From assembly GCF_006345805.1 (NCBI RefSeq), contig NC_042999.1, positions 54,250,001 to 54,314,000 on the forward strand: a stretch of 64,000 bases of DNA, written 5' to 3'. Both the position numbers and the translations under genes were made by a program. Shown piece after piece: positions 1 to 64,000 of this stretch. How positions within the stretch are numbered: position 1 is the stretch's first letter; each line of letters starts with the position of its first letter. The DNA is from Octopus sinensis (taxonomy: Eukaryota). The notes beneath the pieces are model-generated. The model saw only the letters and a program-made list of their open reading frames with translations, searched no databases and was not told the origin of the DNA.

Positions 1-789
1 AGAACTATGCCAGTTTTGTGATTTATATTTTCGCTGTTCCCCCCGTATCTCGAAATGCTTGTTTTCTCATTTATCCTTAAAAAAAAAAAGTACTTTAAAT
101 ATTGATGGCATATTTGAAATTAAGCTAAATATACCCAAGCATCTCTCTAATACTGAAGAATGTGTGTCTTCATTTAAGTTATTAGAAACATCTGGAGAGA
201 ATTTCAGCGTCTACTGACATTTAAAACTTGATATATACTCACAAACACCCGTAGAAGACAACTTTTAATTAATTCGTTGCAGGGTGCTCTTTTAAAATAT
301 AAAACTTCCGATTCATTTATGGTTTAACCGTTCAACGGCTGTTAGGAATATTGCTGACGAGTTGACTTTGATCATTAAATTAGACTTCACTAATGAAGTT
401 TCAATTATTTTTCTATTCTCGTTTAGCTCCAGCCTGGTCTTGATTTAGCAGACCTTTATCGAAACATATTCTAGCTGTGACTAGCATGTATTATTCCAAA
501 TATAGTTGTTTATCTATCAACGTCCTTCTTTCCCTAACACGGTAGAATGTGATTTTAAAGAGCTCTAGTACCTATATCTAGCAGGCCGATTGACCAAGAC
601 CAGTTACTTAAATGAGGGTTCAAAACCGTGAGTTAAATATTGACTTTAGTTCGCTCTAGAAAAGATACCCGTCCACTGGGGCAAGTATCTGCCGAGTATC
701 TGAGCCACTAAGCTGCGCGCTTTCACACACGCACATACACTCAAATAAACAAACGCACGCTTACACACGCACGCACACACACATGGCTA

Positions 790-1095
790 GGCTTTCTGTC
801 GGTTACGATGACGAGTGTTCCAGTTAATCCGTTCAACGGAACGGCCTGCACGTGCAATTAACGTGCAAGTGGCTGAGCACCCCACAAACACGTGTACCCT
901 TAACGTAATTCTCAGTAACACTCCAGGTGGCACAGAATGTAGCAAGGCTGGCCCTTTAAATTTCAGGTGAACCCATTCTTGCCAGCTGAATGGACTGAAG
1001 CAACGTGAAATAAAGCACCTTGCTCAGCGACACCCCGCGCCGCCTGGAATCGAACCCACGCACTTACAATAAGAAACTGAATGCTTGCATGACAA
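790..1095 (-). mobile_element. tRNA-derived SINE, family S1 (CCTTGAGCAAG core), diverged
   Basis: Reverse complement of the S1 copy at 41428-41754 (taacgtgcaagtggctgagcac...gtgtacccttaacgta; ggaatcgaaccc = B box on minus). Confidence 0.8.
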
Positions 1096-1202
1096 TGGAC
1101 TCAATTAAAGTTTTCTATACAGAGCGCCGAAGTACTCCTTTTTAGTTTTCTGAAAGAAACGTTTTCTAAATACGGAATTTCGTATTTCTAAATTTATTTG
1201 AT

Positions 1203-1420
1203 AGTGGCTGTGTGGTAAGGAGCTTGCTTCCCAACCACATGGCTTCGGGTTCAGTCCCACTGAGTGGCACCTTGGGCAAGTGTCTTCTATTATAGCCACG
1301 GGCCGACCAAAGACTTGTGAGTGAATTTGGGTGACGGAAACTGAAAGAATCCCGTTGTATATACATATGTATATGTATGTATGTATAATTGTATGTTTGT
1401 GTGTCGGTGTTTGTCCCCTG
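1203..1420 (+). mobile_element. tRNA-derived SINE, family S2, 5' half
   Basis: gtggctgtgtggtaag A-box-like, ggttcagtccc B-box-like, ccttgggcaagtgt core; matches the full copy at 51967-52342. Confidence 0.85.
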
Positions 1421-2499
1421 CGCCCCACAACACACACACACATATATATATATATATAGAGAGAGAGAGACAGACAGACAAATAGATAAACAGACAGACA
1501 GACAGACAGATAGATAGATAGATAGATAAATTTAGTGAAAGCAGACGATCATTAGACGCCTCTCGAACAGCCAGCGATACATAAATTGTTTACATTCCAT
1601 TTTGTGTTCTTTTGTTTATTTATTTTGCAAACAATATCCATTATCATGCAATAATGGCAAATTATATGGAAGAATAATAGCAGGAATTAGTGAGAACGGT
1701 CGTTGAACAACAACAATAATCTATAGATAAGAATGCTTTAATGATAATCTTCATTGTGTTCGTTAGGATTGTTTAATGTGGCTGTTCCGTCACTCTTGTT
1801 GTTCGAGACAGAAAGACACGGGAATTATGAAAACTTGACTCGTTATCTGTCGTCAATACGATCAATTATATGTTTCTGCCTATCTTATCAATACAATGGC
1901 TCGTCTTATCACACAGTAAAAATATTCTTCCTAAACTATTATTGCTTTAATTGGTCGGCTAAATGTGTGATATATTATGAATTAAGGATTGAAGTAGGCC
2001 GTTAGCAATGGTGGTGGATAAATAACAATGACTCTTTTCTATTGTTGTTATCACAAACTTGTATGCGGTTAAATACTTATAAATATTATTGTTTGTGAAT
2101 GTTTTCTAACTTCAAGTCTCATTATTATAAGAAAGACTTATATAGGAGTAAGGTCAACCGTGGGAAATAGGGTAGAAGTTTCTTTGTACAAAAGGTAGAT
2201 GCCTGTTTGGTAAAAGTGTAGATGGTTGTTCGTAAATAGGGTAGCTGCCTGTTTCGAAATGGGGTGGATGGCTGCTTCCTGGTAGATTTTATCCAAATAC
2301 ACGCCCATTGCTAGCCATGTGCTTCGTTTTCATTTGGAAGTTGTGTAAGATGTTTGTGTGCGTAAATGCAGCATCGTCCCAAGGTGGGAGTCGTATCAAA
2401 AATGTTTCTAATGAGCCTTGTGACAACCAATATTTGACCAGAGGGAATTGTTTTCTAGCTTTGAAGATGGACGCTAATTATGGCTTTGCCTTAATCGTT

Positions 2500-2715
2500 A
2501 TTTGTTACGTGTTTCAGTCATTAGACTGCGCCCATGTTGGGGCACCGCCTTGAACAATTTTTAGCTGAAAGAATTGACCCCACCCCTGGGAAATTTTCTT
2601 TTTCTCTTAGGTTCAATCAGCCTCTTTTGCCGAACCGGCCAGTTACGGTAAACACACCAATGCCAGTTATCAAGCGGTAATAGAGGACAAACACACGCAC
2701 ACATGTAAATACACA
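2500..2715 (-). mobile_element. SINE S2 3' half, diverged
   Basis: tttcagtcattagactgcgcccatgttggggcaccgcc is the reverse complement of the S2 tail. Confidence 0.75.
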
Positions 2716-2958
2716 CAGTACACAATAAACACACACACACATACACACACGCATATATATATATATATAATTTCTTAATGGCGAGATAATCCTAATCAGT
2801 GACATAACAGGGCAGTTTCCCAGCAGATCTGTTATTATGGACACTGTATTCGTGATCACTAAGGACAGAAAAAAAAGAGAGCGAGGGAAAGAGTGTGAGA
2901 GGATGAGAGAAGGAGCTAGGTAGGTAGATAGATAGATACATACATACATACACATATA

Positions 2959-3041
<83 letters not shown>

Positions 3042-3059
3042 GAGAGAGAGAGAGAGACC

Positions 3060-4160
3060 TAAGTTTTTCGTGAATAACCATTTCTATCAAGTTTGAGTTA
3101 TTAGGCTTGAGCGGTGTAGAATTGTAATGAGCAAGATGACAGAGAGTGGAGGAGACAAAGCAGAGTGTAGAATGCTCCCAAAGATTAGGAGAGATTCCTG
3201 TATAGAAAGAAAGCTTAAAGAACTGGAGATAAGGGAAACGATTCTTGAATGCCTTATTTGACAGTAACGGAAGTGACCTAATTAGAAACTGTGACTTTGA
3301 TAGTTTCAACTGACTAGGTATTTTTCCCACGTGATGTGCATATGTAGGGAGAAGTAATTTTGGTAGAGAGGTGATGGAACATTTTGGTGGAATTTTGTTA
3401 AATGTAGGCATTTGTGTGCAACATAAAAACCGTACAATCTTTAAGCTTTCACTACAGGATTACGATTGAGTGAGTAATCATAATTGAGGAGTAGGGAGCT
3501 TGAGTTTCTGTAAACTCAGTAGAGACCTGTTTTGCCAAGGAACAGAGGGGTTGGCAACAATTTAGGAGGCGATTCATCTTCCGGGTTGTCCGGTTCACGG
3601 TGACATATTTTCCTTACAGATAGAATTGTTTCAAGTGCTACAGTAATAAATAAATATTTTCCATTTTGTACCGATTGGAGACATTTTTCCGGATGTCGTA
3701 TGCGGAGTTCTTCCTTTGAAGAACTAAAGAACTCCAAGGTGTGAGATCTTTGAGGAATTTCGTCTGTTTCGCAGCTTATTTAGAAGTGAAAGAGCCACAC
3801 CACAACGTTTTCTCCCCCAAAGTCTTGAAACAATGTTTTGGTTGCGTGGGTGATGCAAAGACAGGAACATAATAAAGATGTTCTCAGTCTTCTGCTTAAC
3901 TCTCTACGAAAGGTCAAAGGGGAAAGATATTTACTACCATCCATAGTTTGCGTAAAAGTTTGTGAGTGTCTCCCTGAAACTAGCTGGCCTGAAGAAGCAT
4001 AGAGTGGGTGGTGTGATTCAGCAACAGATCCGGTAAGTGGATGATGTCATTATTAATCAATGAGGTAATGAGTAGGTCAATTAGCCTGAGGGCTGATGGA
4101 AAGATTAATTGGATGTAACTATGCCACAATCCTTTTTCAGGTTTATAGTTTATTAGTAAG
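3060..4160 (-). pseudogene. Degraded coding-like segment, possibly from a non-LTR retrotransposon
   Basis: Non-microsatellite sequence with broken minus-strand ORFs (3516-3737, 3980-4165, unique part of 2617-3411). No diagnostic motif recognised. Confidence 0.25.
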
Positions 4161-4384
4161 GTCAATTAGATTAAATAATATGTAAGTAATTAAGCGAATA
4201 ATTATTTCTTCATCTTCCCCCACCCGGTGCACTTTCATTTTCTGGATCACCTCAGGGAGAACAGGACTTGTATTGCCTTGTAACAATTCTAACAATTGGC
4301 CTGTAGCTATCTTAATTTCCATTAACTATCGGCTCGCCGCCAGTTTAATATATCAAATTGAGGACGAAAGCATTTAGAGCAACG

Positions 4385-4394
4385 ATAGAAAGAA

Positions 4395-4429
<35 letters not shown>

Positions 4430-4432
4430 TAA

Positions 4433-4521
<89 letters not shown>

Positions 4522-4552
4522 CAGGCAGAAAGACAGACAGACAGACAGACAT

Positions 4553-4589
<37 letters not shown>

Positions 4590-4598
4590 CAGGCAGAA

Positions 4599-4689
<91 letters not shown>

Positions 4690-4740
4690 CAGGCAGAAAG
4701 ACAGACAGACAGACAGATAGATAGATAGATAGATAGATAG
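4385..4740. repeat. Compound (GATA)n/(GACA)n microsatellite at the 3' end of Tx1 copy A
   Basis: Seen directly; the internal marker ggcagaaagacag recurs three times. Confidence 0.95.
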
Positions 4741-5713
4741 ATATGTTTCTTTATTAGCCACACAGGGCTGCACACAGATAGAACAAATTACAAGGTAGAG
4801 CTTTTCTTTTGAAGGTTAAAAAAAAAAAAAAAAAAAAAGGAAGGGGGAGTTTCGATCAAAAGGGATCGTAAAAGGAGAGAAAGAGGACAAAAAAAAGGGG
4901 GGTTAAAAAAAAAAAAAAAAAAAAAAGGGGGGGAGAGAGGAAAAAAAATTGATCAATAGGGATCGTTATCACAGAAATGTCAATATGAAGTGTAAAGGGG
5001 AGGACAGGTGAGGTTTACCCGTTGAAAGAAAAGCCTACGGAAAAGACCACGGTAACCTCGGTCAATGAAGTCACATTTTATATTTCTTTTTTTTTTTTTT
5101 TTTTTTTTGCAAATAAGCAACTCTCTGTTTTCGATTTCTGGGTTCATAGGACTATGCTCAAGGTGGCTTCGTCATTCATACGTGCCATTCTTGCTACATT
5201 CACCCATCTTTTTTTAAAACATTCGCTAGACAAAACTTGCCTCTCTACTCTCACTTTCCTTTTCAAGTGGTACTTGAAGAAGTTGATGAGAGATTGACCA
5301 GAGAGGAAAGTGTTTGTCTCCAATCCTTTCAGACGCGTCCACCAGATACATTCTTTCGCCATAGCCACAAGGATGATGAAAATAGCTCTTCCTTCCCGTT
5401 TGAAGGAAGGAGGCGTAACAATATTGACGATAGACTCAGCTGATAAACCGACTCGTCCCACACGTGACAGCAGTTGTTCGACATAAGCCCACAGGTCGGA
5501 AATTGTTGGACACTGAACGAGTGCGTGCAGAACGGTTTCGTCGCTCTGACCGCATCTCGGGCAGGTCGGCCCCGTGTTTCTCGAGCCGTGTCTGTAGAGC
5601 TTATCCCGAACGGGTAGCGCTTCTCGGTAGCACTGCCAGGCCAGGGATCTCTGGAAGTTGTCCATGGGCCCTGGCCCGAAAGTCGTCCCGAACAGGCGGG
5701 TCAGGTACTCCTC
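4741..5713 (-). mobile_element. Tx1-type non-LTR retrotransposon, 5'-truncated copy A (ORF2 C-terminus with CCHC-like zinc finger plus 3' UTR)
   Basis: ORF 5144-5752 contains CPRCGQSDETVLHALVQCP, homologous to 6773-7654. The 3' UTR ends AATAAAGAAACAT followed by (ATCT)n on the minus strand. Confidence 0.9.
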
Positions 5714-5715
5714 CC

Positions 5716-6296
5716 CCCGCCTGTTCGGGACGACTTTCGGGCCAGGGCCCATGAGACATTTCTGGCCTGGCAGTGCTACCGAGAAGCGCTACCCGTTCGG
5801 GATAAGCTCTACAGACACGGCTCGAGAAACACGGGGCCGACCTGCCCGAGATGCGGTCAGAGCGACGAAACCGTTCTGCACGCACTCGTTCAGTGTCCAA
5901 CAATTTCCGACCTGTGGGCTTATGTCGAACAACTGCTGTCACGTGTGGGACGAGTCGGTTTATCAGCTGAGTCTATCGTCAATATTGTCACGCCTCCTTC
6001 CTTCAAACGGGAAGGAAGAGCTATTTTCATCATCCTTGTGGCTATGGCGAAAGAATGTATCTGGTGGACGCGTCTGAAAGGATTTGGAGACAAACACTTT
6101 CCTCTCTGGTCAATCTCTCATCAACTTCTTCAAGTACCACTTGAAAAGGAAAGTGAGAGTAGAGAGGCAAGTTTTGTCTAGCGAATGTTTTAAAAAAAGA
6201 TGGGTGAATGTAGCAAGAATGGCACGTATGAATGACGAAGCCACCTTGAGCATAGTCCTATGAACCCAGAAATCGAAAACAGAGAGTTGCTTATTT

Positions 6297-6330
<34 letters not shown>
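5716..6330 (+). mobile_element. Inverted (fold-back) duplicate of Tx1 copy A
   Basis: Near-perfect reverse complement of 5087-5700, separated by a 15-nt loop (5701-5715). Confidence 0.9.
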
Positions 6331-6332
<2 letters not shown>

Positions 6333-6438
6333 GATAGATAGATAGATATGTTTCTTTATTAGCCACACAGGGCTGCACACAGATAGAACAAATTACAAGG
6401 TAGAGCTTTTCTTTTGAAGGTTAAAAAAAAAAAAATAA

Positions 6439-6470
<32 letters not shown>

Positions 6471-8885
6471 ATAAAATAAAATAAAAATAAAATAAAAAGG
6501 GGGGGTCGATCAAAAGGGATCGTAAAAGGAGAGAAAGAGGACAAAAAAGGAGGGGGGGGTAAAAAAAAGGGGGAGAGGAAAAAAATTGATCAATAGGGAT
6601 CGTTATCACAGAAATGTCAATATGAAGTGTAAAGGGGAGGACAGGTGAGGTTTACCCGTGGAAAGAAAAGCCTACGGAAAAGACCACGGTAACCTCGGTC
6701 AATGAAGTCAATGTTATATTTCTTTTTTTTTTTTTTTGCAAATAAGCAACTCTCTGTATTAATTTTTACGGTTCATAGAATCATAGTCAAGGTGGCTTCG
6801 TCATTCATACGTGCCATCCTTGCTACATTCAGCCATCTTTTTTTAAAACATTCACTAGACAAAACTTGCCTCTCTACTCTCACTTTTTTCTTCAAGTGAT
6901 ACTTGAAGAAGTTGATGAGAGATTGACCAGAGAGGAAAGTGTTTGTCTCTAATCCTTTCAGACGCGTCCACCAGATACATTCTTTCGCCATAGCCACAAG
7001 TATGATAAAAATAATTCTTCCTTCCCGTTTGAAGGAAGGAGGCGTGACGATATTAACGATAGACTCGGCTGATAAACCGACACGTCCCACACGTGACAGC
7101 AGTCGTTCGACATAAGCCCACAGGTGGGAAGTTGCTGGACACTGCACGATTGCGTGCAGAGCGGTTTCGTCGCTCTGCCCGCATCTCGGGCAGGTCGGCC
7201 CCGTGTTTCTCGAGCCATGCCTATAGAGCTTATCCCGAACGGGTAGCGCTTCTCGGTAGCACCGCCAGGCCAGGGATCTCTGGAAGTTGTCCATAGGTCC
7301 CGGGCCGAAAGTCGTTTGAAACAGGCGGGTCAGGTATTCCTCGTCGACGCCCAGGTTTGCCCCGAGCTCGTCGTCGTACCTCCCCTCCACTAATCCCCTA
7401 TAGAATGCTTTGGTTGTGTTGAAGTCACTCAAGGTCGACCCGGGACGGCAGAGTTGCTTGAGAGCAACGCGACACTCGCGGTGCCATTCGCCCTTCTTCG
7501 GCCTCTTTTTGATCCACGACTGTAGTTCGGTCATGGAGACGAGTTGCGGGAATGCGTGCCTCACAAACGGCGACCACACCTGTTCACCGTCGTCTACATA
7601 GAGCCGGAGATGTCGCAGTCTCAGCGCGTGTCTGCGCATCATCAACCACGGCATGCCCAGCCCTCATTTTAACGGGTGTTGACAGCAAATGGATCGCCTG
7701 ACCATCGGGACGCATCCTTTCCACAAGAAGCGGAAGAGGATGCGTTCTAGTTTGGTGATGGTAGGGTCGGGACAAGGTACGACGGTCAGGCGGTAGTAGA
7801 TGATGGACGCGATGTACGCGTTCACCACCTCCGCCCGACCTTTTAGGGACAGTTTCCTCTCGGCCCATTGCTGGGCGAGAGTGACCACCCTACTCATTAT
7901 CTCGTTCCAGTTCTTCTCCATTTGGAGGTCCGGACCGAACCAGACCCCGAGCAACTCAACCGGGCCGTCTGTCCAGCGTCCCACGACGGAGGTACTGGTG
8001 GACAGCATGGGCTTGCTTCTCCAGGTGCCGAGCCGCAAGCCCACTGACTTTTCCCGGTTGATTTTTGCTCCTGTCACCGCTTCGTAGTCTTTCAGTGTCT
8101 CGCCGACCCGCTCGATGTGCTCGTGGCTTGACACTATGACGGTGACGTCGTCCGCGTATGCAGACACGCTCGTCCCGCATCCTAATTCGCGCGGGATGCC
8201 CCTCAGAGTCGCCAGCTTCCGCAGTAGTGGCTCAAGAGTCAATACGTATAGAAGCGCCGAGAGGGGGCATCCCTGACGGACCGAACGTGCAATGTCGAAG
8301 GGTCTCGATAGATGTCCATTTACGCGAATTACCGAACGGATGCCTCTGTACAAGGCAGCTATCCAGCCGCGGAAGACGGGACCGAAACCAGCCGCTCTCA
8401 GGACTGCCTCCAAGTATCGATGGTCTACCCTATCAAAGGCTTTCGATTGATCCAAGTTGATCAGGGGCCCACCCATGCCAGGTTCGTTAACTACCCTGTC
8501 TATGATGTAGCGCATCAGATGGAGGTTGTCATGGATGCTCCGGCCCGGCACGGCGCACGTTTGTGCGTTGTCGACCAGTTTCTCCATGACAAGCGCCAAC
8601 CTCTTGGCTAACACCTTTTTCAAAATTTTCAGGTCTGCATTGAGCAGAGTGATTGGCCTAAAGTTATCTATAATGTTTCCCTTGTTTGGATCTTTCTTCA
8701 GCAGAGTTACAGCTCCTCGACTCACAAAACCGGGTATGCTCCCATTTTGCTGCCAGTTGCAGTATACCGCTGCCAAGACGTCTCCAAACAAGTCTGGCAT
8801 ACAATAGTAAAATTTGTAGGGTAGACCATCCAAACCCGGTGATTTGTCCCTCGAGCATTCTGCCATCGCTTCCCGCACTCCAGAA
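6331..8885 (-). mobile_element. Tx1-type non-LTR retrotransposon, copy C, 5'-truncated just upstream of the RT domain
   Basis: RT, zinc finger, 3' UTR and short (ATCT)n tail; no endonuclease domain or ORF1 present. Confidence 0.92.
6773..8878 (-). pseudogene. ORF2 fragment: reverse transcriptase plus C-terminal zinc finger, interrupted by one in-frame TGA (7664-7666)
   Basis: Motifs KSPGLDG, FRPITLLNAD, DQSKAFDRV, VRQGCPLS, YADD and CPRC..H..C. ORFs 7664-8878 and 6773-7654 are in the same frame (HPLK*GLGMPW). The first codon is GTG, not a true start. Confidence 0.93.
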
Positions 8886-8989
8886 AAGCGATAGTGACAG
8901 AGTTTTAATCAAATACTGATTTCGTGAAATTATGCATAGTCAGAGAGAGCGTGGTGTAACCGACATTTTGAATGTATATATTAATCATC

Positions 8990-9130
<141 letters not shown>

Positions 9131-9264
9131 AGCAATCAATCTTACTCTACCTGCCTACAAACAATCTTACTCTACCTACTCTACCTGCCTACATGTGTGC
9201 GCACGCATCCAATAATACACACTTATCTGTGTGTTTGTGGGAGGGGGGTGCGCGCGTGCGTGAC

Positions 9265-9390
9265 TCCAGGGCTGAGCTGGTGACTAAGATCAAGGATTTA
9301 TTCGAAGATGTACCCAGGGACACAGTGAGGAATGCATGCGACAAATTCCACAGCTTTCATGGGCCCGTTGTGGAAGCTGAGCATTATACT
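9265..9390 (+). mobile_element. Tc1/mariner transposase C-terminal fragment
   Basis: RAELVTKIKDLFEDVPRDTVRNACDKF...VVEAE; same family as 10600-10735. Confidence 0.6.
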
Positions 9391-10099
9391 TCATGCATGT
9401 GTGTGTATGTGTGTGTGTATGTGTGTGTGTATGCGTGTGTGTGATCATGGACGAAACTGCTTAGAGAAAAAAACTGTAAAATTAATATAATAAACGATAA
9501 ATAGCCCTCTTCACTTTAACCAATGTATTGAGTTCTACATCAGATAATATTTGCATTACGTAAAGTATGCGTTTGTATTTACTTTACAATTCATGCATTG
9601 ATGTATATTCATAGATACACGCATACACAAACATGCACACTTACATACACACACTAGCGTAACTGGAGTGTGTGCCGCCCGGGGCGGCCCTTCCGTTTGC
9701 CGCGCCTGGACCCTACATAAAACACATGCACACAAGAACGGACGTATATATGTTCTCAAAACCATAGAATCTAAGTCTATAAGCTTCCTGTCTAAAACAA
9801 CAAGAGCCACATGAAGTTTAACTGCTACATTAGTTTAATGTTGACGAACGAATTTTGGTTATAGCACCGCCTAATTCAATTAGCCTTACCAATATTTCAA
9901 CGCTTCCATTGCGCTGCATAGAGATTGCAGAATGTCACCAACTTGTCGTGTATGTCTGGTTTTGTCAGTCTCAACCTGCAGAAGCTGACGTTGACATCAG
10001 CATTTGTTGTTCTTCTGTCGCATTCAGAAGCAGTGTTAACGTTGATGTGACCTTCATTAAAAACCTTACTGCTCTCTCTCTCCCACTCTCTCTCTCTCC

Positions 10100-10136
<37 letters not shown>

Positions 10137-10186
10137 ATCCCTCTATCCCTATCTATTTATTTATTTTTCTTTCCTTCTATCTCTCA

Positions 10187-10535
10187 TGGCTCGGTGGCTA
10201 GAGCGTCGAGTTCACAATCATGAGGTAGTGAGTTCGATTCCTGGACTGAGCTGAGTATTGTGTTCTTGAGTAAGACACTTTATTTCATTTGCTCCAGTTC
10301 ACTCAGTTGTAGAAATGAGCTGCTATCTCACTGGTGCCAAGCTGTATCGGCCCCTTTGCCTTTCCCTTGGATAACATCAGTGGCATGCTGATGTTGGGAG
10401 TGTCAACATCAGTGGCATAGACTGGACGACTGTTTGTCTTCCATAAACAAACTTGCTCGAATCGGACTTGTGCCGCGGAGGGGTACTTTCTAGATGCAAT
10501 CCCATGGTCATTCATGTCTGAAGTGGGGCTCTTTA
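10187..10535 (+). mobile_element. SINE with S1 head/core and a different tail
   Basis: gagttcgattcc B box and ttcttgagtaagacactttatttca core; the 3' part does not match 41428-41754. Confidence 0.75.
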
Positions 10536-10599
10536 CACTCTGTTTCTATACACATACACGTTGACATAACACGGTTGAGACAGACACAACCACCTTACC

Positions 10600-10735
10600 T
10601 GCAACACTGGGGCCAAGTTGATGGCTAAGATCAAAGAGATGTTCGAAGATATACCGAGGGACGCAGTGAGGAATGCACGTGCCAAGTTCCACAGCCCTCT
10701 TGGGTCTGTGGTGCAAGCTGAGTGCTTTGTTTCAT
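10600..10735 (+). mobile_element. Tc1/mariner transposase C-terminal fragment
   Basis: LMAKIKEMFEDIPRDAVRNARAKF...VVQAE; paralogous to 9265-9390. Confidence 0.6.
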
Positions 10736-11020
10736 GTGTACTGCTGTCTCCCAGCCAGAATCTTGTTGACATTTCTTTTTACTTTTCTAAATTACTTTTA
10801 TTCTTTGGAGAGTATATTGTTTCCTTTTCTGCAAACTGTCTAATTCAGTCCGATTAATCTCTACGTATATATCTAGTTTCTACATATATCTATTCTAGTT
10901 GAGGCTAAGGCGGAAACACTCAAATGCACCTTCTTGTATACTTTTTAACAGCAAATGCACCGTGTGCACTCGTTCAAACCATGATGGTAATTAAAAAGAA
11001 AACAATAAAATTTCAGTTAC

Positions 11021-11104
11021 TGGAAGACAGCATTATCATCTGCCTAACTTTGCTAGTCCCGCTGCAATGAGCGTGTAAAATATCTAAGGTGTTTCTGCCG
11101 TGAC
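11021..11104 (-). other. Candidate 84-bp internal exon
   Basis: Minus-strand pyrimidine tract ...ctccctatccatctacag| and donor |gtaact; one open frame (HGRNTLDILHAHCSGTSKVRQMIMLSS). No homology recognised. Confidence 0.2.
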
Positions 11105-11454
11105 CTGTAGATGGATAGGGAGACGCACGAAAAAGGCCTTAACTCTAAGGAATAAATAAATATTGTTCATGCTTCTCTGGAAGTCGGAGCGCACGTTCAG
11201 AGAGAGAGAGGGAGAGCTGAGGAAAGGGAGAGGGAGAGAGAGAAGGATACAGCGGAAGGAAAAGCGACAAAGCGGCAGGAAGAGGTTAACAATAATTGTT
11301 TTAGTTCTGAAATTGCTATATTGAATTTAAGGAATGTTTGTATAATAAAACTTATCGTGAATAATTAAACTCGTAGCTTCGTTGTTTACTGATTTGCAAA
11401 TGTTCCTTCTCTGATAAAGTAGAATAAAGATAGCGTTTCAGTAGGTATTGTGAG

Positions 11455-11770
11455 AGGCCGCGTGGTTATAGTGTTAAGCATACAATCTATGTTGTTGTGG
11501 GATCAATTCGTGGACCGAGTTGTCAGTTGTATCCTTGAGCAAGATATTTTATTTCACTTAAGCCCATTCTACTCAGATGTAAATGAGAACTAGCCGGTTT
11601 CTGGTGCAACCCTCTCTCCCTGTCATATCTTCAGAGGGCCGAAGATGAGAGAGCGCCTATGCATGTTGCTCGCCATTATAAAAGGCATTTAAAACAATTA
11701 GCGAAAACCTAGAGAAGGTGTGGCCCAAACATAATCGAAAAGATTTATGATCAAAAGTATTCCAGCCGTG
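11455..11770 (+). mobile_element. Old S1-type SINE
   Basis: Degenerate tRNA head and tatccttgagcaagatattttatttcac core. Confidence 0.6.
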
Positions 11771-12237
11771 ACCACCTCATCATTATAGTGTTCTCTAAGT
11801 CTTAGTTAATCCAATGCGTCCTTGTTTAAAACCGAGGTGCTTGATTTGAGGTCGATTCGGCTTCTGTTTTCAGCACATTGAACCATCATATAAAGACTAC
11901 TTCTTTACCTCGATATATTGTAATTATTCTTGTTTTACCATAGTTCAGTACTAAGTGAGCAAGCTTACCTTCATTGGCTTTCCAACGATGACCACCATAT
12001 CTTTTTAGAGTTATCTATGACATCCACCGACCACAATGTCGTTCCTTGAGTCAGTTTGATATGAAGGAAATGTAACTGTTCTTTCTGACAGTTCAAGCGA
12101 CCCTCTAGATCATTGGTTCTCAAAAACCTTTTCCCTATCGAACTCTCTGATTCTTATTTTCCCTCAGATGGACCCTCATAGCCATTCCATGTTTTAAAAT
12201 TCTTCTTATATTTTTTTAACTACATATTAAGAACTGA

Positions 12238-12452
12238 GGGCGGCGAGCTGGCAGGATCGTTAGCACGCCGGGCGAAATATTGAGAGGTATTTCGTCTGCC
12301 GTTACGTTCTGAGTTCAAATTCCGATCAGGTCGACTTTGCCTTTCATCCTTTCGGTGTCGATTAAATAAGTACCAGTTACGCATTTAATCACTTTGTCTG
12401 TCCTTGTTTGTCCCCTTTATGCTTAGACCCTATGGGCAATAAAGAAATAAAT
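12238..12452 (+). mobile_element. SINE family S3
   Basis: ggcggcgagctggcaggatcgttagc...gagttcaaattcc...ctttcatcctttcgg...aataaagaaata; many copies in the window. Confidence 0.85.
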
Positions 12453-12529
12453 ATTATCAAGAATTGTATAAAAATAGTTCTTCAGATATTTTGTTTTGTA
12501 AAAGAATAATCAATTTAATAACTTTTATC

Positions 12530-12890
12530 TCTGTGCTTCAATCATTAAGCTGCGACCATGCTGGGGCACCGCCTTGAAGAATTATTAGTCAAATGAATCG
12601 AGCCCAGTACTTCTTTTTAGGTTTCAAGCTTGATACTTATTATATCAAGTTCCTTTGCGGAAACGCTAAATTACGAGGACGTAAACAAACCAGCACCGGT
12701 TGTCAAGCGACGTTGATGACAAACACACACAAACACACACACTCACATATCCGTCTACCAAATCCACCCACAAGACTTGGTCGGCCCGAGGATATAGTAG
12801 AAGACACTTTCTCAAGGTGCCACGCAATGGGAATGAACCCAGAACCATGTGGTTGGGAAGAAAGCTTCTTACCACACAGTCACGCCTGGA
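12530..12890 (-). mobile_element. SINE S2, near full length
   Basis: Reverse complement of the S2 head, core and tail. Confidence 0.85.
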
Positions 12891-14239
12891 CATAAATTTT
12901 AGCGACAAAATTTTATATGGGCCCCCAAAGGTTCATATCAAACCCGGTTGAGAACCATTGACCGAGGAAATCCCTAGGCTGTCCCTAAATAATAATAATT
13001 GTTCAGGGAGGGATGATAAGACGTCCTACGATGATGTTGACAGAGATGTCCCATGTCACATCTGACAAATAGGTTCCACTCTGATCGCTGATATTTATTT
13101 ATCTCTGGCGGCCACCAGCAATTCAATGATAACGGGGGTTGTTCGACTATAACGGAGAGGATGTTGACATACAGGGGAAGGGTGCGGCGGGAAGAGAGAT
13201 AGACGGAACGAAATGGCGGGTCAATAGTTAAAAAGGGGTTTGTAGCTATGTATGAGAGTGTATATATGTGGGTAGGTTTGGATTGGTGTATGTGTTTGTG
13301 TGAGACGGAGCGTGCGTGTGTGTGTGTTTGTATGTGTGTAGTTTATTTGCTTGTGATTTTTAGACGTGTATGTGTGAGGGGGTGTGTGTATACATATATG
13401 TATATATTTGTACAAAAGTGTGTGTGTGCGTGTGTGTGTGTGTGTGTCTGTGTGAATATGTATTTGTGTGCATTTGCCAAAAAAGAACTAGTTTACATCA
13501 CTGGATGCAAATGAAGTCAAAAATATTACTTCAGAGTTTCCCTTCTCCCAAAGTGATCCCTAAACAAAGTCTAAGGGTGTCTCGGTTCCAGCTGCAAGAT
13601 GGCCGTTAACTGTACTGAGTTCCTCCTCTCTTCGGCAGGATTTGTTTTCCCTCCTGCACCGTGGTCCAACAAAAGCCACCTCCTTTACCAGGCAAGCTTG
13701 ATATGTTTGCCGGTTTAGTCGCCAACGGTCCGACCATGTGACAAGCTGTAGTGAGTTACCTGTTACCAGTTTCCCTGAGAGTGATCTGACATTGTTTAGA
13801 GAGTGGTGTTGGCCTTGTGCAAGGCCGTTCTTTAATTCAAAAAGCCTTTGACAGAGGCATCGCATGATTTTGAATATCTCTATTAGGTATCACATATTAT
13901 GGCTGGCCGCAAGGTAAAGCAGTCAATAGGATAAGCAGTCAATAAAAAATCCTATGATAGAAGAAGGCATACGTCAGCATAGGTAGTAAATCCTCTAAAC
14001 ACCTGTTGCAAGAGGTGCCCATCATTTCCATATCAATACAAATGAATGAATGTCCCTAACACGATTGAAATGCCACATATGTGCTGTTCATGTTTAAGAG
14101 AACAATTGAGCTGTGACATTGTTCAAAATCAAGGTGAAGTTATCTTATATGAAAGTATGTATGTATTTATGTATGTATGTATGTATGTATGTATGGATGG
14201 ATGGATGGATGGATGGATGGATGGAGGGAGGGACGGATG

Positions 14240-14520
14240 GATGCGTTCTCTTTATTTTTTCTAAATTTAGAATCAATTTTGACTGGCCACCTGCTTGGTA
14301 GCAAAGTTCTGACGGAAAGCATCCTGTTTTGATCATTATATTTTAAATCTTAAGAAGGTCTTGCAGATTTTTATAATCGCATATAACGTAATCATTCGTA
14401 GCGAATTAATTAAGGAGCTGCATTCTCTTCTCAACAACCCCGAGTTCAGCCTTTGCTCCAGGCGGGTTGTTGCATATCTTGTTGCTCCAGTAATACTAAT
14501 AGGGACGAAGTTGTACATGT
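14240..14520 (-). mobile_element. RLE-type non-LTR retrotransposon 3' end next to (TACA)n
   Basis: ORF 14336-14518 FVPISITGA...IIKICKTFLRF matches 61000-61235 (VIIGALG...TIKICKTF). The downstream flank in sense is (CATC)/(TACA)n. Confidence 0.65.
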
Positions 14521-14624
14521 ATGTATGCTATGCCAGTATGCACGTATGCCTGCATGTGTGTAGGTATATATATTACATATATTTGTGTAGACACATATGT
14601 ATATGTGTACACGTCCATATATAT

Positions 14625-14930
14625 ATATGCCTTGTGAGTGGATTTGGTAGACGGAAACTGAAAGAAGCCTGTCGTATATATGTATATGTATGTGTGTGTG
14701 TGTGTGTGTTTGTGTGTGTTAGTGTGTCTGTGTTTGTCTCCCTAGCATTGCTTGACAACCGATGCTGGTGTGTTTACGTCCCCGTAACTTAGCGGTTCGG
14801 CAAGAAAGACCGATAGAATAAGTACTGGGCTTACAAAGAATAAGTCCCGGGGTCGATTTGCTCGACTAAAGGCGGTGCTCCAGCATGGCCGCAGTCAAAT
14901 GACTGAAACAAGTAAAAGAGTAAAAGAGTA
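14625..14930 (+). mobile_element. SINE S2, 5'-truncated
   Basis: Matches 52060-52342; tail gtaaaagagtaaaagagta. Confidence 0.9.
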
Positions 14931-15479
14931 CACATCATATATGTATGTACGTACGCATGTATATGTGTATGGGTGCGTGATTGTTTGTACATTATACATA
15001 CAGTCTAAAGTCGTGAATATATTTTGTTTCCCAACAACTACACGTACACGCGCTCCCATTCACACACATCAAGCTAAGTGCATTCATCCATATGTGTATA
15101 TACACTCACATTTTTCTCTAATAATATAATTATTGCTATCTGCTGTACTGGTTTTATAATTGACATTCTTTCAGCTCAAATTATTATATAATATCGCATA
15201 TCCGGTTTGTGAAATATCTACTCAAGTTTCGCTTGCAATTTCATTGTAATTAGCTTCTTTACAACTGCAACTTTCTACGCTCCTTTTTAATTAATTGTTA
15301 CTGTCGCATGCAGTACTTTCACTACACGGAATTTAAATATGTTCCTATGAATGAACTCGATGTTGAATGGAGAGAACTTTTCGTTGGTTGCCTTCGTCCG
15401 TTCAAGAAACACAGAGTTTATTACGACACAACAAATGTGGCAGATTAAAGATGTATGACAGAAATAAACAAAATAAAAT

Positions 15480-15615
15480 ATAAAATCAATTACAGCGTGG
15501 AAGGTGTTTATAAGCCATATAAAAAACACACAAAAACCGTTAGATTCACTTCAACATTTAAATTTGTCAAAATATTTTCATCGCTTTGAGACTGCAGACC
15601 TGTTCACTGACAAAA
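15480..15615 (-). mobile_element. Internal fragment of the MITE at 16115-16365, inverted
   Basis: Reverse complement of ~16175-16300. Confidence 0.8.
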
Positions 15616-15689
15616 TTCTGTTGTGTTTACATACACACACACACACACAACACACACACACACACACAACACACACACACACATATATA

Positions 15690-15757
<68 letters not shown>

Positions 15758-15819
15758 CAGCTACACATACATACCTATATGTGTATATGTATATATATAT
15801 ATAATATATATATTCTTTT

Positions 15820-16020
15820 ATTCTTTTACTTTTTTCAGCCCTTTTGACTGCGGCCATATTGAAGCACCGCCTTTAGTTGAACAAATTGACACCAGGGATT
15901 ATTCTTTGTAAGCCCAGTACTTTTTCTATCAGTCTCCTTTGCTGAACTGCTATGTTAGGGGGACATAAGCACACTAACATCGATTGTCAAGCGATGGCGG
16001 GGCGACAAACACACACACAC
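15820..16020 (-). mobile_element. SINE S2 3' half
   Basis: tttgactgcggccatattgaagcaccgcc...cgattgtcaagcgatg is the reverse complement of the S2 tail. Confidence 0.8.
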
Positions 16021-16039
16021 ACAAACACACACACATACA

Positions 16040-16114
<75 letters not shown>

Positions 16115-16116
<2 letters not shown>

Positions 16117-16365
16117 TACGGAGATGTACTTGCATAGTAAGTGACCTGACAAAATTCCGATGCAGCATGGAATTTATTCAGTGAACAGGTCGTGGTCTCA
16201 AATCGACGAAAATATTTTGACAAATTAAATTTAAATGTTGAAGTGAATCTAACGGTTTTTGTGTGTTTTTAAATGGCTTATAAACACCTTCCACGCTGCA
16301 ATTATTTTTGCTTCAGCACACGATCTCAGATCAGGTCACTTGCTATGCAAGTATATCTCCGTAAT
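16115..16365. mobile_element. MITE, ~250 bp, with ~35-bp terminal inverted repeats in TA context
   Basis: attacggagatgtacttgcatagtaagtgacctga ... tcaggtcacttgctatgcaagtatatctccgtaat; TA-rich flanks suggest Tc1/mariner type. Confidence 0.85.
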
Positions 16366-16864
16366 ATATAGAATGTAGACGGGGGTTGAGAAACTCTCAA
16401 GAGAGCTGAACAGCAGAAGGTATTCAGAGAAGAAATCCCACCCCATTCAAAGGGTGTGGAGTGGGGCAGAACGAGTTGCGTTCAGGTCTTGACTTTTGGG
16501 TGCTCTTCTGCTGTCACATTTTAGTCAGATATCGGAGACTTGTACATTTAAACCACTTATAGATTCCATTCAGTTGTAACTCGTCTCCTTTTAAACTTAT
16601 TCTTAAAGAAGAAATAGCGCTGGTTGTCATGGTAGCGGTGAAGCGTCAACACTATCGCAATGACTCGCTCAGAGTTACTTCCCTTAGCGTTAAACTACAA
16701 AACTATTGCCTACGAAAGATGAAGTTGATTAAGCATTTTCCGGTCTGTGTCTGCTGGTTTTATAGGAATCCCATTGGTCCATGTTAAGCAGGTATCTACA
16801 CATGCACAGGCTATCAGTTACCCAACAATACACGTCAGCCTCCCCGCCTCTCTCTTCCTCTCTC

Positions 16865-16908
<44 letters not shown>

Positions 16909-17496
16909 CCCACTTTTTTGCAGATGTTTATTCAAAACAAAGGCCACCAACTTGGGACGAGATAGCTAGGTGCCAGCGTCGTCACAGACATTGTTTTCAG
17001 AAGACTAAGAACCGCAACAGATTCCACATGGTATCTTACCCCACCCTCAAACAGTTCCACCAGCCTACCGTCCTCATCGACCTGAAAACGATGAAAGGCA
17101 AAGTTGACTGCAACAGTATTCAAACTCGAAAAGCGTCACAACAAATGTGAGTCCTTCCATCCAACGTTCTACCGATCCGGGCAATTTCCCGCCTAGTCCG
17201 GCTTTTAAGGAACTCTCTCTTCATACACACAACACATCACCATCTAACAGCATTTGTTTTACCATCTATAGAATTCTATCACAGACAAAATCCCTCATAA
17301 GTAATGTGTTGAATTTATTTTAAAAGCTGCAGTACTTGACTGGTTCTTTAATATATCGATCCGAAAGGATAAAAAGTAAAGCTCACCCCGTTGGTATTTG
17401 AACTATGAATGTGTAGAGCCACAACTAAATATCTCAAAATAATTTTGTGTAACCCTCCAACGATTTTAACCAGCCACCGTTCTGTTACTGAATATT

Positions 17497-17730
17497 GGGC
17501 GGCAAGCTGGTAGAATCGTTAGCACGTCGGGCGAAATGCTTAGCGGTATTTCGGCTGCCGTTACGTTCTGAGTTCAAATTCCTCCGAGGTCGACTTTGCC
17601 TTTCATCCTTTCGGGGCCAATAAATTAAGTACCAGTTACGCACTGGGGTCGATGTAACCGACTTAAGCTCTTTGTCTGTCCTTGTTTGTCTCCTCTGTGT
17701 TTAGCCCACTGTGGGCAATAAAGAAATATA
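17497..17730 (+). mobile_element. SINE S3
   Basis: Matches 12238-12452. Confidence 0.85.
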
Positions 17731-18255
17731 TATTGGGCATCTGTGAGGAAACCGCCTTCAAGATAGTCTCATGGAGTTAAGTTACTATAATGTCAATAAC
17801 AGATATTATTATGAGTTAAGCTGGTATTTGAAACATAAATAATATGGAATTTTGATGGTAGGTTTTAATCCCTTGCTACAATAAACTTGTAGCATGGGAC
17901 CAGAGGGATGTTTTGGGCGCTTACTATCTAAAGGGTTAATGTGTACAGGGTAAAATATTTATGAACCAAAATAAGGAAAAAAGTAGGGTTACATGTTTTC
18001 TCTGCAGCCATCACTCCTCAATCATAAAACAAAATTCATAAAGAGGTTACAGGGTGAAATGTCAGCTGATTTGTTATAGAATATCGTCGTCCGATGGGAA
18101 ATAGAATTATTTTGATAATCAGCAGTTTTGTTTGGAGATAATTACTCAACAATCAAGCAAATGCACTGATAAATTATTCAGTAATAATAGTAATAATAAC
18201 AACAACAATGATAATAATTATAATAATAACAACAACAACAATAATAATAGTAATA

Positions 18256-19075
18256 CTTTTTTCTGTCAATGCCGGGGTGGTGAGGCGAGTTGAGCGCCCA
18301 TCACTTATAAAATGCCCCAATGGCTTGTGCTAGAACTGTCCTCAGACAATGAAACCCGACTCCTTCGCCAAACCAACAGGAGAAGAGTGGGAAAATGCGA
18401 GTATCTGGAGCCTTCAAATAATCAGAGCTCCGAGTAGGCTGTATTCGTTAGCCTTGGGTGACAAGCGGCTTGGGAGAACCAGAGGAGGAAGGACCCTATC
18501 GCCTTGGTGGACTACCTTGATAGAGATAGTCTCTCGATAAAAATACCGGTTGGTAGGAAACCAAAAACACACCTCATTTATGAGTGAAAATGCCAAGCAA
18601 ATCAGATGACCGTAACAGTGTGAACGGGACTGGGATCAATGGTGAAGGTGTCGCATCCGGCAGGTACCCCACTGTGCAACAGGGTGGGCCCGGTCGTAAT
18701 CTAGCAACTGTTAGCCATGCTACAAGGCATAAGTGGAGTAGACAAGTAAACAAGGCGGTTACGTAGTATTACTCCCGGAGCAAAAAGATTGGTACAGACG
18801 AAGAAAACAAAAGATTCTGGTCGAACATATAGTCTCAGGAGAAACAACACGAAACTGAAGCAGAGTGGTTAAAGACACTCAAAGAAGAGAGTGTATGATT
18901 TGAGAATAAGCGAGGACATGATTAGAGAACACTGCAGGAGAATTCGTAATTGGAAAGCGCCTGACCAAGAAGGGGTTCAGGACTTTTTGCTTACAAACTT
19001 GACAACTCTACATAGGAGAATTACGGGACAGCTGCAAACTTTCTAACGGATCAGCCTCCAGATGAATGCAAGCCA
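18256..19075 (+). mobile_element. R4/Dong-like non-LTR retrotransposon: 5' UTR, N-terminus and pre-RT segment, internally deleted
   Basis: Follows a (TAA/CAA)n tract. ORF 18584-18766 ends HKWSRQVNKAV, then ...KRFWSNI*SQEKQHE.EAEWLK...IRNWKAP..GVQ, typical of R4/Dong ORFs. Confidence 0.65.
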
Positions 19076-19086
19076 ACCGAGAGAGT

Positions 19087-19136
<50 letters not shown>

Positions 19137-19145
19137 GACAGAGAC

Positions 19146-19214
<69 letters not shown>

Positions 19215-19535
19215 ATGAAATATGTACAGCACTCCCTCATTTAAATCTCTTTCATGCACCAAGTCACATCATGGCTGCTAAGGTGGCCATCTTGTGGATG
19301 ACGAACAAGTTGATATGAGAGGAATTTTGTGAAAGAAATAAACAAACAAACATATTAAACAATAGATAATTGCCATCACAGTCACAGTCCAGTGATGGGG
19401 AGCATAAAATAACCTTCCTTGAAATGATGAAGAATGTAAATGAGGAAATGTTTGTACGCGACAAAAACATCGTTAACAACACGTAACAGTTTTCATCTGG
19501 CCACAACCAGTGTTATGGCGCATTAAGGATGTTTG

Positions 19536-19574
<39 letters not shown>

Positions 19575-19622
19575 TAGAGAGAGAAAGAGAGAGCTAGTCA
19601 CTGAAGTAGACACCCAACAGAA

Positions 19623-19754
19623 CAGGGCCGGCCCAAGGTACCGGCAACTCGGCCAGTCGCCCGGGGTGCATGTGATGGGGAGCGCCGAGGAGGCCGTCAC
19701 AAAGACAAGGAGTTCAGCTTGACCATGGCGCCAGCGACTCTGGGGCCGTCCCTG
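19623..19754. mobile_element. Short GC-rich element with terminal inverted repeats (possible MITE)
   Basis: cagggccggccc ... gggccgtccctg; no target-site duplication found. Confidence 0.35.
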
Positions 19755-19789
19755 GCCATAGAACAGGCCGAAGAACAACAACAACGACA

Positions 19790-20015
19790 AAAATGGTGAT
19801 GATGATGGTGATGATCATGATCATAACGATGATGATGCTCACGATAATGATTATGATAATGATTATGATGGTGATGACGACGACGACGACGACTACGACG
19901 ACGATGATGACAACGATGATGATTATGATGATGATGATGATGGGAGGAGGAGGAGGAGGAGGAGGAGGACGACGACGATGATGATTATGACGACGACGAC
20001 GACGATGACGACGAC

Positions 20016-20048
<33 letters not shown>

Positions 20049-20181
20049 AATGATGGGGGAGGAGGAGGAGGACGATGACGATGATGATTATGACGACGAC
20101 GACGACGATGACGACGATGATGATGATGATGATGATGATAATGATGGGGAGGAGGAGGAGGACGATGACGATGATGATTAT

Positions 20182-20222
<41 letters not shown>

Positions 20223-20226
20223 TGAC

Positions 20227-20263
<37 letters not shown>

Positions 20264-20275
20264 GTCATGATCATG
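19790..20275. repeat. Compound (GAT)/(GAC)/(GGA)n microsatellite with internal block duplication
   Basis: Seen directly. Confidence 0.95.
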
Positions 20276-20416
20276 AGGATGAAACCACCTTGTTGTTGGC
20301 GAATATTTTAGCTGTTTGCTTTGGAAATCGAAACTAAGAAAAAATTAATTTTCTTTTCAGCATTTTAGATTGGAGTTCGATGTCTGAGAATGGGTAAGAG
20401 CTATTTTGAAAAGAGA

Positions 20417-20454
<38 letters not shown>

Positions 20455-20634
20455 TGAGTGAGAGAAAGAGACAGACAGACAGACAGAGACAGACGGAAGG
20501 AGAGAGAGAGAGAGAGAGAGGGGCAGTTTTGCACAGTTACCATTTTGGTGAAAGTGTTGGTGATCATCTTCGCTGGCTGCCTAGGGCCATACATAAAAAA
20601 AGGAGTTACAACACTACATATTATACTTTATATT

Positions 20635-20969
20635 CTGTTTACTTCAGTTATTGAAGTACGGTCATACTGGGGCAGCGCCTTGACGGATTTAATCCACCAA
20701 GCCATTTACTTATTCTATTAGTCTTTTTATTCCGAACTGCTAAGTCACAGAGTGGGGACTAAACAAACTAAAGACCGGTTATCAAGCGGTGGTGAGCATC
20801 AAGTTCAAACACAGAGATAATGACGACGGGATTCCACACAGTTTCCGTCTACGAAATGTGCTCTCGAGCTATCGGTCAGCCTGGGGCTATAGTAGTAGAC
20901 ACATGCCGAAGATGATGCGCAGTCGGACTGAACCCGAAACCACACGGGCACAAAACGAGCTCTTTAACC

Positions 20970-20970
<1 letters not shown>
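20635..20970 (-). mobile_element. SINE S2, diverged
   Basis: Reverse complement of the S2 tail, core and head (gtcggactgaacccgaaacc). Confidence 0.7.
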
Positions 20971-21068
<98 letters not shown>

Positions 21069-21230
21069 GTACCCATATGCGTGTATATATACATGTAGAG
21101 GTAGGTACGTACATATATGTATGTATATATGCATGTTTTATTTATCAATTCATTATATATATATATATAATATATATATATATATAATATATATATATAT
21201 ATATAATATATATATATATATGTATATATG

Positions 21231-21264
<34 letters not shown>

Positions 21265-21369
21265 TTGTCAAATTGAATATTAAAAGTTGTACATTAACAA
21301 TCGAACACGAAAAACAGTAAATAACAAAAGAAAAGGACGTACATATGGAATGTACGAATGTATGTATAT

Positions 21370-21660
21370 ATGCAACATCCTGTGTTTCAGAGACCCACAC
21401 CTTTTTAATATTCTCCCAAAGAGCCTGAGGAACCTGCACAAAGTAGATGTAGGCGTTTTCAACTCAAGGCTGGACCTCTTCCTATCGAGAGTCCCAGATG
21501 AACCTACCTCACGGCAAGAGATGCAAGTGAAGGTAGCTACATCAAACTCCATTCTTCACCAAGTACCACATATTAGAGGAGGATCTCAGTAAAAACAGTG
21601 TAGCGAAACGGCGGTGCTTCAGCATGGCCACAGCTTAAAGCTGAAACTACAAAAAAAGTA
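21370..21660 (+). mobile_element. CR1-group LINE 3' end (ORF2 C-terminus and 3' UTR)
   Basis: [17 protein letters not shown]...F.SRLDLFLSRVPDEP motif; the 3' UTR ends ggcggtgcttcagcatggccacagcttaaagctgaaac. Confidence 0.7.
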
Positions 21661-21672
21661 TATAAATATTAA

Positions 21673-22494
21673 CAGGTTGGGTGTAAAATAACTAGGCATT
21701 AGAAATTGCTTATAGAATTTTTAGTATCACTGAAATCATGAGAAAAACATTTTTTAACACTAATGGGGATTTTTTTTTCCTATTGTCTGATTTCTTCTTA
21801 TTTTCCAGATGGTCGGTCGCTTGGCTGTTCAGGAACGAGCTAAGATAGCAACACGCTATGAAGTGTGGAATTCCATTGTTTTGGTTCAGAGATGGTGGAG
21901 AGGGAAGCATGCAACACTACGTCGTGAAACAATAAAAAGTTGTCATGCAAAGCTGATGACTACGGGCTCTGTGAACGATGCAAAATGTGGCTGTCCAACA
22001 ACATCCCGATCAGCGGACATCATGGCAACAGTGCAGGAAATGTTTAATCACATCCCGCAAAAATCAACATGTCAAGCAGCTCGTGAATGTGGACGAACAA
22101 GACACGCAATACGTACGGTGTTGCATAAAGAATTGCATTTTCTTCTGTGGAAACCACCAAAGTTCAGAACTCCAAGAACTCCAGGTCTCATTTCACGTGA
22201 TTTTTACCTGTTGTGTTACACAAAAGAGATGGTGTAGATGGCAAAACCTCGCACACGAGAGGACTTGGAGACGCGGATTCAGGAGATTCACAATGATATT
22301 CTAGACGACATCCTTCAGAGGTTTGTTGATTCCATCCCTGACTGTTTGAAGAAACAGTTTGAGGAAACCGTTGCTTACGTTGAAATACGAAGATTTACTT
22401 TCATTTTCCCATGTCATTTGTTTCAATAAATTTGTTAAAGGAATATGGATTTTATTACCAATTTTTAATGCCTACTTACTTTTCACCCACCCTG
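21673..22494 (+). mobile_element. Internally deleted Tc1/mariner DNA transposon
   Basis: ~36-bp TIRs (caggttgggtgtaaaataactaggcattagaaattg / caatttttaatgcctacttacttttcacccaccctg). N-terminal HTH (QERAKIATRYEV..SIVLVQRWWR) is fused to a degenerate 'SPDLTPxDFxLWGY.K..VY..KPRT' C-terminus; the catalytic middle is missing. Confidence 0.85.
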
Positions 22495-22507
22495 TGTATA
22501 TACATAG

Positions 22508-22564
<57 letters not shown>

Positions 22565-22567
<3 letters not shown>

Positions 22568-23252
22568 CATAAGGGACTAAAGCCATCTGAATATGGCTAG
22601 GGACAGGACAGGGTGGTGGGGGTGTTACTGTTGCATTTAGCCCCAGGCGAACATCGACGTCGCCAGATAGGCTTGACACCATCACGGTGTCCTTTAACCT
22701 GCAAAGGGAGATAATTCCCTGATGAAGCGGAAACCACACACGGACCATGGTTTCAAGGTGTATTGCCTATCGTCAACGTGTGGTAGGCCTCCGCTTCCTC
22801 GACGAAATCTCACTCTGCAGGATATTCATATATAGATTTTCAAGCAAAATACATTTGCTAATTTCGAAAATCTGTTCGACAGCAATAATAATTCTCTAAA
22901 AGAGATTTTTCGAAATCAGCAAATGTATTTTGCTTGAAAATCTATATATGAATATCCTGCAGAGTGAGATTTCGTCGAGGAAGCGGAGGCCTACCACACG
23001 TTGACGATAGGCAATACACCTTGAAACCATGGTCCGTGTGTGGTTTCGCTTCATCGGGGAATTATCTCCCTTTGCAGATTAAAGGACACCGTGATGGTGT
23101 CAAGCCTATCTGGCGACGTCGATGTTCGCCTGGGGCTAAATGCAACAGTAACACCCCCACCACCCTGCCCTGTCCCTAGCCATATTCAGATGGCTTTAGT
23201 CCCTTATGTTATCGAGCAGTTACTGTCTATATCTCTTTTAGAGAATTATTAT
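22565..23252. repeat. Long palindrome: ~305-bp arms (22565-22870 / 22906-23210), 35-bp spacer, right extension complementary to the spacer
   Basis: Arms are reverse complements with at least five differences. Spacer ataataattctctaaaagagat pairs with atctcttttagagaattattat (~23230-23251). (TA)n on both sides. Confidence 0.9.
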
Positions 23253-23285
<33 letters not shown>

Positions 23286-23645
23286 CATACACATACATAC
23301 ACATACCCATGAAACGTATGTAGTATTTTACTTATTATATTATATTTTACTTTTTTATACTTTTTGGTTAGTTATTAAAAAAAATAAAATAAAATAAATT
23401 TTAAATATTAAAATTTAAAAGCATAAATTTAAAAATTTTAAATTTTAATAATTTAAAGTTTAAATTTTATATTTTATATATATATTATATATATTAATTA
23501 TATTTATTTTAGGTTTTGGTTTATGTCTATTACTGAGTTGCCTAACTGGTTTTATCTCTAATTTAATTTATATTTATTTTTATTCAATTTATATGTATAT
23601 GTATATATGTGCTTATTTAGGTACGTATTTATGTATGTAAATATG

Positions 23646-23700
<55 letters not shown>

Positions 23701-23734
23701 GTGTGTGTGTGCGTGTGTGTGTGTTTGATGCTTC

Positions 23735-23775
<41 letters not shown>

Positions 23776-23789
23776 GTAAAATAAGCCAA

Positions 23790-24470
23790 GTGCAACTCAC
23801 ACGAAGTCATCACCGTGAAAGGACCATCAAGATGAATCAGGGCGCGATTCCATTTACTTTTTGACGTAACAATGTCTTAAGTTGTACGAATTAATTTTGC
23901 ACATCTCCCGCTTCAGCCTAAACACTGACGTCTCCCTTGCCCTTTCTATAATGCTTCATGTTGTATTGTTAAATTGCTTTCTGTAACCTTCTCTCTGCTA
24001 ATGTTTCTCAAACAACACAATATATTTCTGTCTAATTTTAGAGCTTCTGTACAAAGTTCTTGTTAAAGATCTCCGATAACTGTGAAGGTCTTTTGTTCCA
24101 ATACGATGGGCCATTCTTCATCGTGGTTCTTTCCTTTTACTGCTTAATGTCCCCCACGCTTTCCCGCCTTACTCCAGACTTCACCTCTTCGTCTTCCCTG
24201 TATCACAGTAGCATAAAGCTGGTGCTTTGGTTCTCTTGTAGAATTCGTGCTGATGGAGGGCTACAGAGGACAACGCACTCCCTTAGGGTTCTACGTCATC
24301 AGTTTTCTCAGAGTCCCTAGGAATTTGGCTGCTCTGTCATTGTTTCCATCCTAACCATCATGGCAGTTGCAACAAACTGTGCCCCGCCCCAACGGATGAA
24401 GCATACAAACTACAACGCAACGTCAAGAGTTCTTCCAATTCCCTTTTCGAGGGCTTCAGGAAATTGTTTG
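23790..24470 (-). mobile_element. Highly degraded retrotransposon-like 5' region (possibly R4/Dong-like)
   Basis: Coding-like purine-rich minus strand with many stops; weak resemblance only. Confidence 0.25.
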
Positions 24471-25210
24471 GTTTCTGCATGCATAGATATGTTCCATCCT
24501 CCTTTCTTTATATTATGTAAGATATATTCTAGAGGCATTCTCATTTGTGAAGTACTTCACTTTTCTGCTGACTGAATTTCGCTCTTATTGGTTATCTCTC
24601 TTTGACTCGCATCGCTAAGAAAAGTTGCAGTGTATTACATCATTTTCTTTTTCTTTTTTTTTCTGTAATTTTAAATTATCACATTCACTGTTTTTGTTAA
24701 GTCTATTTGAAAAAAAAACACTTAACAACAAACAGGAAGGTTTTGGAAACGTTTTACGACATTTAAATTTTTCTTTTGCCGAAACGTTTTATGTATTCTA
24801 CCAATGCCCTTCATGCGCTCCTCTTGGAATACTAACAATACTGAAAATGGTCAATCGGTTGTTAAAATATACACACTGGAAAACATATTTAAACGAATTT
24901 TGTCCAAACCCAGAAAACGTGGGGAGGGATCGATAATCCGTACTCTGTCCTCTCTCAGTGGTTCAGAATAAAGAACACGCAAAATCCGGGTTTTTTTCTA
25001 ACAATTTAACACGGTAAAACGGAGGGTGGCGTTTAGGGTTCTCTGTGAATGAAATACGCCGGTTTAATAAAGAGGGTTTATATTGGCGTCCCTTAAATTC
25101 CATTTTTGCCAAACTGTCTGCGCCTGAACGTGTATAAACGAAGCAATAAATAAGACCCTTAATCGTAATTAGTAATGCGATATACATAATTTAGTTTTAT
25201 ACATTCTCAA

Positions 25211-25211
<1 letters not shown>

Positions 25212-25244
<33 letters not shown>

Positions 25245-25264
25245 TGATGATGATGATGATGATA

Positions 25265-25315
<51 letters not shown>

Positions 25316-25502
25316 GTGATGATGGTGATGATGATGATGGTGATGATGGTGATGATGGTGATGATGGTGATGGTGGTGACGATGGTGATGGTGGTGATGG
25401 TGGTGATGATGGTGATGATGGTGATGATGGTGACGATGGTGATGGTGGTGATGGTGGTGATGATGGTGATGGTGGTGATGATGGTGATGATGGTGATGAT
25501 GG

Positions 25503-25552
<50 letters not shown>

Positions 25553-25798
25553 GTGATGATGGTGATGATGATGATGGTGATGATGGTGATGATGGTGATG
25601 ATGGTGATGGTGGTGACGATGGTGATGGTGGTGATGGTGGTGATGATGGTGATGATGGTGATGATGGTGACGATGGTGATGGTGGTGATGGTGGTGATGG
25701 TGGTGATGATGGTGATGGTGGTGATGATGGTGATGATGGTGATGATGGTGATGATGATGATGATGAGGATGATGATGATGATGATGATGATAATAATA

Positions 25799-25850
<52 letters not shown>
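25212..25850. repeat. Compound (AAT)/(GAT)/(GGT)n microsatellite
   Basis: Seen directly; an internal block of ~240 bp is duplicated. Confidence 0.95.
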
Positions 25851-26108
25851 CAGTAAACGGTAGGCTTAATTTCAGCTTGGTGGAGTAATTAAAAAGTACT
25901 CTAATCGTTATAGAATCAATGTCAACCAAATTTATAGGAATTAGCAATTAGACAAAAATGTTTTAACTATAAAAACCTCAAGCATATCTATTTCTCACTG
26001 ATAATATTCCATTAAAATGTTTGTTTTAAGGGATGTGGGTTGATGGGGTTGGGGTGAATGGGACAGAGTTCATGACCATTACAAAAGCTAACAGCGAACC
26101 CAACTCAC

Positions 26109-26224
26109 TGTGTTTGTTGAACATTAGATACACCATCATATGGATCTGGATTCCTCGGTTTGGTTCCGCTGCACAGTACTTTGGACAAATGCCTCCTGCT
26201 ATAGATTTTGGGGACTTGAAATTG
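26109..26224 (-). other. Candidate internal exon
   Basis: Strong minus-strand donor (caca|gtgagt), possible acceptors at 26225, 26199 and 26196; two open frames; no homology recognised. Confidence 0.25.
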
Positions 26225-26304
26225 CTAAATATTGATATGAAGAGCAATAATGTATGTAGTAGAGTCTTGTAGAGTACAAGACGGACTGCACACACACACT
26301 CACT

Positions 26305-26348
<44 letters not shown>

Positions 26349-26760
26349 CTCTTTTACTCTTTTACTTGTTTCAGTTTTTTGACTGCGGCCATGCTGGAGC
26401 GGGTTCAGTCCCACTGTGTGGCACCTTGGGCAAGTGTCTTCTACTATAACCTCGGACTGAACAAAGCCTTGTGAGTGGATTTGGTAGACGGAAACTGAAA
26501 GAAGCCCGTCGTATATATAATTATATATATATATATGTATGTGTGTGTTTGTGTGTCTGTGTTTGTCCCCCTAGCATTGCTTGACAACCGATGCTGGTGT
26601 GTTTATGTCCCCGTTACTTAGCGGTTCGGCAAAAGTGACCGATAGAATAAGTACTGGGCTTACAAGAGAATAAGTCCCGGGGTCGATTTGCTCGACTAAA
26701 GGCGGTGCTCCAGCATGCCCGCAGTCAAATGACAGAAACAAGTAAAAGAGTAAAAGAGTA
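26349..26760 (+). mobile_element. 5'-truncated SINE S2 preceded by an inverted copy of its own 3' tail
   Basis: 26349-26400 is the reverse complement of ~26705-26760 and joins directly to gggttcagtccc. Confidence 0.8.
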
Positions 26761-26879
26761 TGTAGGTTACTTTTTCTTAGCTATCATTTAATGGAATTTA
26801 TATATTCGTGCAAGACTAAGAGTCTAGATTCAAATAAACGTGACTGGAAGAACGAATATATAAATCATACAGATTCTAC

Positions 26880-27055
26880 ATCTAAGAGGTGGGGAATTAT
26901 GTACATTATTTACATTATTTACATTTGACGGATATTTATAGTCATCTTGATTGTTGTTAACACAACATTTCGGCTGATAAACCCTCCAGTCGTCATCAGG
27001 TGTCTTGGTGAAATTTCGAACTTGGATTCTCATTCCTAAGGTATTTTTCAATGTT
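26880..27055 (-). mobile_element. Penelope-like terminal repeat, family H1, with mutated hammerhead
   Basis: Reverse complement of 47180-47370; ctgatgacgactg...cagccgaaatgtt. Confidence 0.7.
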
Positions 27056-27076
27056 GTTGTTGTTGTTATTATTATC

Positions 27077-27140
<64 letters not shown>

Positions 27141-27141
<1 letters not shown>

Positions 27142-27665
27142 TTTTTTTATCTTCTTTCAAATTTGCTTCCATTTCTTGCCGAGTGTCTTCCCGACTCCTA
27201 GGGCAAAGAAACTCATAGTATACATTGGTAGGCCATTAAACCAAACTCAATAGTTCGTTCACTTTTTTTTTTTTTTTTTAAAGTTAAATTAAAATACATG
27301 AGCAGCAACAGTTCTCACATCGACAATGCTCTTCTCAATATGTGTGATGTACCAGTTAAGACAATCTTTTGCACTTCTTGCAGGGATGGTAAGCCAGGGA
27401 TCATTCTCATATAATTTTCGGTTCCCTTCTTGATCATTCCTAGTGCTCCTACGATCACTGGTATTGTAACCGCCTTGAGATGCCACATTTTCTCAATTTC
27501 AATGAGTAGGTCTTTATATTTTCTGAGCTTGTCAAACTCTTTCGCTTAGATATTATGATCACAGGGGATGCTCATGTCGATCAATAAGCAAACTTTATTG
27601 TTTTGGTCTTTCACAACAATATCTGGTTTATTGGCCTTGATGGTTCGGTCTTATTGGCCTTGATG

Positions 27666-27668
<3 letters not shown>
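27141..27668 (-). mobile_element. R4/Dong-like retrotransposon 3' end (RLE endonuclease C-terminus and 3' UTR) inside an (AAT)n array
   Basis: TIKANKPDIV...LIDMSIP...KEFDKLRKYKDLLIEIEKMWHLKAVTIPVIVGALGMI...RRALSM* (stop 27315-27317); (AAT)n on both sides in sense. Confidence 0.85.
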
Positions 27669-27763
<95 letters not shown>

Positions 27764-27834
27764 CATTATTATTATTATTATTATTATCATTATTATTATC
27801 ATCATCATTAATATTATTATTATTATCATTATTA

Positions 27835-27902
27835 TTATTCAGGTCACTGCCTGGAATCGAACTTGGAATCTTGGGGTTAGTAGCCTGCGCTCTTAAACAC
27901 TA
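27835..27902 (-). mobile_element. tRNA-like mini-SINE with (AAT)n tail
   Basis: Reverse complement of 46823-46897. Confidence 0.75.
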
Positions 27903-27995
27903 CTGATGAAGGTTGGAGGGTATATCAGCCGAAACGTTGTGTTAATAACAAACAAGATGAGGACAAATATAAGTCAAATGTAAATAATGTAAATA
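27903..27995 (+). ncRNA. Minimal type I hammerhead motif, family H1, 5' flank truncated
   Basis: ctgatga-a-ggttg[gagggtatat]cagcc-gaaac-gtt-gtgtt. Confidence 0.6.
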
Positions 27996-28289
27996 ACTTA
28001 AATAATGAATTCATAAATCCCATTAAATGATAACTAAAAAATAAACCTATGTACTTTAAACGTTTGTTTTTGTCTTTTATTAACAGCTAAGGAGTACAAG
28101 TATGACTATTACGATTTGCTATTTATGAATATCTGAGTCCTTTTGTATGAGACAAATTGTATAGCAACATCAAACATAAAAACGATAACCCATTTTAACA
28201 TCCAATCTTCTTCATTACAGAAATATGAATGAGCTGTGTTTAATAAGTCATACACTGATTATTTCAATATATATATATATATAGTAAGG

Positions 28290-28470
28290 GAAAGTTTACG
28301 AAAATAAACAAAAGACGAAGGCAGGTGGAGTACAAACAAAGGTATTAGTATAGCGCTCAGGAATAGAAATAGAAAAAGTCTTTTACGTTTCGAGCCTAAG
28401 CTCTTCGACAGAAAGGGACACAGAAAAAACAAGGAGAGAAAAAAATGCGTGTAGGAGCTAACGATCTATC
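28290..28470 (-). mobile_element. Penelope-like terminal repeat H2 with hammerhead variant (motif ~28378-28415)
   Basis: Minus strand: cttt-ctgtcga-a-gagc[ttag]gctc-gaaac-gta-aaag. Confidence 0.6.
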
Positions 28471-28949
28471 ATGGCGTCCTAGCAGTGATATACATAATAG
28501 TGCTATAGAGTACAATGAAGTGGAGTAAAGTGATATAAACCTAATAAGTTGATATGAAGACCGACCTCTATGAGTCAGGTTTAACTATAGATCTTCCCCT
28601 GACCCAGGTCCGAGCCAGGTCTTCTTTTTTTTCTTTTCATGGAAGAGTGACATCGACCGATGCGTGAAAGTCACTCCTCTCCGAACCACCGATGTTTCTA
28701 CAAGAGAAAGGCCACTTCCTTAGGAACTGATACAGCTTGGAATCAATGCCGTCGCTGGCTTTGATCCCAGAATGCAAAGAACCGGTAAAGACGCAGCAAG
28801 GTAGCTTATCGGTTGCTCCGGCTTTTTTTCATCAACCCCGAAAAGCGATGATGACCTCAGATGGATTTGAATTCAGATCTCAGTCAGACAGAACACATAC
28901 CACAATGTATTTATCAACCGCTTTGACGGTGTAACCAATTCTCCGCCCT

Positions 28950-29170
28950 GATAACAGGTTACAAAGATGCGGTTTTCGTTATCGAAAATATTGAGGACGA
29001 GGTAAATCGATTAAACCGACCCCAATGTTCTACTGATACTTATTTTATCGACCCCCGAAAGGATAAAAAGCAACTTCGACCTCGACGAAATTTGAACTCA
29101 GAACGTAAATGCAGGTGAATTGCTGCTAAGCATTTCGCCCGGCGCGTTGACGATTCTGCCAGATTGCTGC
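28950..29170 (-). mobile_element. SINE S3
   Basis: ccccgaaaggataaaa...tttgaactcagaacgt...gattctgccagattgctgcc. Confidence 0.75.
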
Positions 29171-30087
29171 CTTGTGTTATCGAAAATATTGGAGTAACAA
29201 AAAAGAAAAAAAAAACGGATATTTGTAACCAAGAAATAAATTGCCTTTGTCATGGTTGGAACAGAATTGAGATAGTGGAATCAATCAGCAGTGAGAGAAA
29301 TACACTCAATGCCCTGCTATTTCTCAGTTGGGTCGTTCTTTAATCTGTTAATGAACTGCAAAGAAACTGAATTGGTTTGCGGAGAAAAATACATTTTAAA
29401 AATAAAGACGAATTTAAAATCGAAACCATTTTCAAAGATAATGAAAATATTCGAATATAAATAAAGTTATAATAAAAGAAACCTATGGGAAGCTATGTGA
29501 ATAACCTTCGTAGATTATTCCAGATAATTCCAAATATCACGACATCTATCGTTATCGTCACAAGCTCACTTCTTTTTCAGAAATAATCACAAAATAAGAA
29601 CCTTTATTTCCTATCTCTCTTTCTCTTTCTTCTTCTTTCTCTCTCTCTCTCCTTCTTCTCTCTCTCTCTCTCTATCTATCTCTCTCTCTCTCTGTCCCTC
29701 TCTCTCTCTCTCTCTTTTTCTGTCTACGGAAGAGTTAGTCAATAAAACACTCTACGTGGAAATACTCCAACCGTAACTAATGGAAGCTCAAGAACTAAAC
29801 CAATCTGTTTGCTATCGTTTTTACCAATCCTACTAAGACGTTTTTTTTCTTTCTGGAATAAATTTTTAAATAATATTAATTAGTTTGAAGTAATCAGTTC
29901 CAATTTCGTGATTTGATTTCAGAATATTTTAATATCAGAAATTATTAGCTTATAGTAATTTTTCTAATTTTGTAAATCAGTTTTTTTTTCCTCCTTGAAT
30001 CTGTGATATATTTTTTCTCTTTGGTTTTCCTCTCTACTCGGCAGCCCAACCCACCTACCCATCCCCCACTTGCACCCAAAAACTTAC

Positions 30088-30600
30088 CAGGACTGATTGT
30101 CAAGTCAATTCTTTGTCACAACCAAGATGGAGGCGACGCCATATGTCACTATCACAACCAGCTCAAAAATAAAATTTAGTTGAGGCTTGCGTCGTTTGTA
30201 ATCCTAATTCCACTTCGCAGCCACCAAAGTGTGGGATGTTAGATGAAGGACTTAAGATCGAATACTAGTCAGTCCAACCTGTTTGCGAGTCTTCACATCA
30301 GTGAGAAGGGCCGATGCACTATAAAACCGACGAGAGGAAAGCCACAAAACGAAGCGCTTTCACTTCGATACCCCTAAAGCTCACTTGTGCTCTGTTTGCG
30401 AAACTAACGAGAACTTTCGATTGACAATGTTTGCACAAGCAAGCCGTCCTCAGTAGTAACTTTCGTCACTTAAAATCCTTGGTCCTCGTCAGAATACCCG
30501 ACGAGTGAATCGCGGGCTCCGAAGTGTGGATATCAGCGAATGCATTGCCGTCAGACGTAGCACAAACTTAGTGATTTCCTCATTGGTTCAATCTACATTC
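30088..30600 (-). promoter_or_regulatory. Candidate promoter and non-coding first exon
   Basis: Non-repetitive and locally CpG-rich. Consensus donor ctg|gtaagt at 30088/30087, CCAAT (minus) near 30582, YY1-like atatggcg near 30140. All three frames are closed near the donor. Confidence 0.45.
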
Positions 30601-31069
30601 ATAAATAATATTAGCTTTCATTTTTTGTTTCTCATTTATCTTTAGTCTTGGGTTACAATCTGTTTTCGTACACTTATTTATTCATACAACAAAAATATAA
30701 CTTGAATTAATTTCGATTTAAATCCAAGCATATTAGGAAATTACTATGTTAGCTTGTATCAATATGTTCTCAATGCTTCTACCAACCTGCAGATCTACCC
30801 TATTACTTGCTCCCTCTCTCTAAAGATTGTCTACGTGAATTAGGAAGGATTAGAAATGTACGTGTCATGTGTAAATGCTTATTACTTTAGACAGATGAAT
30901 ACTTGTAGTAAATGACTTAGAAATGATTATTAGAAGAGATAAAGGGAAGAGTGAAGAGAAACTGGGGTGAAGAGGGGGCAGCGAAAGGGGACGGGGACAG
31001 ATGGCATGCGTATGTGTGCATGTCATATATATATATATATAGTGTCTGTGTGTGTGCGTGTGGTACTCC

Positions 31070-31412
31070 GTCGGTTACGACGATGGAACAGCCTGCTCCT
31101 GAAATGAACGTGCAAGTGGCTGAGCACTCCACAGACATGTGTACCCTTAACGTAGTTCTTGGGGAGATTCAGCGTGACGCAGAGTGTGTCAAGGGTGGTC
31201 CTTTGAAATACAGGTACAACAGAGACAGAAAGAAAGAGTGAGAGAAAGTTGTAGTGAAAGAGTAGAGCAGGATTCGTCACCACCATCCCCTGCCGGAACT
31301 TCGTGGAGCTTTAGGTGTTTTCGCTCAATAAACATTCACAACGCCCGATCTGGGAATCGAAACCACGATCCTACAACCGCGATACCGCTGTCCAAACCAC
31401 TGAGCCGTTGCT
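31070..31412 (-). mobile_element. SINE family S4
   Basis: Reverse complement of 31708-32092. Confidence 0.85.
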
Positions 31413-31413
31413 C

Positions 31414-31453
<40 letters not shown>

Positions 31454-31707
31454 AACATGGGGATGTATGTACTTATGTTTGTGTATCCATATGTATTTCC
31501 ATAAAAACATGTGCTTGTATGTGTACAGATATGTGTGTTTGTGTGCTTATATATATGCATACAAACATATACATACACACATCATACATACACGCATATA
31601 TAAATACGTACATAAATAAACGCACACACCAACGTTCATACATAAGATAAATCTTCAATAATAGCCGACAAGATGTCTCTCTTGTATATATTAGTGCCAC
31701 GCTCGCT

Positions 31708-32092
31708 TGGAGGCGCAATGGCCCAGTGGTTAGGGCAGCAGACTCGCGGTCGTAGGATCGCGGTTTCGATTCCCAGACCGGGCGTTGTGAGTGTTTATTG
31801 AGCGAAAACACCTAAAGCTCCACGAGGCTCCGGCAGGGGATGGTGGTGATCCCTGCTGTACTCTTTCACCACAACTTTCTCTCACTCTTACTTCCTGTTT
31901 CTGTTCTACCTGTATTTCAAAGGGCCGGCCTTGTCACTCTCTGTGTCACGCTGAATCTCCCCGAGAACTACGTTAAGGGGTACACGTGTCTGTGGAGTGC
32001 TCAGCCACTTACACGTTAATTTCACGAGCAGGCTGTTCTGTTGATCGGATCAACCAGAACCCTCATCATTGTAACCGACGGAGTGCTTCCAA
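31708..32092 (+). mobile_element. SINE family S4, full length (tRNA head plus S1-type tail)
   Basis: gaggcgcaatggcccagtggttagg (A box), gtttcgattcc (B box); the tail matches ~41575-41750. Confidence 0.9.
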
Positions 32093-32404
32093 GTGCCACG
32101 CTCGACCGGGCGATGAAATCGAAACATTTGTTACTTGTTCCTTAGAAGTTGTTAGATTAATGCCATTAGTTTATATGCGGTCTGTGTTGTTGTTGTTGTT
32201 GTTGTCGTTGTCGTGGTTGTTGTTGCGTTGATTTTTTTTGATTTTTTTTCAACATCTACTTAAATTAAATCTAATCTGACTTTATGTCAAGTTCAATGGC
32301 TCCTCACACAATTTTCAAAGGCATCGACATTCACAAAACCCCGCGTTCAAAAATCTCTGTGTAAACTATACAAATGCAACGAATCTCCATATATCGTATG
32401 TATG

Positions 32405-32470
<66 letters not shown>

Positions 32471-32489
32471 TATATATATGTATTTGTGT

Positions 32490-32710
32490 GTATGTTTACG
32501 TGTCTGTGTTTGTCCCCCTAGCAATGATTGACAACCGATGCTGGTGTGTTTACGTCCCCATCACTTAGCGGTTCGGCAAAAGAGACCGATAGAATAAGTA
32601 GTGGGCTTACAAAGAATAAGTCCCGGGGTCGATTTCCTCGACTAAAGGCGGTGCTCCAGCATGGCCGCACACAAATGACTGAAACAAGTAAAAGAGAAAG
32701 AGTAAAGAGT
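32490..32710 (+). mobile_element. SINE S2 3' half
   Basis: Matches the S2 tail. Confidence 0.85.
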
Positions 32711-33088
32711 ATATAGAATTCATCAAACACAACATATTCGGCACGACATAATGATACAAACTGAACAAATGAGCCATTTTATTTGTACAAATGTCTGCCA
32801 AATGTAAACTTACGCTTAATTCTCTACCATCTGTTTCCAAATCTACAGAAACAGTCCAGGAAAAGAAGAAAAAAAAAAACAGAATAGTTTCTATTTTCAT
32901 AGTTTTGAAGATATTTTCTGGATCTTTAGCCATTCGATCCCATATGTCAGCGAGAGAATTAATTATGTATTAATGAAATGACTTTGAATAATGTCTTACA
33001 GATGGAAATGTGGGCGGCTAGGGAACAATGGCTTTAGATTTTATACATACAAAAATATATGAATATATATATATAAATATGTATATAA

Positions 33089-33145
<57 letters not shown>

Positions 33146-33209
33146 TATGTATAAATATGTATACATATTTGCTTACATACATATGGAAATGTGTACGTAT
33201 GCATGTATT

Positions 33210-33241
<32 letters not shown>

Positions 33242-33264
33242 CATACGCACATATGCGTATATAT

Positions 33265-33302
<38 letters not shown>

Positions 33303-33365
33303 CAAAGAGAAAGAGAGATACATATACGTATACATATATGCGTGTGTGTGAACGCTCAGGAATGC

Positions 33366-33409
<44 letters not shown>

Positions 33410-34117
33410 TATAATATATATTATATATACACACCACACAATTGTATATGTCTTACAGATATAAATGCTGGTGGTTAGTGAATATTGTTTCAATGCACCC
33501 ACGCACACAAACACACACACACAAACACACACACAAACACAGATACATACATACAGACATACAGACAGACAGACAGACATACAGACAGACAGACAGACAA
33601 ACAAACAGACAGGCAGACAAACATACACATATATATGCGCATACAAACATACAAACGTAAAAGTGAGCCGTGTTTATTTTCGTTAACAATGCAAGGTAAA
33701 CAAATGTTTTACATGAACAAACATGCATCTATGTTGCTGTTAATATCTGGACGTCAGCCATTAATAGACACAAACACACACACACAGAGTCAAACATACA
33801 CACACTCTCAGAATTAGACACAAACACACAATCACAGGTACACAAGTAACAGCAGGCACATAGACACATATATACGAAAAAAAACCTTCCCTTTCATTGA
33901 TATTGCAGTTGTTTAAAACATAGTTCCGTTGTGTATCTGTGTTTGTGTATGTATGTATGTATGTATGTATGTATGTATGTATGTATGTATGTATGTATGT
34001 ATGCATGTATGTATGTATGTATGTATGTATTTCATCTATTCAATAAGACAACCAATACTTCATTTCATTTTACTATATATACCATATATACTATATATTC
34101 TATATACACACACACAC

Positions 34118-34167
<50 letters not shown>

Positions 34168-34519
34168 AAAGCGGATTTGAAAATGGAGAGGTCTTTGAAA
34201 GATGTTTATTGACTTAACCGGTTTCACTTTTTTTAAAAAAAGATTATCAAAATTAAAATGTAATGCTATGTGTAACCTTTGTTGTATTAAAAAAAGGTTA
34301 CCACAGTTTGAATTAAAATACAATTATACAGGCTTTGATAATGATAAGAAAATATTAAGAAACAGAATCTTTGAATGTTAAGAGGATTTTTTTTTTGTTG
34401 TTTAAACAGTTTACATAAAAGTGTTCAAAATAGGTAGTAAAATAAATTTATGATTATTTGAAGTTCATCAAAAATCATGATTGTAGAGAAGCATGTATAC
34501 AGAAGGAATCATATTTAAG

Positions 34520-34550
<31 letters not shown>

Positions 34551-34590
34551 ATATATATATATATATATATAGATAGATAGATAGATAGAT

Positions 34591-34634
<44 letters not shown>

Positions 34635-34698
34635 CTATAGATATAGAAATAATATTTGATATATATATTTCCACATGCATATATATATATATGTGGTG

Positions 34699-34754
<56 letters not shown>

Positions 34755-36019
34755 TTGTGTGTATTAACCTGACTCTTTCTTACACACACACACACACACC
34801 TTTATACATATGTATGCATATTCCTAATTAGTAAGAGGGCAGAATGCGGGAAGATCGTTATTACATACGTCAGTAAAAAAATAAAACACTTCCAAAAATA
34901 AAATATCCTTTATGATGTAGATAAAAAGAAAAATCTGACGTTTCGGGAAGATTCCCATCATCAATGCGCTTTATCTAAATCATTGAGTTTCTCGTTTTCC
35001 TTTTGTCATGATATTTATTTCATCATTTTGAATTTCTGTTATATATTTTTGTAAATGATTTAGCATGGCGTTTTCCAGAGCTTGCGAGAAACATAATAGC
35101 ACAAAGTCTTCACGTTACCCAACTGTACCTGTTTTTTTTTCTTTGATAAATATACTCGCCCCTATTGTACTTTTATGCACCTAAATTTAGAGGGCACGTA
35201 TGTTAGTGTAAAGTATTTCCCATTGCTATATTCAGGCACGGCACCAAAGGAATGTTTAGTCTGGAGGTAGAGATAATTTCGAAACTGACATTCAAATTAC
35301 ATTCGCGTGAACGGTTTTAGCAGCAGCAATTAGAAGATAATCCAAAAACAACCACAGATGCTGTAGAAAAGTAGCTAAATCTTCCTCATCACGCTCCACC
35401 CTGTCTTAAATGAAAGGCAATCAGATAATTAACAATGGACTCCTAGATGTACTATGACAGACAAACTAAAAACGCGTTGGTCATGGTTGGAGATACTTTG
35501 AATGTATATCTGCTCGATAGCGGTAGATCTCAAGTAAACAAGTAAAATCGACAACAATAACAACAACATCAACAACAATACATTTCTCATCGTTGTTAAA
35601 TTATATATATACACGCATAAACATACACACGATTATAGAGATATACATACACATACAAACATGCATACATACGCACGTACATACATGTACATACATACAA
35701 ATTATTCTTATTGGATTATTATTATCTATCATTTCAGGAATTCCACAGATGCTGTGAAGAGATAACTGCAAAAGAGCAAAGATATAATACAAATATCTTA
35801 GATGTATTATTAGCCACTTTATATTCTCCTATCTACGCAAGCTGGGAGATTAAAACCAACAGATTTATCCCGAAGTTTGAGAAACTATTTATACTAAAGA
35901 GCTATAGTACTACTATTCGCTGGTTTACTATAAAACCTATAACACTAACACTGTTTGCTGGAGAATAATATTGGTTTCCAATTTTGGCACAAGGCCAGCA
36001 AGTTCGGCTGAGTGATCTT

Positions 36020-36160
36020 AGTCGATTCCATCGACGTCGACCTCGAAAAGATGAAAGGCAAAGTCGACCTCGACGGAATTTGAACTCAGAACGTCAAAAC
36101 AGACGAAATGTCACTTAACATTTTGCCCGGCGTTCTAATGTTTCAGCCAGCGCTCCGACC
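36020..36160 (-). mobile_element. SINE S3 5' part
   Basis: gatgaaaggcaaagtcgacctcgacggaatttgaactcagaacgt. Confidence 0.75.
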
Positions 36161-36319
36161 TACTGTCGAATGATATTGACAGACATTTCTGAGTTGCTAA
36201 ATAAAATGATGCTGAATTTGTTTTACATTTCATTTTAGCACACTTATTTTTGTACAATAATGTACACTTCTCTTAGTTTACATTCAGAATGTTATTGTAG
36301 AAGCTTCGATAAATATATT

Positions 36320-36545
36320 CAGCCTAACCTAACGCATTTTTTTTCTCTCCTTGTTTCTTCCTTGTTTCTTTTCTGTGTATCTTTCTGTCGAAGAGCGTAG
36401 GCGCGAAACGTAAAAGACTTGCTTTATTTCTATTGCTGAGCGCCATACTAATACAATTGTTTGTTTGTACTCCACCTGCCTTCGTCTTTTGTTTATTTTC
36501 GTAAACCTGCCGTCGTCTTTTGTCTATTTTCGTAAACCTTCCCTT
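36320..36545 (+). mobile_element. Penelope-like terminal repeat H2 with hammerhead variant (motif ~36380-36417)
   Basis: tcttt-ctgtcga-a-gagc[gtag]gcgc-gaaac-gta-aaaga; paralogous to 28290-28470. Confidence 0.6.
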
Positions 36546-37779
36546 CCTATATATATATATATATTTTTTTTTTCCGAACTTTCGAATTTACGTTTTAAAC
36601 GGAATCAAACCTTTTCGTTCGGCGGCTTAAAGGGGTTATTTTTTGGAAGTAAAATTATTGGGTGTAATTATTAGTATGCCAATCGTGTCCCACCGGCAGC
36701 TTTCAAAATATTTTGTCCCCATCCATGTTCATTTTTTAAAACCAAATATTATTATCAGTTATCATTTAGTGTTGAATTTCTTTCGAAATACATCAATTTC
36801 TCATCACTAGTTCGGCATTTAAGATGAAGTGAACGATTCGCTGAAGAGGCTTAATTAAACCGAAATATGTCAGAAATTGTTTTGTGTTCTCACACCAAAC
36901 ATACGAGATAATGTCATCTTTTCGTCACTGCGTCAGTGTTTTTAGCTATATATTCAATATTCCTTACATTAAATATTTGATCTGTAATTGAACGATTGTA
37001 AGCTCAATACTGTGAGGAGAGAAACTCTGGAGGTACATCGTAAGTTCATTGTTGACAATAATGTTGAATTACAAAAGAAAGAAAAAAGCACGAATATTGC
37101 TCTGTAAAATATTTGGTTGTGACCAAGTATTTGCTGTGAACGTTAGATTTAGGATAGCCACATGTAAACGCCATCTCATTTACATCTGCTGTTTCAAGCT
37201 ATTAACCGTTACATCGAGTTTAAACTGTTTTAGAAATAAATCTGTTTCTGTAAATCTTCCACCTAATGGCATAAAAATGGTTCTACTTAGATCCGTTATT
37301 GTGGAATTTAATTCTTAATATTATTTCTTACTTTGTCACCAAGGAACTAGTCAGACATTCCTTGTCTGTCATTCGTCATGAAATGCATTACCAAAGAATG
37401 GTATAAGAACTTTATATAATGAATTTAGATTTCATTTCCTGTTTAGCATTTCGCAGTAAATATTAGTACCAAGGTTTTCTAGTGATGAGTAAGCACAATA
37501 ATTATGAGAACATTTCGTATATACTCTCTCTCTCTCTCTCTCTCTGAATCTGGTTATTACAACATTTACTTCTAATAGTTTCTTTTTTTCTTACGACTAT
37601 AGCTTTTTTTCGGTTTCACTGGTAAATGTATTTCGATTGTATGACAAACAAAATAAAGAATGGCATCGAGAAAATGGAGAATAAATTCAAGATATTAAAG
37701 GAGAAAAACAAATTTCAGTTTTTTTGTCACAACATAAGGTCATTACCAGAGTCATAGAGTGTTCGTTGGAAGACAAACG

Positions 37780-38560
37780 ACAGAGAACCATGTTACTATC
37801 GTTGATGAAATCCATTCTCGGGCCCGTATTCAGTGGATGGATTGCTGCAATGAACAGCGACATCTGTTCAGTGGTCGGAGTGAACGGTTACTTCTCGGAG
37901 CCATTCACCATTATGCGCTCGGTCCGCCAAAGTTAACCGCTCTCGTCCTTGTTGTACGTACTGACTCTCGAACCACTACTGCACAAACTGGAGCGTTGGA
38001 GGGGCATCCCGCATGAATATGCCAACGGTATCACCGTAATGGTGTTGAAAACCAAATACATTGTGATAATTGACCGCGCTCTCAGACAGTACGAAGCGGT
38101 ATCAGGAGCGAAAATTAACTAAGAAAATACAATGGGCTTACAACTCGATCCATAGAGAAGCAAGTCATGTTGTCCAACAGCATTGTTTGGCACTGGACGA
38201 ACGGGCCGTTTAAATTGCTCGGTGTATGGTTTGGTCCGGACCTCCAGGTGGACAAAAACTGAAACGAAGTAACAAGCTAAGTGGCTATCCTCACCCAAAA
38301 ATGGACCGAGAGGGAGCTATCCCTGAAAGATCGAGTAGAAGTGGCTAACAATTATATTACGTCCGTCATCTGCTACATGCTGACTGGAGCGTATAGTCTT
38401 TCGCTTCTTGGGGAAAGGTTATGCGTTCCCATGGTCAAGCGATCCATCTGTTGTCAACGCCTGCTGCATGGTGGACTGGTCATGTTATGGCTGATGATGC
38501 ATAAATATGCGCTGAGGTCATGATATTTCCAACTTTTTTTTATGATGAACAAGTGTGGTT
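37780..38560 (+). pseudogene. Degraded Tx1-type RT fragment
   Basis: LGPVFSGWIAAM...VNGYFSEPFTIMRSVRQ; WT.GPFKLLGVWFGPDLQ; LSLKDRVEVAN.YITSVI; VPMVKRSICCQ...GGL.M.WLMM. Colinear with 7664-8878 but with many lesions. Confidence 0.85.
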
Positions 38561-40139
38561 GCCGTCCACCAGATAGAGCTGTAGTCTTGGGTTAAGCACA
38601 AACTAGAGAGAGCGAGTACTTGGCAAGTGAAATGACTTCAAGTTCTCACAGCCCTCATTCAGCCGAGCAGAGACAGCGAAAGACACACCACATGGGACCA
38701 AATCTCTCTCAAGTTTTAAATCATTTTTAATAAAACAATAAACCAGATTTGTCATGACTGGAATGTTCCGGCTCAGAGATCTTCTCAGAGTTGATCATTG
38801 TGAGACATGAATAACAAACAAATACATAAATATACATAAATATGCTGGTACCCTGGAAAAAATATAATCACATCTTTTAGTGAAATATTGGTCATGCAAT
38901 TCAGGTCTTCAACCGATGTAATTGGCGAGAGAAATTATGACAGACCATTGTTAATGACAAACGTACTACATCAACCTAGAATATCTCCCCATACACGCAA
39001 GAAAAAAAAAAACTAATGATAAAATAACCCGAATGCCTTTTGGCGTAAATATCCTTAAATACTATGACCCGAGGGGACAATTCTGGTTAACAGTGTTCCC
39101 TAATAAATCATTAAAAGTGTGACCTTTAAGAGAAAGGTCGATCTATATTTCTATATATTTGCTCCGGTAAGCAGGTCATACGAGGTTATAGACAGCTAAG
39201 TGTTAAGATTACACATGTGTAAGTATATGATACAAAAAACATTTGGATAATAGACAGGATGGTCATAGCTGGAACACCTTTGATCCTATGATCTGCTAGA
39301 TCAGGGTTGGACTAGGGACAACCTATAAGAATATCACGCTGTATTGACAGATTGTGTTGTTACACTAAAAAGCTTTCTTCATTCTTTTTACAAGATCTTG
39401 AGTTTTCCTCTGATGTACGCTTGAATGTTATTATGGGCCTCGTAATAGGAGAACATCAGTGGCTGATTTTTATAGTAGGTCAGTTGAAGATCTTACTGCA
39501 TTGGTGACACCCCAGGAAATGCTTATCTGAAAGTGCCAAGAATTTCTCACCTACAATAGTAGCATATTCATAGAGAAAGCCGTTTCTAGCCAGATAATTT
39601 TCCTGGTACTATTCCAGTTTCTCCTCGACTACGAGAAGAGGTAAAAAAAAAAAACAGTGAGCGGTTCTTTGTGGTCGTTGTTTCGTATAACCCTGTAGAA
39701 TAAAGGACTGCATTATTTATATGAATTGAGACGAAGACTGATTAATGTGTGGGATAGTTTTTAGAAACCTTTTACCCAATGGTTACCGTTTTATAAAGGC
39801 TCGTTAAGAAATAGTGATATCTTATCTTTCTAAGATTAAAGAGGATTACATGAGATAATGTATGCGACGCTACGTGAGTATTCCAGATGCTGAGTATTTA
39901 GCATGCATGAGCACCAATGTGTGTTCAGTGTGTGCGCTTGTGTTGGTACTTTAGTATGTCTCTACGAGTGTATGTGTGTGTGTGAGTCAGTGTGTTTCAT
40001 TTGATAAATACATGTACGTGTGTGTGTGTGTGTGTGTGTGTATGTGAGAGTGGCTTCACTCCATAGCAGAGAATTTAGAGTGTCCTTTAAGGTAGAAATG
40101 AAGGAAATATTGATGCAGCAAATTTTACAAAATATTGTC

Positions 40140-40560
40140 GTTTCTGTTATTTTGCTATTACTGCTGCTGCTTGTTTGTTTGTTGAGCGAAGCGGTCTTCG
40201 TCCCAGAGCTCGCAAGTAGTGGAGGAAGTCCGAAACGTGGTCCTTTGCTATTCGTAAGACCCGCAGAAAGCAGGTCAACCCCCGACACCGAGAGCATCGA
40301 CGGATGGATGAATGCGCATCCAGGCTCAGCGGTTGTGTAGGAAGTCGGGGACAAGAAACAGCAAGAGTGAGAGAAAGTTGGAGCGAAAGAGTACAACAGG
40401 GGTTGCCATCACTCCCTGACCTTGGAAAAAAAAACTTTGATCGTCTTGTTGTAGTCGAGTGCTCTTCGTTGACGTCCGACACCACTGGGAGGTGGTCCTC
40501 GAAGTCGCTGGAAATGGAGATCTCCAGGTCCAAATTCTTGAACGGCTGCTGCTGCTGTTG
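40140..40560 (-). other. Coding-like segment interrupted by an S4 SINE fragment (~40330-40425)
   Basis: GC3-rich codons for QQQQPFKNLDLEISISSDFEDHLPVVSDVNEEHS and, beyond the SINE, SMLSVSGVDLLSAGLTNSKGPRFGLPPLLASSG. In-frame stops immediately upstream. Confidence 0.25.
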
Positions 40561-41427
40561 TTGTAGCTGCTATTACTAGCACTACTACTACTACTGTTGT
40601 TGTTGAACTTCCAATTAACTCTGAACATGTAAACCTAAGAGGACATCTTTCGGACCAACATTTCAGTAGAGAACCGAAAAAAGGTGTTTAACTCTACGCA
40701 AGAGCGCCTCTTTGCTACAAAGACATATACATCGCCGTGATTTCTTAACAGTAGAGAAGTGCTACATCTCCAAAACTTGGGGGGTGGGGAAACAAATGTC
40801 TGTTCCAACAATAAGGATATAGCATTCCTATCCAATACTGTGTATTGGAAGCAAGGTGAACTTCAAAGATTGTTACATGTCCAGTTTTTGTTCGAGTTTA
40901 TTGAAGTCTCACCACAAAGTAGTTATTAATGCAGAGCCGTAATCATGGGGCGCGGCTGATCCTCTGAAAACTCGCTTCACTGCATAACCAAGCTCCCATG
41001 TCACACTCTGATGCACATCATCATGCGTCGTTCAGTTTGATCCACAGAACTGAGGCAGGAGATTAGCTTACCACCTTACAACAAAATGAATGTCAGAAAT
41101 GATTTAGACATTATAAAAAAGAAAAAAAACATGAGAGCAGATACAGATGGTGACACATGCAGGGAATGAAGCATAATTGACAGGCACTTCATTACAAGGG
41201 AGCCCCAGGGTGGAGCAATATAAGAAATTGTTATATACCTTTGAAGATTAGTGAAAGACTTTTGACTTTGAGATGTCATCAAAGGTGTTTGGCTTCCCAC
41301 CAAAACCCGCGAATGTCCTTCCTCGTCTCCATCCAATGAAGTCGGCATTGTTTTACAAAGCAGAAAGGTGAACTCACCAGTGTCGACTCTTACTGTTTTG
41401 TATCCGGTTTATCTGTATTGTCTGCAT

Positions 41428-41754
41428 GTGAGGGCGCGTGGCTTAGTGGTTAGGGCATTCGGCTCATGATCGTAAGGTTGTGAGTTCGATTCCCGGCGAC
41501 GCGTTGTGTCCTTGAGCAAGACACTTTATTTCACGTTGCTCCAGTCCACTCAGCTGGCAAAAATGAGTTGTACTTGTATTTCAAAGGGTCAGCCTTGTCA
41601 CTCTCTGTGTCACGCTGATTATCCCCGAGAACTACGTTAAGGGTACACGTGTCTGTGGAATGCTCAGCCATTTGCACGTTAATTTCACGAGCAAGCTGTT
41701 CCGTTGATCGTATCAGCTGGGACCCTCGTCGTCGTAACCGGCGGAGTCTTTAAA
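41428..41754 (+). mobile_element. SINE S1, full length, with 11-bp target-site duplication
   Basis: gcgtggcttagtggttagg A box, gagttcgattcc B box, gtgtccttgagcaagacact core; TSD attgtctgcat at 41417-41427 and 41755-41765. Confidence 0.92.
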
Positions 41755-42087
41755 ATTGTCTGCATTGTTATCATGGAGAGATGGCGAGAAAAACGAAAGT
41801 CACTCTTTTCTTCTGACTCGATTCAAACATTTTCAACGTAACAACACGGCACGACTCGCCCAAGTTCGAATCTAAATAGTTACTGAATTACAATATTGTT
41901 AAAACTGTTGTATTGCAGCTCACATTCTGGAAGCCATTTGTGCATCAACTCTACAGTCGATGCAGTTCAGGAATGAATGGAAAGATAGTTAAGGCAGAGA
42001 AAACTGGAATCTGTCTTTCATTTATATACGTATTAAGGCCGAAATCTCGTACTATTGATTTTTTTAGTATTCCACAATTTCACCATG

Positions 42088-42171
<84 letters not shown>

Positions 42172-42199
42172 TCATACACATACACACACACACACACGC

Positions 42200-42423
42200 A
42201 CAAGTATGTATGCATATTCTTTTACTTTCACTGTTTCAGTCATTTGACTTCGACTATGCTGGAGGACTGCCTTTAGTTGTACAAATCGACCCCAGGACTT
42301 ATTCTATCGGTCTTTTTTGCCGAACAGTTGAGTTCGGCAAAAAAGACCGATAGAATTAAGGGGACGTAAACACACCAACATCGGTTGTGAGGCGAGGGTG
42401 GGGGGACAAACACATACATATAT

Positions 42424-42463
<40 letters not shown>

Positions 42464-42625
42464 ATATATATATATATACAATATGTTTCTTTCAGTTTCC
42501 GACTACTCAATCCACTCACAAGGCTTTGGTCGGCCTGAGGCAATAGTACAAGACACTTGCCCATGGTGCCATGCAGTGGGACTGAACATTTGGTTGGGAA
42601 GCAAGCTTCTTACCACACAATCAAG
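42200..42625 (-). mobile_element. SINE S2
   Basis: Reverse complement of the S2 head, core and tail with an internal microsatellite. Confidence 0.8.
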
Positions 42626-42644
42626 CCTACGCCTATTATATATA

Positions 42645-42686
<42 letters not shown>

Positions 42687-43053
42687 TGAGATAGGGGTTG
42701 TAGATGCAACCCTCCATGGCATAACATATATCCAATATACTGCTAGTGAAGTACCCAACAAAGTTAATACATAAATGTTAATGATTGCGATGCAATCAAT
42801 TCATTTACTGTATTATATGGGCAATATATATATAATATGTGACAATTAGTTGGTTGTCATTATAAAACTCAGAGTTTCGGATGCTGGGCTGAAGTCTGCT
42901 CCGGCACCCCATTAGTTGTAAAGACAAACGCTATATGACAAACACATACATACGTACATACAAACATACATACATACATACATATATACATACGTACATA
43001 TATACATATATACATACATACATATATACATACATGAGTGTGTATATATATAT

Positions 43054-43084
<31 letters not shown>

Positions 43085-43095
<11 letters not shown>

Positions 43096-43300
43096 TGTGT
43101 GTCTGTGTTTGTCCCCCTAACATCACTTGACAACCGATGCTGGTGTGTTTACGTCCCCGTCACCTAGCGGTTCGGCAAAAGAGACCGATAGAATAAATAC
43201 TAGGCTTACAAAGAATAAGTCCCGGGGTCGATTTGCTCGACTAAAGGCGGTGCTCCAGCATGGCCGCAGTCAAATGACGGAAACAAGTAAAAGAAAAGAC
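43085..43300 (+). mobile_element. SINE S2 3' half
   Basis: Matches the S2 tail. Confidence 0.85.
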
Positions 43301-44039
43301 AAGAAATATATATATATATATACACACTGGATTACAGTGATTTTACATAAGTGATATTTACTTAGCCTTCTGGTCTCATTTTCCTATCCTTGAACATGAT
43401 TTACTTACATCTACACATTCATCAAAGTACCTGAAGCTGTTCATACATTCGCCCCCCCCCCTCCGCTTCTCACGTCTTCTCCGTTTCCTCTTTATTTCTA
43501 TTAGTGTCATATCTCCTAACCCCACGTCCTTTCAGACATCTGTTCTATATTATCCACCACCTACCAAATACGCTATTTCGCTGCTTCCCTAGATGTTCCT
43601 GACAACTAATAACACTCCAGTCCCCCATTTTTCGATGTTTGTAATTTCTATTAATTGGTGTAAGGGAAGTGAAACTCCTTATATGGTCATATCTTTCTAC
43701 TGCTTCGGTCCAAACTAATTTTCATTTGTTTATTTCAATTTAGACCGCCGTCTTGTTCACATAGTCTTTGTGTTAATAACTGGTACCTTACTTTTATCAT
43801 TTTGTTTATATTTAACGACTAATTTTAACTTTCGTTTCTAAGCTATCTTCGTTTCTAAGCTATCTTTTTTTCCCCACCAGTCAATGTCCGTTACCTCAGT
43901 TAATCTTTGACAAATTTATTATCCGTTAATTGTGTCGCGTTTTTTACAATTATGTTTTTCCCGTTACATTTTCAAAACTGAGCAATCTTTAATCGCCAAT
44001 TCTCTTCGTAGACATTCGCCTATATCCGTGCAGTATTTA

Positions 44040-44270
44040 TATCACGTGATCAACCAGACTATCGGATGTTGTTATACAACACCGGTCACAATGCGCCTCG
44101 CATCGTTTTAGGTTTCGAATGGTGCCCCACCCCAACTTCGCTGGCGAAGTAGGCAGACAGACCAACATTTCGAAAGCCGGTCCGTCACAGGGTGATCCGT
44201 TTACAGCTGGTTGAACTGGAGCAACGTGAAATTAAGTGTTTTGCTCAAGAACACAACCCGCTGCTCGGTC
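44040..44270 (-). mobile_element. SINE with S1 core and the tail type seen at ~56945-57050
   Basis: ctggagcaacgtgaaattaagtgttttgctcaag (core) plus ccggtcacaatgcgcctcgcatcgttttagg (tail). Confidence 0.65.
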
Positions 44271-44642
44271 CGACGGGTGAAGAGCCATCGTCGGTGGGAA
44301 TTTGTGCTACCGACGGTGGAAATGACTACCTCGCCCCTTAAAGAAGAATTATTTGTCTTCTTCTACAGGGGCGGGGTGGTGGATAAGGTGGTGGAGAAGC
44401 ACCAAGAGGGAGTAGTTATGGCCTGCACACGGGATCCCGAATGGCCTCCGCAGATAGCTGTGGAGATCATAAAAGTGCCCGTGGTAGAAAGGCTGAAGGA
44501 ACTTAGAGAGGAGTATCGCTTATGGCCGGGTGGCTCCGACATGACACACGCTTTATGCTTGAGTGAGGCGTGGGAAATGGCGGGTTACGGGGTCAGAAGC
44601 GATACTGAATTTGAAGATGTTGAAGAAGAGGACTACAGGTAA
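44270..44642 (+). other. ~120-codon open, purine-rich coding-like fragment (possible retrotransposon ORF1 C-terminus, or an exon)
   Basis: ELFVFFYRGGVVDKVVEK...EWPPQIAVEIIKVPVVERLKELREEYRLWPGG...AWEMAGYG; also bounded by ttcttctacag| and |gtaaga. Confidence 0.3.
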
Positions 44643-45082
44643 GAGATAGGAAACCATCGTCATTGTAATATGGTAAGAGGTTTGAAACCTCATTCTGTTC
44701 ATTCTAAAAAGAACATTGAGTTCGGGAGACAGGCGTTCGGCGGACGCCGCTCGTTTCCCTCATTCATATTTTTATATTCATTTCATCCCATTAATGTAAT
44801 TTTCCAGTCCGCAGTTACTCTATTTCATGCCCCTGTGGCAAATGGAAAAAAATAAAGTAGCTTGCTTACCAACCACATGGTTCTGGGTTCAGTCCCACTG
44901 CGTGGGACCTTGGACAAGTCCTTTCTTTTGTTAGAATCAAAATGAAAGCGAGGATGGCAAGAAAAGGGAATTAATTTCTTATTGATCCTAAAATATCCCA
45001 GTTCGGTTTTATTTTATTGTATATTACTGTGTCGTTTAAAGCTGTCATTCATATTTGCAATATTTTTGCTTCGATGAAAGCA

Positions 45083-45480
45083 GCAAGCTAGCAGAAACGT
45101 TAGCACGCCGGGCGAAATGCGTAGCCGTATTTCGTCTGCCGTTACGTTCTGAGTTCAAACTCCGCCGAGGTCGACTTTGCCTTTCATCCTTTCGGAGTCG
45201 ATTAATAAAATACCAGTTACGCACTGGGGTCGATGTAATCGACTTAATTCGTTTGTCTGTCCTTGTTTGTCCCCTCTGTGTTTAGCCCCTTGTGGGTAGT
45301 AAAGAAATATGCATTTTATCTATCGCTACGTTCTGAGTTCAAATTCCGCCGAAGTCGACTTTGCCTTTCAGCTTTTCGGCGTCGATAAATTAAGTACCAG
45401 TTGCCTACTGGAGTCAATCAAATCGACTGGCCCCTCCCCCAAATTTCGGGCATTGTGCCAATAGTAGAAAAGAATATTTT
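45083..45480 (+). mobile_element. Tandem S3 SINEs with two alternative tails
   Basis: Full copy ending gccccttgtgggtagtaaagaaata, then a partial copy ending aatcgactggcccctcccccaaatttcggg...agaaaagaat. Confidence 0.85.
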
Positions 45481-46822
45481 TGCTTTGTTTTCTGCAATTA
45501 AGGAATATCACTGTAGCAACTACTAACTGGACTTTAGTACCGCAACAGTTCCTTCAAGAATTTTCTACTCTGGTGGGAATATATTTTGTCTGTCTGCACG
45601 TTTAAATTTTCCATGTTCGGTAACGATCTCAAACCGTTAACCGTTTTGGTTCTCTTTGGGTCTCTGGCTTTCTGAATCATAGAATACCATTTCATTGATT
45701 AGTCATTCCATTATCTCAAGAAGTCCCTTTTTTCTAAACCAACACCCTCGAAATTTATCAACGCCGGTAGCTTACCCCAATGATTATTTCGACTGATTTA
45801 TCTTCTCTCTTCTAACAAAACAAAATCTGATTGGTTGTTATTTACAAGTTGTAATTTATTCAGCAACCATTTACATTTTTGTGGTTTCTTCTATCCCTCA
45901 TTATTTTGTCCTCATATTTCCTTGCAATAATGGTTACATTCTTCACATCTGACATTTATATTCTTGTTCTTCCTGTTTATCTCTTAATAAAACCGATCAC
46001 GGATGACCTGAAATTCAACAACAGCCACAACCACAGCAACAAAACGCATTTTTTTCTTTCGTTTTGTTTGCCGTGTCTCTATCATTGTACCATTTGTTGA
46101 AATCTAAATTTTGTTGTTTGTGCCATAAACTTGTTTAAAGTTCTTATGTATCGAGGGTCCGTGCTTTTTCAAAACATTTTCTTTCCCTCTGATATAGACC
46201 CACTCATCCTTCAGGTTATTTATTTACGATAAACTCTTTACAAATTCCCATCTCCCTCCGCCCTCCTCTATCTCTTTCTCTTTTCGTTTGGTTGTTATTC
46301 TGTTTAAATCCTCAATTCCGCATTTATATTCATTCGAAGTATTTCTCTTCATCTGTTTTGCTTTATTATTTCATTTAATACTTATTCTTTGCAATGGGAG
46401 GAATCGTGAGAGCAGCCACTCGGTATCGATACAATAACCTACCAGTCAAGTACTACGGTCGATGCACTGCGCTAATCCCCCACCCAAAACTGCTGGCCTT
46501 GTGCCTAAATTAGAAACCCTTAAGATGGCGGGATGGCAGAATCGTTAGCGCATCGAACAAAATACTCAGCGACATTTCTTCCGGCTCTATACGTTCTGAT
46601 TTCCAATACCGCCGAATTTTACTTCATCACTCCTCATACCAACCTCGGTATTATCGACTGATCCCATTTCCCTCAAAGTTGATGGCCAAGCGCCAAAGCT
46701 TAAAACCATTATTTCCAAGACGTCATTTCTCTAAACACTGCATGTGTAACAATACAATATTCCTGGCATTCAAAGGCGGCGAGCTGGCAGAAACGTTAGC
46801 ACGCCGGGCGAAATGCTTAGCG

Positions 46823-46897
46823 GGCATACGGCGTAATCGTTAAGAGCGTGGGCTACTAACCCCAAGATTCCGAGTTCGATTCCAAGCAGTGACCTGA
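46823..46897 (+). mobile_element. tRNA-like mini-SINE (~75 nt)
   Basis: gggcatacggcgtaatcgttaagagcgtgggctactaaccccaagattccgagttcgattccaagcagtgacctg followed by aataataat. Confidence 0.75.
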
Positions 46898-46903
46898 ATA
46901 ATA

Positions 46904-46946
<43 letters not shown>

Positions 46947-47179
46947 CTTATTCAGGGACCTTTGATGGGTTACTCGACCAGAAGAAAATTCTAACTGGGC
47001 CTCACCTGCAACGTCATGCGCTATTTATCTTGATATGAGATCACCATGTCGCGCACATATGGTTGTGATGCATGTGCCTGGTGTACTCTTATCAGACGGA
47101 TAGTCATGATGGGTATACTGGGCTTCGTATATTTTACTCCAGTGTCACTTTGATGGCATGCACTGCTCTCTCAATGATA

Positions 47180-47370
47180 ATAACAACAATAACAACATTG
47201 AAAAATACCTTAAGAATGAGAACCCAGGTTCGAAATTTCCCCAAGACACCTGATGAAGGCTGGAGGGTATATCAGCCGAAACGTTGTGTTAACAACAAAC
47301 AAGATGAGGACAAACACCTGTCAATTGTAAATAATGTACATAATACCTCATCTCTTAAATATAGAACTGT
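47180..47370 (+). mobile_element. Penelope-like terminal repeat H1
   Basis: Contains an intact minimal hammerhead; paralogues at 26880-27055 and 27903-27995. Confidence 0.7.
47245..47290 (+). ncRNA. Minimal type I hammerhead ribozyme motif (best copy)
   Basis: Stem I gacac/gtgtt, core ctgatga (47250-47256), extra A, stem II ggctg/cagcc, gaaac (47278-47282), loopless palindromic helix III aac-gtt, cleavage triplet GUU. Confidence 0.75.
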
Positions 47371-47374
47371 GGTA

Positions 47375-47537
47375 TTTCATCTGTCTTTATGTTCTGAGTT
47401 CAAATTCCGCCGAAGTCGACTTTGCCTTTCATCCTTTCGGGGTCGATAAATAAATTACCAGTTGTGTACTGGGGTCGATCTAATCGACTGCCCCCCCCCT
47501 CAACATTTCGAGCCTTATGCCTTGGGTAGAAAAGAAT
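47375..47537 (+). mobile_element. SINE S3, 5'-truncated, second tail type
   Basis: Matches 63290-63450. Confidence 0.8.
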
Positions 47538-50149
47538 ATTTGTCAATGTATTTTCTTTCATTAATTGCAAATAAATGTTCTGAGTTCCACGTTTTTACAA
47601 TTTATGACTTTATGACTGTAATTCTCTGTTAGTACAATGTTTGGAGTTTCCTAGTTTTCCGAATGTTTTTATATATTCACTGAACACCCGGTTTATTATG
47701 TTAACACTATATTTTATAATTAGTTTCATGTCTAGCTCGTGCATTAATACGTTCGGTTGTTTATTATTTCTGCTTTTTAGCGTTGAGGTCAGTTTGTAAT
47801 TCCAACAACCTAACACTTTTTCAGTTCTCTTTAATAAGTTTCTCCTCCAGTCCTGTGTCACTTCTAATCAGTTCCATTTAATGGAAATTATTTAAAAATA
47901 TATTTTGCAATGGTGACTGTGATGAAATGATTGCAAACACCAACCATTTCACAACAATTCATTTGTTAATTTTGACCACCAACAGAACCAATACAAATCT
48001 GTAGCTTTGGATGGCGTCAACAGCCTTCGACAATACTCCAAACCGGATGCGCAGTCACTTGGTTGGAAGCTTTCATACATTCTATGGCGTTCGCCACAGT
48101 GATTTCATGTTGATTTCGTGTCTCGAACTTTGCCTCTAAAACTTAATCTGCAGAGGGAAATGAGACAGACAGCGAAACTAAAGAAGTAGACATCTTGTCA
48201 GACAAACTCCATGTAACATAAAGCTATAAAAATATTCACTTCCATCTCTTATGTCTGACAACATTTGCCACACGAGTTCACTCCTTTTGTTTTCAGGTTT
48301 TACCGGTCACCATAGCCATTCGCTAATCAACCGGCGCCTCTAGCTGACTGTTAAATAACCGGTAACAGTGGGGATTTCCGTAAATAGCCACATTAATTAC
48401 CAGTTCTAATATCTTTACTACTGCTGCTGCTAGTACGACTAATACTAATACTACTGCTAATAATAATCCTTTCTACCAAAGATACAAGGTCTGAAATTTG
48501 AGGGAAGGGTTTTATTCGATTACATCAAGAGCACTGAGGTCAATGGAATCAGCTTACCCACTTCCCAAAATTGCTGGCCTTGTTTCAAAATTTGAAACCA
48601 GTATATATATTGTTTTCATTCGTTTAGCATTGACTGAAGACAATTTCACACATGTTTCAGTCTTTTTAGCCCTCATTAGCGAAGTTTATCCTTTACTGCA
48701 ATTATCGAAGAAATGTTTCGTTATGTCTTCATTATTACTTATTCAACTCATAATTGCTTGAGTCTCGACAACTTTTTCCCAATCTCTTCGATTCTGAAAT
48801 GTCTTTTCTGCTTCTCTCTGCCTTTTCAGTTCTGGTTCAGTATTCCGCATCGATTTATTTCCTTGAGGGACGGCCTGCCTCTCTGTTAAGGTTTTTTGCT
48901 TTCGAATTACCATCGATGATTCTATAATTTGCTGTTTTTTCGAAGTAGCGATTTTGGCCCTACAGAGAGGCATTTTTTGCCTCTGGGAAGAAGTGGTCCA
49001 CATTAGTCTCACCTCTATCCTTTGACCAGTCCAGAATGGTACACACTACCAAAAGCTTACTCTTTGCTGGCGTAGCTTTCAGGGTCAGAAAGGCATAGAA
49101 GTCACAACATCACAGCAAGGTTTGTACCTTGTAGTAGAGTCTTCATAATTAGAAATATCTAAATAATTTTTATTGTTATCTTTTCATTATAAGACCATTG
49201 CACCCTAATTCTTCCCACTTGAGTCCCCAATGCAACCAGTTTACAAGAGAAAGCAGACAAATCTCCCTAAATTACATCCTTTTATTTTTAAATATTCTAA
49301 GGACACGTAAAATAATACGTTTTTCTTTATCTCTGACAAAAAAAAAAGGCGGAGCGGTCGCGGTTGGAATGACTATCTACCACCATATGCCTGTTTGCTC
49401 GATTAACTTTGGTCTTGAACTAAAATAAACAACAGCAGCGACAACAACAACAACAACAACCAATTCTTCAGATATTTGTTCTGTTTCATGAATTCTTCCT
49501 CCATTTTATTTCACTCCCCCATTTGTTTTTTTTTCTCTTTCTAGAGGCCCTTTCGTGTTACCACACATCCCCTCTTCCCCTTCACCTTTCTCCTCCCCTT
49601 CGCCTCCTCCTCCACTTCGCCTCCTCCTCCCCTTCGCCCACCTCCTCCCCTTCGCCCTCCTCCCCCTTCGCATTCTGTTTCCCCTTCTCGCACTCTACAC
49701 TTTCCCTTCTTCCTCTTCCGCATCATTCACTCTAGTATTTCCCTTTTTACTTTCCTCCTATGTTTACTTCCTCTTCCTTCTACCATAACTCCCCTGACCT
49801 TCTCCTTCTCCCCCTCCTCCTCCTCCTTCTCCTTCAACCTCCCTACAACTCCCCCCCACCAACATCAGCCTATGCTTTCAAAGACACAGCCTCAACGTTT
49901 CCGCTCGAAATAGCAGTCATATCTCTCAGCTCAAAACAGGATTTATTTTATGAACTCTTAAGCAGACCATCTCTAAAAATACAGGATGGCCATGGTTAGA
50001 GTGTTTTTGATCATGCGTCTGTTCGATCAGACGGGGCTGCTTGGGAGTTAAACAAGAAAAGTGACAACATCGACAGCAACACCAACAACAACACTAATAC
50101 CAACAGCATGACAAGCAACAACATCTCCAATAACCACGTCAACTGGTTC

Positions 50150-50465
50150 TCCGTCAGTTACGACGACGAGTGTTGTTCCAGTTGATCCGATCAACGGAAC
50201 AGCCAGCACGTGAAATTAACGTGCAGGTGTCTGAGTACTCCACAGACACGTGTACCCTTAACGTAGTTCTCAGGGAAATTCAGCGTGACACAGAATGTGA
50301 CAAAGCCAGCGCTTAGAATTACGGCTATCACTCATTTTTGCTAGCTGAGTGGACTGGAGTAACATGAAATAAAGTGTCTTGCTCAAGGACACAACGCGCC
50401 GTCGGGAATCGAACTCACAACCATACGATTGTGAGCCGAATAACTTAACGACTAAGCCATGCACA
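50150..50465 (-). mobile_element. SINE S1
   Basis: Reverse complement of 41428-41754. Confidence 0.88.
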
Positions 50466-50644
50466 TTCACACAACCACACCACAACAACAACAAAAAAAA
50501 AAAGAAATATCTCCGTGTTCTTCTGCCCCCTTTTCACATTGTAATTGTTGACATATACAATTCCCCTTCCTAAAACTCTTCTTCAAGAATATTGAATATT
50601 TTAAAAACCCGAAAATATGAAATGCCGTCATTATGACTGTGGAC

Positions 50645-51135
50645 GGGAAAGCGGTGAGCTAGCAGAGTCGTTAGCACGCCGGGCGAAATGCTTACCGGTA
50701 TTTCGCCAGCCGTTACGTTCTGAGTTCAAATTCTGCCGGGGTCGACTTTACCTTTCATCCTTTCGAGGTCGATTAAATAAGTACCAGTTATGCACTGGAG
50801 TCGATGTAATCGACTTAATACCTATGTCTGTCCTTGTTTGTCCCCTCTATATTTAGCCCCTTGTGGGTAATAAAGAAATAGAAATAGGTATTTCGCCAGC
50901 CGTTACGTTCTGAGTTCAAATTCCGCCGGGGTCGACTTTGCCTTTCATCCTTTCGGGGTCGATTAAATAAGTACAAGTTACGCACTGGGGTCGATATAAT
51001 CAACTTAATACGTTTGTCTGTCCATGTTTGTCCTCTCTGTGTTTAGCTCCTTGTGGGTAGTAAAGAAATAGGTATTTCGCCAGCCGCTACCTTCTGAGTT
51101 CAAATTTTTTCCGAGGTCAGCTTTACCTTTCATCC
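50645..51135 (+). mobile_element. Three head-to-tail S3 SINE units
   Basis: Units restart at ggtatttcgccagccg (~50697, ~50887, ~51071); an inverted head fragment follows at ~51135-51168. Confidence 0.85.
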
Positions 51136-51194
51136 AGCATGCTAATGATTCTGCCAGCTCGCCACCTTAATAATAATAATAGTAATAATAATTA

Positions 51195-51470
51195 ATTCTT
51201 TTTATTGGCCACAAGGGCTGACAAACATGATTGGAAAACATAAAGGGACAAAACAGGACGAAAGGTTACAAAAGGTTTTGTCCGCTTTTTCGAAAGAAAA
51301 AAGTCCGTGTAAACAAGCTTTACAACAACGAAAAAATTCAACAATTTACAATACTCCCAATAGAGGTCCGCTTCGAAAAAAAGAAAAGGTCTCACGTGGA
51401 AAACCCATAAAAGCCACGGGAGCCTGGTCAAAAGGGGGGTAGAGAGCCCCTTTCTCCTTTTATAATACCT
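51195..51470 (-). mobile_element. 3' UTR of a second Tx1-type subfamily (B) with (ATT)n tail
   Basis: Sense tgaccaggctcccgtggctttt...ttttccacgtgagacc resembles the copy A UTR; ends cagcccttgtggccaataaaaagaa followed by (att)n. Confidence 0.6.
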
Positions 51471-51966
51471 TTTGCAATTACAGTAATCCTTTCTACAATA
51501 GGCACAAGGCCTGGAATTTGTAGGGTGGGGGCTAGCGGTATTTTTGTGCCGCGACATTCTGTGTTCATATTCCGCCGAGGTCACCTTTGCCTTTCATCCT
51601 TTCGAGGTCGATAAATTAAGTACTCAGGGGTCGATATAATGGACTAGTCCCTTCCGCCAAAAATTCAAGCCTTTGTATCTTCGGTAGAAAGGTATTATGA
51701 CTCTCAACGGGAGACAAAACAACAACAACACAGGCTTCAAAAAACATTTCTTGGAGAAATAGATAGAAAGGAAAGGCTTTGGCGGGAAAATATGTCACGT
51801 TTGTAAAAGGCGGTGGTGGTGGTGGTGACGGTTGCAGTTATGTTCGGTTGTCGGTGATGGACGTAGTAAAGTTACCCCCACCATCTCCACCACTCTGTGG
51901 CAATACTTTACACTCACTCTATATCTATCTGTCATTCTTACGTCTCCATTTTTCTATTTCTCTACC

Positions 51967-52104
51967 AGGAGTGGCTGTGTGGTACGTAACTTGCTAACCA
52001 ACCACATGGTTCCGGGTTCAGTCCCACTGCGTGCCATCTTGGGCAAGTGTCGACCAATGCCTTGTGAGTGGATTTGATAGACGGAAACTGAAAGAAGCCT
52101 GTCG

Positions 52105-52152
<48 letters not shown>

Positions 52153-52342
52153 TGTGTTTGTGTGTCTGTGTTTGACCCCCTAGCATTGCTTGACAACCGA
52201 CGCTGGTGTGTTTACGTCCCCGTCACTTAGCGGTTCGGCAAAAGAGACCGATAGAATAAGTACTGGGCTTACAAAGAATAAGTCCCGGGGTCGATTTGCT
52301 CGACTAAGGGCGGTGCTCCAGCATGGCCGCAGTCAAATTACT
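51967..52342 (+). mobile_element. SINE S2, essentially full length
   Basis: ggagtggctgtgtgg head, ggttcagtccc B box, internal (TA)/(TG) tract, tail ggcggtgctccagcatggccgcagtc...gaaacaagtaaaagag. Confidence 0.9.
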
Positions 52343-52847
52343 GAAACAAGTAAAAGAGTAATCTATCTACTTCCCCCCAACAGAAGTAACACACACACAC
52401 GCTCACACACACATATATATATATACACACACATATATACATACACATTACAACATAAGAACAAAACAAATCTAGCGACTGCCTTCATTCTCGTTCTCCC
52501 TTCTCCTCTCTCTCTCTCTCTTTTTCTCTCCCTCCCTCTCTGTCATGCCCTCACACTGTACCTCGCTGATCTTTTCCTCATATTCTCTTCTTTTGCACTA
52601 CTTTCACTCTGTCTCTCTCTCTTTCCCTGTCTGTCTCAAGAGTTATTTCGTCCTCGTTCCGAAATGTCTATCTATCTACCTATCAATCAATTTATCTATT
52701 TACCTACCTACCTACCTACCTACCTACCTACCTACTTATATATCTATCTACCAGTCTATTTATCTATTCATCTACCTATCTATTTATCTATCTATCTATC
52801 TATCTACCTATGTATTTATTTATCCATCTATCGATCCATCTATCTAT

Positions 52848-53151
52848 GTGACCTCATTGACCGAGGTTACCGGGGTCTTTTCCTAGACTTTTCTTTCCAC
52901 AGGAAAACCTCACTTGTCCTCCCCTTTACACTTTATATTGACATTTCTGTGATAACGATCCCTATTGATCGATTTTTTCTTTTTCCTTTTATTTTATTTT
53001 ATTCCCCTCCATTTTTTTTTGTTTTCCTCCTTCTTTCTTTTTACGATCCCATTTGATCGAAAACCAAACCCCCATTTTATCCCCAAAAGAAAAGCTCTAC
53101 CTTGTAATTTGTTCCGTCTTTGTACAGCCCTGTGTGGCTAATAAAGAAACA

Positions 53152-53152
<1 letters not shown>
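52848..53152 (+). mobile_element. 3'-UTR-only copy of Tx1 subfamily A inside an (ATCT)n array
   Basis: Matches the reverse complement of 4741-5075; (TATC)-type repeats on both sides (~52670-52845, 53151-53320). Confidence 0.9.
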
Positions 53153-53222
<70 letters not shown>

Positions 53223-53768
53223 ATATCTGTTTGTGTGTCTGTCTGTCTGTCTGTCTGTCTGTCGGTCTATCTATCTATCTATTTATCTGTCTATCTACTT
53301 TCTATCTATCTATCTGTATATATATATATCTCAAAATTCAATATATAATCATTTATGATTATAGTATTCTACGCTGAAGAGAAAAGAAGTTTCGGTAAGA
53401 TAGAATTATTTAATATTTAATATTTAATTCTTATGCTTTCCTAAAAACTTGATTTCGAAACGTACGTCCGTGGATAACTAAAAAAATGTATGATAGATTG
53501 CAGTCAATTCATTCTCTCTTACCTGTTTGTGTCTGCCTTCCAAATGCTGTTTTTACTGAGATCTCCCTTTTTAGTAGAAGAAATAGCTATACCACCCTTT
53601 GACTGCTATTTCTAAATTCGGTATGTGGTAAGGCAACTCGTTGCTAAACCCTTATTGCTTAGTATTACTTAAATTTTCCTCGAATGAGGCTTTTACATGC
53701 CGAAGACTACTTGGTGTAATTGATAATTTTTCCAAATTAATTGATTTCACCCTTCATTATTACGGATA

Positions 53769-53817
<49 letters not shown>

Positions 53818-53819
53818 AT

Positions 53820-54020
53820 CCAAACAAGAAAACACAAAAAAACAAAAAAACAACAACGTGAGGACGTGGAACAAATAAAGTTTATTGGACGCTCAGGAAA
53901 GAAGGGAAGAAGGAAGGTTTAACGTTTCGAGCGGAGCTCTTCGTCGGAAACATAGGAGAAGGAAAGATCCCGAGGAGGGAAGACAGAGGAAAAAAATCGC
54001 CAGCGGTACTCACGAGGTAT
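53820..54020 (-). mobile_element. Penelope-like terminal repeat H3 with hammerhead variant (motif ~53917-53952)
   Basis: Minus strand: gttt-ccgacga-a-gagc[tcc]gctc-gaaac-gtt-aaac; flanked by (TA)n. Confidence 0.6.
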
Positions 54021-54021
54021 A

Positions 54022-54062
<41 letters not shown>

Positions 54063-54072
54063 TATATATATA

Positions 54073-54117
<45 letters not shown>

Positions 54118-54180
54118 CTGTCTCTCTATCTATCTATTATCTATCTACATATCTATTTATTGTCTCTCTACTTTCTATCA

Positions 54181-54254
<74 letters not shown>

Positions 54255-54707
54255 TTGTCTGTGTGTGTGTGTGTATCTTGTTTGCTTGGAGCATGACTGT
54301 GTGTGCCCCCGCGCATGTGTGTTTGTGCCTATATATGCGTATGTTTGAGCCTATATGTGTGTGTGTGCTTCTGCATGTGTGTGCGTGTGTGTGAGTGAGT
54401 GCGTGTAGTTCGGGTTATGAAGCGTTAAACTAATATTTGTTAAAACTTGCCCCACCCCCACTCCCATATGGTCTCCGTTTCACTCACATCGTTTAATATG
54501 TATAACGAAAGACGAAAAATGGTGTATCTAATAGTATTCAAGGTAGATTCTTGACTTATTGCAATTATCTCCGCCTCTAGGGAACGGTACAACAATCGCT
54601 TGGTGACGAAAAACACATCCATCAGTAATCCATCAGTATTAATGTCATGACTGTGTGTGTGTGAGTGTGTGCGTGTGTACATGTATACATAGATAAACAG
54701 AAGCAGA

Positions 54708-54748
<41 letters not shown>

Positions 54749-54764
54749 TATATATATATATATA

Positions 54765-54888
<124 letters not shown>

Positions 54889-55205
54889 CATACATATATA
54901 TATAAAGGAGAGAGAGAGAGAATGATAAACTGAAGTGAACTACGTAACAGACAATAATGAATTGACGGTTTAAAGGTAGGCGCACTTATTGGTAGACACA
55001 ATGACAGCCCAAATTCTTAGCATTACACATATGCACATACGTACATAACTCACACTCACACACCCACACACCCACACACACACACACATATATATACATA
55101 CACGCGTGCACATATATATGTATGTGTGTGAGCATGTGTGTGTATGTGTGTGTCAGACAGATACAGACAGAGACAAAAATCAGACAGACAGACAGACACA
55201 CACAC

Positions 55206-55257
<52 letters not shown>

Positions 55258-55288
55258 GATAGATAGATAGATAGATAGATAGATAGAC

Positions 55289-55425
<137 letters not shown>

Positions 55426-55609
55426 TACATGAATACTTTCATACATCGATACATACATACATACATACGTACATACATACATATAGGCGGTACCATGAAA
55501 TTTAATAAACTGTCTAGTCAGAGAGTGAGAGGTTGATAGACAATTAGGAGAGAGGGAGGGAAAAAGTGGGGGTGAGAGTGGGGAGAATAGGTGTATGCGG
55601 CTATGTATG

Positions 55610-55643
<34 letters not shown>

Positions 55644-56079
55644 TGTATGTATGTATGTATGTATGTATGCATGTATGTATGTATGTATGTATGAGGAAAA
55701 AGGGAGAGAAGGGAAGGGAGAGGTTGTGTGAGAGTCTATCTCTGAAGAGTATTAACAGACTACCTCGATTAGGTCTTTGAAAGGGTATTGGGTGCAACAA
55801 TCGTAGAAATAACTGAGTCGTTGAGAAGATCAGTGAGCTTATGTAGGAATCTTGGAATGTGAGTGTGTTTGTGTGTGTATGCGTGTGTGTATGTGTGAGT
55901 TTGTGTTTACTTGTTTGTGTGTGGGACAAAGAGTGCAAGAGAGAAGGATAGAGACAAAGAGAGAGAGAGAGTGCAATGAAATAGAGGGTGTAGCTCTCTA
56001 TACACCAATATACAGAAGATAAAACAATGACAGTGTGTTACACGTAGATGAGTTTCGCCTTTCGTTATTTTCCGGGGAC

Positions 56080-56600
56080 CTTCCCTATCGATTTGTTTTG
56101 GGAAATTCCTCTCCTAAAATAACAACACCTCATGGATATTATTTTTATATCTTTATTTTCAGTGACATTATTCCGCGGAGAAGCCATTAAACGCATGTGT
56201 TCATTCCGCTTTTCTCTCATTTTGAATCCACACTCTCGGCTCACATCCCAAAGCAATCTGTTCCCAAAGCAGTCACGTCTGCGTTTATATTCTTTTCCTG
56301 GTAGCTTACTGCATTCACTTAAGATGTGGTTGATATATTAGTTTCCTTTACCACAGATCAAATTCTGCGTTTGCTCTCTAAGTCTTATCGATTTTTGCCT
56401 GCATCAAATTCATTCTAATGCTTTGCTTCTGAACGGCTATAAATAAAGATTCAATTTAACGTTTCAGATTTCTGTCCGTCAGCCACAAGCAGCGTCCTTC
56501 ACTTCCAGCATCCTCGGTATGTTCCATGAATTAGCCATATAATTCCTTCACTTTTGTCATGGATTGAACTCCTCATGAATATATAACCAATGCTGTATAT
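56080..56600 (-). pseudogene. Degraded R4/Dong-like zinc-finger region
   Basis: SECSKLPGKEYKRR.D...RECGF...NEH...VTENKDIKI across frameshifts. Confidence 0.55.
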
Positions 56601-56675
56601 GTGTTTAATTAATTAAAAATTGTCAGTCACATGGCATCCGTTGCGCTCCATATGTATATATATATATAATATATA

Positions 56676-56748
<73 letters not shown>

Positions 56749-56759
56749 ATATAATATAT

Positions 56760-57043
56760 GGAGGCGTAAATGGCCCAGTGGTTAGGGCAGTGGACTCGCG
56801 ATTGTAGGTTCGCGGTTCCGATTCCCAGACCGGGCGTTGTGAGTGTTTATTGATCGGAAAGACCAAAAGCGCCACACGGCTCCGGCAGGGGTTGGTGATG
56901 ATTCTTGCTGTACTCTTTCGCCACAACTTTGCCTCACTTTTTCCAGCGGGGTGGCGTCATTTGAAGGCTAAAACAATGTGAAGCGCATTGTGACCAGCGA
57001 TGTTTAGCAACATCTGATAACCTGGTCGGCCACGGTAATCCCG

Positions 57044-57050
<7 letters not shown>
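56760..57050 (+). mobile_element. SINE with S4 head and alternative tail
   Basis: Head matches 31708-31890; tail gcggggtggcgtcatttgaaggctaaaacaatg differs. Confidence 0.85.
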
Positions 57051-57079
<29 letters not shown>

Positions 57080-57124
57080 ACTATATATATGTCACTATAT
57101 ATATATATATATATTACATATATA

Positions 57125-57232
<108 letters not shown>

Positions 57233-57603
57233 TGTATGTATGTATGTATGTATGTATGTATGTATGTATGTATAAATGTATGTATGTATGTATGTATGTA
57301 TGTATGTATATATATATATAGTAGGTACTGAAAATTTAGGGTGAATATTTGATAAGTGTAAGCACCTGTATACGCCAGATAGTGGCAGATGTGAGAGAGA
57401 ATATATCAAATAAAATGAAAGCCAGAAGACATGTTTCAAGCTTTATAAATTAAAACAGATTAGGAGATCGAAAATCCACCTGACGAATGTCATTGAAGAC
57501 ATGAAACGATTGTAGTGGCGGTTTATTTCTTTATATTAAAAATTTTTATGTATTGATTAAGTCTTTCCTTGTTTGTTTTGCAAAATAGTGTTTTTGTCTC
57601 GAA

Positions 57604-57698
<95 letters not shown>

Positions 57699-57759
57699 CA
57701 TATGCGAATGTATTTGTTTCTTTATTGTACATAGAGGGAACAACGAAGGACAGACAAAA

Positions 57760-57900
57760 GAATTAAGTCGATTACATAGTCCCCGAAAGGATGAAAGGCA
57801 CAGTCAAACTCGGCGGAATTTGAACTCAGAACGTAACGGCAGACGAAATACCGCTAAGCATATCGCCCGGCGTTCTAACGTTTCTGCCAGCTCGCCATCC
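57760..57900 (-). mobile_element. SINE S3 5' part
   Basis: Reverse complement of the S3 head. Confidence 0.8.
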
Positions 57901-58789
57901 AATTAAAATAAAAGGGGACACACAATTGATTCCATCACTACATGATCACGGTTGATGTTGCTACCCCTTCTCATACGTTCTGCTATTGGTTGTGCTTCCA
58001 CTGCGGCGAGATATTTTACGGTTATTTGATCCTTGTTCCTAAACTTATGCTAAAGAAATAAGCAAATTACAAAACTTGACATCTTCCTAATTATTTGTCC
58101 TGTTCTTCCTTCAGTTCTTGAATCCTGCAATTCAGTAACTTTTGGGGACATTTGTAACCGTCGATCATATTCTTTCTTCATCACACGCAACCGAATAACG
58201 CAGTGCTTACAGCGCTGCCTGGGTTTAGCAATCCTCCGTCCCACATTCCTTTCTTGGGAAGTAGAGGCTAACGATATCACTCTTAGGGTGATACACGTTG
58301 AGTATTTTGAGCAGCTTGCTAGTTCTTTTTAAGTTCTGTACCTCTGTCTTAGTCCGTTATAAAAAAAAAGGAGGAGAGCATCTCATTACTGCATCGTCCA
58401 TGCATTCATTCATCTGATAATATTCCTTTCCTTTAATTTTGTTTCGAGTTCCGTAATTTTTCTCTTGTACTCTTTATAGATTTTAACCTTCATTTTTCTT
58501 TCCATTGCCTTCTCGCCTTGCAGTACCATTAGAAACTTTTACCCTTCACAATATCTCAGCGATATAATCATCTTTCATCTTGCGCACCCTCTTCATAACT
58601 GTAACTACCCTTGATCACCATAACCTGCATACCAACATACTTGCTAAATATTCTTACGATTTCCACAATCCAGGTATTTTTGTCATCGTCATCATCGTCA
58701 TCATCATCGTTATCATCATTATCATCATCATCATTATTATCATCGTCATCATCGTCATCATCGTCATTATTATTATTTTAAAAAGTTTT

Positions 58790-59790
58790 TGCATTTCGCT
58801 CCTATGATGGAATTTAAGTGGTTTACTATTAGATAACAAGTCACCACCTCTAACCTCAGCCATCCTTTGAATGATCTTTGTCGGTCTTAATAAGCAAGCT
58901 AGTTGCATGTATTTTGGGTTTCTTCAAGCCAACATTTTCTATCGACACGTTGAGCCTCTTCCCCGTCGGTCCTAAAGTTCCAATACGATCTCATATTTTC
59001 TACAACCCCAACAATCTACTTATCTTTCTCTTCCGGTTCTGGTATATATCTACTTTGTTGATGTCTTTTTCTCTTGTCCTTAGATCAGTTGGACAGACCT
59101 CATCAATTAAAGTTTCTAACCTCCCAGACACCAAGATATATGGTCTATAGTGCTCTAGGTCATGCTCCTTTTGGACAGGAATGTCTCAAAGAAGTTTAAC
59201 CCCATCATTCTCAGTCTCTTTTTCCCGGTGCATGTTCATATCAATGAACTGTCCACACTTCTTACACATTTGTTAGTGGATAATCTTTGCAACATTTTTC
59301 ATATCTCCAATATTTCTAATGTTTCTCTGTGGCAGTTTGGAATATTCACTTTCTATGCAACTTACTGATTCTTCTCGTTCATCGCACAATGGAGATACAT
59401 TGACTCCTGTCCTACATTTTGCACAATTTGTCCACGGGGTTCGATCCTGAGCTGTCACTATAAATCATTCAGTCTCTTTAATGAGAATCCCCTTTTCCAA
59501 TCAATTCCAAGTGTCTTTGCCTCCTTCTGCCTCAGGATTCTTCATAAACTCAGTATGTAAATGTTATTCCAAATAACTTTCCTTTTCTCTTTTCAAGTAC
59601 TTCATCTTTTGTTTGTTCTTCTCTTGGTATGTCAGCATTGTTCCCTCATACTAGCAGTTCTTCAGTGCTTTCATCACGATACTGAGTGAGACTCTTCACT
59701 TCCATATACATGCAAACTCCAACACTGATAGACCCCCCCTTTCTCCATTTTTTAACGTTTCATATACAGCATGTCCACATCCTTCATTTG
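58790..59790 (-). pseudogene. Degraded R4/Dong-like 3' portion (post-RT, zinc finger, RLE)
   Basis: W..LEKGILIKETE.FIVTAQD...TN...SPLC..DEREESVS...NVAKIIH...ENDGVKLL.DIP...ACLL...KII; followed in sense by an AAT/GAT tract at 58680-58780. Confidence 0.65.
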
Positions 59791-59834
59791 CAGTGATGAT
59801 CTTGTTAATACTGGATCGTTTCATTAACTCCTTA

Positions 59835-60350
59835 TCAGATTGTGTTCCCAAAAGTGTTGTCTTTGCACTGTCGTAATGCTGGCGAAGATTGGAATCTTTG
59901 CCAGCCCTTTGGGAGACTTTTCGTCACCGGACCAAGAGCTACAATCACAATTGGTACCACTCTTGCTTTCATGTTCCATATTCTCTCGACATCCGACGAG
60001 CTTGCTTTCAAAATCCGTATAAAAGCATATTTAGTCGATTTCATGATGTGAATTTATGTCCCACCAGTTGATTTAAACCCACAAAGAAATACACGAGCAA
60101 CTTGCTTTAGTCCATCTGGGGCTGACTGACATGTGAATATCGGAATGTGGCTGAAATACTGAAATTTAGGAACTGAATTCCCTCATTTACTCCAAAGTCA
60201 TTCCGATGCACGAATCTGCTTTTGAAAGATTCTATTCTCAAGTCTGCATATTTTACTATTGTCTCGTTTTCCTTATCATTAATATAATAATCTTCAGGCC
60301 AAGCTACATCGATCAACAAACACCTTGTTACAGTACCTTTCAACACCAAA
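59835..60350 (-). pseudogene. Two further RLE C-terminal fragments
   Basis: CLLIDVAWPED..INDKENE.IVKYADLRIE and VERIWNMKARVVPIVIVALGPVTKSL. Confidence 0.65.
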
Positions 60351-60719
60351 GCTATGCCTGTTCTTTTATGTGCGTGAATGCTTGTCCTCCACCACCAGAG
60401 GACAACCGGTGTTCGAGTGTTTACGTCACCGTAACTTGGCGGTTCAGTAAAAAAGTCTGGTACATTTAAGGCTGATATTTATTCTATAGAACAAGTGCTA
60501 GGTTTTAAAAAAAAGCAGTGCTGGGCTCGACTCATTTAACTAAACATGATTCAAGGCTAAGACGAGTAAAAGATACAAAACTAAAAGATAAATAACCCAC
60601 GCCCCAGCCTCACCTCCACACACATACACACACACGTCACATGGAATCTAAACCAATAACCAAATTAGTCAGCAATTTTCATTTGGAAACACGAAAAACA
60701 CTCAATCATCATGGCTGAC

Positions 60720-61300
60720 AGGAATGTAACCTCAATCATCCACATTCTCAACATTTGGTAATAGATCACTTCTCAAAACCAGAAAGGACAAAGCTAATTC
60801 CAATCCATCACTGGAAATGTAAAAATCTGTAAAACTTTCCAGAAGTTTATCATTTGAATATATATGAGCATGTCTAGATATGTAACTATATGCATGAGAA
60901 TACATACATACATACATACATACATACATACATACATACATACATACATACATACATACATACATACATACATACATACATACATACATACGGATGTTAA
61001 CTTAAAGCTGAAGATCAGTGAAAAAGAGAACACCTATGCTGAACTATTGAGAAATTTGCAGTTACTCTATCCAGATTACAAGTTCAGGTTTATAGTTGTA
61101 ATTATTGGGGCCCTGGGATATGTAACACGCTCCCTAAATACTAATCTTGAGAAATTAGGCTCCTCAAAACCAGAAATTCGAAGACTACAGATCCAATCCA
61201 TCACTGGAACAATAAAAATCTGCAAAACTTTCTAGAAGTTTATCATTTATATATGAGCATTTCTAGATATGTAACTATAAGCATGAGAATACATACATAA
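60720..61300 (+). mobile_element. Two tandem 3' ends of an RLE-type retrotransposon separated and followed by (TACA)n
   Basis: KISEKENTYAELLRNLQLLYPDY...VIIGALGYV...QIQSITGTIKICKTF. The UTR gagcat(g/t)tctagatatgtaactat(a)agcatgagaa-tacata occurs at ~60865-60900 and ~61255-61295, with a remnant at ~62140-62180. Confidence 0.75.
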
Positions 61301-61959
61301 CACATACAAATCTTCACATACATACATACAAACAAAAATACCCTGTTGTTGATGGTGAAATTCCAATGAAGGAGCCTTGGATCTAGGTTAGAAACCGGCT
61401 CTTTCTCTATAGGCAACAAATCTTGAAATAAAACTGAACAATTACATACATACATACGTACATACATACATACATGCATACATGAGTCCTTCATCATTGA
61501 AGATATTAATATTAGATATGAAGGAGATAGGCTGCTATATCTAGTAAGTCAAGCAGTCATTTAATGGTTGTGTCGTTGTGTTTTATTGTTTGATGGGTTA
61601 TCTTCATTGTCCACAAGTATATGTGCCAGAGATGTAATACAATATCTTTATATTGTACTACAACATTGTAGGTGGCTTGTATTAAATAATTATTGTTTTG
61701 TAAATGTTATTTGATCTCGGTTTTCTAAATAACAACGGAAAGTTTCCGTTTCGAAACCTGATCTGCTTTGTTTCCGTTCAGATGTCGTGACTCTAGTGAA
61801 AAAAGGCACATTACGTTATGCAATGAGTTAAATTGTAAGCGAATAGTACTTTTGCTATGACCCCATAAGGTCATTTCCGGTGAGTTTCACATGATGGGGG
61901 AGGGAAAAATATGAAAAAGACATGCACCAGTGTTGGAGAAAATGACTGTACGCACATAC

Positions 61960-62001
<42 letters not shown>

Positions 62002-62685
62002 ATATATAATATATATACATATATATACATGCACCCGCACGTGCATACATACGCACACGCATACGCACGTAGATACATATATACGTACGTACATACGTGC
62101 AGACATGCATAGTCATACATACATACATACATACATATGAACATGTCTAGGTATGCAACTATAAGCATGAGAAGACATACATAAAACAAAACATAGGAAT
62201 CTGCACGTATACATACATTCAAGCAAAAATGCCCTGTTGATGCTGTGCAAATCCCAATGAAGGAGCCCTGAATCTCATATCAAGATAAACAGCGCATGAC
62301 CTTGCAGGTGGGGCCCAGTTAGAATTTTCTTCTGGTCGAGTAACCCATCCCGCTTAAAAGGTCCCTGAATAAGGGTTGTTTAAAGATGTTGAACAAAATA
62401 CCCATGTTTCCAAAGGTGAATTATCCAAACCCCAAAGAGTTCCTTTCAATACATGGCTATGATACTCCTCCACTGCTTCTGCTCATGATCAGAAATGTAC
62501 GTATTGGTAGCCACTAAGGAACATGCTCAACTAGTTATGGTCAAGCAACTGAAAAGCAAATCTGTGGTATTGAGCAGAATATTTGCTGTAGCCCATCTTT
62601 TATATCAAGACAAAACAAGGTACATGATAATACGTGAAAAGACATGAGAGTCACTCTCTCATTGTTATTATTATTTTTACTATTA

Positions 62686-62751
<66 letters not shown>

Positions 62752-63183
62752 GCATGAGGACAGATACATTCCTCTATGGTAGAGCTCTCGTTGACTTCAA
62801 GTTTCACTTGAAAAAGAAATTGAGAGTGGAGAGGGAAGTGCTGTCCTTGTGTGAATTTATTGAAAGGTGGGTAAAAGTTGCGAAAATGGCAAGAGTGGAT
62901 AGCACCTCTCTAAGTGTAGATCTTTGAGTCGGAGAGGGCACTTGCTCCTAGGATTTCAGGGAAATCTCGGACAGTGGGGTTCCTCGATTATCCCGAGAAG
63001 CGTTCCTGTATCAGGAGGACCACATCTCTATTATCCTCCCCGCCATTTTTGTTACCTTGCTATGCTAGACCGTATATACTTACCTTTTTTTATATCATTT
63101 CATAATATGCAAACCTCAACACTTTATGTCTGTCTTTATATTGTCCCCCTCATCCTACGCCCTTGTGGCAAATAAATTAAATC
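62752..63183 (+). mobile_element. 3' end of a third Tx1-type subfamily (C) inside an (ATT)n array
   Basis: RTDTFLYGRALVDF.KFHLKKKLRVEREVLS...RWVKVAKMARV aligns with the copy A/C C-terminus; unrelated UTR body, ending cgcccttgtggcaaataaa; (ATT)n on both sides. Confidence 0.85.
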
Positions 63184-63224
63184 ATTATTATTATTATTAT
63201 TATTATTACTATTCTTAACATTAA

Positions 63225-63450
63225 GGCAGTGAGCTGGCAGAATCGTTAGCACGCTGGACGAAATGCGTTGCTGTATTTCGCCCGACGCTGCGTTCTGAGT
63301 TCAAATTCCGCCGAGGTCGACTTTGCCTTTCATCTTTTCGGGGTCGATAAATTAAGTGCCAGTTGTATACTGGGGTCGATCTAATCGACTGGGCCCCCAC
63401 CCCTCATCAAAAAATTTCGGGCCTTGTACCTAGAGTAGAAACGAATATTT
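63225..63450 (+). mobile_element. SINE S3, full length, second tail type
   Basis: Head ggcagtgagctggcagaatcgttagc; tail aatcgactgggcccc...tttcgggccttgtacctagagtagaa. Confidence 0.85.
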
Positions 63451-63489
63451 ATAATCTTACTTTCCTTTCCCCCTTTATATACCACAACA

Positions 63490-64000
63490 ATGTCTGATCT
63501 CTCAGCATCGATTAAGGATTCACATTGGATTGCAAAATCCCGCACTATCTTATATTCTTTGTACTCAGTGACTCCTGGTTCATGCTCCTACCATTTCCGT
63601 GCTCTGTTCAGGCTGTACTTTTCACGTATTCTCCGGTGAACAAACTTAGCCACGTTATCGTTCCTCCTTTTGGAGTGCTTTTCTGCAGCTTGCTACACTC
63701 ACTCACAATATGTGAGATTGTTTCGTTTCTGCTGCGCACATCCTACAAAAGGGCAATTCACTGCTCTTATCTATTTGTATTTTAGTGTAATTAGTTCTCA
63801 GAGCTTGTTCATAGAATCTGCATATCAATGCTTCTATGCATTCTTTCAGATCACTTCTTAGCCATCTCCAAATGTTCATCTCGTGTTTTCCTTCGATTTC
63901 TCTGAGATTTGTCCATGTAGGGATTTCATTTTCCAATTGTTTATTCTTCCTTCTTCATTTTGTTTCTTAAATGTTTGTAGGTGCATCTCATTTTCGGTAG
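63490..64000 (-). pseudogene. R4/Dong-like fragment (zinc finger and start of RLE), runs off the window edge
   Basis: WRWL.RSDLKECIEALIC...EQALRTNY.K..IDKSSELPFCRMC...SHI.VSECSKL...NVAKFVH...EHEP.GVTE...DIVVV. Confidence 0.8.

What the first reader, a model, noticed from the sequence alone, without database searches (positions are those of the whole stretch)
12395..12452. SINE S3 tail matches the Tx1 3' end, a candidate Tx1-mobilised SINE
The S3 tail tgtctgtccttgtttgtcccct...agcccc-tgtgggcaataaagaaa (also 17668-17728, 45252-45308, 50825-50880) aligns with Tx1-B gtcctgttttgtcccttt...cagcccttgtggccaataaaaagaa, Tx1-C tgtctgtctttatattgtccccct...gcccttgtggcaaataaa and Tx1-A cagccctgtgtggctaataaagaaac. 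All keep a small GCC(C)/(G)GGC hairpin just before AATAAA. Shared SINE/LINE 3' tails mark the mobilising partner (established), but L1-group enzymes are usually regarded as tail-relaxed.
Basis: partly seen in the sequence, partly recalled or inferred. Interest (0 to 1): 0.7.

Follow-up and report, generated by a model that had tools for sequence, protein, structure and literature searches.

The report
Octopus SINE borrows Tx1 LINE tail
A short parasitic repeat (SINE) in this octopus-type genome ends in about 55 bases copied from the 3' end of a Tx1-type LINE, including a small conserved hairpin. That LINE family is therefore the likely enzyme donor that spreads the SINE, which is a new example of a well-known arrangement.

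Summary
Five S3 SINE copies in the window end in a ~55-60 nt tail. This tail aligns, in register with the 3' terminus, to the 3' ends of LINE copies in the same window (z = 5.7-10.8 against 2000 shuffles). A profile built only from LINE tails finds all five SINE tails.

The LINE carries RT and zf-RVT domains. Its RT scores 217 bits against Xenopus Tx1 ORF2 and 127 bits against human L1 ORF2p, so it lies on the Tx1 side of the L1 group.

Argonauta hians repeats the pattern independently. Its Deu-type SINEs and its related LINEs share a ~60 nt tail at about 85% identity (z = 17-22).

The GC hairpin with a CUUGU loop is kept in 23 distinct tails. Its three inner pairs are always paired, and two of them occur in both orientations.

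None of the three LINE families in the window is the exact donor; an (ATT)n-tailed relative fits best. "Tx1-B" has no coding part. Trans-mobilisation is inferred, not shown.

A second SINE tail type in the window (S1) matches the 3' end of a more distant Tx1-like LINE.

Verdict: a new member of the known SINE/LINE shared-tail kind, with an unusual partner clade. Interest is moderate.

The parts
12238..12449 (+). S3 SINE copy. It has an internal deletion and a partly degraded hairpin. The tail is 12390-12449. Candidate 12-bp target-site duplication TATYAAGAAYTG.
17495..17728 (+). S3 SINE copy. The tail is 17669-17728. Candidate 9-10 bp target-site duplication (A/T)ATATTGGGC. The element ends at GAAATA.
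45078..45309 (+). S3 SINE copy. The tail is 45250-45309, with hairpin GCCC.CTTGT.GGGT. A 5'-truncated S1-type SINE follows.
50649..50880 (+). S3 SINE copy. The tail is 50821-50880 and the terminal GAAATA unit is doubled.
50887..51070 (+). 5'-truncated S3 copy, part of a 190-bp tandem unit. The tail is 51011-51070.
57729..57902 (-). Degraded S3 copy. An internal deletion has removed the hairpin.
6346..8878 (-). It is 5'-truncated and contains an RT ORF (7664-8878), a C-terminal zf-RVT ORF (6773-7654) and a 3' UTR. The tail at 6349-6408 ends ...AGCC.CTGTGT.GGCTAATAAAGAAACAT(ATCT)4.
4744..5713 (-). LINE-A copy holding the C-terminal coding part and the 3' UTR. The tail is 4744-4803, followed by (ATCT)n at 4384-4743.
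52848..53151 (+). LINE-A copy, 3' UTR only. It sits inside an (ATCT)n microsatellite (52667-52847 and 53152-53331).
62752..63183 (+). It holds the last ~59 codons of ORF2 (68% identical to P0002, read through to the stop) and the 3' UTR. It lies inside an (ATT)n microsatellite (62661-62751 and 63184-63217). The tail is 63122-63181.
51195..51470 (-). It is non-coding, ~270 bp, and ends ...AGCC.CTTGT.GGCCAATAAAAAGAA followed by an (ATT)-like run. Only its last ~40 nt resemble LINE 3' UTRs.
45417..45480 (+). Example of the other SINE tail type, S1: CCCCTCCCCCAAATTTCG GGC.ATTGT.GCC AATAGTAGAAAAGAATATT. It has the same loop with stem GGC/GCC. Further copies are near 46460-46520, 63390-63450, 51470-51545(-) and 35960-36030(-).

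Best explanation
S3 is a subfamily of the abundant octopod SINE. The SINE has a tRNA-like head with A/B-box-like motifs and a conserved 'Deu-like' body. The last ~55-60 nt of S3 are a copy of the 3' end of a Tx1-clade (L1-group) LINE lineage.

Proposed mechanism:
1. S3 is transcribed from its own internal promoter. The four full-length copies examined contain no run of four or more T, which fits Pol III transcription.
2. Its 3' end mimics the LINE RNA. It carries a 3-4 bp GC hairpin with a CUUGU loop, placed about 12 nt from the terminus, followed by AAUAAAGAAAU(A).
3. The LINE ORF2 protein (APE, RT and a C-terminal zinc motif) recognises this tail in trans. It then copies the SINE RNA into the genome by target-primed reverse transcription, leaving ~10-12 bp target-site duplications.

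Shown here:
- The tail homology, in register with the termini.
- Placement of the LINE on the Tx1 side of the L1 group.
- Conservation of the hairpin, with limited covariation.
- The same SINE/LINE tail pairing in a second octopod genus.

Inferred, not shown:
- Recognition of the hairpin by ORF2p.
- Trans-mobilisation.
- Which LINE family is the donor. It is probably an (ATT)n-tailed family like LINE-C, P0002 or Argonauta P0125, and it is not present in the window.
For: - Tail similarity: z = 5.7-10.8, and 0 of 2000 shuffles reach the observed score.
- A LINE-only profile finds all five S3 tails, aligned to the profile end.
- The S3 consensus aligns over 54 nt to the tail of an Argonauta LINE that has its own ORF (P0125, L069 3642-3689, followed by (ATT)n); z = 11.6.
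- In Argonauta, three Deu-type SINE copies carry a tail about 85% identical to the LINE tail in L001 5591-5649, over 39-64 aligned nt (~60 nt in two of the three copies), including the terminal GAAATCTATT; z = 17-22. The SINE tail therefore tracks the LINE tail in each genus.
- LINE identity: RVT_1 at 8e-33 and zf-RVT. The best PDB relative is L1 ORF2p, ahead of R2. Against Xenopus Tx1 ORF2 (P0202) the RT scores 217 bits, against 127 bits for human L1. With L1 as outgroup, Tx1 nests among the relatives.
- Hairpin: in 23 distinct tails the pairs are CG:23; CG:12/GC:10/UG:1; and GC:19/CG:4, with none unpaired. The covariation score is 0.449 against 0.153 +/- 0.039 in shuffles (0 of 500 reach it), and slid controls score 0.17 or less.
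- The four full-length S3 copies contain no T run of 4 or more, whereas several LINE tails do.
- Candidate 10-12 bp target-site duplications flank two copies.
- Pairwise identities of S3 copies (79-89%) and LINE-A copies (79-87%) overlap.
Against: - No experiment links the LINE protein to the SINE.
- No LINE in the window has a tail matching S3 better than about 72-80%.
- The terminal repeats differ. The LINEs end in (ATCT)n or (ATT)n, while S3 ends in GAAATA with at most one extra unit.
- S3 copies are not inside microsatellites, whereas two LINE copies are. A shared target preference is therefore not seen.
- Hairpin covariation traces back to only two or three evolutionary events. Single-sequence folding energies are not significant (z = -0.2 to -2.3).
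- The 12k copy has a degraded hairpin and the 57.9k copy has lost it. These may simply be decayed copies.
- No library of the other LINE clades of this genome (RTE, CR1, Dong-R4) could be searched for a better tail match.
Confidence: 0.75

Rival explanations
1. The tail was copied once from a Tx1-type LINE and is a relic of S3's origin. S3 is actually mobilised by a different LINE, or by a LINE with relaxed recognition, so the shared tail does not mark the current partner.
For: - The terminal repeats of S3 and of the LINEs differ, and no exact donor is present in the window.
- Octopus genomes hold several abundant and active LINE clades: RTE, Dong-R4 and CR1 (PMC13282606).
Against: - The tail is held at 80-89% identity among S3 copies, like the rest of the element.
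- The SINE tail differs between Octopus-type and Argonauta copies in the same way as the LINE tails do, covering the hairpin stem and the terminal GAAATA versus GAAATCTATT. This is expected if the tail keeps being matched to the LINE.
Confidence: 0.12
2. The direction is the reverse. The LINE lineage captured its 3' end from a SINE, or both took it from a third source. The shared module is then a general 3'-end signal (hairpin plus AAUAAA) rather than a LINE-specific recognition site.
For: - AATAAA is the canonical polyadenylation signal.
- The module occurs on several SINE types and on elements of unknown type in Argonauta.
Against: - The hairpin, with its CUUGU loop and A-rich end, is present in LINE lineages whose ORF2 is only 44-52% identical, including a full-length LINE in tandem arrays from another organism. 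It is therefore old in the LINE lineage.
- S3-type and S1-type SINEs share the body and differ in the tail. The tail is thus the exchanged module on the SINE side.
Confidence: 0.08
3. The similarity is chance or compositional: a T-rich stretch followed by an A-rich stretch.
For: - The tails are of low complexity in part.
- Folding z-scores of single sequences are weak.
Against: - 0 of 2000 dinucleotide shuffles reach the observed scores.
- 11 pattern matches occur against 0.06 expected.
- The LINE-only profile hits exactly the S3 termini.
- The pattern is replicated in Argonauta at z = 17-22.
Confidence: 0.01

Closest known systems
Stringent-type SINE/LINE pairs with a shared 3' tail (for example eel UnaSINE1/UnaL2; Ohshima and Okada's list of 58 pairs, PMC3747384)
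   Same: - The SINE has its own promoter region, plus a 3' module of ~55-60 nt homologous to the very 3' end of a LINE in the same genome.
- A small stem-loop lies close to the terminus.
- 5'-truncated copies and target-site duplications are present.
   Different: - The partner belongs to the Tx1 clade, which is absent from that list. The listed pairs are mostly CR1/L2 and RTE.
- The terminal simple repeat is not shared. The LINEs end in (ATCT)n or (ATT)n, while S3 ends in GAAATA.
L1-clade LINEs with a conserved 3' stem-loop shared with SINEs (maize/sorghum LINE1-1_ZM with ZmSINE2/3; Chlamydomonas L1-1_CR with SINEX-3_CR; Ohshima 2012, PMC3472496)
   Same: An L1-group enzyme is paired with a SINE through a shared, structured 3' end. 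This contradicts the idea that the whole L1 group is tail-relaxed.
   Different: - Those cases are plant and algal L1-clade elements ending in poly(A) or (T)n.
- Here the element is an animal (cephalopod) Tx1-clade LINE ending in microsatellite repeats.
SINEU mobilised by Tx1-Mar in crocodilians (Kojima 2015, PMC4494074)
   Same: A SINE is proposed to depend on Tx1-clade LINEs.
   Different: - That inference rested on a shared insertion target (Mariner-N4_AMi) and shared snRNA-derived 5' heads. No LINE with a similar 3' half was found.
- Here the evidence is the shared 3' tail, and no shared target preference is seen.
Microsatellite-targeting Tx1 elements (Kibi, Koshi; crocodilian Tx1 families in (TTCC)n/(TTTC)n; Kojima and Fujiwara 2004, as cited in PMC4494074)
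   Same: Two 5'-truncated LINE copies in the window lie inside a microsatellite with the same unit and orientation as their own tail: (ATCT)n and (ATT)n.
   Different: - The repeat units are different.
- With only two copies, insertion into an older copy's tail cannot be told apart from true target specificity.

Membership tests
SINE/LINE pair with shared 3' tail (stringent type) | The 3' end of the SINE is homologous to the 3' end of a LINE of the same genome, in register with the terminus. | tested here: met
   z = 5.7-10.8 against shuffles. The LINE-only profile retrieves all S3 tails, aligned to the profile end. Replicated in Argonauta.
SINE/LINE pair with shared 3' tail (stringent type) | The partner is an autonomous LINE encoding an endonuclease and a reverse transcriptase. 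| tested here: inconclusive
   RT and zf-RVT are present in the window copy, but that copy is 5'-truncated and has no APE domain. Relatives found with the profile carry PF03372 plus PF00078 plus PF13966.
SINE/LINE pair with shared 3' tail (stringent type) | A conserved stem-loop lies in the shared tail. | tested here: met
   The inner three pairs are 100% paired in 23 distinct tails, and two of these pairs occur in both orientations. 0 of 500 shuffles reach the covariation score. RNAalifold keeps the 4-bp hairpin. Weakness: few independent events, and single-sequence folding z-scores are not significant.
SINE/LINE pair with shared 3' tail (stringent type) | The SINE and the LINE share the same terminal simple repeat. 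| tested here: not met
   The LINE tails continue into (ATCT)n or (ATT)n. The S3 copies end at GAAATA with at most one extra GAAATA or AATA unit.
SINE/LINE pair with shared 3' tail (stringent type) | The SINE has an internal Pol III promoter (a tRNA-derived head). | tested here: inconclusive
   ARAGORN and Rfam find nothing. A/B-box-like motifs (TGGCAGAATCG, GAGTTCAAATTCC) are visible by eye. The four full-length copies have no T run of 4 or more.
SINE/LINE pair with shared 3' tail (stringent type) | Trans-mobilisation of the SINE by the LINE that depends on the tail. | not testable with these tools
   This needs a retrotransposition assay.
Tx1 clade of non-LTR retrotransposons | The RT groups with Tx1 rather than with L1 or other clades. 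| tested here: met
   phmmer with the same query and the same Z gives 217 bits against Xenopus Tx1 ORF2, 127 bits against human L1 ORF2p and ~72 bits against R2. Identity is 35% against 26%. In an NJ tree rooted on L1, Tx1 sits among the relatives. Limits: only one Tx1 and one L1 reference were used, and no RTclass-style phylogeny with all clades was made.
Tx1 clade of non-LTR retrotransposons | Target-specific insertion, which is frequent in the clade but not universal. | tested here: inconclusive
   LA_53k lies inside (ATCT)n and LINE-C inside (ATT)n, in each case the same unit and orientation as the element's own tail. Only two informative copies are available.
SINEU-like Tx1 dependence (shared target preference) | The SINE and the LINE insert into the same target sequence. 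| tested here: not met
   The flanks of the S3 copies are ordinary unique sequence or other SINEs, not (ATCT)n or (ATT)n.
DeuSINE superfamily | A central Deu domain. | not tested
   The body (…CTTTGCCTTTCATCCTTTCGGGGTCGATAAATTAAGTACCAG…) resembles the Deu domain from my memory only. tRNA-Deu is the largest classified SINE class reported in O. vulgaris. No reference sequence was available for comparison.

The most novel reading that the evidence does not exclude
Both SINE tail types in the window (S3 and the more common S1) derive from 3' ends of one deep Tx1-like LINE lineage. That lineage's hallmark is a GC hairpin with a CUUGU loop close to an A-rich terminus. If so, the octopod-specific SINE expansion (about 12% of the O. 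vulgaris genome) was driven by Tx1-clade enzymes that recognise their template stringently. This would be the first animal L1-group case of stringent 3'-end recognition with SINE partners.
Probability: 0.4. Interest if true: 0.65.

Novelty: new member of a known kind. Interest (0 to 1): 0.5.

Why it matters
SINEs are the largest retroelement fraction of Octopus genomes and have been linked to their genome reshuffling. Yet recent annotations leave most of them 'unclassified' and name no LINE partner (PMC13282606; PMC8967140). Identifying a Tx1-clade partner through a shared, structured tail would do three things:
- It would name the enzyme source for that expansion.
- It would add an animal example to the few L1-group LINEs that appear to need a specific 3' end.
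- It would offer a compact RNA element (a 4-bp stem with a CUUGU loop) that can be tested directly by mutation and compensatory rescue.

Tried and rejected
- **Public collection scans.** Exact-pattern scans of genome contigs and viral contigs for the shared tail found nothing. More copies from the source genome could therefore not be obtained.
- **RNA gene searches.** Rfam at gathering thresholds and ARAGORN found nothing in the window. Rfam also found nothing in the tandem LINE arrays, so those arrays are not insertions into a known RNA gene.
- **Extended lower stem.** A lower stem (UCUGUGU pairing with AAUAAAGA) appears in many single-sequence folds. RNAalifold does not keep it, and the z-scores are weak. 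I do not claim it.
- **Element B as a LINE.** Its similarity to LINE UTRs is confined to the tail.
- **S1/S3 stem 'flip' as one clean double compensatory change.** It can equally be read as the insertion of one C-G pair next to the loop (GGC/GCC becoming GGCC/GGCC). The number of independent events is small.
- **Tandem S3 copies (50697-51135) as evidence of tail-targeted insertion.** The identical truncation point in both repeats points to a tandem duplication instead.
- **Short contigs.** L003, L008 and L009 end before the LINE tail. L010 has only a degenerate motif.

Full report
**What the window is.** The 64 kb window is AT-rich (38.7% GC) and packed with interspersed repeats and microsatellites. 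Its LINE proteins have their best matches in octopods: 68% identity to an Argonauta hians protein, and 95% over a short stretch to an Octopus bimaculoides protein. It is therefore octopod genomic DNA. The species was not determined.

**The observation.** There is also one 5'-truncated copy (50887-51070) and one degraded copy (57729-57902, minus strand).
- All share a head and body with a second, more frequent SINE type in the window, which I call S1.
- After ...AATCGACT the two types diverge.
- S3 continues with TAANNCNTTTGTCTGTCCTTGTTTGTCCCCTCTGTGTTTA GCCC.CTTGT.GGGY AATAAAGAAATA and ends there.
- The tail is thus an exchangeable module.

**Is the similarity more than chance?** Yes.
- The core pattern has 11 matches in the window against 0.06 expected.
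- The S3 tail consensus aligns to the last 60 nt of each in-window LINE tail with z = 5.7-10.8, and 0 of 2000 dinucleotide shuffles reach the observed score. Only a handful of 5000 random natural 60-mers from the window reach the weaker scores.
- The cleanest test used an nhmmer profile built from seven LINE tails only. It retrieves the five S3 tails as the next-best hits in the whole window (E = 3.5e-6 to 0.02). Each hit runs to the last profile position, so it is in register with the 3' terminus.

**What the LINEs are.**
- LINE-A (6346-8878, minus strand) encodes RVT_1 (8e-33) and a C-terminal zf-RVT zinc motif. It is 5'-truncated, so no endonuclease domain is present in the window.
- Among solved structures its RT matches human L1 ORF2p (127 bits) well ahead of R2 (about 72 bits).
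- A profile search recovered the Swiss-Prot Xenopus Tx1 ORF2 (P0202). With the same query and database size, the LINE-A RT scores 217 bits against Tx1 (35% identity over 397 residues) and 127 bits against L1 (26%).
- In a small neighbour-joining tree rooted on human L1, Tx1 sits among the relatives of LINE-A.
- I therefore place the family on the Tx1 side of the L1 group. This rests on one reference per clade.
- Published annotations list L1-Tx1 as a major and recently active LINE group in Octopus.
- LINE-C (62752-63183) carries the last ~59 codons of ORF2, 68% identical to P0002 and read through to the stop, so it is a genuine 5'-truncated LINE.
- Element B has no coding part and resembles LINE UTRs only in its last ~40 nt. 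Its status as a LINE is unproven.

**Tails and targets of the LINEs.**
- LINE-A ends ...AATAAAGAAACAT followed by (ATCT)n.
- LINE-C, element B and the related metagenomic element L002 end in (ATT)n.
- LA_53k lies inside an (ATCT)n tract, and LINE-C inside an (ATT)n tract. In both cases the unit and orientation match the element's own tail.
- This fits the microsatellite targeting known for some Tx1 elements (PMC4494074). With two copies it is only suggestive.
- S3 copies are not in such tracts. Two of them show candidate 10-12 bp target-site duplications, and they end at GAAATA, once doubled.

**Independent replicate.** Two Argonauta hians loci fetched through LINE proteins (L001, L069) contain several copies of the same tail.
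- Three copies sit at the end of LINEs. One belongs to ORF P0001. One is a 3'-UTR-only copy. One belongs to ORF P0125 and is followed by (ATT)n.
- Three further copies sit at the end of SINEs with the same Deu-like body.
- The Argonauta SINE tail and LINE tail are about 85% identical over 39-64 aligned nt (~60 nt in two of the three copies), including the terminal GAAATCTATT (z = 17-22).
- The P0125 LINE tail is the best match found for the window's S3 tail (54 nt, z = 11.6).
- In each genus the SINE tail therefore resembles the local LINE tails. This is expected if the tail is functionally matched to the LINE.

**The hairpin.**
- In 23 distinct tails the loop-closing pair is C-G in all. The set comprises S3, S1, octopod LINEs, Argonauta SINEs and LINEs, and the distant LINE described below.
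- The next pair is C-G in 12, G-C in 10 and U-G in 1. The third pair is G-C in 19 and C-G in 4. None is unpaired.
- The fourth pair is A-U, G-U, G-C or U-A in 16 tails and mismatched in 7.
- The covariation score is 0.449, against 0.153 +/- 0.039 in column shuffles (0 of 500 reach it). Slid controls score 0.17 or less.
- RNAalifold on the S3-type set keeps exactly this 4-bp hairpin.
- Limits: the changes map to two or three events, and part of them can be read as insertion of one base pair. Single-sequence folding energies are unremarkable. A longer lower stem seen in single folds is not supported comparatively.

**A wider pattern, found in passing.**
- The genome-contig scan returned 58 loci, and almost all come from one MAG labelled Arenicella. 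These contigs are in fact tandem arrays of a full-length Tx1-like LINE. It has APE, RT and a zinc motif, its RT is 52% identical to LINE-A, and it scores 325 bits against Tx1 versus 252 bits against L1.
- Its 3' end reads ...CCCCTCCCCAAAAACTTCAA GGC.CTTGT.GCC. A second hairpin follows, whose stem sequence differs among subfamilies but stays complementary, and then AAATAAAG.
- The leader and the first hairpin match the S1 SINE tail of the window (26 of 31 positions, z = 8.7).
- Both SINE tail types in the window thus point to the same LINE lineage.

**Comparison with what is known.**
- Shared SINE/LINE tails are textbook. The 58 pairs listed by Ohshima include no Tx1 partner, but they do include L1-clade partners in maize/sorghum and Chlamydomonas.
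- Tx1-dependent SINEs (SINEU) were proposed from shared targets. No shared 3' tail was found for them.
- Surveys of mollusc SINE partners report Nimb, CR1, I and L2, and no Tx1.
- I found no paper naming a partner LINE for the octopus SINEs. Repbase entries could not be checked.

**Verdict.** It is a new member of a known kind with an unusual partner clade. Mobilisation, and the role of the hairpin in it, remain to be shown.

Noticed in passing
window 45417-45480, 46460-46520, 63390-63450, 51470-51545(-), 35960-36030(-); loci L011-L068 near position 4900-4990: The second SINE tail type (S1: CCCCTCCCCCAAATTTCG GGC.CTTGT.GCC TAGAGTAGAAAAGAATATT) matches the 3' UTR end of a distant Tx1-like LINE from another organism (26 of 31 positions, z = 8.7). 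It has the same CUUGU loop with stem GGC/GCC.
   Followed up: partly
L011-L062, L064, L068 (contigs CAXXMW0100000xx): Contigs of a MAG labelled 'uncultured Arenicella sp.' consist of tandem arrays (period ~6.4 kb) of a full-length eukaryotic Tx1-like LINE (ORF2 of 1156 aa). This looks like mis-binned eukaryotic DNA. No Rfam RNA gene lies in the repeat unit. P0124, labelled Herbaspirillum MAG, likewise looks like octopod LINE sequence.
   Followed up: partly
L013-L068, about 35 nt before the LINE 3' end: In that distant LINE, a second hairpin of 6-9 bp precedes AAATAAAG. Its stem sequence differs between subfamilies but stays complementary (for example UCUGUGUA/UACACAGA, UCAUUGUA/UACAAUGA, UCCUG/CAGGA). 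Single-sequence folding gives z = -2.3 to -3.4 in most variants.
   Followed up: partly
window 50697-51135: A 190-bp unit is repeated 2.3 times. After a full S3 copy come 5'-truncated S3 copies that start at the same base, GGTATTTCG. The identical junctions suggest tandem duplication rather than repeated insertion.
   Followed up: partly
window 5716-6317(+): An inverted fragment of the LINE-A C-terminal coding region abuts the 5' end of the LA_4.7k copy head to head. An A32 run (6299-6330) follows, and then the tail of the next LINE-A copy. The origin of this arrangement is not resolved.
   Followed up: no
window 37685-38550(+): A decayed internal RT fragment of a second LINE of the same group (37-53% identical to LINE-A and P0002). 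It has no 3' end.
   Followed up: partly
window 44823-44851: ...CATGCCC.CTGT.GGCAAATGGAAAAAAATAAAG is a weak hit of the LINE-tail profile (E = 0.016). The element it belongs to is unknown.
   Followed up: no
L001 7235-7276(-), 6886-6939(-); L069 5312-5348: Further Argonauta elements of unknown type, not the Deu-type SINE and with no ORF nearby, end in the same hairpin-plus-AATAGAGAAATC tail. The tail module seems to be shared by several non-autonomous families.
   Followed up: no
window 19714-20274, 25207-25947, 52190-53056: Long ORFs here are artefacts of (ATG)n and similar microsatellites or of low-complexity sequence. They have no Pfam hits.
   Followed up: yes
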